Source of the DNA: a virus | Taxonomy: Duplodnaviria > Heunggongvirae > Uroviricota > Caudoviricetes | IMG/VR virus record: IMGVR_UViG_2671180603_000017 | Coordinates: 1 to 9,748 of that record | DNA: 9,748 nt | Strand: one strand, 5' to 3' | In this document: in pieces, positions 1 through 9,748 of the stretch | Layout of the letters: each line of letters opens with the position of its first letter | Position numbering within the stretch: the first letter of the stretch is position 1 | The notes under the pieces: model-generated | Database searches by the model: none | The model's input: only the letters and a program-made list of their open reading frames with translations | What the model was told of the DNA's origin: nothing | Program-made: the position numbers and the translations under genes

Positions 1-75
1 CTGATAGTGACACCAATTTCAAAACAACCTTCAGACGTATTAACGTTTGGTAATAACGTCTCCATTATTGCGTCC

Positions 76-627
76 TCAACAATGAATTTTGAGTAATTGT
101 TCCACAGTCATATTTTTAATTGCGCCCCGGTTAACAAGAGTCCATCCCTGTTTTTCCAGATAAAACCGGAAAGTCTCCAGGGGACAGACCAGTGCGCCAT
201 CAGGAACGGTTTCGGTGAATTCGACATTGCCGAATTTGTCGAAGTGAACAACCAGAGTGCGACCATCACCCGGAATCATCTTGTCAGCAGGTGGGGTGTT
301 ATTCTGGCGCAGTTCGGCCTCCATGCGGTCGAACTCAGCAATGTATGCCTCTTTGAATGCGGCGGCTTTTTTGCCCGTGAAGCCCATCACCAGGAAAACG
401 AAGCCGTTTTTGGTGATTTGGTACATTGGGAGTTTGCGCCCGATTGAGTCGGTGTATTCGCTCGCTTCAAAATTGAGGGCAGTAAATTTATCTGAGCATT
501 CAATATTTGCGATGGCACGTAACACATTGTCGTGTCGTTTGTGGAAGAACTCTGCAACCGCAACAGACGTAGTGACAGCGCGACCGTTTTCTACGGTTAC
601 ACAAGGGTGAGAAAGGGTAGTAGCCAT
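76..627 (-). CDS. Rha-family phage regulatory (antirepressor-like) protein, module copy 1; 183 aa from ATG 625-627; an in-frame upstream AUG at 718-720 would add 31 aa
   Basis: The track ORF 76..990 carries Rha-type motifs from memory (ENGRAVTTS..AEFF.KRHDNVLR, then YQITKNGFVFLVMGFTGKKAAAFKEAYIAEFDRMEAEL). The ATG at 625-627 is preceded by GGAGG with 8-nt spacing. The track's longer N-terminal extension runs through a promoter, a non-coding RNA and a terminator, so it is unlikely to be coding. Confidence 0.7.
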   Translation of the reverse strand: MATTLSHPCVTVENGRAVTTSVAVAEFFHKRHDNVLRAIANIECSDKFTALNFEASEYTDSIGRKLPMYQITKNGFVFLVMGFTGKKAAAFKEAYIAEFDRMEAELRQNNTPPADKMIPGDGRTLVVHFDKFGNVEFTETVPDGALVCPLETFRFYLEKQGWTLVNRGAIKNMTVEQLLKIHC

Positions 628-660
628 GATGGCAGCCTCCGCGATGAATTTGATTAACTC

Positions 661-690
661 ACCACCGGAGGTAGCAATCTCATGGGTGGT
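661..690 (-). promoter_or_regulatory. Leader hairpin (stem CUCACCACC/GGUGGUGAG) whose loop contains site B (GAUUGCUACC), a same-sense mimic of the small-RNA loop
   Basis: 9-bp stem; the loop sequence is identical to the sRNA loop core and therefore complementary to site A; covaries in copy 2. Confidence 0.45.
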
Positions 691-700
691 GAGACGTACA

Positions 701-714
701 GGGTTGCTACAACC
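701..714 (-). promoter_or_regulatory. Leader target site A (mRNA sense GGUUGUAGCAACCC), complementary to the small-RNA loop; sits just downstream of in-frame GUG/AUG at 723-718
   Basis: Ten base pairs with one bulged nucleotide against sRNA GGG(A)UUGCUAC; covaries with the sRNA loop in copy 2. Confidence 0.5.
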
Positions 715-793
715 GGTCATCACGGAACCCGGCCAGTCTTGCGACTGCCCCGCACGCCCCACCATAATTTGAATGTGGCTGTGCATTACGCAT

Positions 794-816
794 AAAAAAA
801 CCGCCTGAGCGCGGTT
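794..816 (-). terminator. Intrinsic terminator: 6-bp stem AACCGC/GCGGUU, 6-nt loop, U7 tract
   Basis: Hairpin followed by a U-run on the minus strand; the plus strand has no T-run after the stem, so it is unidirectional. The stem is short, so termination may be partial. Confidence 0.45.
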
Positions 817-870
817 ATGCGCCGTGAATGACTTCGGGGTAGCAATCCCGGCACCCGTTTTATGAGGTGC
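794..870 (-). ncRNA. Putative ~77-nt antisense-type small RNA (c4-like by analogy), copy 1; second hairpin CGGG-AUUGCUAC-CCCG
   Basis: Strong promoter immediately upstream, no AUG inside, two hairpins (GCACC/GGUGC and CGGG/CCCG), ending in a stem (AACCGC/GCGGUU) plus U7 terminator. The loop is complementary to leader site 701-714. Confidence 0.5.
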
Positions 871-876
871 AGGTGC

Positions 877-905
877 ACTATAATTCCACCCGTTCTGGTT
901 TTCAA
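877..905 (-). promoter_or_regulatory. Sigma70-type promoter for the small RNA and possibly read-through Rha mRNA: -35 TTGAAA (905-900), 17-bp spacer, -10 TATAGT (882-877)
   Basis: Near-consensus hexamers at optimal spacing, read directly on the minus strand; identical in copy 2. Confidence 0.5.
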
Positions 906-1044
906 TAGCTACATTCAACATTTTCTCTTTCCTTTCATCACCGAAGTGAACTTTGTTGATGCGGTGAATGCGGCTCAGCGCACGCGGCACAGTTAAAAAG
1001 CGATTAGTTCCCCCGTATCGGGTGGTTATGGGTTTCCCTGTATA

Positions 1045-1610
1045 GCTGAACCAGACGTTCGCTCCTACAGCACCAAATCAGGTCTGGGTGGCGGACCTGA
1101 CGTATGTTGCCACACAGGAGGGATGGTTGTACCTCGCTGGCATCAAAGATGTTTATACGTGCGAAATTGTCGGCTACGCCATGGGAGAGCGCATGACAAA
1201 AGAGCTGACAGGTAAAGCCCTGTTTATGGCGCTCAGGAGCCAGCGCCCACCTGCCGGGCTAATCCACCACTCTGATCGAGGTTCACAGTACTGCGCATAC
1301 GATTACCGGGTCATACAGGAGCAGTCTGGTCTGAAAACATCAATGTCGCGTAAAGGTAACTGTTACGACAACGCTCCGATGGAAAGCTTCTGGGGAACGC
1401 TGAAAAATGAGAGCCTGAGCCACTATCGTTTTAATAACCGGGATGAAGCCATCTCAGTAATACGGGAATACATTGAGATTTTCTACAATCGTCAGCGTTG
1501 TCACTCTCGTCTGGGGAATATCTCCCCGGCAGCCTTCAGGGAAAAATATCATCAGATGGCTGCTTAAAAAAAGAACAAATGGTAGTGTCCGCTATTGCCA
1601 GTACACCTCA
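1045..1610 (+). mobile_element. IS3-family (IS600-like) element, 3' fragment of 566 bp ending at the right terminus ...GCCAGTACACCTCA
   Basis: Near-exact reverse-complement copy of 2823-3388; contains the transposase OrfB C-terminal coding region; the terminus ends in CA as in the IS3 family. Confidence 0.8.
1046..1567 (+). pseudogene. IS600-like transposase OrfB, C-terminal fragment (5'-truncated, no start codon)
   Basis: Track ORF 1088..1567 has a C-terminal sequence identical to that of ORF 2866..3966; the reading frame is open back to the fragment boundary. Confidence 0.8.
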
Positions 1611-2154
1611 AAAGTAATTGTTCCACAGTCATATTTTTAATTGCGCCCCGGTTAACAAGAGTCCATCCCTGTTTTTCCAGATAAAACCGGAAAGTCTCCA
1701 GGGGACAGACCAGTGCGCCATCAGGAACGGTTTCGGTGAATTCGACATTGCCGAATTTGTCGAAGTGAACAACCAGAGTGCGACCATCACCCGGAATCAT
1801 CTTGTCAGCAGGTGGGGTGTTATTCTGGCGCAGTTCGGCCTCCATGCGGTCGAACTCAGCAATGTATGCCTCTTTGAATGCGGCGGCTTTTTTGCCCGTG
1901 AAGCCCATCACCAGGAAAACGAAGCCGTTTTTGGTGATTTGGTACATTGGGAGTTTGCGCCCGGTTGAGTCGGTGTATTCGCTCGACACAAAATTGTGCT
2001 CAGTGAATTTTGCTGAACAGTCCAGATTGCGAATTTTATCCAACACTCGTTCGTGGCGTTTGCCAAAGAACTCGGCGATCGCAACAGAGGTAGTGACAGC
2101 GCGACCATTTTCGATGGTTACGTCAGGGTGAGAAAGGGTAAGGATAGTAGCCAT
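1564..2154 (-). CDS. Rha-family antirepressor-like protein, module copy 2 (196 aa from ATG 2154-2152); divergent N-terminal domain, C-terminal tail and stop codon supplied by the abutting IS600 end
   Basis: Mosaic paralog of 76..627: residues after the Rha domain are identical, the Rha domain is divergent (MATILTLSHPDVTIENGRAVTTSVAIAEFFGKRHERVL...). The last 11 codons (LRCTGNSGHYHLFFF*) read into IS sequence. Confidence 0.6.
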   Translation of the reverse strand: MATILTLSHPDVTIENGRAVTTSVAIAEFFGKRHERVLDKIRNLDCSAKFTEHNFVSSEYTDSTGRKLPMYQITKNGFVFLVMGFTGKKAAAFKEAYIAEFDRMEAELRQNNTPPADKMIPGDGRTLVVHFDKFGNVEFTETVPDGALVCPLETFRFYLEKQGWTLVNRGAIKNMTVEQLLLRCTGNSGHYHLFFF

Positions 2155-2323
2155 GATGGCAGCCTCCGCGATGAATTTGATTAACTCACCACCGAGGTTT
2201 TCCACGACCATAAGGGTGGTGAGACGTACAGGGGTGGAAATACCGGTCATCACGGAACCCGGCCAGCCTTGCGGTTGCCCTGCACGCCCCACCATAATGC
2301 GAATGTGGCTGTGCTTAACGCAT

Positions 2324-2400
2324 AAAAAAACCGCCTGAGCGCGGTTATGCGCCGTGAATGATTTCGGGTTTCCACGCCCGGCACCCGTTTTATGAGGTGC
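2324..2400 (-). ncRNA. Putative small RNA, copy 2; second hairpin CGGG-CGUGGAAA-CCCG
   Basis: Same promoter (-10 at 2412-2407, -35 at 2435-2430) and terminator as copy 1; differs from copy 1 only in the hairpin-2 loop and one adjacent base; loop complementary to leader site 2231-2244 (mRNA sense GGUAUUUCCACCCC). Confidence 0.5.
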
Positions 2401-2406
2401 AGGTGC

Positions 2407-2435
2407 ACTATAATTCCACCCGTTCTGGTTTTCAA
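2407..2435 (-). promoter_or_regulatory. Sigma70-type promoter for small RNA copy 2 (TTGAAA, 17 bp, TATAGT)
   Basis: Sequence identical to the copy 1 promoter. Confidence 0.5.
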
Positions 2436-2474
2436 TAGCTACATTCAACATTTTCTCTCACCTTTCATCACCGA

Positions 2475-2628
2475 AGTGAATTTTGTTGATGCGGTGCCTG
2501 GTGCCTCCAGGTGACGTTAACCAGTTAACAATTACAGTTGGCTTTCCCACCCAAACCAATAAGGACTAACATGACTTTTAACTGTGCCGCGTGCGCATAG
2601 CCGCATTCACCGCATCACAAAATTCACT
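2475..2628. repeat. 23-bp inverted repeat (AAGTGAATTTTGTTGATGCGGTG / CACCGCATCACAAAATTCACTT) flanking a ~107-bp spacer; right arm continues as an inverted copy of the copy 1 upstream sequence
   Basis: Direct comparison with copy 1 (941-1002) shows the distal segment is in opposite orientation in copy 2. Confidence 0.6.
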
Positions 2629-2865
2629 TTAAAAAGGGCGGACATCAGCCAGCAATTAAACCGATGCCGCCAACTGGTACTTCACACAGCAATGTCGTTA
2701 TTTACAACCGGAGGCGCACTCCCACCATTTAAATTTAACAGACAAGACCGACTCTTTATGGATACCGGAAATGCGCCTTCGTGTTGTGCCCGGTTTTATT
2801 TCACCACCTCCGGGCTTTGGTATGAGGTGTACTGGCAATAGCGGACACTACCATTTGTTCTTTTT

Positions 2866-4271
<1,406 letters not shown>

Positions 4272-4272
4272 G

Positions 4273-4575
4273 GTTCAGCAGATTTGGCGCAACTGGCAGA
4301 TTGTGGTTCGAGTTCGTAGTCGCTCTGAACTTGCGTTTCTGCTTACAGCGTAGCCTTAGCTCCTTACGAAGACGTGCCAGTCGGTCACGACCAACGATGA
4401 TGCCATTCTCTGCCAGCTCCGTCTGGAGCCGCCGGGTTCCATATGTTTCGCGAGTGCGGATATGTGCCACCTTAATCTCCAGTTTTAGCCGCTCATCACT
4501 TTGTTTTCTGTCTGAGGGTTCATGCTGTACCCAGTTGTAATAACCGCTCCTGGATACACCAAATACCTGACACAT
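4273..4575 (-). pseudogene. IS600-like OrfB N-terminal portion, interrupted at 4272 by the IS911-like terminus
   Basis: Track ORF 4198..4575 matches IS600-like OrfB (MCQVFGVSRSGYYNW...NLPVAPNLLN) and then diverges at the junction. Confidence 0.7.
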
Positions 4576-4610
4576 CGCTTCAATGGGAAATTGTTGTCGC
4601 CATTGTTCGA

Positions 4611-4913
4611 TTAACGCGTATTTTTCAGCGACTCCTGTGCAAAATACGCTGTTGCTTTTTTTAATATATCTCGCTCAAGGCGAGCTTCATTTAACGCCTT
4701 ACGCAGTTGCAGAATTTCAGATTCCAGTTCAGCCACCGTGCGGGAACCAGGAGTACCGAGCCCTTTTCTGGCGGCGGTAACCCATTGTCCTAAAGTGCCT
4801 TCAGGAAGAGATAATCGGGAAGCGCCTTCACTGATCGAAAGTTGATTTTCAGGAACCGTTCTGACAGCTTCGGCTTTGAACTCTTTAGAGTAACGTTGGG
4901 TTTTTCTGCTCAT
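4611..4913 (-). CDS. IS600-like OrfA (transposase N-terminal HTH and leucine-zipper protein, 100 aa)
   Basis: Track ORF MSRKTQRYSKEFKAEAVRTV...ILKKATAYFAQESLKNTR, typical IS3-family OrfA; followed by an overlapping orfB in the -1 frame. Confidence 0.8.
   Translation of the reverse strand: MSRKTQRYSKEFKAEAVRTVPENQLSISEGASRLSLPEGTLGQWVTAARKGLGTPGSRTVAELESEILQLRKALNEARLERDILKKATAYFAQESLKNTR
4655..4662 (-). promoter_or_regulatory. Programmed -1 ribosomal frameshift site (A AAA AAA G) joining orfA to orfB
   Basis: A7G run in the orfA frame (UUA AAA AAA GCA). The orfB frame is open from this point down to 4273 (read codon by codon), as in other IS3-family OrfAB fusions. Confidence 0.6.
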
Positions 4914-5023
4914 TATTAGCTCCTTCTGATGCCATTCTATTTCAGGAAGGAGTGTCCGTTAAACTCAGGCTACCTCAGTGGTATCTTTACTGAAGTTCTC
5001 ACACAACCAGTAAGGAAATGAAT

Positions 5024-5314
5024 ATGCCAACGTATCTCGCCAGAGTAGAACTATATAATGCTGAGCCAGAGGATTACGAAGGGCTTCATAAATATATGCT
5101 CTCACTAGGATTCAGGAGAACGATCCCCCATGGAGATGGTTCGTATAATCAACTCCCGGACGGAACTTATGTTTCCGAAAAGGGCGGTGATATTTATCAA
5201 ATTCGCAGCCAGATATCTGACTATGCAGACCGACTATCCAGGTATCGCGCGTCTGTTTTTGTTTGCGAATTCAGTCAATGCGCATGGTATTTATACCCCG
5301 CCAAGACCCGGTGA
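5024..5314 (+). CDS. Hypothetical protein, 96 aa (track ORF 5018..5314; second ATG favoured)
   Basis: AAGGAA Shine-Dalgarno 7 nt before ATG 5024; no recognisable family. Its 3' end overlaps the convergent gene 5291..5494 by 24 bp, so one of the two calls may be wrong. Confidence 0.35.
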   Translation: MPTYLARVELYNAEPEDYEGLHKYMLSLGFRRTIPHGDGSYNQLPDGTYVSEKGGDIYQIRSQISDYADRLSRYRASVFVCEFSQCAWYLYPAKTR

Positions 5315-5494
5315 ATATCCTGCACGGCCTTCTGCTTTGTAGAAGGCTTCTTCGCTATCATAATCGCCAGATTCCAGCGCTTCTTTAGCCAGCCAGATGC
5401 GTGCCCCAGTGCCTGCATTTGGCTCCAGTTGCTGGAGGCGTTTTGCATCTTCTAGGAGTAGAGCGATAACGTGTTTTAATTCTGTCTCGTTCAT
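5291..5494 (-). CDS. Hypothetical small acidic protein, 67 aa (MNETELKHVIALLLEDAKRL...)
   Basis: ATG 5494-5492 preceded by AGGTGA; start lies 4 nt after the stop of the upstream small gene (compact, possibly coupled). Confidence 0.45.
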   Translation of the reverse strand: MNETELKHVIALLLEDAKRLQQLEPNAGTGARIWLAKEALESGDYDSEEAFYKAEGRAGYSPGLGGV

Positions 5495-5495
5495 T

Positions 5496-5651
5496 TTACT
5501 CACCTGAATGTCTTCCCAACCAACGACGTGCGCCAGCTTCGGTTTTAAACGTTTTGCTTTTGGTATACGTCATGGCGGTGAATGTGCCGTCTTGATTGGG
5601 AAACACGCCACATACCAGAGATTCGTTGTTGCCAAGATCGATAGTATTCAT
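5496..5651 (-). CDS. Hypothetical small protein, 51 aa (MNTIDLGNNESLVCGVFPNQDG...)
   Basis: ATG at 5651-5649 with a G-rich Shine-Dalgarno upstream; first gene downstream of the leftward promoter at 5832-5860. The track ORF's TTG start at 5714 is unlikely. Confidence 0.45.
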   Translation of the reverse strand: MNTIDLGNNESLVCGVFPNQDGTFTAMTYTKSKTFKTEAGARRWLGRHSGE

Positions 5652-5831
5652 GTTGACCCCATTTCCCCTTAACGCCGGGTGGCGGAACGTTTTATCTACT
5701 GCGCTTTGTATCAATCAACAACTGCCGTCATGTTCGTATGCCTCAGGCTGGCTACTTAGCCCTGTTCAGTGACTGGATAACTCGAGGTATTGTCCTGCCG
5801 TTCTCTGGTGGGGCGTTGTTTGGATATGCTT

Positions 5832-5873
5832 ATTAAACACAATTTGTTTTCTTGTGTCAACACGCAACGTGTT
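5832..5873 (-). promoter_or_regulatory. Leftward (PL-like) promoter: -35 TTGACA (5860-5855), 17-bp spacer, -10 TTTAAT (5837-5832); overlapped by operator-like palindromes AACACGCAACGTGTT (5859-5873) and ACACAA-N9-TTGTGT (5837-5857)
   Basis: Hexamers and palindromes read directly; the half-site AACAC/GTGTT recurs in the divergent promoter region at 6434-6448. Confidence 0.45.
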
Positions 5874-5902
5874 TTATGGTGAGTGTCATATGATGATGCT
5901 AC

Positions 5903-5925
5903 AAAAAAGCCCGCTGATAGCGGGC
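5903..5925 (-). terminator. Intrinsic terminator of the repressor gene: stem GCCCGC/GCGGGC, 5-nt loop, U6 tract
   Basis: GC-rich hairpin followed by a U-run on the minus strand, 32 nt downstream of the repressor stop. Confidence 0.6.
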
Positions 5926-5956
5926 TGATTGGCATATTACTGTGATAGCAAGATCA

Positions 5957-6376
5957 TTATTCCGGTGGGGGATTATCTTTAATCCTGCCTCTCAAATATT
6001 TTTCTACATACTCATCGATTTCTTTTAGCCGGACTTCAAATAGCTCAATCATTCGTTGTTGTTCTGAGCCCGGTAGCTGGTTAAACAACTCAAGAAGTTT
6101 TCGTTGGGATTCATTTAACCACAATTCAGAAGATTCCTGTTCTCCAAAGAGGAGCTCAGGAGGAGATATGCCAAGTGCCTTTCCCAATACGACAGCGTCA
6201 TGTACTCCAACATTTCTGCTGCCCGCCTCATAGTTACCTATACGCGATTGCGTCCATCCGCAGATTTCAGCAAGTTTTCCTTGAGATAAACCAAGCTTCT
6301 GCCTGCGCTCTTTAAGACGCATTGCAATTTTGTCATTGAGCCTACTAGCGGCAATTTTTTCGTTTTCTTTTTCCAT
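5957..6376 (-). CDS. Prophage repressor, HTH XRE family (DicA/CI-like), 139 aa
   Basis: HTH motif LGLSQGKLAEICGWTQSRIGNYEAG; a C-terminal segment (QRKLLELFNQLPGSEQQRMIELFE) resembles my recollection of DicA; divergently arranged with a Cro-like gene. Confidence 0.7.
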   Translation of the reverse strand: MEKENEKIAASRLNDKIAMRLKERRQKLGLSQGKLAEICGWTQSRIGNYEAGSRNVGVHDAVVLGKALGISPPELLFGEQESSELWLNESQRKLLELFNQLPGSEQQRMIELFEVRLKEIDEYVEKYLRGRIKDNPPPE

Positions 6377-6387
6377 TGCATCCTTGT

Positions 6388-6448
6388 ATCACGAATCGTG
6401 ATTTACATAAAACACAAAACAGCTTGGCTATATAACACAAGGTGTGTT
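6388..6448. promoter_or_regulatory. Divergent promoter/operator region: palindromes ATCACGA-A-TCGTGAT (6388-6402) and AACACAAGGTGTGTT (6434-6448)
   Basis: Perfect inverted repeats in the 96-bp intergenic region between the repressor and Cro-like genes; GGAGG Shine-Dalgarno at 6462-6466. Confidence 0.5.
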
Positions 6449-6472
6449 TAAAATTGTCATCGGAGGTTTTCA

Positions 6473-6715
6473 ATGAACAAAATTTCAACATATCGAAAAC
6501 AGCTTGGGCTGTCTCAAAGACAACTTGCTGTTCAGTTAGGGTGGATACAAAGCCGACTGGCAAATTACGAAGCAAATTTTCGTACCCCTGGACTAGAGGA
6601 GTGCAGAAAAATTGTTTCTACCCTTAATCGGCTTGGCGCTCATTGTGGACTTGACGATGTATTCCCCCCAGACGGTAAGCATAGCGAAAACAGCATAGGA
6701 GCGGTTGATTCATGA
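6473..6715 (+). CDS. Cro/YdaS-like HTH DNA-binding protein, 80 aa
   Basis: HTH motif LGLSQRQLAVQLGWIQSRLANYEAN, nearly the same recognition helix as the repressor; strong RBS; stop overlaps the next ATG (ATGA). Confidence 0.65.
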   Translation: MNKISTYRKQLGLSQRQLAVQLGWIQSRLANYEANFRTPGLEECRKIVSTLNRLGAHCGLDDVFPPDGKHSENSIGAVDS

Positions 6716-7133
6716 AAATCAGGCATGAGCACATCGAATCAGTGCTGTTGCCCTGGCAGCCGAAAAAGGGCAGGCGTGGGTCGCTAACGCAATTACTGAA
6801 GAATATCTGCGCCAGGGGGGCGGCGAATTGCCCCTTGTACCAGGCAAGGACTGGAACAATCAGCAGAATATCTATCACCGTTGGTTGAAAGGTGAAACGA
6901 AAGCGCAAAGGGAAAAAATTCAGAAACTGATCCCTGCGGTTCTGGCAATTCTTCCGCGTGAGCTGCGTCACCGACTCTGTATCTTCGATACCCTGGAACG
7001 CCGTGCATTACTGGCGGCGCAGGAAGCGTTGAGTACGGCAATTGATGCGCATGATGATGCAGTCCAGGCCGTTTACCGGAAAGCGCATTTCAGCGGCGGC
7101 GGGTCTTCCGACGATTCTGTCATTGTTCATTAA
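6712..7133 (+). pseudogene. ydaT: YdaT-like (Rac prophage) gene with an apparent 1-bp deletion frameshift near 6748-6752
   Basis: ATG 6712 is translationally coupled (ATGA) and encodes MKIRHEHIESVL, then hits a stop at 6886. The rest of the protein (AEKGQAWVANAITEEYLRQGGGELPLVPGKDWNN...SDDSVIVH) is in the -1 shifted frame (track ORF 6828..7133), which has no ATG or GTG start. Confidence 0.55.
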
Positions 7134-7196
7134 GCAAAAGTTTCCATGCTGTTTGTGCTTATTCTAAGCAACCGGGCAGCATCATACGGGGCAATT

Positions 7197-8345
7197 ATGG
7201 CCGCATTACCATACATGCAACTGTACATAGCTGATTACCTGGCTGACACCATGCATTTGTCAGCAGAGGAGCACGGCGCGTATTTGTTGCTGATGTTCAA
7301 TTACTGGCAAACAGGAAAGCCAATACCCAAAAACAGGTTGGCAAAAATTGCCCGTCTGACTAACGAGCGATGGGTTGATGTTGAACCATCCTTGCGGGAG
7401 TTTTTTTGTGATAACGGCGACGAATGGATGCATCTTCGGATTGAGGAAGATCTGGCATCTGTCAGAGAAAAATTAACCAAAAAATCAGCCGCAGGAAAAG
7501 CATCTGTTCAGGCCAGAAGAAGCAGAAAGGAAGCAGATGTTCAAACAAAACAAGAGAGAAATTTAACAGGTGTTCAAACAGATGTTGGAGTGATGTTCGA
7601 ACATGATGCCAACACAAAGGCAACTAATAAAGATACAGATAAAGATCTAAAAACAGATCTAACCCATCCCAAACCCTTCCCTTCCGGAAGGGAGTTTCGG
7701 GATTTTGTGGCTGGAGTGCTTGAGGGGAGATTATCTGGCGGTACTGCAGCGGAATTTTGTAATTCTGCGGTGGTTGCGTTGCAGGCTGCTGGCCTGGATG
7801 TCTGTCGTGAGTATCCGGTGCCAGAGCGTGGTGACGGTTGCGGAGGGCGGATTGATATCGTCGTGACTGACAGGAACGGTGTCCGGTGTGGGAGCGAGCT
7901 TGACCGAAATTCTCCGCGACAGAAATCACTGCTCAAAATCGGTGCTGTTGAAACCGGGATATGTGTCTTGCGGCGCAGTGATATCGCAAGGCACACCGAG
8001 CAGGGAATTCTGGTTATCGGTGGGGCTGTTCGCCAGAAAAAATTTGACCCGTTGTCAGTTGATCTGCCCGACTGGTTGCCAGAAACACTCTGGCATGAGT
8101 GGGTCCAGTTCAGGCAGGCATTGCGAAAACCGATTCGAACGGAGCAGGGCGCTAACGGGGCGATACGGGAACTGGAAAAATTCCGTCAGCAGGGTTTTAC
8201 ACCTGAGCAGGTGATTCGACACAGCATCGCCAATGAATACCAGGGTCTGTTCGCGCCGAAAGGTGTTCGGCCTGAGACGTTGCTCCGACAGGTTAACACC
8301 GTCTCGTTGCCGGACAGTGCGATCCCGCCAGGCTTCAGGGGGTAA
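7197..8345 (+). CDS. YdaU-like phage replication protein (N-terminal DUF1376-type domain, charged linker, C-terminal domain), 382 aa; alternative start 7146
   Basis: Track ORF 7146..8345; the internal ATG 7197 has a G-rich Shine-Dalgarno; N-terminus MAALPYMQLYIADYLADTMHLSAEEHGAYLLLMFNYW; positioned directly upstream of a DnaC-like gene. Confidence 0.6.
   Translation: MAALPYMQLYIADYLADTMHLSAEEHGAYLLLMFNYWQTGKPIPKNRLAKIARLTNERWVDVEPSLREFFCDNGDEWMHLRIEEDLASVREKLTKKSAAGKASVQARRSRKEADVQTKQERNLTGVQTDVGVMFEHDANTKATNKDTDKDLKTDLTHPKPFPSGREFRDFVAGVLEGRLSGGTAAEFCNSAVVALQAAGLDVCREYPVPERGDGCGGRIDIVVTDRNGVRCGSELDRNSPRQKSLLKIGAVETGICVLRRSDIARHTEQGILVIGGAVRQKKFDPLSVDLPDWLPETLWHEWVQFRQALRKPIRTEQGANGAIRELEKFRQQGFTPEQVIRHSIANEYQGLFAPKGVRPETLLRQVNTVSLPDSAIPPGFRG
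7536..7660. other. Putative replication origin inside the YdaU-like gene: three 12-bp iteron-like repeats G(A/G)TGTTC(A/G)AACA at 7536, 7569 and 7592, then an AT-rich segment with two GATC sites (7621-7660)
   Basis: Repeats read directly; they fall in the low-complexity linker coding region, as the lambda origin does within gene O. Confidence 0.35.
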
Positions 8346-8351
8346 CAGACC

Positions 8352-9098
8352 ATGAAAAATATTGCGACAGGAGGCGTTCTGGAGCGTATCCGCAGACTGA
8401 CCCCACCACATGTAACCGCCCCATTCAGAACGGTTGCGGAGTGGCGCGAGTGGCAACTTGCTGAAGGCCAGAAACGTTGCGAGGAGATCAACCGCCTGAA
8501 TCGTCAGTTGCGGGTGGAAAAAATCCTGAACCGCTCCGGCATCCAGCCGTTGCACCGGAAGTGTTCGTTTGCGAATTACCGGGCGCAGAACGACGGTCAG
8601 CGACATGCACTGAGTCAGGCGAAATCCATAGCTGACGAACTGATGACAGGCTGTACGAATTTTGTGTTCAGCGGTAAGCCCGGCACCGGAAAAAATCATC
8701 TTGCAGACGCGATTGGCAACCGGCTGATGGCGAAGGGGCGTAGCGTGATTATCGTCACCGTGTCCGATGTCATGAGCGTGTTGCATGAGAGCTACGACAA
8801 CGGCAAATCCGGTGAAAAATTTTTACAGGAGCTTTGTGGTGTTGACCTGCTGGTCCTGGATGAAATTGGCATGCAGCGGGATACGAAAAACGAGCAGGTG
8901 GTACTGAACCAGATTGTTGATCGCCGGACGGCATCGTTACGCGGTGTGGGGATGCTGACAAATATTAACCATGCAGCGATGAATACACTTCTCGGCGAGC
9001 GGGTGATGGATCGCATGGTCATGAACGGCGGGCGCTGGGTGAATTTTAACTGGGAGAGCTGGCGTCCGAATGTTAGCCATTCGAGGGTTGTTAAGTAG
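8352..9098 (+). CDS. ydaV: DnaC/IstB-like AAA+ helicase loader (YdaV-like replication protein), 248 aa
   Basis: Walker A GKPGTGKNHLA and Walker B LLVLDEIG; position after the replication-initiator-like gene; close to my recollection of Rac YdaV. Confidence 0.75.
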   Translation: MKNIATGGVLERIRRLTPPHVTAPFRTVAEWREWQLAEGQKRCEEINRLNRQLRVEKILNRSGIQPLHRKCSFANYRAQNDGQRHALSQAKSIADELMTGCTNFVFSGKPGTGKNHLADAIGNRLMAKGRSVIIVTVSDVMSVLHESYDNGKSGEKFLQELCGVDLLVLDEIGMQRDTKNEQVVLNQIVDRRTASLRGVGMLTNINHAAMNTLLGERVMDRMVMNGGRWVNFNWESWRPNVSHSRVVK

Positions 9099-9112
9099 TT
9101 TCAGGAGGATTT

Positions 9113-9535
9113 ATGGCGAAACCTTTTACTCCCGAACAGCGGGAAGAACTGAAGACGCGAATTGTGGAACTCGTGCATCAGGACGGTCGGGTCACGATTC
9201 GGCAGTTGTCAGATGAAACAGGTATCAGTCGTGCGTCTGTCGGTCGCTTATGCATAGAACTGGTCGCAAGTGGTGATGTATATAATTCTGGCTACGGCTT
9301 ATTCCCGTCTGAACAGGCTCGCAAGGACTGGCAAAGCGCCCGCAAAAAACTCTCGAGAGTAAAGGTGAGGAAACCGGTTGTTGTTGATCCGGACCTTATC
9401 TGGTCATTACCTGACGGAGAAATACGCCGCTACGACAGGCGCCTGAATATAATCTGTCGCGAGTGCCGGAAGAGCGAAGCTATGCAGCGTGTACTGGCTT
9501 TCTATCAGGGTAATTTTCAGGAGGCGATACTGTGA
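9113..9535 (+). CDS. Hypothetical phage protein with a putative N-terminal winged-HTH (VTIRQLSDETGISRASVGRL), 140 aa
   Basis: AGGAGG Shine-Dalgarno 5 nt before the ATG; C-terminal region duplicated in the next gene. Confidence 0.55.
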   Translation: MAKPFTPEQREELKTRIVELVHQDGRVTIRQLSDETGISRASVGRLCIELVASGDVYNSGYGLFPSEQARKDWQSARKKLSRVKVRKPVVVDPDLIWSLPDGEIRRYDRRLNIICRECRKSEAMQRVLAFYQGNFQEAIL

Positions 9536-9592
9536 ATGAAATTAGCTATCAGGCTTCAATTACCGCTGGCATTCGCATCAAAGGAGAGGAGC

Positions 9593-9748
9593 ATGGAAAT
9601 AAAACACAAAAAGCTATCGAGGGTAAAGGTGAAGAAACCGGTTGTGGTTGATCCTGACCTTATCTGGTCATTACCAGACGGAGAAATACGCCGCTACGAC
9701 AGGCGCCTGAATATAATCTGTCGCGAGTGCCGGAAGAGCGAAGCTATG
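9593..9748 (+). CDS. Partial CDS (3' end outside window), paralog sharing the C-terminal module of the preceding gene (…KLSRVKVKKPVVVDPDLIWSLPDGEIRRYDRRLNIICRECRKSEAM…)
   Basis: ATG 9593 preceded by AAGGAGAGGAG; an in-frame alternative ATG exists at 9536; 9610-9748 is near-identical to 9347-9485. Confidence 0.5.
   Translation, partial: MEIKHKKLSRVKVKKPVVVDPDLIWSLPDGEIRRYDRRLNIICRECRKSEAM

Follow-up and report, generated by a model that had tools for sequence, protein, structure and literature searches.

Two alleles of an isrK-C4 antirepressor cassette on one lambdoid prophage contig, probably placed side by side by assembly

RESULTS

The stretch of DNA analyzed here (the window, 9,748 nucleotides) is one entire draft contig, CXDK01000186.1 of assembly GCA_001252175.1, and it carries two copies of a cassette already known from other phages. 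Each copy is a complete instance of the P1 immI-type or Gifsy-1 isrK-orf45-anrP control cassette, and the module is located in the early-left operon of a Rac-like lambdoid prophage. As a whole, the explanation that we regard as probable is that the copies are two distinct alleles of this cassette and that their tandem layout is chimeric.

Both copies contain a sigma-70-like promoter, an isrK RNA (Rfam RF01394), a C4 antisense RNA (RF01695), a leader, and a Rha-family gene, in an order that is the layout of phage P1 immI (a1, b1 / c4 / a2, b2 / antirepressor) and of Gifsy-1 isrK-orf45-anrP. As originally predicted, they form a direct repeat: positions 92-966 and 1613-2496 are collinear and both on the minus strand, with 100% identity between 92-391 and 1613-1912 and 92% identity between 684-966 and 2214-2496. 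The repeat had been claimed to span 92-1044 and 1613-2500; the collinearity stands, but homology stops at 966 and 2496. Segment 967-1044 (no strand assigned) is a different piece, a 78-nt variable-cassette segment normally found upstream of the module, which here directly abuts the module and has the opposite orientation to that in related contigs L011 and L012. Beyond it lies an IS600 fragment (1045..1610, plus strand), the last 566 nt to the right end of the element, cut internally; its right end falls in rha copy 2 and breaks the last 4 codons of that gene. A reading frame across this junction (968-1567) is interrupted by a stop codon. Upstream of copy 2, further IS600 sequence (2823..4977, minus strand) contains a 676-nt IS911-family fragment (3596-4271) and a 220-nt duplication of IS600 sequence. 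The prophage surroundings include a cI-like gene (5957-6376), a cro-like gene (6473-6715), and replication genes.

Architecture of the two copies

All features of copy 1 are on the minus strand. A promoter-like site, TTGAAA-17-TATAGT (877..905), lies just upstream of isrK; it is identical in copy 2 and near invariant in 38 unique relatives. The isrK-type RNA (794..870; 64.8 bits against a gathering score of 50) is the equivalent of the c4 a1b1 element and holds a1, UUGCUAC, in its hairpin-2 loop (839-845), b1, UCAUUCACGG (822-831), and an intrinsic terminator stem at its end (799-816). It is followed by the C4 antisense RNA (682..769; 79.0 bits against a gathering score of 45), with hairpin 1 and its GCAA loop (734-747), the b' loop UUCCGUGAUGA (717-727), and a', GUAGCAA (704-710). 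An orf45-like AUG at 763-765 is in frame with rha. The leader (628..681) contains a2, UUGCUAC (671-677), and b2, UCAUCGCGGAG (637-647), which overlaps the Shine-Dalgarno sequence GGAGG (636-640) 8 nt ahead of the rha AUG (625-627). The Rha-family (AnrP-like) gene itself (76..627) encodes 183 aa, matches PF09669 with 108.7 bits, and is assigned by PHROG to transcriptional regulator and anti-repressor families; a dicB-type flank follows it in the window. At the module locus, both Pfam PF10554 and the CDS starts that RefSeq gives for "Rha family" genes extend over RNA genes.

Copy 2 has the same parts, likewise on the minus strand: the promoter-like site, again TTGAAA-17-TATAGT (2407..2435), an isrK-type RNA (2324..2400; 67.7 bits against 50) with a1, GUGGAAA (2369-2375), b1 (2352-2361), and a terminator stem (2329-2346), and a C4 RNA (2212..2299; 76.3 bits against the gathering score of 45) with a', UUUCCAC (2234-2240), and a b' loop of the same sequence as in copy 1 (2247-2257). 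The C4 matches of both copies are full length (model positions 1-87), and hairpin 1 of copy 2 (2264-2277) has an A.C mismatch, with two nonstandard pairs flagged by the Rfam match. The leader (2155..2211) holds a2, GUGGAAA (2199-2205), and b2 (2164-2174), which overlaps the Shine-Dalgarno sequence (2163-2167). The Rha-family gene of this copy (1564..2154) has a diverged N-domain, and its C-terminal KIHC is swapped for an IS600-encoded tail. With a weakened C4 hairpin 1 and an altered Rha C terminus, copy 2 may be partly defective. An in-frame TGA upstream of the ATG at 2451 can be read directly in the sequence and removes the long upstream reading frame, as had been noted before.

In the proposed mechanism, one constitutive-looking promoter would give rise both to a 77-nt terminated isrK RNA with the decoy sites a1 and b1 and to read-through transcripts that would contain the C4 antisense RNA, then a2 and b2, and then the Rha/AnrP-type antirepressor gene. 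For a joint transcript in the window, the basis is the common promoter-like site and the read-through layout. By analogy with P1 and Gifsy-1, a' and b' of C4 would pair with a2 and b2, of which b2 covers the antirepressor ribosome-binding site, and the antirepressor would be kept untranslated; the short isrK RNA would pair with the same C4 sequences, and the block would be relieved. C4 processing, the translational block, and antirepressor activity are what we infer for both copies from their homologues.

Relation to known systems

The P1 record annotates, in order, promoters, a1, b1, c4, a2, b2, icd, and ant, and on P1 the Rfam c4-a1b1 family (RF03163) and a sub-threshold isrK match coincide on one stretch. 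The immI regions of P1 and P7 share with the window a promoter, a1 and b1, C4, a2 just after C4, b2 over the ribosome-binding site, and an antirepressor, as well as the placement of b' in a hairpin loop and of a' in the 3' single-stranded stretch of C4. The heteroimmune variants of P1 and P7 differ by three-way compensated changes, which the alignment of these two phages shows at both a and b, whereas the window copies differ at a only. There are further differences: P1 is a plasmid prophage and has Icd and KilAC-type Ant1/2 downstream, whereas the window is a lambdoid prophage with a Rha-family protein (Phage_pRha) in that place. The window module is not the P1 operon, although its mode of action would resemble that of immI. 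P1 Icd and the window Rha gene have no significant common Pfam match, and the N-terminal ORF extension was dropped as an Icd homologue, as P1 Icd is without a PF10554 match.

The second known system is Gifsy-1, for which the statements here follow Hershko-Shalev et al. (2016, PMC4825925). Gifsy-1 has the same Rfam isrK family, the same read-through design, a Rha-type antirepressor (AnrP), and, where C4 lies in the window, a processed RNA of ~80 nt, STnc1160. The middle hairpin of its isrK pairs with the 3' part of orf45, as proved by compensatory mutants: isrK G28A/G31A and orf45 C162U/C159U show the behavior of a functional helix, and trans-activation is lost with G28A. By our own position count, the bases of this helix fall in the a1/a' pairing region. 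In Gifsy-1, orf45 ends in AUGA, whereas in the window the orf45-like frame forms an in-frame fusion with rha; the same orf45-antirepressor fusion is reported there for S. dysenteriae. Neither C4 nor P1 c4 is named in the passages of that paper used here. The window likewise presents isrK, a short ORF overlapping the C4 RNA, and a Rha-type gene, in this order and in a lambdoid prophage.

Two other RNA-based switches are more distant. As described in PMC4825925, where it is treated as an analogue, the P4 CI RNA (seqA/seqB/seqC) is an immunity RNA that arises by processing of the leader of the operon under its control, with complementary sites upstream and downstream, but it acts by causing transcription termination. 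In P22, the small antisense sar RNA also limits antirepressor translation, but it blocks translation of ant by direct pairing with the ant mRNA and has neither the two-site a/b design nor a decoy (PMC12197685).

Divergence between the copies is confined to discrete segments

A global alignment of both copies gave identities of 96.7% for the upstream and promoter segment, 92.8% for isrK, 87.5% for C4, 80% for the leader, and 78.4% (nucleotides) for the Rha N-domain coding part, and 351 of 351 positions were identical in the 3' coding part of rha. Identity along the length is thus sharply nonuniform, with 22% divergence beside 0% and an abrupt boundary, which agrees with the patchy divergence originally predicted. 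So do the promoter and terminator, described there as identical (hexamers at 905..877 and 2435..2407, terminators at 816..799 and 2346..2329), and the Rha N-terminal domain, put at ~70% identity (51 of the first 70 aligned amino acid columns are identical). The C-terminal domain had also been called identical, which is true of these two copies, but the 100% match is special to the present contig: each of the 12 further copy-1 loci departs from the copy-2 version at five clustered synonymous sites (window positions 346, 349, 361, 376, and 388).

Among the RNA elements, the loop and leader sites A and B had been expected to differ. For site a this was found in all three partners, with compensating changes: UUGCUAC/GUAGCAA in copy 1 and GUGGAAA/UUUCCAC in copy 2 (a1, 839-845/2369-2375; a', 704-710/2234-2240; a2, 671-677/2199-2205). 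For site b it was not: the b' loop, b2, and the 10-nt b1 core are the same in both copies, and one base differs in the b1 5' flank. A GNRA-type leader hairpin, formerly proposed as another specificity patch, is in fact hairpin 1 of C4, a structural helix of this RNA and no target site. The likeness to heteroimmune modules holds at site a, where the differences are three-way compensatory, as between the heteroimmune phages P1 and P7.

Pairing and covariation at sites a and b

In both copies, a1 and a' are complementary over all 7 nt, and the b' loop has its partner in b1. Full-length duplex folding of C4 with isrK or the leader was uninformative because intramolecular structure is ignored, and it was replaced by short accessible segments. 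With these, cognate a-site duplexes had predicted energies of -19.4/-19.2 kcal/mol (copy 1) and -19.5/-15.6 kcal/mol (copy 2), and noncognate a-site pairs ranged from -8.0 to -10.7 kcal/mol. The strongest predicted duplex, at -22.3 kcal/mol, was that of the common b' with the Shine-Dalgarno region.

The 38 unique relatives fall into 6 a-types and 11 b-types, all covarying, in 16 type combinations. In all 6 a-types, a1 equals a2 and is the reverse complement of a' at 7/7 positions, and across the 11 b-types b' and b2 are paired at 10 to 11 of 11 positions. Fixed-column structure on a MAFFT alignment of the relatives was dropped because a2 and b2 shift register between types, and an in-register synthetic alignment was built instead. 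On this alignment, 97% of the cells were paired against 68.8% after shuffling (0 of 500 shuffles reached the real value), and 19 of 25 pairs change on both sides; a2 and b2 were taken there as the best complement within 25 to 33 nt, which biases those helices, and a1 was taken from fixed columns.

Site a is thus compensated and predicted to discriminate (about -19 versus about -9 kcal/mol), with site b identical. From the matched changes at a in all three partners, the isrK/C4 pairs of the two copies are predicted to be at least partly orthogonal; with a common b site, the orthogonality may be only partial, via cross-repression by C4. It is also possible, but unlikely, that the a-site differences have no functional effect, that the shared b site dominates, and that the modules are effectively homoimmune. 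The identity of b' and b2 in both copies, their place in the strongest predicted duplex, and a coresident pair elsewhere (L031 and L038) that shares a and differs only at b are in keeping with this. They are opposed by the strict three-way covariation at a across 6 types, by the loss of Gifsy-1 trans-activation in isrK G28A (PMC4825925), a base that our position count places in a1, and by the differences of P1 and P7 at a as well as b.

The tandem layout

Judging from the sequence of the joins, the side-by-side placement of the alleles is most probably a scaffolding or gap-closing chimera. The two alleles would belong to two related prophages in one sequenced isolate: prophage A, with a 139-aa cI-like repressor, copy 1, and dicB, and prophage B, with a 135-aa cI-like repressor and a copy 2 that IS600 interrupts. 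The contig is a mosaic that alternates between them (A-B-A). Its sequence matches type A at 100% over 4978-9177 and type B at 100% over 9028-9605; over 9607-9748 it is 100% type A once more, starting again inside a stretch for which the B version is already present. None of 5,426 complete E. coli genomes had the joins 966/967, 1044/1045, or 4271/4272, and two IS600 breakpoints lie within 8 nt of each other. Such a mosaic of homologous prophages, with joins found nowhere else, points to the assembler and not to the cell, and it makes doubtful the original suggestion that recombination brought the alleles together.

Some observations count against an artifact. Draft contigs L011 and L012 carry two to three modules separated by IS1, and the IS911 end at 4271, a precise element terminus, looks biological. 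Shigella-type genomes undergo IS-mediated rearrangements. The tandem could then be real, with IS600-mediated recombination having put copy 2 upstream of a resident copy 1, followed by gene conversion that made the 3' 349 nt identical; in other genomes, copy 2 is bordered by IS600 ends at the same insertion sites, IS elements are abundant in the genome background, several modules occur on other draft contigs, and the patch of five single-nucleotide differences could be a conversion tract. We nevertheless consider this improbable, given that the IS600 piece is internally truncated and abuts an inverted 78-nt segment (the searched complete E. coli genomes contain neither junction), that the same contig has a second, IS-free join of two alleles in series at 9605/9607, and that the two complete genomes retrieved have one allele each and no second module adjacent. 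The complete genome FDAARGOS_943, a candidate for the tandem layout at 94% coverage, has one module plus IS600.

Origin of the alleles

Whether or not the contig is chimeric, the alleles have separate existences. The copy-1 allele occurs alone, at 99.2 to 99.5%, in 7 complete E. coli genomes and in the complete genome CP061367.1, and the complete genome CP180280.1 has the exact copy-2 allele by itself, with IS600 flanking it. Because each is found singly elsewhere, they are not a recent duplication, as originally predicted. A recent tandem duplication of one module with fast divergence of one copy, which the direct orientation and the 100% identical 3' part might suggest, is scarcely credible, being already contradicted by the occurrence of both alleles elsewhere almost base for base, and opposed by the sharp boundary between 22% and 0% divergence, by a spacer that is a truncated IS with no duplication junction, and by the commonness of copy-2 relatives in IMG/VR prophages. 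In its C-terminal domain, copy 2 is of the copy-1 type, whereas most of its closest relatives elsewhere have a different type. The copies differ in their Rha N-domains and are nearly identical in the C-terminal part, so they are mosaic alleles that arose by recombination among prophages, and recombination has shaped the alleles themselves.

DISCUSSION

By itself, a pair of alleles of an already described RNA-controlled antirepressor cassette, which the assembler probably joined, changes little. The finding does join, as one mechanism, three literatures that are mostly treated separately, those on P1 c4/a1b1, on the Rfam C4 and isrK families, and on Gifsy-1 IsrK/STnc1160/AnrP. We give about even credence to a broader reading, that the isrK-C4 modules of enterobacterial lambdoid prophages constitute a two-site combinatorial specificity code whose sites reassort by recombination. 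Such a code would allow several prophages to share one cell without crosstalk between their antirepressor switches. The window pair, alike at b and different at a, and the L031/L038 pair, alike at a and different at b, would in that case serve as natural single-site variants, and these would show whether one site suffices for orthogonality. The two-site polymorphism seen in the relatives is rich and strictly covarying, and it could underlie immunity-type insulation among coresident prophages, including Stx phages.

Two alleles of one module

The window holds a direct repeat, with 92-391 and 1613-1912 identical at 100% and 684-966 matching 2214-2496 at 92%. In a global alignment of the transcribed minus strand, 966-92 is collinear with 2496-1613. 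In sequence terms the original prediction of two collinear copies stands, with some corrections; the copies had been taken to extend to 1044 and 2500, but homology ends at 966 and 2496. Identity between copies is 96.7% in the upstream region plus promoter, 92.8% in isrK, 87.5% in C4, 80% in the leader, and 78.4% at the nucleotide level across the gene's first ~65 codons (with the same amino acid in 51 of the first 70 aligned columns), and then rises to 100% over the remaining 351 nt of coding sequence.

The copies are distinct alleles rather than a recent duplication, as had been proposed, since each is found alone elsewhere. Seven complete E. coli genomes carry copy 1 by itself at 99.2%, and so does complete genome CP061367.1 at 99.5%, where it occupies its native place in the same prophage (cI-like gene of 139 aa ... 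DUF1391, 67 aa, 96 aa, module, dicB). In complete genome CP180280.1, an exact copy 2 that IS600 truncates at the identical base lies between two full inverted IS600 copies; there, gam rather than copy 1 comes after it. Most of the nearest relatives of copy 2 have a different C-terminal type (27 loci), whereas the Shigella-type copy 2 has that of copy 1. Because Rha N-domain and RNA types partly reassort and copy 2 carries the copy-1 C-terminal type, the mosaic boundary near position 442 is genuine and arose by recombination between alleles.

A tandem layout that is probably an artefact

The 9,748 nt of the window make up an entire draft contig, and the juxtaposition of the copies in it is most likely an assembly artefact. 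Between the copies lies an IS600 remnant, its final 566 nt, truncated at an internal base and joined to a 78-nt segment (967-1044) that, in the related draft contigs L011 and L012, has the opposite orientation and sits 45 nt further from the module. The 966/967 and 1044/1045 joins were found in 0 of 5,426 complete E. coli genomes. A second IS600 (2823-4977) is broken up by the final 676 nt of an IS911-family element (3596-4271), with a precise IS911 end, a 5-nt microhomology (GGAGA) at the other join, and 220 nt of IS600 sequence present twice (3375-3594 equals 4266-4485). This breakpoint is at most 8 nt from the first truncation point, and the 4271/4272 join was found in none of the complete E. 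coli genomes.

The right end of the contig again has two alleles in series, here without an IS element. Positions 4978-9177 match prophage A (CP061367.1) at 100%, 9028-9605 match prophage B (CP180280.1) at 100%, and 9607-9748 match prophage A at 100% again, starting in a gene segment already present as the B version. Because of this jump back to type A at 9607, inside the DUF977 gene, 142 nt of gene sequence are present in two versions, 95% identical (9343-9484 and 9607-9748); the join is free of IS elements and therefore has the look of an assembly chimera. The stretch 5957-9535 is an ordinary Rac-like immunity and replication region, with a cI-like HTH gene (5957-6376, minus), a cro-like gene (6473-6715, plus), a YdaT-like gene, a DUF1376 O-like gene (7146-8345), a DnaC/IstB-like ATPase gene (8352-9098), and the DUF977 gene (9113-9535).

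Only in the window contig does copy 1 have, within its 3' 349 nt, the five bases diagnostic of copy 2; 12 of 12 other copy-1 loci have the alternative bases. An assembler merging near-identical paths would produce this identity, as would gene conversion. With the joins absent from the complete E. coli genomes searched and the contig alternating between A and B, the proposal that recombination brought the modules together was not borne out, and it is unlikely that the tandem adjacency exists in the cell. Both alleles are present in the same sequenced sample.

Organization of the module

A promoter-like site (TTGAAA-17-TATAGT) lies directly upstream of each isrK (Rfam RF01394; 870..794 and 2400..2324, minus), which ends in an intrinsic terminator and is followed by C4 antisense RNA (RF01695; 769..682 and 2299..2212, minus). 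Translation of the downstream ORF most plausibly starts at the AUG at 625-627 (copy 1) or 2152-2154 (copy 2), 8 nt past a GGAGG, and yields a Rha-family protein (Pfam PF09669; PHROG regulator and anti-repressor families). The contig gene calls and RefSeq-style annotation of related genomes use a longer ORF, which starts before the isrK promoter and spans both RNA genes.

Residues 14-104 of the long ORF match Pfam PF10554 (Phage_ASH; 637-921 and 2164-2451, minus), a stretch that is the conceptual translation of promoter, isrK, terminator, C4, and leader. PF10554, or at least such "Rha family" CDS starts, may be based on RNA genes read as protein; P1 Icd had no match to PF10554. An orf45-like frame with its AUG in the C4 5' end continues in frame into rha in each copy (625-765 and 2152-2295, minus), and the frame is kept despite indels between copies of 3 nt at a2 and 6 nt after the rha AUG. 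Directly upstream of the module is a 100-122-nt cassette of variable sequence (at least three versions seen), bracketed by an imperfect inverted repeat of ~23 nt (AAGTGAAYTTTGT(T)GATGCGGTG; 944-966, 2600-2622, and L012:3035-3201).

Pairing sites in the two copies

In the window, a1 lies in the isrK hairpin-2 loop and b1 in the linker after it, b' is the C4 hairpin-2 loop, a' is the C4 3' single-stranded stretch, a2 is in the leader a few bases past C4, and b2 overlies the Shine-Dalgarno sequence. Among these, only site a differs between copies, with matched changes in all three partners: a1 and a2 read UUGCUAC in copy 1 and GUGGAAA in copy 2, and a' reads GUAGCAA and UUUCCAC, respectively. Short-segment duplex energies for site a are about -19 kcal/mol for cognate and -8 to -11 kcal/mol for non-cognate pairs; by the same calculation, the strongest predicted duplex is that of b' with the Shine-Dalgarno region (-22.3 kcal/mol). 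The b' loop, b2, and the 10-nt b1 core are unchanged, and one base differs in the b1 5' flank. Divergence had been described at both leader sites; it is found at A and, in the pairing core, not at B.

The supposed GNRA leader hairpin proved to be hairpin 1 of C4, in which changes between copies are partly compensatory. In copy 2 it reads CAACC...GGCUG, giving an A.C mismatch (window 2275) where most relatives have CAGCC; since the base recurs in complete genome CP180280.1, the mismatch is not a sequencing error.

Site types among relatives

We gathered 106 full-length modules from E. coli, Shigella, and Citrobacter genomes and IMG/VR prophages, representing 38 unique sequences. These comprise 6 a-types and 11 b-types in 16 combinations; in every type a1 equals a2 and is the exact reverse complement of a', and b' pairs with b2 at 10-11 of 11 positions. 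In an in-register alignment, 97% of cells were paired versus 68.8% in shuffles, with both-side changes in 19 of 25 pairs and the observed values reached by 0 of 500 shuffles. A caveat is that a2 and b2 had been picked as the best complement within a short window, which favours pairing there, whereas a1 was taken from fixed columns. Cognate and non-cognate energies were clearly apart at all four interactions. The Rha N-domain forms at least 11 clusters, partly reassorted against RNA types.

The module is common, an RNA-region query returning 214 phage records that include many Stx-converting phages, phiP27, SfV, and mEp460. The complete Stx2a-converting phage genome LC727844.1 carries two isrK-C4 modules 9 kb apart in the same orientation (4975-5157 and 14048-14236), heterotypic at both sites (a, UUGCUAC versus UUCGAAC). 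A different antirepressor-like gene follows the second module, and the two would control different antirepressor families. Co-resident modules were heterotypic in all cases seen (locus pairs L031/L038, L019/L022, and L057/L101, and contigs L011 and L012), a sample too small for statistics; most differ at both sites, and L031/L038 share a and differ at b alone.

Relation to Gifsy-1 and P1/P7

The module belongs to a known kind. In the Gifsy-1 isrK-orf45-anrP study (PMC4825925), transcripts read through the isrK terminator, an RNA of roughly 80 nt (STnc1160) is processed out of the orf45 region, the central part of IsrK base-pairs with the 3' portion of orf45, as tested with the compensatory mutants G28A/C162U and G31A/C159U, and short IsrK activates translation of the AnrP antirepressor in trans. 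By our own position count, the mutated bases fall within a1 and a'. Because element layout and a1/a' positions agree, the window module is a member of this system, although orf45 is described there as separate and translationally coupled to anrP, whereas the orf45-like frame of the window is fused to rha.

The P1 record gives the order promoters, a1, b1, c4 RNA, a2, b2, icd, ant. On P1, the Rfam "c4-a1b1" family and a sub-threshold isrK match fall on the same stretch, so isrK is the a1b1 element. By analogy, the window module would work like P1 immI, with a different protein part (Rha versus Icd plus Ant). P1 and P7 differ by two compensated bases at both a and b, whereas the window copies differ at a only; heteroimmunity of the two modules is, judging from sequence, plausible for site a only.

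Follow-up and report, generated by a model that had tools for sequence, protein, structure and literature searches.

We have found here that a 9,748-nucleotide stretch of a Caudoviricetes virus record (the window, by which we mean the whole of the DNA that was analysed) contains two copies of a regulatory RNA locus. Each copy very probably constitutes a P1 immI-type immunity module, built of IsrK and C4 and lying before a Rha-family antirepressor-like gene; the C4 RNA would repress that gene and IsrK would relieve the repression. The family membership of the RNAs, the anatomy of the module and the covariation of all six of its pairing sites (a1, b1, b', a', a2 and b2) were observed directly. 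The module is a known kind of element that is recognised by existing models, and the IsrK-C4 system has already been published: Barquist et al. 2013 name "the IsrK-C4 immunity system" (PMC3632133), and Hershko-Shalev et al. 2016 dissected the Gifsy-1 locus (PMC4825925).

The window was scanned with the Rfam covariance models and the scores were read against the curated gathering cut-offs, which are 50 bits for isrK, 45 bits for C4 and 46.7 bits for c4-a1b1. The isrK model (RF01394, IsrK Hfq-binding RNA) matches over its whole length (positions 1-77 of 77) with 64.8 bits at 794-870 and 67.7 bits at 2324-2400. The C4 antisense RNA model (RF01695) also matches from end to end (1-87 of 87), with 79.0 bits at 682-769 and 76.3 bits at 2212-2299, and so settles in the affirmative the relation to the described C4 family on which the first-pass annotation of this DNA had withheld judgement. 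Matches to the c4-a1b1 model (RF03163) remain below the cut-off in the window, with 20.6 bits (831-883) and 25.7 bits (2361-2413), and overlap both IsrK hairpins; judged by sequence, this is the corresponding element, too diverged for the RF03163 model. The leader of phage P1 scores 51 bits with c4-a1b1 and also matches the isrK model over its full length, terminator hairpin and U-run included (35.1 bits, E=5e-6), whilst the P1 C4 scores 68.8 bits with RF01695. The double match of the P1 leader implies that IsrK corresponds to the a1-b1 leader of P1, and shows at the level of sequence that the Rfam isrK and c4-a1b1 entries describe one element.

All parts of both modules lie on the minus strand. 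Copy 1 begins with a sigma-70 promoter motif at 877-905 (-35 TTGAAA at 905-900, a 17-nt spacer and -10 TATAGT at 882-877), which agrees with the consensus at 10 of 12 positions and whose -10 element aligns with the -10 box of the P1c4 promoter of P1. The IsrK small RNA, or a1-b1 leader, is placed at 794-870 by the Rfam match, the predicted fold and a terminator scan. It consists of a first hairpin (870-851), a second hairpin (850-835) with the loop CGGG-AUUGCUAC-CCCG, a linker, and an intrinsic terminator motif (816-799) formed by a 6-bp GC-rich hairpin followed by U7. The loop of the second hairpin carries the a1 word, UUGCUAC (839-845), which is complementary to a', and the linker carries b1, GUCAUUCACGG (822-832), which complements the b' loop if one U is left bulged. 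The a1-b1 segment in the centre of IsrK pairs with the contiguous b'-a' segment downstream, in keeping with the described pairing of IsrK, through its middle, with about 30 nt of RNA further on. IsrK is 77 nt long and free of AUG in both copies (870-794 and 2400-2324).

Downstream of the terminator lies the C4 antisense RNA (682-769), defined by the RF01695 match and by its minimum free energy fold. In this fold an outer helix of 17 bp surrounds two hairpins and a single-stranded segment, and a CCACCC tail forms the 3' end. The folds of the two C4 RNAs reproduce the structure of the Rfam model (-44.5 kcal/mol for copy 1 and -40.6 kcal/mol for copy 2), and the fold is predicted to be retained within the 273-nt read-through leader. 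Its helix is acceptor-stem-like. In P1/P7 and P4, C4-type RNAs are cut from a longer transcript by RNase P, and C4 in the window would be a candidate for such processing. In Salmonella an RNA downstream of IsrK, STnc1160, is reported to be a processed species (PMC4825925). The b' site, CCGUGAUGAC (716-725), forms the loop of the second C4 hairpin, and the a' word, GUAGCAA (704-710), occupies the single-stranded segment. Just 3' of C4 follows the a2 word, UUGCUAC (671-677), which corresponds to the annotated a2 of P1, and then b2, UCAUCGCGGAGG (636-647), which contains the Shine-Dalgarno sequence GGAGG (640-636) of the Rha reading frame, 8 nt before the ATG at 627. The helix between b2 and b' comprises 11 bp including two G-U pairs, the exact match being 5 nt. 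The a' and b' sites of C4 are therefore complementary to a downstream a2 and b2, and b2 coincides with the ribosome-binding site that serves the first gene. That gene (76-627) would encode 183 residues from ATG 627, of which residues 19-103 match the Pfam family Phage_pRha (1e-31). Both Rha reading frames of the window also match PHROG transcription-regulation and anti-repressor families, so that the product is antirepressor-like by family and its activity putative. The neighbourhood also includes a CI-like repressor (5957-6376). The 5' strand of the C4 helix contains an AUG (765-763) whose frame runs without a stop for 138 nt to the Rha ATG and on into the gene.

Copy 2 repeats this arrangement. 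Its IsrK promoter (2407-2435) has the same hexamers and spacing as that of copy 1. IsrK (2324-2400), with the hairpin-2 loop CGGG-CGUGGAAA-CCCG, carries a1 as GUGGAAA (2375-2369) and b1 as AUCAUUCACGG (2362-2352); C4 (2212-2299) carries b' at 2255-2246 and a' as UUUCCAC (2240-2234); and a2, GUGGAAA (2199-2205), is followed by b2 with the Shine-Dalgarno sequence, UCAUCGCGGAGG (2163-2174), and by the second Rha-family gene (1564-2154; Phage_pRha, 5.7e-31). Between the -35 box and the ATG the two copies differ in 32 alignment columns, 23 of which fall in the patches that hold a1, a' and a2. The b' loop has the same sequence in both. The 7-nt a words, UUGCUAC and GUGGAAA, differ at four positions, and their partners, GUAGCAA and UUUCCAC, are changed to match. 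In both cases the pairing of a1 with a' is extended, after one bulged base, by GGG:CCC. A back-of-envelope estimate puts the chance that four positions and their bases should match in this way at ~(1/35)(1/81) = 3.5e-4 per site pair. On sequence, then, the two copies are two alleles of a specificity determinant in which b is common and four of the seven a bases differ at all three a sites.

Every sequence feature reported in the first-pass annotation was confirmed. The TTGAAA-17 nt-TATAGT promoter ahead of a roughly 77-nt, AUG-free RNA closed by a hairpin and U7 is present as a set of sequence features in both copies; the GUGAUG at 723-718 shares the reading frame of the Rha ATG at 627; and the four compensatory changes between the IsrK loop and the stretch then called site A (GGUUGUAGCAACCC, 714-701, in copy 1; GGUAUUUCCACCCC, 2244-2231, in copy 2) are real. 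The a2 words (677-671 and 2205-2199), the location of site A within a structured RNA and the b1/b'/b2 set had escaped notice.

The pairing rule extends far beyond the window. Viral contigs were scanned twice with the conserved C4 hairpin as the anchor, which yielded 160 loci, and those with a C4-like outer helix were kept, giving 71 unique modules with 45 a'/b' combinations, 26 a' words and 34 b' loops. A cognate a word of at least 7 nt is found upstream, as a1, in 96% of these modules (2.9% for non-cognate words) and downstream, as a2, likewise in 96% (non-cognate, 2.3%). For cognate b words of at least 7 nt the figures are 62% for b1 and 78% for b2, against about 7% for non-cognate words. 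When words were assigned to modules at random, none of 1000 shuffles reached the observed score for either a or b, and this permutation test rejects chance complementarity as the source of the pairing. The compensatory relationship first noticed between the two copies is accordingly kept across 45 a'/b' combinations, as covariation of loop and target in homologous modules. A third allele, of E. coli type, obeys the same rule (AUUAGCAC / UAGUGCUAACCC / GAUUAGCAC). The b2 site ends in ..GGA in 78% of the modules. A terminator hairpin with a T-run lies between a1 and C4 in 70 of the 71, which makes the short IsrK-type RNA a feature of the whole family. The a1 word was placed in a hairpin loop in 35 of 71 modules, a figure that reflects the crude 7-nt flank fold by which it was obtained. 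The a1 and b1 sites, still described as "putative" in the P1 record, are thus constrained as tightly as a2 and b2, as natural covariation over 26 a words and 34 b loops shows, and this constraint is consistent with IsrK-type leader RNAs acting throughout the family as antagonists matched to their C4.

Pairing energies calculated for short-segment duplexes point to discrimination between the copies. For a' with a1 the two cognate duplexes have energies of -17.0 and -17.2 kcal/mol and the non-cognate ones -8.1 and -9.9 kcal/mol; for a' with a2 the values are -12.8 and -13.7 against -4.4 and -9.0 kcal/mol; and for the joint a1b1 segment with b'a' they are -31.8 and -29.6 against -20.6 and -19.6 kcal/mol. 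Cognate partners are thus favoured by 4-9 kcal/mol when the a word is taken alone and by about 10-11 kcal/mol when a1b1 and b'a' pair jointly. The b' site forms duplexes of -16.0 kcal/mol with b1 and of -22.3 kcal/mol with b2, and since the b' x b2 helix is common to both copies, these may cross-react substantially. RNAcofold of the full-length molecules (IsrK with C4, and C4 with the leader) gave no preference for the cognate partner, with a ddG of 0 to -2.6 kcal/mol over all pairs, and full-length RNAduplex was uninformative, the stems of both structured RNAs being paired along their whole length. The case for discrimination consequently comes from the short-duplex energies and the covariation.

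The mechanism that we favour can be set out as follows. A strong, constitutive-looking promoter would start a transcript that in most instances presumably ends at the intrinsic terminator, yielding the 77-nt IsrK with a1 in the loop of its second hairpin and b1 in the linker. Read-through RNA would continue through C4, whose tRNA-like fold would present a' and b', and then through a2 and b2 into rha; C4 is probably excised from this transcript, as happens in P1 and P4. Pairing of C4 a' and b' with a2 and b2 would block translation of Rha, since the Shine-Dalgarno sequence is part of b2. The same block would strike the mRNA of an incoming phage with the same words, and this would constitute the immunity function. 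IsrK, bearing the same words as the mRNA target, would compete for C4, whether free or as a segment of the long transcript, and lift the block, and would thus be an activator whose specificity is matched to its own C4. It is the processing of C4, the direction of regulation and the extent of discrimination between the copies that we infer here; C4 is likely to be the repressor and IsrK its matched antagonist. This direction is supported by the Salmonella homologue, where IsrK in trans activates the antirepressor, compensatory mutants confirm pairing and STnc1160 is a processed RNA (PMC4825925).

The most serious rival to trans repression by C4 is a switch that operates purely in cis, as described in Salmonella, with no separate trans-acting repressor role for C4. 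Pairing of a1-b1 with b'-a' in the read-through transcript would lock the leader in an inactive structure; Rha would be made only if ribosomes start at the AUG at 765-763, cross a2 and b2 and open the Shine-Dalgarno hairpin; and IsrK acting in trans would free that AUG. The model is backed by mutagenesis of the Gifsy-1 locus (PMC4825925), where co-expressed STnc1160 did not act as a simple repressor and where the authors' account rests on alternative cis structures and on coupling from an upstream reading frame, orf45, rather than on repression in trans by C4 (PMC4825925). Several features of the window agree with it. The reading frame from AUG 765 is open and in frame with the Rha ATG, as is the case for an AUG in C4 in 46 of 63 modules, and the Shine-Dalgarno sequence is predicted to lie in a local hairpin with a CCUCC that adjoins a2. 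However, a mechanism confined to cis leaves unexplained both the covariation of a2 and b2 with a' and b' across the family and the established trans immunity conferred by the c4 of P1 and P7, and the predicted minimum free energy fold of the copy 1 leader retains C4 and leaves a1 unpaired. We consider it possible, though rather doubtful, that the cis switch is the whole explanation. Coupling in cis is more likely a complement to C4 repression: the two models are not exclusive, and a mechanism that mixes trans repression with cis coupling is likely.

The side-by-side placement of two specificities, to which the first-pass annotation drew attention, is literally present, and the surrounding sequence bears on how it arose. 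Self-BLAST identifies a direct repeat between 92-966 and 1613-2496 (91.2% identity) and shows that 1045-1610 is an inverted, 100% identical copy of 3388-2823. The region between the copies (1045-1612, plus strand) is a 3' fragment of IS600, as seen from self-BLAST, from Pfam rve domains and from the IS600 annotation of a related genome. A second IS600 begins at 2823, and its end is the inverted match of 1045-1610. Two IS600 right ends thus flank copy 2 together with the region upstream of it (1613-2822), and the truncated fragment supplies the left one. The homology of the copy 2 Rha to that of copy 1 ends at 1613, and the end of IS600 replaces the last codons of the copy 2 reading frame. None of 40 loci that share the exact C4 hairpin has two modules, and only one module occupies the corresponding place in the closest complete E. 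coli genomes. Those genomes and IS600 point to an IS-rich genome of E. coli or Shigella type, although a scan of genome contigs for the junction upstream of copy 1 (955-994) gave no match. Given the IS600 bracketing and the single modules of the relatives, the tandem is most likely the by-product of an IS-mediated rearrangement and not a designed pair.

Two further readings strike us as improbable but would have consequences of their own. One is that tandem IsrK-C4-rha cassettes are a recurrent, selected architecture. In a distant locus (L058) two cassettes are indeed separated by 656 nt that contain no IS, and they differ in their a words and share their b word; were the tandem selected, it could offer a route to new immunity specificities through duplication and divergence, or provide two separately gated antirepressors. 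The other is that the AUG within C4 yields an extended Rha isoform, in which case opening of the C4 helix would produce an N-terminally extended protein and not mere coupling as in Salmonella.

It is very unlikely that the part of a c4-like antisense repressor is played by the 77-nt RNA, which would then bind site A in the rha leader to stop translation, as was originally proposed. The pairing of its loop with site A and the four compensatory changes are genuine, and the RNA has its own promoter and terminator. Against this, site A is not a leader target: it lies inside a full-length C4 match (79 bits) about 75 nt upstream of the Shine-Dalgarno sequence, its core is the a' word of the C4 RNAs at 682-769 and 2212-2299, and the targets on the mRNA are a2 and b2. 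The 77-nt RNA matches isrK and not C4, and the recurrence of a2 and the pairing of b' with the Shine-Dalgarno sequence would be superfluous if it were the repressor. Furthermore, the homologous IsrK of Salmonella Gifsy-1 raises translation of the antirepressor 139-fold in trans (PMC4825925, Table 1B), which suggests that the proposed direction of regulation should be reversed. What stands of the original proposal is a switch of the P1/P7 c4 type that gates a Rha-family, antirepressor-like gene, with matched base changes such as determine specificity in this family; the assignment of the repressor's part to the 77-nt RNA, which is IsrK, does not.

Least probable of all, and in our view to be rejected, is the notion that the whole stretch is coding, with the reading frames at 76-990 and 1564-2451 specifying Rha with a genuine N-terminal extension of ~120 residues and the RNA motifs being incidental: both long frames are open, PGAP annotates a 280-residue Rha protein over the equivalent region, and translation of the extension gives matches to several PHROG profiles (phrog_995, for instance, at 2e-43), but the extension holds a near-consensus promoter, an intrinsic terminator and two Rfam families above cut-off, the changes between the copies are compensatory as RNA yet alter amino acids, the IsrK promoter is situated downstream of the ATG at 920, the Rha domain of Pfam already begins at residue 19 of the short protein, which has a good GGAGG 8 nt before ATG 627, it is the nucleotide and not the amino-acid sequence that is conserved in this stretch (PMC4825925), and gene calls extended too far would be expected to give just such PHROG matches. 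Gene callers and PHROG profiles routinely translate the IsrK-C4 module as the N-terminus of Rha-like proteins.

It has been published before that IsrK-C4 occurs in lambdoid prophages and is related to the systems of P1, P7, P4 and N15. An Stx2 phage record (LC710661.1) annotates a "C4 antisense RNA" and an "isrK Hfq binding RNA" next to one another at the homologous place. A 2025 review nevertheless lists IsrK and c4 as separate, unlinked entries, so the connection, though published, is not universally appreciated.

The isrK - orf45 (STnc1160) - anrP locus of Gifsy-1 resembles the window in its promoter, its terminated 77-nt IsrK of the same Rfam family, its structured RNA, its antirepressor-like gene and its location in a lambdoid prophage, and in both cases the loop of the second IsrK hairpin pairs with a site ~160 nt into the transcript. 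Compensatory mutations at this locus, G28A/C162U and G31A/C159U, are reported to validate a helix (PMC4825925). By position, spacing and base identity, though not from an alignment, the pairs 28/162 and 31/159 would fit the a1:a' helix; exact mapping of these mutants onto viral-contig modules with the UUGGCGU word left offsets of 1-3 nt. The two loci differ in their a and b words and in the presence of two tandem modules in the window. In Gifsy-1 the stop codon of orf45 overlaps the start of anrP (AUGA), whereas no orf45-type frame with such an overlap occurs in the window, where the frame of AUG 765-763 is fused to Rha. In addition, the published model has no place for the a2 and b2 sites, which covary here.

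The seqA and CI elements of P4 have been described as structural homologues of IsrK and C4 (PMC3632133, PMC4825925). Compared by description, the seqA - CI RNA - seqC arrangement of P4 and the CA RNA of N15 share with the window a processed antisense RNA with complementary sites both upstream and downstream (PMC3632133, PMC4825925). Unlike the covering of a ribosome-binding site that we propose here, CI acts by premature termination of transcription (PMC3632133, PMC4825925).

The immI region of P1 and P7 corresponds to the window feature for feature in its layout, including the site lengths of 7 nt for a and 8 nt for b. The order P51 promoters - a1 b1 - c4 - a2 b2 - icd - ant is reportedly that given by Citron and Schuster in 1990. 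In the P1 record (NC_005856) the features follow one another as c4 promoters, a1 (7 nt), b1 (8 nt), the 77-nt c4, a2 (7 nt), b2 (8 nt) and icd-ant. There are also clear differences. P1 is a plasmid prophage and the element in the window a lambdoid, Rac-like one; the cargo is icd-ant1/2 in P1 and a single Rha-family gene in the window; the P1 promoter has a C1 operator; and a stop codon in frame after 14 codons deprives the c4 of P1 of an orf45-type reading frame. The regulatory segments of P1, P7, D6 and both copies in the window can nonetheless be aligned from the -10 box to the start codon, with a mean column identity of 75%. Between P1 and P7 the a and b words both differ, between P1 and D6 the b words alone, and in each case the changes are compensated at all three sites.

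Copy 2, the second of the two minus-strand IsrK-C4 modules that precede Rha-family genes in the window, is flanked on both sides by IS600 right ends facing inward. The two IS600 segments (1045-1610 and 2823-3388) are inverted and 100% identical, the one on the left being a truncated 3' fragment. The same IS region also contains a 220-nt direct repeat with 99% identity (3375-3594 and 4266-4485) and, at 4198-4913, separate orfA and HTH_21 ORFs; this combination suggests that IS3-family copies have been nested or rearranged here.

There are further repeats in the window. A 55-nt inverted repeat of 92.7% identity (944-998 and 2576-2629) has one arm upstream of the copy 1 promoter and the other further upstream of copy 2, an arrangement resembling, at the sequence level, the outcome of a segment inversion. 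The repeat overlaps a sub-threshold match to STnc100 (29.9 bits, cut-off 47) and adjoins one to DicF (28.6 bits, cut-off 48); the coordinates 2482-2624 and 2636-2686 also belong to this group of features. A 142-nt direct repeat with 95% identity (9343-9484 and 9607-9748) follows the DUF977 gene and closes the window on its right side. Its second copy includes a low-scoring hit to CRISPR-DR57 (21 bits against a cut-off of 39), most likely due to chance.

Comparison of the two modules shows a compensated change of one base pair in the first C4 hairpin (737-745 in copy 1, 2267-2275 in copy 2), from U-A to C-G. The neighboring G-C pair is replaced in copy 2 by an A·C mismatch, marked non-canonical by cmscan.

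Tandem modules are also present in a distant locus, L058, where two complete IsrK-C4 cassettes lie on the minus strand at about 9865-11207, separated by 656 nt without an IS, and each precedes a gene for a 117-residue Rha-domain protein. The a words of these cassettes are unlike (UUGGAAC and UUCGCAG) and the b word is identical in both. The window shows this same pattern of tandem cassettes with differing a words and a common b word. The module in another locus, L017 (IMGVR_UViG_2671180603_000009), is chimeric, combining an a1 word and 5' C4 half of copy 1 type with a' and a2 of copy 2 type. Downstream of the module, an N precedes sequence that is also present at window positions 976-998. The locus looks less like a natural allele with a mismatch than like the collapse of a window-like tandem repeat during assembly.

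Upstream of each Rha gene in the window the reading frame remains open for a further ~100-120 codons (628-990 and 2155-2451, minus strand), spanning C4, IsrK and also the IsrK promoter. In the equivalent region of the related locus L001 (9045-9887) PGAP calls a 280-residue Rha protein, and the translated RNA module matches the N-terminal parts of PHROG profiles 995, 821, 6928, 3960, 29966 and 4908 (best E-value 2e-43). Over-extended gene calls, having entered the protein family profiles, probably account for the long Rha protein and the profile N-termini. Two Rfam families, isrK (RF01394, no clan) and c4-a1b1 (RF03163, clan CL00128), align with a single phage P1 leader (L162, 8218-8312) and also match one common stretch of the window; they appear to be two names under which one homologous element has been modeled.

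An AUG (763-765, minus strand) lies in the outer helix of C4, on its 5' strand. In 46 of 63 related modules this AUG is in frame with the ATG of the downstream gene, the intervening frame being open, and the distance between the two is usually 138 nt, with 132, 141 and 144 nt also found in related modules. The equivalent Salmonella frame, orf45, differs from this open in-frame arrangement in ending in an AUGA overlap (PMC4825925), whilst in P1 the frame from the C4 AUG stops after 14 codons.

Follow-up and report, generated by a model that had tools for sequence, protein, structure and literature searches.

The leader of a Rha-family gene in a 9,748-nt stretch of Caudoviricetes DNA (the whole stretch is hereafter referred to as the window) contains a hairpin with a loop similar to that of a small RNA encoded upstream. 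An earlier note on this DNA proposed that the loop (site B) pairs with a complementary site of the same mRNA (site A), that this internal contact controls access to the start codons, and that the small RNA acts by displacing B from A. The question raised by this locus is whether the hairpin is a new mRNA-internal mimic or a part of a known regulatory system.

The site-B hairpin exists, and its loop is a2, a target of a C4 antisense RNA of the phage P1 type. Since this loop is the ordinary downstream target site of C4, the arrangement is already known and is not new; the C4 system of P1 and P7 has been on record since 1990 and is catalogued in Rfam. The terms of the earlier note correspond one-for-one to phage P1 names, with the sRNA loop as a1, site A as a' and site B as a2. 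Probably, the window carries two paralogous P1/P7-type immI antisense cassettes, with C4/IsrK-type regulation of Rha. By analogy with the known systems, from which the direction of regulation is taken, C4 would repress a prophage antirepressor gene here. The main value of the analysis is clarification, in that an apparently new mRNA-internal mimic turns out to be the a2 site of a catalogued C4 system. For this system, the anatomy at the sequence level, the family memberships, the covariation and the energetics are demonstrated below.

Layout of the two modules

All coordinates refer to the minus strand of the window. Each cassette has the order promoter, IsrK sRNA (a1, b1), terminator (probably leaky), C4 (a', b'), a2, b2 with the Shine-Dalgarno (SD) sequence, and an antirepressor-type gene (Rha). 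The hairpin of the earlier note is designated H1, with arms X and Y, and an alternative leader hairpin is designated H2. The features of copy 1 are as follows.

~1000–76, minus strand: module copy 1
877–905, minus strand: sigma-70-like promoter (-35 TTGAAA, 17-nt spacer, -10 TATAGT; 10/12 matches)
794–870, minus strand: IsrK-family sRNA (Rfam RF01394, 64.8 bits against a gathering score of 50)
846–839, minus strand: a1, loop of IsrK hairpin 2, AUUGCUAC
832–822, minus strand: b1, IsrK linker, GUCAUUCACGG
816–799, minus strand: IsrK intrinsic terminator, with a U tract downstream (terminator scan)
682–769, minus strand: C4 antisense RNA (Rfam RF01695, 79.0 bits against a gathering score of 45)
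764–748 with 703–687, minus strand: C4 P1 stem, 17 bp
747–734 and 733–712, minus strand: C4 P2 and P3, respectively
728–717, minus strand: b', P3 loop of C4, GUUCCGUGAUGA
711–704, minus strand: a', J3/1 junction of C4 (site A), UGUAGCAA
686–682, minus strand: CCCAU trailing the C4 stem
658–693, minus strand: hairpin H1, X arm 693–685 (CUCACCACC) and Y arm 666–658 (GGUGGUGAG)
671–678, minus strand: a2 (site B), AUUGCUAC, complementary to a' and starting 4–5 nt after the C4 3' end
636–671, minus strand: alternative leader hairpin H2, CCUCCG (671–666) with CGGAGG (641–636, containing the SD)
664–656 with 650–642, minus strand: second helix of H2, Y arm region UGGUGAGUU with b2 region AAUUCAUCG
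637–647, minus strand: b2, UCAUCGCGGAG, overlapping the GGAGG SD (640–636)
76–627, minus strand: Rha-family gene (ATG 627–625; Pfam PF09669, 1e-31), the presumed regulated cargo

The corresponding features of copy 2 are as follows.

~2520–1564, minus strand: module copy 2
2324–2400, minus strand: IsrK (RF01394, 67.7 bits), a1 loop CGUGGAAA (2376–2369)
2212–2299, minus strand: C4 (RF01695, 76.3 bits), a' junction AUUUCCAC (2241–2234)
2185–2223, minus strand: hairpin H1, X arm 2223–2215, loop 2214–2194 and Y arm 2193–2185
2205–2199, minus strand: a2 core, GUGGAAA
1564–2154, minus strand: Rha-family gene (ATG 2154–2152; SD GGAGG 2167–2163; PF09669, 5.7e-31, from a scan run on 1564–2157)

The position of the sigma-70-like promoter (905–877) places the transcription start at about 870, and therefore at the 5' end of IsrK. 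The regulatory parts of the two copies are 91% identical, and the b' loops of the two C4 copies are identical (alignments). Both b' and b2 are common to the two copies, which differ only in a. An IS copy starts directly past the 3' end of Rha gene copy 2, as seen from the repeats. When complete E. coli genomes were compared with positions 1–3000 of the window, a single genome reached a coverage of 80% or more.

C4 and IsrK: family membership and pairings

The covariance-model match to C4 is full-length (1–87), and in both copies, in which P2 and P3 are enclosed by a P1 stem, the score exceeds the gathering threshold. In copy 1, all 17 of the P1-stem pairs are standard, and the MFE structure (-44.5 kcal/mol, z -4.2) is the consensus fold. 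Just downstream of C4 lie the complements of a' and b', namely a2 and b2, and b2 (647–637) overlaps the RBS GGAGG (640–636) of the first downstream gene. Upstream, a further copy, a1/b1, is found in a two-hairpin motif, with a1 in the loop of IsrK hairpin 2 and b1 3' of a1. Site A had been taken for plain mRNA leader; it is the J3/1 junction of C4 (79 and 76 bits in the two copies, against 45). The C4 stem is followed by a tRNA-like CCCA in copy 1 and by CCCU in copy 2.

The upstream sRNA combines a covariance match to IsrK with its own promoter, an intrinsic terminator and a place upstream of the orf45/C4 region. It is matched weakly by the RF03163 c4-a1b1 model (20.6 bits, E 0.0065, under the gathering score of 46.7). 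The isrK model matches the a1b1 region of phage P1 over its whole length, terminator included (35 bits), and the isrK and c4-a1b1 models are both above threshold on one sequence in Gifsy-1 and Lahn2. From these cross-matches in phage P1, the window, Gifsy-1 and Lahn2, we conclude that IsrK is the a1b1 RNA of this family.

In copy 1, the duplex energies were -17.0 kcal/mol for a':a1 and -16.0 kcal/mol for b':b1, in which the b' loop pairs with the IsrK linker (832–822). For a':a2 (site A with site B), the cognate duplexes (-12.8 and -13.7 kcal/mol) were more stable than the cross-copy duplexes (-9.0 and -4.4 kcal/mol). The b':b2 duplex consists of 11 bp, including 2 G.U pairs, with an energy of -20.0 kcal/mol, and covers the SD. 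The earlier note, in arguing for a control going beyond simple RBS occlusion, had overlooked this direct occlusion of the RBS by b'. The cargo of the window is a Rha-family gene (PF09669) and that of its relatives consists of ORF6N, Derepression, Ash or Icd/Ant genes, for which the antirepressor role is putative.

Comparative analysis of the C4 loci

Loci were gathered from phage records and by two pattern scans of viral contigs, and 122 unique C4 loci were kept. A false-positive class ('CATACGCTT', 13 records) was removed before the hairpin and later statistics. The collected loci comprised 19 a-specificities (phage P1 included) and 42 b' loop types, and a1, a' and a2 covaried three ways in all 19 a-specificities. 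In each a-type representative, a' has two perfect complements, one of 7–8 nt (a2), at +6 to +13 counted from the end of the C4 stem, and one of 6–7 nt (a1), some 80 nt before C4. Matches of at least 7 nt were found at frequencies of 0.90 for cognate and 0.07 for non-cognate a2 sites, and of 0.76 and 0.03, respectively, for b2 (135 records); these figures are conservative, because the 135 records still include the 13 false positives. AUG 720 is located in the b' loop, which varies between loci, and it is therefore unlikely, judging from the sequences, to be a conserved start codon.

In a MAFFT alignment of 32 representatives, the covariation score of a':a2 was 0.609, versus 0.155 in shuffles (0/500). 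In the same representatives, 87.5% of the a':a2 cells were paired, against 27–50% in slid controls, and 53 cells (14 in shuffles) carried changes in both partners. The complementarity of sites A and B and their covariation with the sRNA loop, which had been deduced from the two copies in the window, thus hold for all 19 specificities.

The a2-presenting hairpin

The 9-bp X:Y complementarity is exact in both copies. The loop of copy 1 comprises 18 nt (684–667, CAUGAGAUUGCUACCUCC), within which an inner 3-bp stem, GAG (681–679) with CUC (670–668), closes the octaloop AUUGCUAC (678–671), and the 21-nt loop of copy 2 (2214–2194) contains CGUGGAAAA. The isolated hairpins folded with energies of -18.6 kcal/mol in copy 1 (z -4.2; 0/200 shuffles as good) and -16.7 kcal/mol in copy 2 (z -3.0; 3/200 shuffles as good). 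The leader hairpin with its small-RNA-like loop had therefore been correctly recognized from the letters, and the site-B loops do have the same sense as the sRNA loops, since they match the IsrK hairpin-2 loops at 846–839 and 2376–2369.

An X:Y helix of 7 or more uninterrupted bp was present in 121 of the 122 unique loci, versus 8% of shuffled controls, and the arms occurred as matched variants (CCACCGC/GCGGUGG, UCGCCACC/GGUGGCGA and CCAUCACC/GGUGAUGG). In 52 representatives, 88% of the cells of H1 and its inner stem were paired, versus 79% in shuffles and 31–56% in slid controls, and changes on both sides were observed in 10 of the 13 pairs, a result attained by none of 500 shuffles. The inner stem flanking a2 covaries as well, the 27–42 pair being AU (21), CG (7), UG (6) or UA (5). 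H1 would display a2 in a loop of 6–8 nt closed by an inner stem of 3–4 bp, similarly to the display of a1 by IsrK hairpin 2. H1 is conserved family-wide, with a weaker form in phage P1, and is therefore not peculiar to the window locus.

Competing structures and predicted sequestration of the SD

Of the 9 nt of the X arm, the first 7 are the end of the 3' strand of the P1 stem of C4 and the other two are trailing C residues. As X is thus largely part of the 17-bp closing stem of C4, H1 and the full C4 fold are mutually exclusive. When C4 and the leader were co-folded, the canonical C4 structure was present in the MFE of 21 of the 22 loci folded, and in the MFE of the copy 1 precursor the Y arm goes into H2, not into H1. 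CCUCC (671–667) lies 31 nt upstream of GGAGG (640–636), and the fragment 681–628, corresponding to H2, folds with an energy of -24.3 kcal/mol (z -4.75). Across 105 leaders, the SD was paired with a mean probability of 0.81, with a mean folding z of -2.9, and in the leader-only folds its partner was, for 91 of 104 loci, the pyrimidine spacer that separates a2 from Y. H2 is thus predicted by folding to sequester the SD. The pairing of CCUCC with GGAGG had been put forward as a property of the site-B hairpin; the pairing itself is recovered in these predictions, but it belongs to H2 rather than to H1.

Forcing H1 in the free precursor cost 9.2 kcal/mol on average, but 1.7 kcal/mol with b2/SD blocked. 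Blocking b2/SD brought H1 into the MFE of 27 of the 105 loci, both window types among them. With the IsrK-binding segment (a' and the inner part of the P1 3' strand) blocked, H1 was present in the MFE of 78 of the 105 loci, and b' paired with b2/SD in cis in the three MFE structures printed. The SD did not open under these conditions, the probability of its being unpaired being 0.19 in the free and 0.15 in the blocked state. A model in which IsrK induces H1 and H1 frees the SD is therefore unsupported by thermodynamics alone, given that the SD stays closed. In RNAcofold predictions with IsrK and the C4-leader precursor, C4 kept its fold and the intermolecular pairs involved neither a' nor b', loop-loop kissing being beyond this method. 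In these models, H1 is a conserved alternative helix, which is disfavoured as long as the precursor is free and becomes roughly isoenergetic when b2/SD is engaged.

Proposed mechanism and alternative explanations

Processing of C4, its action in trans and the direction of regulation are attributed to the window by analogy with phage P1 and Gifsy-1. Only in these two systems is C4 known to be cut from the operon transcript, by RNase P at the 5' end, to give a stable RNA of ~77–88 nt that acts in trans. Read-through transcripts would, as in those systems, give rise to a stable, processed C4 RNA, which would pair via a' with a2 and via b' with b2, and the b':b2 duplex over the SD would block Rha translation. 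IsrK, through a1 and b1, would be a mimic of a2/b2, and its binding to C4, or to the C4 part of the precursor, would relieve the repression.

It is conceivable, though rather unlikely, that H1 represents one state of a conserved switch in which three strands exchange partners. In the first state, the C4 closing stem would be shut and the Y arm (GGUGGUGAG) would be paired with the b2 region beside the anti-SD:SD helix, with the SD occluded and a2 open. In the second state, Y would move to the 3' strand of the C4 stem, once b2/SD was engaged or IsrK had opened the C4 stem, and this swap would show a2 in a kissing loop and lock the anti-SD in the inner stem. With such a switch, the C4 cassette would in part be a riboregulator acting in cis, and the folding and processing of C4 would be coupled to IsrK binding and to the access of ribosomes; the switch could also explain the 20-fold IsrK activation left in Gifsy-1 after mutation of the first orf45 start codon. 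The hairpin presenting a2 (H1) and its SD-sequestering competitor (H2) have been kept across about 120 loci with different cargo genes, a family-wide conservation that was undocumented in the literature searched, save for a passing terminator remark. This conserved pair of structures leads to testable predictions on how IsrK turns on antirepressor translation.

The reading of the earlier note, in which A:B would be mainly an intramolecular pseudoknot-like contact in the unprocessed mRNA, gating the start codons until IsrK displaces B from A, is unlikely. Sites A and B are on one transcript, about 25 nt apart, and covary, and the frequent appearance of H1 when the IsrK-binding segment is blocked (78/105 MFEs) points in the same direction. 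Moreover, the cis b':b2/SD helix encloses H1 in the three printed MFEs, in which a' would face the a2 loop, and the MFE of the full copy 1 read-through transcript (870–622) has long-range cis pairings of a1 with a' and b1 with b', like 'structure A' of Gifsy-1. However, C4 is the first to fold as transcription proceeds, with the X arm captured in its 17-bp stem, and in copy 1 the nested fold containing H1 lies 12 kcal/mol above the MFE (ViennaRNA, with pseudoknots outside the model). By geometric estimate, loop 3 of the pseudoknot would have just 1–4 nt to cross a helix of 7–8 bp. C4 is also genetically trans-acting in phage P1 and processed in both phage P1 and Gifsy-1, and the SD is already covered by b':b2 or H2 without an A:B contact. 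It is less probable still that H1 lacks a function of its own, with X held by the C4 stem, Y by the SD-sequestering helix or by coding, and X:Y as a by-product. The absence of H1 from the free-precursor MFE would be consistent with this, as would the G/U-rich composition of Y, which pairs promiscuously (paired probability of 0.85 in leader-only folds), but Y changes in step with X in the three matched variants given above, and the inner stem flanking a2 covaries.

A passage of PMC2864571 notes that, in some cases, a predicted terminator hairpin shares sequence with the 3' half of the P1 stem of C4. Following a remark of Weinberg (2010), H1 could be seen as an intrinsic terminator or attenuator overlapping the C4 stem, in which case the C4 fold would be the antiterminator. 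A U run does follow the Y arm in some relatives, such as locus L059 (GAGUUUUUU). Nevertheless, H1 loops are 14–22 nt long family-wide (18 and 21 nt in the window), versus the short loop of 3–8 nt expected of a terminator, at least five U residues in the 8 nt after the arm are found in just 15 of the 122 loci, and the tail after the Y arm in the window is UUAAUCAAAUU. On the basis of loop length and the weak U tract, H1 was rejected as an intrinsic terminator, and we consider such a role highly improbable. A terminator scan of 560–1010 reported the IsrK terminator alone and did not call H1.

Comparison with known systems

The two antisense cassettes of the window are most directly compared with the immI operon of phages P1 and P7. 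In the phage P1 GenBank record (L066), a1 is located at 156–162, b1 at 170–177, c4 at 244–320, a2 at 324–330 (4 nt after c4) and b2 at 353–360, with the icd start at 371 (locus coordinates), and c4 is a processed 77-nt trans-acting repressor. As in the window, the two-hairpin motif of P1/P7 carries a1 in a loop and b1 immediately 3' of a1; a terminator-like hairpin and then C4 follow, a' being the J3/1 junction and b' the P3 loop. In both systems, the distance from C4 to a2 is 4–10 nt; b2 covers the RBS about 22 nt beyond a2, and the start codon comes another 8–10 nt downstream. A hairpin of the c4 3' strand with a downstream arm (CCUGCCACC / GGGUAGCAGG, 8/9 pairs), with a2 (UUUGACA) in its loop, is also found in phage P1. 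The statement that the arrangement differs from that of phage P1 is thus contradicted by the P1 record itself, which has a2 4 nt after c4, b2 over the icd RBS and a weaker H1. The differences lie elsewhere. In the window, a Rha-family protein would be translated directly from the b2 RBS, whereas in phage P1 icd comes first and ant1/ant2 follow. The upstream element of the window scores 64.8 bits with isrK and 20.6 with c4-a1b1, and that of phage P1 the reverse (c4-a1b1, 51; isrK, 35). The host element in the window is a lambdoid or Rac-like prophage region, whereas phage P1 is a plasmid prophage.

Competition of the sRNA for site A, as supposed in the earlier note, is in line with an idea that Citron and Schuster put forward in 1990 (cited in the supplement of PMC2864571), in which a1/b1 and a2/b2 are rivals for binding to c4. 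It is also in line with compensatory mutants of the Gifsy-1 isrK-orf45-anrP locus of Salmonella. This locus has the same Rfam families in the same order as the window; its 'orf45' corresponds to the C4 region, with the AUG in the 5' strand of the P1 stem, and STnc1160 to the processed C4. It also has an a2 hairpin (CCGA-UUGGCG-UCGG inside UCACCACC/GGUGGUGA) and b2 over the SD. However, AnrP has an ORF6N domain, whereas the window cargo is Rha, and orf45 ends at an AUGA overlapping the anrP start, whereas the frame in the window runs in-frame into Rha.

In Gifsy-1, IsrK in trans increased anrP translation 139-fold, and the compensatory mutants G28A/C162U and G31A/C159U behaved as predicted (Hershko-Shalev et al. 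2016, PMC4825925). When the Gifsy-1 numbering was mapped onto locus L065, IsrK G28 and G31 were found in the a1 loop and 'orf45' C162 and C159 in a', and the published compensatory mutants therefore validate the a1:a' pairing; G173 and C175 were in the P1-stem 3' strand just before X. The same study detected a processed STnc1160 species of ~80 nt, found that 20-fold IsrK activation persisted with the first orf45 start codon mutated, and reported that constitutive STnc1160 enhanced, rather than blocked, IsrK toxicity (PMC4825925). Its authors attributed activation to an orf45 RBS that becomes open and to translational coupling rather than to a2/b2, and modelled nt 1–180 only, leaving out the region with a2, Y and b2 (PMC4825925). 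A term search of the main text of PMC4825925 found no mention of P1, RNase P or Rfam. The IsrK-orf45-AnrP locus and the P1 immI operon, which correspond part for part, were treated as separate systems in the literature searched, for example in a 2025 review (PMC12197685).

Satellite phage P4 (seqA, CI RNA = seqB, and seqC) resembles the window, as interpreted here, in having a processed antisense RNA flanked on both sides by copies of its own target, and the seqA-CI-seqC region was cited by the Gifsy-1 authors as a structural analogue of IsrK (PMC4825925). However, P4 CI acts by premature transcription termination (PMC4825925), unlike the b':b2 occlusion of the RBS proposed here, and the Rfam scan of the window gave no match to any P4-specific family. 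Sponge RNAs, such as AgvB and AsxR of EHEC prophages, are, like IsrK, target-site mimics that would titrate an antisense RNA; unlike sponges of the AgvB/AsxR type, the mimic, the antisense RNA and the target in the window are all co-transcribed from one promoter.

Predicted pairing of the C4 P3 loop at the Rha Shine-Dalgarno site

C4's predicted second target interaction (the b' contacts) involves the first three of the following sites, and the fourth is a competing leader hairpin; each has an equivalent in copy 2:
728-717, minus strand: b', the P3 loop of C4
647-637, minus strand: b2, overlapping the GGAGG Shine-Dalgarno (SD) sequence of Rha
832-822, minus strand: b1, in the IsrK linker
671-636 (copy 2: 2197-2163), minus strand: predicted SD-sequestering hairpin of the Rha leader

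The b' loop is complementary to b2, which covers the SD (-20.0 kcal/mol), and the IsrK linker is also complementary to this loop (-16.0 kcal/mol). The loci compared carried 42 types of b' loop, and cognate b':b2 matches were far more frequent than non-cognate ones across loci. In the leader hairpin, CCUCCG is predicted to pair with CGGAGG, and the b2 region with the Y arm, the 3' arm of the hairpin displaying a2. Folding of this fragment gave -24.3 kcal/mol (z -4.75). Most of the 105 related leaders are also predicted to form a comparable hairpin, the probability that the SD is paired being 0.81 across this set.

An open frame also runs through this region:
765-625, minus strand: frame from C4 into Rha (ORFs 76..990 and 1564..2451)

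This frame starts at an AUG that is conserved in the 5' strand of C4 and whose counterpart in Gifsy-1 is the start of orf45, and it continues without a stop and in phase with the Rha ATG. A stop-free frame of this type was found in 66 of 105 related loci, a count that ignores their phylogenetic non-independence. Public annotations commonly show one long ORF spanning IsrK and C4, under names such as 'immunity region' and 'transcriptional regulator'.

Predicted specificity and possible recent duplication of the two copies

In the alignment of copy 1 with copy 2, b', b1 and b2 were identical, whereas a', a1 and a2 differed. Each of the window's C4 RNAs is thus expected to act on the SD site of the other copy as well, with the a site as the sole discriminator. 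The copies lie among the following repeats:
1045-1610 and 2823-3388: two inverted copies of an IS3-family element (566 nt, 100% identical, rve domains)
952-998 and 2576-2622: inverted repeat (47 nt, 91% complementary)

Copy 2 is flanked on both sides by the inverted IS3-family copies, and the two Rha genes match each other perfectly (100% identity) over 300 nt of their 3' parts (92-391 and 1613-1912). These features suggest that a duplication or inversion associated with the IS took place recently. Positions 1-3000 were covered to at least 80% in only one complete E. coli genome. The IS3-family element is annotated as IS600 in a related E. coli locus. The 47-nt inverted repeat is one of the sequence immediately 5' of the IsrK promoter region.

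Further along, 5957-9535 is prophage early-region context, and a direct repeat lies at the end of the window:
5957-6376, minus strand: HTH_3 repressor-like gene
after this gene, within 5957-9535, plus strand: DUF1376, IstB/DnaC-like and DUF977 genes
9343-9484 and 9607-9748: direct repeat (142 nt, 95% identical)

Irregular relatives

Phage SfV (L054, U82619) was the only one of 122 loci lacking a match of at least 4 nt, the minimum length searched, to its own a'. Its a2, about 10-16 nt past the C4 stem, reads UUGCCGU, the sequence expected from its a' (UACGCCAA) being UUGGCGU; this mismatch may reflect a sequencing error or an escape mutation in the target site. Two IMG/VR contigs are apparent chimeras, one (L017) combining a copy-1-type IsrK loop with copy-2-type C4 and a2, and the other (L042) a copy-2-type IsrK loop with a copy-1-type C4 5' part. 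Assembly artefacts are possible, because there is an N at the L017 junction.

Comparison with known systems

The a1b1 region of phage P1 (L066, 131-212) matched the whole isrK model, including the terminator hairpin (35 bits, E 7e-6), and this full-length match suggests that P1 too makes an IsrK-like short RNA. The IsrK-C4-a2-b2 cassette lies 5' of unrelated cargo genes in the window and in L065, L063, L060, L062 and L066: Rha in the window, ORF6N in Gifsy-1 (AnrP) and Lahn2 (Ant), a Derepression family gene in the P2-like phage P88, an Ash family gene in a Yersinia phage, and Icd/Ant in P1. With these different cargoes, the cassette behaves as a portable regulatory module.

Follow-up and report, generated by a model that had tools for sequence, protein, structure and literature searches.

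The described systems closest to the locus analyzed here are the repressor-proximal regions of the prophages Qin, e14, and Rac, together with the GhoS protein. In Qin (dicA–dicBp–ydfA–ydfB–ydfC–dicF–dicB), the repressor gene is followed by a repressed promoter, a first cistron of the DUF1391 family, a second small gene starting 1 nt past the DUF1391 stop codon and, further along the same transcript, the sRNA DicF and dicB; none of the genes in this operon is counter-oriented. When dicBp was derepressed in a dicB dicF double mutant, ydfABC were still made and neither filamentation nor growth inhibition occurred (PMC10448788). Comparing Rac, e14, and Qin brings out a convergent gene pair adjoining the repressor, namely sieB/ydaF in Rac—where SieB is a hydrophobic membrane protein of 162 aa—and ymfI/ymfJ in e14, next to the repressor gene ymfK (cohE). 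Both K-12 pairs have been catalogued as excludons with overlapping transcripts (PMC12288877) and, during the SOS response, ymfJ is strongly induced late and ymfI far more weakly (PMC11002266). GhoS (YjdK; PF11080, formerly DUF2622) adopts a beta-alpha-beta-beta-alpha-beta ferredoxin-like fold, is encoded with ghoT in a co-directional chromosomal operon and, according to one report, becomes a toxin upon acquiring two mutations (PMC4010927). For ymfI, ymfJ, ydfA/ydaF, or DUF2622, our literature search found no functional study.

The window—the whole stretch of 9,748 nucleotides analyzed here (IMG/VR record IMGVR_UViG_2671180603_000017)—carries three small genes between positions 5024 and 5651, two of them on the minus strand (genes A and B) and one convergent to these on the plus strand (gene C). 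A first-pass annotation, made from the sequence alone, had called all three ORFs with the correct coordinates, sizes, and strands but had recognized none of them; profile-HMM searches and alignments now reveal homologues of YdfA/YdaF (gene A), YmfJ (gene B), and YmfI (gene C). These matches mark all three as real genes from named but functionally uncharacterized prophage families. We hold it to be reasonably probable that the region represents the early-left operon start of a Rac/Qin/e14-type lambdoid prophage, probably of a Shigella host, with gene C as a counter-oriented gene expressed in the lysogen. This outcome is largely ordinary, in that three "unknown" ORFs enter named families and previous ideas of toxicity and truncation are set aside. 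Gene C is conserved and under purifying selection, yet the E. coli RefSeq genomes listed have no annotated feature at its position.

Leftward promoter and the first two cistrons

A gene for a DicA-like HTH repressor (5957–6376, minus strand; a Pfam HTH_3 match, with the NCBIfam DicA model scoring below its cutoff) is followed by an intrinsic terminator found in the sequence at 5926–5908. Beyond it, we read a PL/dicBp-like promoter on the minus strand (5832–5873), composed of a –35 box TTGACA (5860–5855), a 17-nt spacer, and a –10 box TTTAAT (5837–5832), with two operators at 5836–5850 and 5859–5873. The operator motif, AACACR-N3-YGTGTT, is present in three copies (the third at 6434–6448) as compared to 0.06 expected by chance, bearing out the initial proposal that the leftward promoter is operator-controlled and that the cluster forms the promoter-proximal part of a repressor-controlled leftward operon. 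The genes had also been described as lying directly downstream of this promoter; in fact, a leader of ~180 nt (5652–5831, minus strand) separates its –10 box from the ATG of gene A. This leader is 76% identical to the racR–ydaG intergenic region of Rac and 87% identical to Qin over the 40 nt before ydfA.

Gene A (5496–5651, minus strand; 51 aa; ATG at 5651, TAA stop at 5498–5496) matches the Pfam family DUF1391 (PF07151) over model positions 2–47/48 with 99.9 bits (E = 5.8e-29; cutoff 27.3), and also matches phrog_751. It is 90% identical to YdfA of Qin in E. coli K-12 and 88% identical to YdaF of Rac, and PGAP labels its equivalent in related prophages as a DUF1391 family protein. As with the DUF1391 cistron of Qin, gene A comes first past an operator-flanked promoter that adjoins a DicA-like repressor; it is the orthologue of YdfA/YdaF and heads the leftward operon. 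A fold search with the DUF1391 model returned weak matches at best (Z no higher than 4.1). We also considered DUF1391 as a homologue of SHP, the head-decoration protein of phage 21, and rejected this relationship because the local similarity, spanning 22 residues (E = 0.009), is too short; the same similarity probably accounts for the mislabelling of DUF1391 in some phage records.

A single nucleotide separates the stop codon of gene A from gene B (5291–5494, minus strand; 67 aa; ATG at 5494, TAA stop at 5293–5291), and the first-pass figure of 4 nt from stop to start holds if counted from the first base of the stop codon. This spacing is identical to that of ydfA and ydfB in Qin and, because it amounts to 1 nt, suggests that gene B is translationally coupled to gene A. 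Unlike in Qin, however, the second gene carries a YmfJ-type module rather than YdfB: residues 1–44 constitute the YmfJ N-terminal module, with 81% identity to residues 1–42 of YmfJ and with the invariant columns of the ~44-aa signature (MNE..LKHVIALLLEDAKRLQQ.EPNAGTEARI) kept. Assignments of gene B to YdfB or YdaG were ruled out, as there is no similarity to either.

Two features set this part of the locus apart from e14, namely the DUF1391 gene between the repressor and gene B and the absence from gene B of the YmfJ C-terminal domain (PLPC...RVYHDTMVKALRIELDGLRRKIV). Where the conserved pattern of that domain (PLPC..G..V.RVYH[DE]TMVKALRIELDGLRRKIV) would be expected, residues 45–67 instead form an unrelated 23-aa tail (DYDSEEAFYKAEGRAGYSPGLGGV), which is encoded antisense to the right-hand end of the cassette that holds gene C. 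Over its full length, gene B matches phrog_30817, whereas phrog_12693, phrog_2982, and phrog_32391 match its N-terminus only. The 124 database relatives of the module range from 36 to 116 aa and combine many invariant columns with variable tails, and many members of the family consist of the ~44–50-aa N-terminal module alone.

IS600/IS911 insertion and the state of the locus

An IS600/IS911 composite occupies positions 2823–4977 and, by blastn against the intact locus L001, resolves into IS600 (2823–3594 and 4266–4977) and IS911 (3596–4273). The IS600 end had been placed correctly at 4977 in the first-pass annotation, which went on to suggest that the insertion may have cost the operon its remaining part. 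This is not so: because intact E. coli prophages join window position 2821 directly to 4978, the composite is a simple insertion and the rest of the operon was not removed. The operon resumes leftward at 2821 with a KilS/DicF-like sRNA (2636–2686, minus strand; terminator at 2668–2641), isrK, C4, and a Rha-type antirepressor. The sRNA scores 28.6 bits against the Rfam DicF model, below the gathering score of 48, and its region is 92% identical to the kilS region of Rac and 80% identical to the dicF region of Qin; before the IS insertion, it formed a downstream part of the leftward operon. A DicF-like sRNA further along the same transcript is a trait shared with Qin, whose downstream gene is dicB in place of the Rha antirepressor, C4, and isrK.

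Besides interrupting the leftward operon, the composite splits the promoter spacer of gene C. In L001, TTCACC (8981–8986) and TATCTT (9005–9010) are separated by an 18-nt spacer; in the window, the original predicted –35 box TTCACC (2800–2805, plus strand) has been displaced by 2.1 kb from the putative extended –10 element TGgTATCTT (4979–4987, plus strand). These elements are part of a ~65-nt block—TTCACC, 16–18 nt, TGgTAT(C/G)(T/C)T, and a UTR with AAGGA—that is kept upstream of both gene C-type and ymfI-type cassettes, including ymfI of e14, although the two types of protein are just 26% identical. A consensus sigma-70 promoter scan of the intact locus found no site ahead of gene C, the –10 sequence TATCTT falling below the scan threshold, and the promoter that we infer for gene C therefore rests on the conservation across cassettes and on an extended –10 read by eye. 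In the window, this element now adjoins the IS600 end.

Such a setting invites the view that the cluster is a non-functional remnant, with gene B a truncated YmfJ pseudogene, gene C silenced by the IS, and genes A and B mere passengers of a cryptic prophage riddled with IS elements. Indeed, PGAP labels the equivalent of gene B in related prophages a pseudogene that lacks its C-terminus—the very domain that is gone here—and IS600 parts the –35 from the –10 of the gene C promoter, amid surroundings that have decayed (a frameshifted ydaT, a duplicated Rha/C4/isrK block, and IS fragments). Yet all three ORFs are intact, and gene B keeps its 67-aa form across E. coli and Shigella as well as in a variant with 78% identity, within a family rich in members reduced to the N-terminal module. 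Likewise, IS-free prophages carry an identical gene C, and the predicted extended –10 retained beside the IS end could still fire. We consider it rather unlikely that the cluster is a mere remnant; for the copy in this window, an IS lying in the gene C promoter spacer and across the operon would probably mean that the module is deregulated or decaying.

Gene C, the sieB slot, and the GhoS superfamily

Gene C (5024–5314, plus strand; 96 aa; ATG at 5024, TGA at 5312–5314) has an AAGGA ribosome-binding site that suits the ATG at 5024 better than one at 5018, and overlaps gene B convergently by the 24 bp already noted in the first pass (5291–5314). It matches phrog_8894 (E = 3.5e-38) and scores 52.9 bits (E = 4.1e-14) against the NCBIfam equivalog YmfI_phage (NF051477), below the cutoff of 140, while hhalign aligns it to YmfI over 93 columns with a probability of 97.6% (E = 3e-12). 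The genomic arrangement of e14 recurs as well, with a leftward YmfJ N-terminal module, a convergent overlapping gene of the YmfI family, and the common upstream block; the overlap comprises 24 nt in the window versus 63 nt in e14. An AF2 model of moderate confidence (pLDDT 77) shows a beta-alpha-beta-beta-alpha-beta topology. Taken together, gene C is a diverged YmfI homologue, predicted to be a soluble ferredoxin-like protein, on the fringe of the GhoS/DUF2622 superfamily.

The position of gene C corresponds to that of sieB in Rac. Window positions 2474–2821, joined to 4978, match Rac at 92% identity until 72 bp short of sieB; the opposite side is taken by a DUF1391 gene; and gene C has the same reversed orientation and convergent 3′ overlap as sieB. 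Gene C is a swappable cassette in the slot taken by sieB in Rac and by ymfI in e14. The earlier remark that the cluster sits where lambdoid phages carry kil or sieB accordingly stands for gene C as regards the slot and the orientation; it does not extend to the proteins, none of which matched Kil, KilR, or SieB.

It had been argued from this position that small early-left genes act as host-killing, host-takeover, or exclusion toxins in the manner of Kil or SieB. The genes do adjoin the leftward promoter, gene C does fill the sieB slot, and toxic functions (DicB, DicF, and KilR) do occur in such operons. However, none of the three proteins matched Pfam Lambda_Kil or KilR at E values up to 0.1 or resembled SieB (blastp E = 11 for gene C), and searches against the defense models of PADLOC-DB v2 gave as their sole match that of gene A to AbiEi at chance level (E = 0.054). 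All three proteins are hydrophilic and free of hydrophobic segments, with 19-residue Kyte–Doolittle maxima below 0.6 (0.56 for gene C) against 2.19 for SieB. In related prophages, kilR/Kil is a separate gene further downstream—in one of them (L002), kilR lies immediately left of the slot—and expression of Qin ydfABC, whose YdfA is the 90%-identical counterpart of gene A, proved harmless (PMC10448788). On sequence grounds, none of genes A, B, and C is Kil or SieB, and we regard host toxicity as an improbable explanation of the cluster.

Similarly improbable, in our estimate, is that gene C acts as a GhoS-type (type V) antitoxin endoribonuclease, cutting toxic leftward or antisense RNA and forming a toxin–antitoxin-like pair with its convergent partner. 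What brings GhoS into play is a similar size and the predicted fold of gene C, the annotation of its Salmonella homologues as DUF2622 proteins, and the behavior of its relatives, 50 out of 82 of which match Pfam GhoS (PF11080) at E values up to 1, with P0152 (27.2 bits), P0167 (22.5 bits), and P0140 (22.2 bits) passing the gathering score of 21. A convergent partner ORF is moreover present in every case, its C-terminal part co-varying with the cassette type, and the report that two mutations make GhoS a toxin (PMC4010927) would sit well with such a pairing. Gene C itself, by contrast, has no match to Pfam GhoS at E values up to 1 and stays below the 21-bit threshold, hhalign of its family with E. 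coli GhoS gives just 23% probability, and a solved-structure sequence search with gene C profiles returned chance matches alone, without recovering GhoS. The residues that are invariant (R7, Y18, and Y49) or nearly invariant (E9 and H22) in the gene C family appear unmatched in GhoS when the hhalign alignment is read by eye. Nor is there a GhoT-like hydrophobic peptide or an adjoining, downstream co-directional ghoT-like toxin gene: the partners are hydrophilic, with mutually unrelated N-terminal modules, and gene C is convergent and prophage-borne whereas ghoS/ghoT are co-directional and chromosomal. That gene C might bind or cleave RNA is no more than a guess.

That gene C is a spurious ORF antisense to a longer leftward gene, as the lack of a PGAP feature under the cassette in 12 records listed of the 19 E. 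coli carriers might suggest, is effectively refuted by purifying selection (deduced from a dN/dS of 0.12–0.32 across relatives that are 57–87% identical), by the 938 cluster representatives matching its profile, by the moderately confident fold, by the conserved ribosome-binding site and upstream block, by the DUF2622 annotation in Salmonella, and by the fact that no opposite-strand gene spans 5024–5290.

Proposed regulation and spread of the gene C cassette

Returning to the favored reading of an early-left operon start with a lysogen-expressed gene C, the DicA-like repressor, bound to the two operators, would keep leftward transcription from this promoter silent in the lysogen. Once derepressed, this promoter would drive the translationally coupled genes A and B, the latter having presumably gained its tail by reading into the neighboring gene C cassette. 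Gene C, for its part, would most likely behave as a lysogeny accessory gene (or "moron"), transcribed from its own extended –10 promoter during repression of the prophage. Upon induction, convergent and overlapping leftward transcription would silence it, amounting to an excludon arrangement as reported for ymfI/ymfJ (PMC12288877). Given its position, the most plausible role for gene C is superinfection exclusion or another benefit to the lysogen, possibly via RNA binding or cleavage.

The mobile unit is a cassette of ~350 bp (4990–5339), which starts within the promoter/UTR block, includes the 3′ portion of that block and all of gene C, and runs on for 25 nt beyond the gene. It is the sole stretch that the window has in common with the Salmonella prophage loci L016–L018 (89% identity), and it is found in 19 of 5,426 complete E. 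coli genomes, with no annotated feature at this site in any of the 12 records listed. A 10-bp hairpin 3′ of gene C (z = –2.0), lying across the cassette boundary, was set aside as an intrinsic terminator owing to its weak U tract and its lack of conservation in Salmonella.

Beyond the enterobacterial prophages, Pseudomonas phage Cruim01 encodes a gene C homologue downstream of a C2 repressor, with an identical 24-nt convergent overlap, and homologues in Ralstonia and Burkholderia phages are likewise counter-oriented. When 24 loci were surveyed by crude ORF calls and read by eye, most homologues were convergent with their right-hand neighbor. Across temperate phages of several genera, gene C relatives thus appear to be mostly lone, counter-oriented genes. 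Because YmfI/DUF2622-type genes recur as such cassettes, with a conserved promoter block and in the sieB position of Rac, and because gene C is conserved, K-12 ymfI and its relatives are reasonable candidates for an exclusion function expressed in the lysogen.

A bolder synthesis, to which we assign a low though not negligible probability, would regard the interval from the first early-left genes to kil as an allelic hotspot at which lambdoid and other temperate phages swap counter-transcribed lysogeny cassettes (sieB, ymfI, and gene C), with the conserved promoter block marking one boundary and small early-gene modules marking the opposite one. YmfI/DUF2622 proteins would then be widespread, unrecognized RNA-targeting exclusion or defense factors, whose expression is gated by convergent early transcription and whose activity the overlapping partner adjusts through its co-varying C-terminal part.

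The partner proteins carry N-terminal modules that are unlike one another between contexts. The common reading frame of their tails could come from shared descent, not function. A profile scan of genome contigs with close gene C relatives yielded four loci. In a Citrobacter prophage, the gene C homologue and its convergent partner are flanked by the genes for the Q antiterminator and a holin.

Gene families in the 5024–5651 cluster

The three ORFs proposed by the first-pass annotation were all confirmed on sequence check, coordinates included: gene A (minus strand, ATG at 5651 to TAA at 5498–5496; 51 aa), gene B (minus strand, ATG at 5494 to TAA at 5293–5291; 67 aa), and gene C (plus strand, ATG at 5024 to TGA at 5312–5314; 96 aa). 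A single nucleotide separates the gene A stop codon from the gene B ATG, and genes B and C converge with a 24-bp overlap (5291–5314). The same annotation had recognized none of these genes; profile and sequence comparison instead returned YdfA/YdaF, YmfJ, and YmfI homologs, and we assign all three to known, named—albeit uncharacterized—families. None of the three proteins contains a hydrophobic stretch.

Gene A scored 99.9 bits against Pfam PF07151 (DUF1391; cutoff 27.3) and is accordingly classified as a DUF1391 protein, 90% identical to YdfA of the E. coli K-12 prophage Qin and 88% to YdaF of Rac. Its family has a narrow range (Escherichia, Shigella, and Salmonella only; 73–98% identity). 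Residues 18–39 (window 5535–5600) form a 22-residue DUF1391 motif (P..DGTFTAMTYTKSKTFKTEA) that also occurs in the phage 21 head-decoration protein SHP (PDB 1TD0; E 0.009); this motif probably explains the ‘head-DNA stabilization protein D’ labels on the DUF1391 gene in some phage records.

Gene B, whose residues 1–42 are 81% identical to YmfJ of the K-12 prophage e14, is by this similarity a bearer of the ~44-aa YmfJ N-terminal module, without the C-terminal domain of YmfJ. Its 124 database relatives (36–116 aa) share nearly invariant first ~44 residues, followed by mutually unrelated tails, and PGAP labels the equivalent gene in E. coli prophages a C-terminally truncated pseudogene.

We class gene C as a new, divergent YmfI-family protein, with 26% identity to e14 YmfI (blastp, E 4e-7), a 97.6% probability for its family profile against YmfI (hhalign), and 52.9 bits against NCBIfam YmfI_phage, under the cutoff of 140. 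Homologs 57–87% identical were found in Salmonella, Citrobacter, and metagenomes; since dN/dS across them was 0.12–0.32 and an exhaustive search with the family profile matched 938 cluster representatives, gene C is a real gene. The AlphaFold model (pLDDT 77) predicts a ferredoxin-like beta-alpha-beta-beta-alpha-beta fold, and R7, Y18, and Y49 are invariant within the family, with E9 and H22 nearly so. At E up to 1, Pfam GhoS (formerly DUF2622) matched 50 of the 82 family members, and three tested relatives scored above its threshold; gene C itself gave no match to Pfam GhoS, and hhalign of the family against E. coli GhoS returned a probability of 23%.

A counter-oriented cassette in the sieB slot

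In Qin, the gene order is dicA, dicBp, ydfA, ydfB (starting 1 nt past the ydfA stop), and dicF; Rac carries racR, ydaG, and ydaF, with sieB convergent to and overlapping ydaF, and e14 carries ymfK and ymfJ, with ymfI convergent (63-nt overlap). In the window, gene C has on its left a flank matching Rac to 72 bp before sieB and on its right the DUF1391 gene, which places it in the sieB slot; its reversed orientation is also that of sieB. Pseudomonas phage Cruim01 encodes a 37%-identical homolog downstream of its C2 repressor, likewise counter-oriented with a 24-nt convergent overlap, and Ralstonia phage Dina and Burkholderia phage Magia also have homologs convergent with the neighboring gene block. 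A survey of 24 loci, crude and ORF-based, with counts read from noisy ORF calls, showed most homologs to be convergent with their right-hand neighbor and many to be lone plus-strand genes inside minus-strand blocks.

The sequence common to the window and Salmonella prophages is confined to 4990–5339 (89% identity), a ~350-bp cassette holding gene C. All contexts examined have a leftward ORF that terminates within or adjoining the 3′ end of the gene C/ymfI homolog. Across contexts, these partner ORFs have unrelated N-terminal modules (YmfJ-N, MEF.ELP, YdfC-like, MKFNELS, and MNLSTDV types), and their C-terminal parts co-vary with cassette type: ‘...AEGR(A/S)G.S.GLG.V’ with gene C-type cassettes and a ~45-aa domain, ‘PLPC...RVYHDTMVKALRIELDGLRRKIV’, with ymfI-type cassettes. 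The pair in a Citrobacter prophage occupies a classical moron site, flanked by the Q antiterminator and the holin. Among complete E. coli RefSeq genomes, 19 of 5426 carry the cassette, with its ORF intact and under purifying selection; in the 12 records listed of these 19 carriers, no annotated feature lies under it. Interest in the locus, low to moderate, lies mainly in this conserved counter-oriented architecture and in the lack of annotation. Position in the sieB slot, cassette behavior, and a ferredoxin-like fold with conserved Arg, Glu, His, and Tyr together suggest a lysogen-benefit function for gene C, e.g., exclusion or RNA-level regulation.

Both gene C-type and ymfI-type cassettes, whose proteins are 26% identical, retain a ~65-nt upstream block (TTCACC, 16–18 nt, TGgTAT(C/G)(T/C)T, AGTTCTCACACA.CCAG.AAGGAAA, ATG), which we infer to be a putative extended –10 promoter plus a ~30-nt 5′ UTR; a strict consensus promoter scan does not flag it. 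Conservation of this block (window 2800–2821 plus 4978–5023; 3430–3497 in comparison locus L004) is far above that of the downstream coding sequences. It also holds a short inverted repeat, ACCAC(C)...GGTGGT, inside which IS600 has inserted.

Leftward transcription and the question of toxicity

The leftward promoter, as read from the sequence (minus strand; TTGACA at 5860–5855, 17-nt spacer, TTTAAT at 5837–5832), is overlaid by two copies of the palindrome AACACR-N3-YGTGTT (5836–5850 and 5859–5873). A third copy (6434–6448) lies in the divergent promoter region, giving three in the window versus 0.06 expected by chance. The DicA-like repressor gene (5957–6376) ends at a clear intrinsic terminator. 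A leader of ~180 nt connects the leftward promoter to gene A; this stretch (5652–5831) is 76% conserved with Rac despite a different first gene (ydaG in Rac versus DUF1391 in the window).

In a lysogen, repressor on both leftward operators would keep genes A and B silent, and gene C would be transcribed from its own putative promoter. Upon derepression, leftward transcription would express genes A and B, translationally coupled, before proceeding antisense through gene C; convergent transcription and the formation of duplex RNA would then suppress gene C. This model fits three published observations: ymfI–ymfJ and sieB–ydaF are listed as K-12 excludon pairs (PMC12288877); in the late SOS response ymfJ is strongly induced and YmfJ protein detected, whereas ymfI induction is far weaker (PMC11002266); and dicBp, repressed by DicA, drives the ydfABC-dicF transcript (PMC10448788).

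The suspicion that the small genes are toxic was not borne out. Genes A, B, and C showed no similarity to Kil, KilR, or SieB and no match in a PADLOC search. Moreover, a Qin dicB dicF double mutant with the operon derepressed and ydfABC expressed displayed neither filamentation nor growth inhibition (PMC10448788); the near-identical homolog of gene A is therefore non-toxic at native expression levels. Of the first-pass interpretation, the position stood in part, gene C occupying the Rac sieB slot, but gene identity, toxicity, and the effect of the IS did not.

The IS composite and neighboring rearrangements

In two related E. coli prophages that are intact (L001, L002), window position 2821 adjoins 4978 directly; therefore, 2823–4977 is an IS600/IS911 composite insertion without truncation, and the operon, rather than having been cut away by IS600 as first thought possible, continues leftward. 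The composite separates the putative –35 element of gene C, displaced to 2800–2805, from its putative extended –10 element (4979–4987). It comprises 5′ 772 bp of IS600, a 678-bp IS911 piece (3596–4273), and 3′ 712 bp of IS600; a 220-bp overlap is shared between the IS600 parts.

Past the IS, the operon contains a KilS/DicF-like sRNA (2636–2686, minus strand), then isrK and C4, then a Rha-type antirepressor; L002 has kilR, ydaE, and recET instead. The sRNA candidate, 92% identical to the Rac kilS region and 80% to the Qin dicF region, scored 28.6 bits, below the Rfam threshold of 48, and has its own terminator (2668–2641). Two copies of the Rha/antirepressor-like gene (76–990 and 1564–2451), each accompanied by upstream C4 antisense RNA and isrK, are divided by an inverted 566-bp IS600 fragment (1045–1610). 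Window 92–966 and 1611–2821 both match one L001 stretch, and the doubled block suggests an IS-mediated duplication or rearrangement.

Elsewhere in the window, a ydaT homolog is apparently frameshifted (ORFs 6712–6888 and 6828–7133); ydaT is intact in L001 (423 nt; 10735–11157). The DUF1376 replication-protein ORF (7146–8345) encodes 399 aa versus 285 aa for Rac YdaU, with the DUF1376 match confined to the first ~104 residues; L002 has two pseudogene fragments here, and the ORF may be a fusion or mosaic.

Follow-up and report, generated by a model that had tools for sequence, protein, structure and literature searches.

In lambda, cooperatively bound repressor dimers sit at operators with a 23-bp spacing between centres, and Cro prefers OR3. 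The operator of phage 434 is ACAA-N6-TTGT, a short palindrome with an ACA-type arm. Its repressor contacts bases through Q28, Q29, S30 and Q33. In the Qin prophage, a reporter fusion showed that DicA represses dicBp, and three operators each at dicCp and dicBp were deduced from the sequence. Likewise, reporters in the prophage CP-933P show that its leftward promoter, PL933P, is repressed by PaaR2 and by YdaS (PMC8630535). Three inverted-repeat operators have been described in the divergent region of Rac from E. coli K-12 (PMC9638921).

We analysed a stretch of DNA of 9,748 nucleotides, called here the window. Judging from its sequence, we give a probability of about 0.8 to the reading that its central locus serves a Rac-like lambdoid prophage as its immunity switch, with the same operators at PR and PL. 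The best match of the window is to E. coli chromosomes, in a Rac-like lambdoid prophage (99.5% identical over 5250-7200). The annotated neighbours in the matching prophage are DUF1391/YdaF, two HTH proteins, YdaT, YdaU, a DnaC-like ATPase and DUF977. The genes and signals around the switch are the following.

5503-5291, minus strand: 70-aa ORF, second small gene of the candidate PL operon in the window
5651-5499, minus strand: DUF1391/YdaF-like gene (Pfam DUF1391, E = 5.8e-29); with the 70-aa ORF it forms the first genes of the candidate PL operon here
5926-5908, minus strand: intrinsic terminator of the repressor transcript, with an 8-bp stem (6 GC pairs) and a T run, between the repressor stop and OL
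5957-6376, minus strand: repressor of 139 aa, with an N-terminal HTH_3 domain (Pfam, E = 4.6e-13) and a DicA-like C-terminal helical region
6473-6715, plus strand: Cro-like protein of 80 aa, HTH_3 (Pfam), in the YdaS position but not of the YdaS family
6705-6722, at the cro/ydaT junction: inverted repeat TTGATTCATGAAAATCAG, resembling the operator of YdaT (CII analogue), with one mismatch to TTGATTN6AATCAA
6828-7133, directly after cro: YdaT gene (Pfam YdaT_toxin, E = 8e-12)

The prophage is decayed. IS3-family elements and duplicated Rha-like genes break up the left half of the window, ydaT carries a frameshift (a 1-bp deletion near 6750), and the -35 of PR is weakened. The leftward PL operon is truncated in comparison with intact relatives. 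In an intact relative, it has about a dozen genes and runs on through Rha, YdaE, RecE, Gam, xis and int. A terminator scan found zero minus-strand terminators from PL to 5651, on the way to the small genes. The repeat at 6705-6722 is probably a PRE-type control site, an entry point for repressor synthesis. This is by analogy with CP-933P, where the OM site was footprinted at the same location, the cro/ydaT junction (PMC9986795).

The earlier note on this DNA, made from the letters of the sequence, had listed three palindromes (6434-6448, 6388-6402 and 5859-5873). A script returned exactly these coordinates and found all three to be perfect inverted repeats. The inventory was incomplete; it lacked the site 5836-5850 and the half-site 6411-6425. 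These two sites lie at the 23-bp spacing, so the layout becomes OL1-OL2 and OR3-OR2-OR1. The candidate operators are listed below.

5836-5850: OL1, AACACAATTTGTTTT, promoter-proximal in the PL spacer, with 2 bp shared with the -10 and one arm weakened (GTTTT)
5859-5873: OL2, AACACGCAACGTGTT, perfect palindrome (6+3+6) with a 2-bp overlap with the -35 of PL
6388-6402: OR3, ATCACGAATCGTGAT, perfect palindrome (7+1+7) of a TCAC-arm sub-class, with its centre 19 bp upstream of the repressor ATG
6411-6425: OR2 candidate, AACACAAAACAGCTT, with one good and one degenerate arm and a 2-bp overlap with the -35 of PR
6434-6448: OR1, AACACAAGGTGTGTT, perfect palindrome (6+3+6) in the PR spacer, with a 2-bp overlap with the -10

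The site centres are at 5843 and 5866 for OL, and at 6395, 6418 and 6441 for OR. Neighbours within each cluster are 23 bp apart, and the two clusters are separated by approximately 575-600 bp. Neither cluster holds three full operators. In OR, two sites are perfect and one is half-degenerate; in OL, one is perfect and the other has a weakened arm. We inspected 5882-5896 and 5813-5827, at 23 bp on either side of the OL pair, for a third OL site and found no match.

The full motif AWCACNNNNNGTGWT (AWCAC-N5-GTGWT) has three exact matches in the 9748 bp, at 5859, 6388 and 6434. An arithmetic estimate gives approximately 0.04 expected in 9.7 kb. The sites at 5859 and 6434 also fit the narrower form AACAC-N5-GTGTT exactly, the only two in the window to do so. 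When one mismatch is allowed, AWCAC-N5-GTGWT gains only 5836-5850 (1.26 expected at ≤1 mismatch). All of these matches are confined to the non-coding DNA on either side of the repressor gene. The palindromes are real and far beyond chance. One could still argue that they are compositional features of AT-rich intergenic DNA with no regulatory role, as generic 15-bp inverted repeats with arms of at least 5 bp are fairly common here (20 in the window and 9.6 in shuffles). Against this stand the three exact matches to a motif that specifies 10 bases.

The sites are placed on two candidate promoters.

5832-5860, minus strand: PL, with -35 TTGACA (5860-5855), N17 and -10 TTTAAT (5837-5832)
6424-6454, plus strand: PR, with -35 TTGGCT (6424-6429), N17 and TTTAAA (6447-6452)

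Each candidate promoter has an alternative -10 with a 19-nt spacer: TAATAA for PL, and TAAAAT (6449-6454) for PR. PL and PR have the same register of operators and promoter. The spacer is filled by the proximal operator, which enters the -10 by 2 bp, and the next operator enters the -35 by 2 bp. At PL, the second overlap is the one that the earlier note had seen between 5859-5873 and the leftward -35. Its view that this promoter lies beyond a repressor terminator also stands, given the terminator at 5926-5908.

An automated consensus scan called neither PL nor PR in the 17-bp register, because TTTAAT and TTTAAA do not have the conserved A at position 2 of the -10. The scan made two other promoter-like calls, both on the plus strand, which we rejected: 5929-5957 would read into the repressor gene from its 3' end, and 6454-6483 overlaps the cro start codon. 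For the promoter of the repressor gene (PRM), the search between OR2 and the repressor ATG gave only poor hexamers and nothing convincing. One of these poor hexamers, GATACA (6391-6386), would start a near-leaderless transcript. The Rfam E-value scan of 5200-6800 gave nothing relevant, only a sub-threshold Trp_leader over the terminator and a chance P10 match. The PL leader (5655-5790) was rejected as a structured RNA; RNAalifold with 7 homologues gave a weak structure and a positive (unfavourable) covariation term.

The 643-bp block 5830-6472 was found in 153 of 5426 complete E. coli genomes. To describe the variation within this type, we aligned 7 E. coli copies, which are 94-99% identical over the block. 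OL2 and OR1 keep the arms AACAC/GTGTT in all 7 copies. The central 5 bp of OL2 differ in each copy, and OR1 shows two different centres (GG/GA). OL1 keeps its left arm AACAC and the G-T-T on its right side around five different centres. There is no change in OR3, its spacer included, or in the one good arm that OR2 has. Between OL1 and OL2, the DNA is variable. Invariant arms with variable centres are the pattern expected when a protein contacts the arms and leaves the centre free. The repressor terminator is also conserved in this alignment.

The hexamers of PL are invariant in the same 7 copies, with variable DNA between them. This bears on another explanation of the leftward sites. The sites at 5836-5873 might bind the repressor but serve mainly as an auxiliary anchor for looping to OR, or be a relic, and control no active leftward promoter. 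The -10 of PL in the 17-bp register lacks the A at position 2, the scan missed the promoter, and the prophage is decayed, with its IS insertions, ydaT frameshift and weakened PR -35. Nevertheless, a perfect TTGACA and its -10 stay constant while the DNA between them varies. The register of -35, -10 and operator recurs at PR and in distant homologues, and intact relatives have about a dozen genes in the leftward operon behind PL. Moreover, PL933P and dicBp, which are analogous to PL, are active promoters under repression. We consider it very unlikely that the leftward sites act on no promoter, and we retain PL as a candidate controlled by OL1 and OL2.

The comparison with Rac of K-12 shows where the block ends. 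Homology extends through ydaF and the PL leader, stops at 5815 and resumes at 6706. The flanks of the 5816-6705 block have 76-96% nucleotide identity. This loss of homology indicates that the immunity region, from OL through the repressor and OR to cro, is replaceable as a single unit, like that of heteroimmune lambdoid phages. In the comparison with a second cassette, of pPE4 type, the replaced block is approximately 5830-6472, and cro lies outside it.

The two regulatory proteins are related to each other. Their HTH motifs (GWTQSRIGNYEA in the repressor and GWIQSRLANYEA in the Cro-like protein) are identical at 9 of 12 positions, and BLASTP aligns the proteins with 45% identity over 42 residues (E = 2e-10). 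So the near-identity of these motifs, remarked on before, was well seen. In a PDB search, the HTH domains of the 434 and P22 repressors match the repressor of the window, with that of 434 aligned to residues 17-82. The alignment puts Q43, S44, R45 and N48 of the repressor at Q28, Q29, S30 and Q33 of 434. The predicted base-contacting residues, Q-S-R..N, are identical in the repressor and the Cro-like protein.

In the C-terminal part, we detected no LexA-type/S24 peptidase cleavage domain in the 139-aa repressor; Pfam gives HTH families only. The NCBIfam profile for DicA (NF007257) aligns residues 15-133 of the repressor with positions 4-131 of its 135 (E = 1.4e-15), at 57.3 bits against a cut-off of 101 bits. 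The repressor is a short DicA-type protein, to judge from this profile match, in a distant relationship with DicA, and not a cleavable CI. The Cro-like protein is homologous to the Cro of phage mEp213. Homology of the repressor to RacR was rejected (E = 2.1 in the comparison), as was homology of the Cro-like protein to YdaS of K-12, since no alignment was obtained.

We then compared homologues with 57-65% repressor identity. They comprise the phages Chris1 (Citrobacter), pAEv1818 (Aeromonas) and pPE4, and chromosomal loci in Citrobacter, Dryocola, Pectobacterium and Enterobacter. The phage pPE4 was deposited as an Actinobacillus phage, and its backbone is E. coli Rac-like. All of these homologues have xxCAC-N5-GTGxx sites centred approximately 66 bp (60-79) and 19 bp (13-31) upstream of the repressor ATG, and many have a middle OR site centred at about -43. 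At a spacing like that of the window, middle OR sites were found in four homologous loci and in mEp213. A site at the OR3 position, 19-20 bp upstream of the ATG in most cases, has a deviant second arm base in all homologues examined. Most homologues also have CAC-N5-GTG sites 60-125 bp past the repressor stop, and a second OL site approximately 23-24 bp from the first is present in most or many of them.

The promoters follow the same plan. The homologous loci have TTGACA or TTGACT as the PL -35 in the same register, and PR of Chris1 is TTGACT-N17-TTTAAT, in the register of the window. In all 6 relatives aligned, the PR -35 is TTGACC, TTGACT or TTGATC; TTGGCT is unique to the window.

The CAC-N5-GTG core is 40-fold denser in the two regulatory regions than in the rest of 9 independent loci (binomial p ~1e-30). 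The outer bases of the arms change together with the recognition helices, in three combinations.

Repressor helix GW(A/T)QSRIGNYE, Cro helix GW(I/R)QSR: arms AACAC
Repressor helix GW(S/A)TASRVGNYE, Cro helix GW(K/G)RSR: arms GACAC (CCAC in OR3)
Repressor helix GWSGSSRIANYE, Cro helix GWIQSR: arms CTCAC / TTCAC

The residue equivalent to Q28 varies across the family together with the outermost arm bases. In Cro, the change from Q to R is paired with a change from A to G at arm position 1, which suggests that Cro reads the same arms. With the motif counts, the enrichment of the core, the invariant arms beside hypervariable spacers, and the covariation of arm bases with helix residues, a chance origin of the palindromes is effectively refuted.

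The best explanation of the locus is a switch in which the DicA-type repressor, most likely as a dimer, would bind the 15-bp A(A/T)CAC-N5-GTG(A/T)T sites. OR1 and the weak OR2 cover the spacer and -10 of PR and the edge of its -35. Binding there would keep the Cro-like gene, ydaT and the replication genes silent. Likewise, OL1 and OL2 on PL would shut off the leftward early operon, which is ydaF-like here and includes Rha, recombination genes, xis and int in intact relatives. OR3 is placed where it could serve autoregulation of the repressor promoter and be the preferred target of the Cro-like protein. We infer the binding to the sites, the order of occupancy, the cooperativity or looping and the activity of the promoters from this arrangement. 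Induction would pass through an antirepressor and not through RecA-mediated cleavage.

At the level of sequence, the lambda-like OR/OL architecture proposed in the earlier note is borne out by the shared consensus, the register, the 23-bp spacing, the conservation, the covariation and the cassette replacement. Its description is amended in some points: OL has two sites and OR has three, with the middle one weak; 6388-6402 belongs to a separate TCAC sub-class; the repressor is of DicA type; and the PL operon is truncated here. Several observations count against the best explanation. OR2 and OL1 have degenerate arms, the -10s of PL and PR have no A at position 2, and PRM was not located. In addition, an identical Cro accompanies a different repressor and different operators in 10 E. 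coli genomes. Finally, YdaS of Rac in K-12, the analogue of Cro, does not repress racR (PMC9638921).

The case of Cro deserves a closer look. The pPE4-type cassette is present in these 10 E. coli genomes. Its repressor is 61% identical to that of the window, and its operators have C/TTCAC arms and include CTCACATATCGTGAG. Nevertheless, its Cro protein is 100% identical to that of the window. The cro gene was found at 163 places in 162 genomes, which correspond to 153 window-type and 10 pPE4-type cassettes. The element that the two operator sets share best is OR3, with its ATCACGA arm. An identical Cro beside two repressors, with differing outer arm bases, means that Cro may not read the full operator. 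It may read only the common CAC-N5-GTG core, or act chiefly at OR3, whose ATCACGA arm both cassettes keep.

It is possible, and we put it forward tentatively, that the specificities of repressor and Cro are partly uncoupled in this family, and that one Cro allele serves two heteroimmune repressor/operator sets. If this is true, the immunity specificity that the repressor determines could evolve or be swapped with Cro unchanged, and the Cro of one prophage could act on a heteroimmune resident prophage. This shared allele is the sole point of the locus that might interest a specialist or repay an experiment.

A rival explanation is that the operators serve the repressor only. The Cro-like protein would then be limited to OR3 alone or to the bare CAC-N5-GTG core, or have another role, and there would be no symmetric CI/Cro competition of lambda type at all sites. 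The identical Cro beside AACAC and C/TTCAC arms, its occurrence in cassettes of both types, the common OR3 and the unrepressed racR of Rac all agree with it. However, Cro and the repressor have the same predicted Q-S-R..N contacts, and the Q-to-R change in Cro accompanies A-to-G at arm position 1 across the family. Furthermore, AACAC and ATCAC arms occur side by side among the operators of mEp213, which may simply mean that position 2 is tolerant, and YdaS of CP-933P represses both PR and PL. We regard operators reserved for the repressor as unlikely.

In practical terms, the analysis yields an operator consensus and a promoter map, both testable, for an immunity type present in approximately 3% of complete E. 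coli genomes. O157:H7, O145:H28 and O111 strains are among the carriers of window-type immunity, and other enterobacteria are hosts to related phages. The map is useful for annotating prophage switches and predicting heteroimmunity; it leaves the general understanding of lambdoid switches unchanged.

Among the known systems, DicA/DicC of Qin shares with the window a short repressor (~135-139 aa) with an HTH_3 N-terminus and a helical C-terminus, in which the Ala-Gly cleavage site is absent. It also shares a divergent Cro-like gene, and operator clusters both between the divergent genes and at a promoter that closely follows the repressor gene (dicCp corresponds to PR and dicBp to PL). Qin is induced through an antirepressor and not through RecA, and the same would be expected of the switch in the window. 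However, the relationship is distant (57 bits against the 101-bit cut-off), the recognition helix differs, and the Oc operator of DicA is TTGTTAGTCATAACTAACAA in place of A(A/T)CAC-N5-GTG(A/T)T. The rightward operon of the window also differs in having a CII analogue of YdaT type.

CP-933P of E. coli O157:H7 is Rac-like and lambdoid, with a divergent repressor (PaaR2) and Cro analogue (YdaS). It has the same operators at OR1-3 and at the remote OL1-3, and the hexamers of PL933P resemble those of its PR; experiments showed that both promoters are repressed. The CII analogue is YdaT, and the cro/ydaT junction holds a TTGATTN6AATCAA site. On the other hand, its operator consensus consists of GTTTAGTAA repeats, its paaA2-parE2 toxin-antitoxin genes are absent from the repressor operon of the window, and the Cro-like protein of the window is HTH_3 and not of the YdaS family.

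The lambdoid phage mEp213 (Aguilavirus) is similar in the DNA-binding parts. Its cI HTH (GWASQSRIGNYES) is ~58% identical, and its Cro (GWNQSRLANYES) is of the same family. Its OR and OL each hold three A(A/T)CAC-N5-GTG(A/T)T operators, spaced 22-24 bp apart, and its OL1 lies between the PL TTGACA and the -10, in the register of the window. A literature search on the mEp213 operators did not find a description of this operator type. The differences are in the rest of the module. The C-terminal domain of the mEp213 cI is of LexA/S24 type, and RefSeq annotates the protein as a LexA family regulator, whereas the C-terminus in the window is of DicA type. mEp213 has a lambda-type N with nutL and a lambda-type CII; the window has YdaT, two clear OL sites and a degenerate OR2.

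In the RacR/YdaS/YdaT system of Rac in K-12, the likeness is in the backbone: ydaF, the PL leader, ydaT, ydaU and ydaV, at 76-96% nucleotide identity. There is no homology in the 5816-6705 region, the two regulatory proteins of the window are not relatives of RacR and YdaS, and the RacR operators are (T/A)TAGGC-n3-GCCTA(T/A). Finally, 434 and P22 also have homologous repressor and Cro HTH domains that read the same operators with different preference. They differ from the window in the C-terminal domain of the repressor and in the site, which has 15 bp with a 5-bp centre here and 14 bp there.

The overall design of the locus is already known, as in lambda, Qin DicA/DicC and CP-933P. Its own features are the operator sequence and the mix of modules, in which a repressor of DicA type is joined by YdaT and by a Cro of 434 style, with homology to the repressor HTH.

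The Cro-like protein is shared, with 100% identity, by two different immunity cassettes: that of the window, where its gene lies at 6473-6715, and that of the pPE4 phage (L004), where it lies at 2176-2418. In the pPE4 cassette, this protein is accompanied by a repressor 61% identical to that of the window and by operators with C/TTCAC arms. The cro gene occurs at 163 places in E. coli, the sum of both cassette types (153 + 10). The pPE4 sequence was deposited as 'Actinobacillus phage vB_Apl-pPE4' (PP818812.1). In the early region, it matches Rac-like prophage DNA of E. coli at about 95% identity; 10 E. coli genomes contain its immunity cassette at 97-99.8% identity. The assignment of Actinobacillus as its host looks doubtful.

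The candidate rightward promoter PR has TTGGCT as its -35 element (window 6427), and all six aligned relatives present TTGACT, TTGACC or TTGATC. TTGGCT is likely a down-mutation confined to the window copy. Citrobacter-type relatives carry an additional CAC-N5-GTG-like site (L003 2396-2410; L006 1896-1910; also L005, L008 and L010). One example is AACACTAGATGTGAG. The site is located downstream of the PR -10 and ahead of the start of cro, at a distance of about 26 bp from OR1, the predicted operator in the PR spacer. This site is missing in the window.

On the leftward side, we distinguished the following features.

Window 5655-5790 (-): untranslated leader, from the candidate leftward promoter PL to the first gene, conserved at the nucleotide level; counterparts at L002 1960-2095, L003 3030-3160 and L005 3035-3175, also in L006, L008 and L012.
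Window 5018-5314 (+): 98-aa ORF, with a sub-threshold match to the profile of YmfI family phage proteins.
Window 76-990, 1564-2451, 1088-1567, 2866-3966, 3571-4263 and 4198-4913: Rha-family/KilAC-like genes and IS3-family fragments together.

Besides the window and Rac of K-12, the conservation of the leader extends to distant phages of Citrobacter and Aeromonas. The conserved elements include AGTAGC, GCATACGAA, CGCAGCAG and a hairpin, GTTCCGCCA..GGCG, ahead of the ribosome-binding site. An Rfam scan of 5200-6800 gave no match to the leader, and RNAalifold on seven homologues found no convincing covariation for a structured RNA.

The YmfI-like ORF is convergent with the end of the PL-proximal genes (overlap 5291-5314). 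The two Rha-family/KilAC-like regulator genes are near-identical and possibly encode antirepressors. Nested IS3-family transposase fragments lie between and after them, and one transposase sequence among these is present in both orientations. This duplication and these fragments indicate a rearranged and truncated leftward early operon.

Compared with two E. coli relatives, ydaT (6712-7133) has a 1-bp deletion at about 6750. It breaks the gene into two ORFs, at 6712-6888 and at 6828-7133, which makes ydaT, the gene of the CII analogue, a pseudogene in the window copy. At the cro/ydaT junction, a predicted YdaT site (6705-6722, TTGATTCATGAAAATCAG) has one mismatch to the operator TTGATTN6AATCAA. 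The corresponding junction of CP-933P, an E. coli O157:H7 prophage, holds the footprinted OM/PRE site (PMC9986795).

Follow-up and report, generated by a model that had tools for sequence, protein, structure and literature searches.

The DNA analysed here (the window) is the entire 9,748-bp contig CXDK01000186.1 of a Shigella sonnei short-read draft assembly, GCA_001252175.1. The locus belongs to a lambdoid prophage resembling Rac and CP-933P, of which it forms the immunity and replication module. Its gene order, with 5957-6376 on the minus strand followed by 6473-6715, 6712-7133, 7146-8345 and 8352-9098 on the plus strand, is the same in annotated E. coli relatives. The genes considered below are these.

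5957-6376, minus strand: cI-like prophage repressor of 139 aa (Pfam HTH_3, E 4.6e-13), divergent from the Cro-like gene
6473-6715, plus strand: Cro-like HTH_3 regulator of 80 aa, Cro80 (Pfam HTH_3, E 6.7e-10)
6712-7133, plus strand: ydaT frame for a CII-analogue transcription factor, with a 1-nt deletion; 140 aa when restored
7146-8345, plus strand: ydaU-like replication initiator of 399 aa, YdaU399 (Pfam DUF1376, E 7e-25), specific to the prophage locus called A below
8352-9098, plus strand: DnaC/IstB-like helicase loader (ydaV-like) of 248 aa (Pfam IstB_IS21, E 4e-18)
9113-9535, plus strand: DUF977 gene (Pfam DUF977), with the sequence of a second prophage locus, called B below, from about 9256

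The DNA of the Cro80 gene is identical in E. coli VL40 and RM9872, where the product is annotated as WP_001033914.1, and the same 139-aa repressor adjoins the Cro80-ydaT pair both in E. coli and in locus A of S. sonnei. In one relative, E. coli O145 RM12275-C1 (L002), the Cro80 gene lacks one base of its C run, at the equivalent of window position 6664, which shortens the annotated Cro-like protein (225-nt CDS); ydaT is intact there. The YdaU-like protein encoded by 7146-8345 is 399 aa in the window and 289 aa in E. coli O145 RM9872. The extra central segment of YdaU399 had no Pfam or NCBIfam match, and the counterpart of this gene in E. coli VL40 is annotated by PGAP as two partial pseudogenes. 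In complete genomes ydaU399 lies downstream of an intact ydaT. Scanning of 6300-7200 for promoters and terminators returned nothing above the shuffled expectation. The repressor/cro intergenic region contains a weak 11-nt direct repeat, ATAAAACACAA / ATATAACACAA, at 6407-6417 and 6430-6440 (23 nt apart), which may represent operator half-sites.

The preliminary description, made from the sequence alone, took the gene that follows cro for ydaT, and this identification is supported by its Pfam match, by full-length alignment to solved structures and by its occupying the position of cII. The restored protein matched the Pfam family YdaT_toxin (PF06254) with 44.3 bits (cut-off 21; E 2.5e-11). In phmmer searches it aligned with 3c4r_A over residues 1-140 (E 1.6e-6) and with 8bt1_A over residues 2-140 (E 1.2e-5), such that similarity to the crystallised YdaT proteins is modest. 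The recognition-helix residues H56, R57 and W58 are all present in the restored sequence (...NIYHRWLKG...), and the gene directly follows the cro-like gene, lies opposite the repressor and precedes the replication genes.

YdaT contains a POU-like helix-turn-helix domain (alpha1-alpha5), in which alpha3 is the recognition helix, and a long helix, alpha6, that makes the tetramer; the protein targets TTGATTN6AATCAA boxes, and a construct without alpha6 did not bind DNA (PMC9986795). DNA binding by Rac YdaT requires H56 and R57, and the protein, which also activates the host gene rcsA, is toxic when expressed or derepressed (PMC11879457). The 'toxin' label of the family is historical (PMC5917428), and YdaT has already been published as the functional equivalent of lambda CII. 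Like CII, it is a tetrameric helix-turn-helix regulator that is encoded just after cro and has a target site at the cro/cII junction, and its overproduction is toxic (PMC5917428, PMC9986795, PMC11879457). The two have no detectable sequence-family membership in common, and YdaT is built on a POU-like domain in which a long loop joins alpha2 and alpha3. The window's gene shares with YdaT of Rac and CP-933P (PDB 8bt1 and 3c4r) its family, its full-length alignment, its post-Cro position, the conserved H56, R57 and W58, and a similar operator box where cro and ydaT meet. It differs from them in that its frame is broken after codon 13 and in that its partner Cro is an HTH_3 protein rather than YdaS (PF15943).

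6705-6722, plus strand: inverted repeat resembling a YdaT box, TTGATTcatgaaAATCAg, which covers the stop of cro and the start of ydaT

This repeat, TTGATTCATGAAAATCAG, has one mismatch to the published operator TTGATTN6AATCAA (PMC9986795). It is the sole match in the window, with 0.04 expected by chance, and its sequence suggests that it could be bound by YdaT. On its left side, the homology shared by prophage loci A and B begins at this putative box.

An uninterrupted frame of about 140 codons would be expected of YdaT; instead, the gene is split into open reading frames of 58 and 101 codons. The start is coupled to the gene upstream as had been read from the sequence, with ATG 6712-6714 overlapping TGA 6713-6715 of the 80-aa HTH_3 gene (ATGA). 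The ATG frame had been said to encode 12 residues, but it actually runs for 58 codons to TGA 6886-6888, and its YdaT sequence is limited to the first 13 residues, MKIRHEHIESVLL. We verified that the other frame stays open between 6729 and its stop at 7131-7133 and that it contains neither ATG nor GTG; the first conventional start codon in it, TTG 6828, would give 101 aa.

6712-6888, plus strand: open reading frame of 58 codons made by the frameshift (13 YdaT residues and 45 out-of-frame residues)
6749-6750, plus strand: site of a missing A, located by alignment (TT-GCC in the window, TTA GCC in intact homologues)
6828-7133, plus strand: TTG-initiated remainder of 101 codons, corresponding to YdaT residues 40-140; 'bacteriophage protein' according to gene callers

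Addition of one base after 6749 yielded a continuous 140-aa protein. When that base was A, the product was an exact match to WP_000702026.1 ('toxin YdaT family protein') and identical to YdaT of E. coli VL40. The earlier expectation that restoring a single base near 6748-6752 would produce a protein of about 140 aa was therefore borne out, whereas the base suggested, T (TTT, Phe), is ruled out because the homologues have A (TTA, Leu). The window reads GTG CTG TT- GCC where 9 of 9 aligned intact homologues read GTG (T/C)TG TTA GCC; these include E. coli VL40, RM9872, RM12275, 2011C-4251, an O157:H7 strain and C5. The lesion is a single-base loss relative to all of the intact homologues, and it lies outside any homopolymer. 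Over 4978-9528 the window is 99.45% identical to E. coli VL40 and the sole gap is the ydaT deletion; the same single gap in ydaT was observed relative to RM9872, 53G and others. Searching with 71 nt that span the site gave matches in 831 complete E. coli genomes, but no match reached 99% identity, and thus the deletion is present in 0 of these 831 genomes. We also looked for homologues that start independently in the downstream frame, and no homologue with such a natural start was found. As the split is a deterministic feature of the sequence, chance is not at issue. From these data we conclude that ydaT as written in this contig is a pseudogene.

Placed on the solved structure, the frame shift after codon 13 would fall within helix alpha1, and thus translation from the coupled start would provide neither the DNA-binding domain nor the tetramerisation helix. 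The 101-aa remainder also matches PF06254 in precomputed Pfam matches, but a product initiated at TTG 6828 would be expected, from the structure in PMC9986795, to be without alpha1 and alpha2, two helices of the DNA-binding domain. Judged by the published structure, neither product of the split frame would combine a complete DNA-binding domain with the oligomerisation helix.

Tracing the 399-aa YdaU into complete S. sonnei genomes led to locus A, which is found at about 1.955 Mb in strain 53G (HE616528.1), in CP061367 and in at least three further similar places. Locus A has the same 139-aa repressor, Cro80 and YdaU399 as the window, together with an intact 140-aa ydaT that reads TTGTTAGCC at the site of the lesion; among the matches listed, its ydaT was seen intact in 53G and CP061367. 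In these two genomes locus A also carries a DDE_3 transposase insertion (343 aa) between a 67-aa gene and a DUF1391 gene. The insertion site corresponds to window 5453/5454 in comparison with L019 5154-6306, and the insertion is absent from the window and from draft L027.

In some drafts a P22_Cro-type gene lies ahead of the deleted ydaT. Tracing that Cro protein into complete genomes led to locus B, which in 53G (HE616528.1) lies at about 0.777 Mb (776.7 kb) beside molybdate ABC-transporter genes. Locus B consists of a 135-aa repressor, the 75-aa P22_Cro protein, ydaT and a different downstream gene. The two loci are about 1.2 Mb apart in strain 53G and share about 96% identity over about 426 bp, between 6706 and about 7131. 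We found the CTGTT-GCC deletion in 10 of 10 locus-B copies examined (L028-L037), nine of them with contigs longer than 4.8 Mb. In the closest intact E. coli locus B (FDAARGOS_944), ydaT differs only by the A and one SNP. The presence of the deletion in all of the S. sonnei locus-B copies, together with the near-identical intact gene of FDAARGOS_944, indicates that it is a genuine and recent lesion that is fixed at locus B. The preliminary description had left a choice between a genuine mutation and a sequencing error. The mutation is indeed genuine, in that it is inherited, but it belongs to the paralogous locus B, and the base-calling error did not stand.

The ydaT gene of the window resembles both copies. 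With the locus-B pseudogene it shares the identical lesion and the identical linked alleles at 6745, 6959 and 6980, but the repressor, the Cro protein and the gene after ydaT are different and there are 14 mismatches across ydaT. With the intact locus-A gene (WP_000702026.1; 53G and E. coli VL40) it shares the flanking genes and the restored protein of VL40, but it differs by the 1-nt deletion and three locus-B SNP alleles. Over 5453-9255 only 5 differences separate the window from 53G locus A, and 4 of these are locus-B alleles inside ydaT. The variable-site table and the differences from 53G locus A place them in two patches.

6745-6749, plus strand: first locus-B patch, comprising C at 6745 and the deletion
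6959-6980, plus strand: second locus-B patch, comprising T at 6959 and T at 6980

Locus-A bases are present at 6700-6705, at 6812-6836 and from 7061 onward according to the same table, so that the alleles in the window run in the order A-B-A-B-A within 240 bp. At 6700, 6702, 6703 and 6705 the locus-A bases are A, C, G and T, and those of locus B are G, A, A and G.

Similar mixtures were found in other drafts, all of which were retrieved through the frameshift products themselves or through ydaU399, such that the sample is biased. Ten draft contigs displayed six different patchworks, the window's included. L004 and L005 combine a locus-A upstream region with the deletion and are locus A thereafter, whereas L012b has a locus-B upstream region, the deletion and then locus A. 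A locus-B upstream region and the deletion are followed by A, B, B and A alleles in L018 and by B, A and A alleles in L023. L012 has a locus-A upstream region and an intact copy that ends at an N exactly on variable site 6959. Three of the patchworks fuse a locus-B upstream region to the locus-A downstream gene ydaU399. Alleles no more than 21 nt apart always travel together, whereas alleles at least 24 nt apart are shuffled. Seven draft contigs (the window and six others), mostly from one sequencing project, join a locus-A upstream region to the deletion. In contrast, complete genomes contain only pure A or pure B haplotypes, with no mixing.

The sizes of the contigs differ as well. The exact 58-aa product was found in only 4 draft contigs of 2-10 kb, all from S. 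sonnei, and the exact 101-aa product in 12 contigs, all shorter than 10 kb and with S. sonnei as the only recorded source. Frameshift products of the locus-A type (58 aa and 101 aa) were confined to contigs shorter than 10 kb, whereas ydaU399 and the intact 140-aa protein were found on contigs of megabase size. One of the 12 contigs with the 101-aa product, L013 (Logan DRR704755), acquired it through a different lesion. At 2298-2719 of this contig, in a prophage of the RacR/YdaS type, an independent ydaT frameshift leaves the TTA codon intact and changes G6 to G5 in the run that matches window 6812-6817; this could be a real mutation or an assembly error.

The 3' end of the window departs from locus A in a second place. 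From 9100 to 9605 it is 100% identical to locus B and 95.5% identical to locus A. The switch from A to B occurs inside the DUF977 gene, at 9256-9605, and is followed by a repeated locus-A segment.

9607-9748, plus strand: locus-A DUF977 segment with which the contig ends, repeated out of collinear order; it matches 53G locus A 10198-10339 at 100% identity

Comparison of the window with itself showed that 9607-9748 is 95% identical to 9343-9484, with a junction microhomology of only AAAA. Because the B version of the DUF977 segment is followed by the A version, the contig holds one 142-bp segment twice in tandem. The contig end coincides exactly with the start of an IS element in 53G locus A.

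The upstream half of the contig also contains repeated sequence. A 220-bp internal piece of IS600 is present twice (3375-3594 and 4266-4485; 99.1% identical), and the IS600 copy (2823-4977) holds a 670-bp IS911 fragment (3596-4265) between the two 220-bp pieces. Target-site duplications of the IS3 family comprise only a few bases, and 220 bp is far longer, so that this is not a target-site duplication. A further assembly artefact, or else a complex rearrangement, probably explains the IS600 duplication. Farther upstream are two paralogues of a Rha-family regulator, 91% identical in DNA, with an inverted partial IS600 copy between them (76-990, 1045-1610 and 1564-2451). The first Rha gene is a 99.4% match to 53G locus A, and 1045-2045, which crosses the IS600/Rha junction, is a 99.9% match to locus B.

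Comparison of the assemblies suggests that the mosaic most likely arose in silico and not in the cell. On this basis we consider it probable that the deletion in the window is the real, fixed pseudogene lesion of the locus-B paralogue, placed in a locus-A context by collapsed-repeat assembly. The loss of a single A from ydaT of the second defective prophage, locus B, is inherited in S. sonnei. In such a scheme, short-read assembly would have collapsed the two near-identical ydaT copies, and the variant bubbles would have been resolved independently, with alleles picked patch by patch. The locus-B deletion and the three linked SNP alleles could thereby have been written into the locus-A contig. 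The joining of loci that lie about 1.2 Mb from each other, like the non-collinear 3' end of the window, has the look of mis-assembly. If this reading is correct, ydaT at locus A of this strain is probably intact and only the locus-B copy is a pseudogene. Some observations sit less comfortably with an assembly origin. A real sub-lineage with a gene-conversion tract would show the same shared combination in the seven drafts, and co-variation of near sites with shuffling of distant ones is expected of gene conversion as well as of bubble popping. In addition, the switch in L018 from 7061 to 7085 is only 24 nt from the next variant, and thus the assembly model needs a small k or a read-mapping consensus.

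The main alternative is real ectopic gene conversion, in which short locus-B ydaT tracts were copied into locus A and both copies were truly inactivated; we judge this unlikely. The non-A alleles of the window are exactly those of locus B, the identity of about 96% between the copies suffices for RecA-mediated exchange, and the combination of a locus-A upstream region with the deletion recurs in the window and six other drafts. Derepressed YdaT is toxic (PMC11879457), so that a cell might tolerate losing it or even benefit. However, two separate short tracts would be needed to generate the A-B-A-B-A order within 240 bp, and at least five other patterns would be needed in other isolates of a clonal species. 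Moreover, mixing is absent from every complete genome, the products are confined to contigs shorter than 10 kb, and the contigs with B-upstream and A-downstream sequence, like the non-collinear 3' end, look mis-assembled. A wider version of the same idea, in which frequent short-tract conversion between co-resident defective prophages generated several independent patterns and a concerted decay of CII-like regulators, strikes us as quite doubtful.

It is highly improbable that locus A acquired a new and independent deletion, or that this assembly contains a random error of base calling or consensus. A single-base indel is the simplest lesion or error, but this one is linked to C 6745, T 6959 and T 6980, all of which are locus-B alleles, and the identical lesion recurs in at least 12 draft contigs as well as in every locus-B copy of the complete genomes. 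The site is also not a homopolymer. The linked locus-B alleles and the recurrence across many assemblies rule out random sequencing error.

Finally, we considered whether the split gene might be functional, either through a -1 slip at G_AAA_AAG (6762-6768) or through reinitiation at TTG 6828. A_AAG motifs are shifty in E. coli. The AAA_AAG sequence lies in the correct frame 13 nt past the lesion. Ribosomes slipping by -1 at that point would move into the YdaT frame and make a 140-aa YdaT in which residues 14-18 change from ALAAE to PWQPK. The A-site part of the heptamer (A_AAG) is canonical, but its first position is not. For reinitiation, AGGGGGG precedes TTG 6828 with a spacing of 10 nt, as part of a G-rich stretch at 6812-6817. 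Against recoding, the fold of 6761-6850 gave no stimulatory structure downstream (z = -0.19; 87 of 200 shuffles folded at least as well) and there was no AGGAGG-like (Shine-Dalgarno-like) stimulator upstream of the slip site. The A5G run also occurs in intact genes and thus did not evolve for frameshifting. The closest relatives of both loci are single-frame, and the split is found in 0 of the 831 matching complete E. coli genomes. Reinitiation would yield the 101-aa product that is without helices alpha1 and alpha2. With neither a stimulatory structure nor conservation, we reject programmed -1 frameshifting and TTG-6828 reinitiation as exceedingly improbable.

The ydaT gene, its CII-like role and the decay of Shigella prophages are all already known, and the inactivation of a regulatory gene by one base, in a defective prophage riddled with IS elements, is routine Shigella genome decay that carries little biological weight. 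If the patchwork were true, it would signify unusually active gene conversion between prophages in a clonal pathogen. The more general message is one of caution: short-read drafts of genomes with related prophages can carry the lesion of one paralogue on the contig of another. Calls of pseudogenes, and of which copy is still functional, are then unreliable, which is a concern with ydaT, whose derepressed product is toxic.

Follow-up and report, generated by a model that had tools for sequence, protein, structure and literature searches.

The stretch of DNA that we analysed (9748 nt, referred to as the window) belongs to a lambdoid prophage of the Rac type from E. coli or Shigella. Positions 5900-9549 aligned almost perfectly to E. 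coli FDAARGOS_944, the differences being 44 mismatches and a single gap of 1 nt, and the ydaS-ydaT-ydaU-ydaV region of the window corresponds to the Rac-type module. The genes around the element described here were as follows.

5957-6376, minus strand: repressor gene (ORF list and Pfam)
6473-6715: cro-like gene (gene order)
Between the cro-like and ydaU-like genes: ydaT-like gene
7197-8345, plus strand: ydaU-like replication initiator gene, 382 amino acids from the ATG at 7197
8352-9098, plus strand: ydaV-like gene for a DnaC-type helicase loader, beginning 7 nt past the ydaU stop codon
After the ydaV-like gene: DUF977 gene (gene order)

A second in-frame ATG of the ydaU-like gene is present upstream, at 7146. 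Two minus-strand ORFs (7462-7623 and 7574-7996) were set aside because they run antisense to ydaU and the YdaU protein has strong matches to protein families. A scan of 6300-7800 for promoters and terminators returned nothing exceeding chance, and no Rfam match was obtained in or near ydaU.

YdaU matched DUF1376 (Pfam PF07120) over residues 5-87, with an E value of 7e-25 and a score of 87.7 bits against a gathering cut-off of 30.1, and the protein had a PHROG match described as 'primosomal protein' (E 2e-116). Its coding sequence contains the following domains.

7197-7535, plus strand: N-terminal DUF1376 domain, a predicted winged helix followed by a long basic helix (residues 80-112)
7674-8051, plus strand: optional inserted domain of about 126 residues, absent from K-12 YdaU
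8040-8342, plus strand: C-terminal domain, a homologue of the DnaT C-domain that forms filaments on ssDNA (PDB and PHROG matches)

For the DUF1376 domain, a winged-helix fold similar to the domains of replication initiators is predicted. The fold matches include the N-domain of DnaD; as this is mainly an oligomerisation domain, DNA binding by DUF1376 is a property that we infer. The C-domain of YdaU (the last ~93 residues) matched DnaT in PDB entries 2ru8 (E 2e-4) and 9zbt (E 8e-4), the ends of the two proteins are near-identical (…VNTVS.PDS.IPPGFRG), and YdaU of a sister lineage matched DnaT at E 9e-26. The same part of YdaU gave the sole O-like match, to PHROG 678, 'replication initiation O-like' (E 3e-23). 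The 126-residue insert matched PHROG 1347 (E 3e-20) and no Pfam or NCBIfam family, and a word-indexed homologue search found almost nothing. It has 239 relatives, located mid-protein in other initiators (one of them of lambda-O type) and also occurring as stand-alone proteins; its structure model was unreliable (pLDDT 48). YdaV matched IstB_IS21 and Bac_DnaA in Pfam and PRK12377 in NCBIfam (E 8e-152), and its match to NCBIfam DnaC (E 3e-91) was under the equivalog cut-off. We take YdaV, from these matches, to be a DnaC paralogue.

Repeat array and A-rich tract within ydaU

A preliminary description of this DNA had pointed to three 12-mers in the part of the YdaU-like gene that encodes a linker. 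All three were found at the places given for them, namely GATGTTCAAACA at 7536-7547, GGTGTTCAAACA at 7569-7580 and GATGTTCGAACA at 7592-7603, and they do lie between the parts encoding DUF1376 and the C-terminal domain. The perfect 12-nt palindrome reported at 7592 also exists (ATGTTCGAACAT), but its position is 7593-7604, one base away. This palindrome is not conserved, and K-12 Rac has at the equivalent place GGTGTTTGAACA, in which the core of repeats 1 and 2 recurs in inverted orientation. The sequences called 'iteron-like' are short dyad words on an 11-nt lattice and not long iterons in the style of lambda. The three 12-mers are the visible members of a longer array, whose words are given below together with one possible outlying copy.

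7536-7626, no strand assigned: GTT/AAC dyad-word array on an 11-12-nt lattice
7539-7546: array word GTTCAAAC
7564-7569: array word TAACAG
7572-7579: array word GTTCAAAC, second copy
7581-7590: array word GATGTTGGAG
7595-7602: array word GTTCGAAC
7610-7615: array word CAACAC
7621-7626: array word CAACTA
7371-7389, no strand assigned: possible outlying word copy TGGGTTGATGTTGAACCAT inside the N-domain coding part, a 74% match to 7586-7604 (low confidence)

The AAC triplets of the array are found at 7544, 7565, 7577, 7600, 7611 and 7622, with spacings of 21, 12, 23, 11 and 11 nt, and a GTT half-word is present at 7584. Two larger dyads extend over 7564-7588 and about 7583-7614. When the array is written out in 11-nt rows, a GTT…AAC junction or an AAC half-word falls in nearly every row. 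At the position equivalent to 7371-7389, other lineages carry their own lineage word by way of fixed synonymous codons.

Evidence from the single window that the array is above chance was moderate. The presence of three copies of a 10-mer (up to one mismatch) in 7527-7626 had a P value of 0.001 in mononucleotide shuffles, and three copies had a P value of 0.027 when the protein was held fixed and synonymous codons were resampled. An unbiased scan for repeated 7-mers on either strand ranked the 90-nt stretch 7501-7590 first of 1932 in the window. Loose matches (up to two mismatches) numbered 6 in the whole window against 3 expected, which is not significant alone, and lag autocorrelation in the window sequence alone was also not significant (P = 0.09 for the best lag).

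As had been described, an A-rich block comes after the repeats, and GATC occurs in it at 7644 and 7656. The pair of GATC sites is not significant alone, and GATC is under-represented across the window. Three features were delineated in and next to this block.

7623-7634, no strand assigned: invariant 12-mer ACTAATAAAGAT, marking the border of the array and the A-rich tract
7623-7662, no strand assigned: A-rich tract of low stability, a candidate DNA-unwinding element (duplex stability and GC minimum)
7660-7673, no strand assigned: mosaic junction …ACAGATCTAACCCATCCC…, where different 3' gene modules are joined in different prophages

By nearest-neighbour calculation, 7623-7662 had the lowest duplex stability of any 40-mer in the window, -41.9 kcal/mol (the mean was -55.2 and the sd 3.8), and the GC minimum of ydaU falls in this tract. 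Relatives carry in its place a (GATACA)n run of variable copy number. The 12-mer ACTAATAAAGAT was found in exact form in 84 sequences with 44 distinct upstream regions among the YdaU lineages sampled, and each of its 12 columns was invariant, including four third-codon (synonymous) positions. No match to the DnaA box TTATNCACA with up to one mismatch was found in 6452-9247, that is, in or near ydaU, and in this feature the locus does not conform to a DnaA-dependent origin of the oriC type. The oriC-type 13-mer GATCTnTTnTTTT had one match with two mismatches (7647-7659, minus strand), and the window total of 4 against 3.65 expected was at chance level.

K-12 ydaU matched the window at 95% identity in two parts, 7100-7659 and about 8037-8400, and the 3' 61-62% of YdaU was 97% identical to E. 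coli proteins of 376-380 residues that are without DUF1376. These identities indicate that the ydaU gene of the window is a mosaic, in which a Rac-type 5' part reaching to ~7660 is followed by the insert and a C-domain from another initiator family. The junction, exactly at which ACTAATAAAGAT and the GATCTAAAAGA block are located, was placed using the alignment to K-12 Rac, the protein alignment, the linker DNA of loci L012 and L009, and a stack of 54 sequences, in which several different 3' modules start directly past the tract. The N-domain, array and tract thus move together as a unit, and different C-terminal modules have been recombined just past the tract. Movement as a unit would be expected if the N-domain recognises the array.

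Constraint on the array DNA in relatives and other initiator genes

We compared ~90 related loci, comprising 80 IMG/VR loci with N-domains 73-100% identical as well as phage and genome loci. The preliminary description had held that absence of the repeats from homologous genes would speak against its proposal; the homologues do have repeats, in lineage-specific versions. In 20 non-redundant relatives, self-match within the array peaked at a lag of 11, reaching 0.44 where the background was ~0.26; harmonics appeared at 22-23 and 33-34, and nothing comparable was seen in N-domain coding controls. The unit of the array is AAC(G/A)GNYGTT(C/G). Since 11 is not a multiple of 3, the words pass through all three reading frames. 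In the window, repeats 1 and 2 are read in the same frame (DVQT and GVQT) and repeat 3 in another (V-MFEH). A Salmonella homologue with 68% protein identity is without the first repeat (7536) and has kept the words, with a 1-nt indel that shifts TGTTCAACA to yet another frame.

A gap-free alignment from the start codon to ACTAATAAAGAT was obtained for 16 non-redundant sequences. Information per codon position was 1.72, 1.79 and 0.97 bits in the N-domain, which is the usual coding signature, and was flat (1.16, 1.32 and 1.08) in the 90 nt before ACTAATAAAGAT. Nucleotide identity in the array (0.58-0.75) was higher than amino-acid identity (0.40-0.59). The words themselves vary by lineage: one group has CAACGG with inverted CCGTTG, and the Rac and Salmonella types have CAACA with inverted TGTTG or TGTTTG, so that direct and inverted words shift together between lineages (AACA/TGTT versus AACG/CGTT). 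In an alignment of 20 sequences, the two dyads were complementary in 95% of cells, as against 28-48% pairing in slid controls. Changes on both sides of a dyad were seen in 24 cells, compared to 7.6 ± 3.4 in shuffles, and none of 500 shuffles reached 24. Such concerted change is what co-evolution would produce between a binder and the direct and inverted copies of the single word that it recognises. A search for specificity residues that distinguish AACA- from AACG-type lineages returned six fixed differences, all in helix 80-112, and because this helix adjoins the array-coding DNA, these differences cannot separate recognition from linkage. The alignments show selection acting on the array DNA, and not on the encoded protein.

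Repeats were also present in more distant initiator genes. DUF1376 genes of Pseudomonas, Rhizobium, Acetobacter and Acinetobacter phages have repeats of their own at a gene offset of about 330-420, and a further set was found in an initiator without DUF1376.

Pseudomonas phage PfDIW6 (DUF1376): CGTT(C/G)AACGA four times with an 11-nt spacing, followed by the purine tract GAAGAGAA
Pseudomonas phages AH02 and PfAn1 (DUF1376): words resembling (C/T/G)(C/A)AACGA at 11-12 nt, followed by (ATACAG)n
Rhizobium and Acetobacter phages (DUF1376): TGCAAA words
Acinetobacter phage (DUF1376): AAAACCCAAGTGGTT twice
E. coli 376-residue initiator with an unrelated N-domain: GCGTTAC/GTAACGC words five times, then a GAGGAAGAGGAAGAGGAAGATATAAATACTGATC purine-rich tract

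The E. coli 376-residue initiator and the ydaU of the window have their 3' module in common. In the unbiased 7-mer scan, the stretch following the N-domain ranked first in 8 of the 13 non-lambda loci. The annotated iterons of lambda, used as a control, also ranked first; they lie at offset 348-433 of gene O and are followed by an A-rich tract.

The origin reading and its alternatives

Origins that lie within initiator genes are textbook knowledge. At the locus described here, a repeat cluster lies inside the initiator gene between two domain-coding parts, as in a layout of the lambda type, and an A/T-rich, easily melted tract is adjacent to it. The repeats are constrained as DNA independently of the protein, and the gene directly downstream encodes a DnaC-type helicase loader. 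It is on these four features, namely repeats in the initiator linker, a meltable tract just downstream, a loader gene next to it, and conservation of DNA rather than peptide, that we base the conclusion that 7536-7662 is probably the replication origin, of the oriJ type, of a Rac-type prophage, inside the linker-coding part of ydaU. The earlier proposal of an origin for the YdaU/YdaV-like pair thus gains computational support from the layout, from conservation at the DNA level, and from the repeats at the same position in other initiators.

The array could instead be a cis-acting, protein-binding site with some other role, such as autoregulation of ydaU-ydaV, copy control or handcuffing, packaging or partition, or could serve as a conserved linker that promotes modular recombination between prophages. 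Conservation of the DNA and covariation of the dyads show a sequence-specific function without saying which, and the position of ACTAATAAAGAT and the GATCTAAAAGA block exactly at the mosaic junction may be counted in favour of such a role. Nevertheless, the phased array, the least stable duplex, the position in an initiator gene and the downstream loader together reproduce the origin layout of the lambda control, with which another cis-acting site is less consistent than an origin. A recombination linker would need no 11-nt lattice with compensatory changes, and the known operator motif of YdaT (PMC9986795) was not found in ydaU, its best match being at 6705-6722. We therefore regard a different cis-acting role as unlikely.

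The dyads could also act as hairpins in RNA or single-stranded DNA, either as an element for translation or stability of the ydaU mRNA or for assembly of a primosome or primase. The RNA fold of 7520-7670 had a z score of -2.25, with 6 of 200 shuffles folding as well, and, across 20 sequences, two-sided changes preserve a pair of short helices. The consensus fold, however, is a weak one (-7 kcal/mol, with helices of 8 and 5 pairs), and the covariation is equally expected from co-evolving direct and inverted copies of one binding word. Hairpins would leave unexplained both the direct-copy 11-nt lattice and the invariant, unpaired 12-mer, while a hairpin acting in single-stranded DNA would still amount to an origin function. 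This explanation seems to us improbable.

A third possibility, in which a repetitive, low-complexity linker of the protein (DVQT, GVQT and DTDKD) gave rise to the DNA repeats and these serve no purpose as DNA, draws on the shared reading frame of repeats 1 and 2, which yield DVQT and GVQT, and on the coding of a linker rich in D, T and K by the tract and of (DT)n, in frame, by (GATACA)n. Against this, repeat 3 and the phased half-words lie in other frames, and an 11-nt period runs through all three. The array is more alike in nucleotides than in amino acids, the signature of codon positions has disappeared, the synonymous positions of the 12-mer are invariant, and synonymous resampling gave three copies in just 2.7% of trials, all of which makes a peptide by-product very improbable. 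Chance similarity within an A-rich stretch, to which the unenriched loose matches (6 versus 3 expected window-wide) and the single-sequence autocorrelation (P = 0.09) would lend themselves, is effectively refuted by the comparative data, since register and words are kept over dozens of diverged loci, and with the first rank of 1932 in the repeat scan it can be considered negligible. Judged on these sequence comparisons, the peptide by-product and chance are effectively excluded.

Known systems and a proposed mechanism of initiation

The origin reading can be compared with several known systems. As in lambda, the element lies in the linker-coding middle of an initiator gene (iterons from offset 348 in O, first repeat at offset 339 in ydaU), ~40 nt of A-rich, purine-biased DNA come after a group of repeats with dyad symmetry, the helicase-delivery protein is encoded by the gene that follows, and the N-domain and origin would form one specificity module with an exchangeable C-domain. 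YdaU, however, has no sequence similarity to lambda O (BLASTP E 1.9) and no Pfam Phage_rep_O domain, and because the two are not relatives, the comparison with lambda is one of analogy. Lambda has four 18-nt iterons at 20-24-nt spacing, whereas the window has words of 6-8 nt in both orientations on an 11-12-nt lattice; moreover, the partner protein in the window is of the DnaC-type AAA+ loader family and not of the lambda P type, and the C-domain of YdaU is DnaT-like.

The origin of the Rac prophage of E. coli K-12, oriJ, has long been known and was defined experimentally. It is reported to be active (PMC3945230), and oriJ plasmids are known (Potrykus 2000, as cited in PMC11014345). Excised DNA of K-12 Rac is described in recent papers as replication-defective (PMC11014345, PMC11879457). 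The array and tract of the window are about 98% identical to those of K-12 Rac, with 4 differences in 7466-7660. Unlike that of K-12, the ydaU of the window has, directly 3' of the tract, 378 nt of inserted in-frame sequence and another C-terminal module. We infer that the element in the window corresponds to oriJ. The 'oriJ' primers of PMC3945230 amplify inside ydaV and not ydaU, and thus give no fine map of oriJ; its nucleotide coordinates were not found in the accessible literature.

RepA_N plasmid replicons of Gram-positive bacteria (RepA of pSK41/pTZ2162; PDB 4pta) differ from YdaU in host range, C-domain and partner protein. YdaU has no match to the RepA_N sequence family, belonging to DUF1376 in Pfam, and the fold score of its N-domain against RepA_N (PDB 4pta) was too low for a claim of homology. 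The C-domain of DnaT, primosomal protein I of the PriA-PriB-DnaT restart pathway, forms a helical filament on ssDNA and marks the loading site of the helicase DnaB (PMC13377028). This domain is homologous to the last ~93 residues of YdaU, including the terminal PDS.IPPGFRG. In place of the N-domain and the acidic, PriB-binding linker of DnaT, YdaU has a predicted DUF1376 winged helix and a linker encoded by the candidate origin, and its targeting would be by DNA sequence and not by PriA and PriB at a fork.

Initiation at the proposed origin may occur as follows. Transcription from the immunity region would express ydaU and ydaV and would run through the origin. The winged-helix N-domains of YdaU, as suggested by the anatomy of the site and the predicted fold, would bind the GTT/AAC dyad words and form an oligomer on 7536-7626; as the words recur every 11-12 nt, all the sites would face roughly one side of the helix. 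Strain would then melt the adjoining tract 7623-7662, in keeping with its low computed stability. The C-domains of YdaU, given their homology to DnaT, could coat the exposed single strand, as that domain of DnaT does during replication restart, and mark the loading site, and YdaV would deliver the host DnaB. The N-domain, array and tract would constitute one specificity module.

In more general terms, it is quite possible, though our proposal is a tentative one, that YdaU/DUF1376 proteins are a distinct and widespread class of phage initiators, in which a DnaD/RepA_N-like winged helix polymerises on an 11-nt GTT/AAC lattice in its own gene, and a captured DnaT C-domain forms filaments on the melted strand and marks the site for loading of DnaB. 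In the accessible literature we found no description of an 11-nt dyad lattice with concerted evolution, of the invariant 12-mer, of the winged-helix fold of DUF1376, or of a fusion of DUF1376 to the DnaT C-domain. Mosaic ydaU genes get called pseudogenes, and annotators should be aware that a coding stretch is here under non-coding constraint. The word variants AACA/TGTT and AACG/CGTT could provide a ready-made system for swaps of specificity.

If the origin reading is true, oriJ would be fixed at nucleotide resolution, and a function would be assigned to DUF1376, a family occurring among the temperate phages of many Proteobacteria, as well as to ydaU and ydaV of K-12. The ssDNA-filament domain of DnaT would have been recruited by phage initiators, and the YdaU class would be a replication-restart primosome in sequence-targeted form, a counterpart of DnaA whose domains come in the reverse order.

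Mosaic structure of ydaU

The ydaU allele in L002, a related locus, is annotated in RefSeq as two pseudogene fragments. The window positions of these fragments, and of an optional domain of the gene, are listed below.

Segments of ydaU, in window positions
7146-7659: first RefSeq fragment (9047-9559 in L002)
about 8058-8345: second RefSeq fragment (9959-10246 in L002)
7674-8051: optional domain of about 126 aa, found in 239 relatives

Despite the pseudogene label, the ydaU frame of this allele was open from end to end (382 aa), and the 'gap' between the fragments corresponded to a domain that is found in hundreds of intact relatives. A mosaic gene has therefore probably been misannotated here as two pseudogene fragments. 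The optional domain occupied an identical mid-protein place in initiators of the YdaU type, of the lambda-O type (P0246) and of other phages, and it also occurred as stand-alone proteins of 100-140 aa. Searches of Pfam and NCBIfam gave no match to the domain, and its structure model was unreliable. The insert, together with the DnaT-like C-domain of the window's YdaU, was also common to a 376-aa initiator frequent in E. coli (P0099, P0107; encoded at 3001-4131 in loci L012 and L013), whose N-domain had no Pfam match and whose gene carried GCGTTAC repeats and a purine tract of its own.

Genes upstream of ydaU

The ydaT-like gene (6712-7134) differed by a 1-nt deletion near 6750 from the otherwise near-identical locus of the E. 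coli genome FDAARGOS_944. This deletion divided the gene into two ORFs (6712-6888 and 6828-7133), so that it either reflects an error of sequencing or has turned the gene into a pseudogene by frameshift. At the junction of the cro-like gene and ydaT, TTGATTCATGAAAATCAG (6705-6722) showed one mismatch to the published YdaT operator, TTGATTN6AATCAA (PMC9986795).

The left part of the window contained a duplicated segment.

Components of the duplicated segment
682-870 and 2212-2400, (-) strand: C4 antisense RNA (Rfam RF01695) and isrK (RF01394), two copies each
76-990 and 1564-2451: two diverged copies of an ORF of about 300 aa

The C4 and isrK copies lay upstream of the ORF copies, and the counterpart of the ORF in the near-identical FDAARGOS_944 locus carries the annotation 'Rha family phage regulatory protein'. 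The early-left region was broken up by several transposase-like ORF fragments of insertion-sequence type (1088-1567 and 2866-4913), some of them nested and duplicated.

Variation in the A-rich tract and array words beyond the array

The equivalent of window positions 7635-7660 in relatives (L065-L093, L004 and L005) contained an in-frame hexanucleotide run, (GATACA/GATCCA/GATATA)n, of about 1 to 7 copies, with the number differing among close relatives. The CCCCCCCTAAAT unit of K-12 types was likewise variable (L028). In the IMG/VR locus L033, foreign DNA (TGAACCGCCCCGGGTTTCC…) interrupted ydaU within the tract, directly after ACTAATAAAGATAC, so that the gene was reduced to a product of 159 aa; this looks like a mobile-element insertion.

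Extra copies of each lineage's own array word were present within the DUF1376 coding part, via fixed synonymous codons.

Extra array words, at 7365-7397 in the window and at an equal gene offset in L065-L093 and L003
Window: GATGTTGAAC, a tentative copy
CAACGG group: three CGTTG words at 11-nt spacing
One Pseudomonas phage: ACGTTGAAC, twice

These copies may act as outlying binding sites. All consistent differences between the YdaU proteins of lineages whose words are of the AACA and of the AACG type (residues 84, 91, 94, 95, 108 and 109; about 7446-7523) fell in the predicted long basic helix 80-112, and none in the winged-helix core. These differences could possibly constitute a specificity determinant, or could reflect mere linkage to the adjoining DNA.
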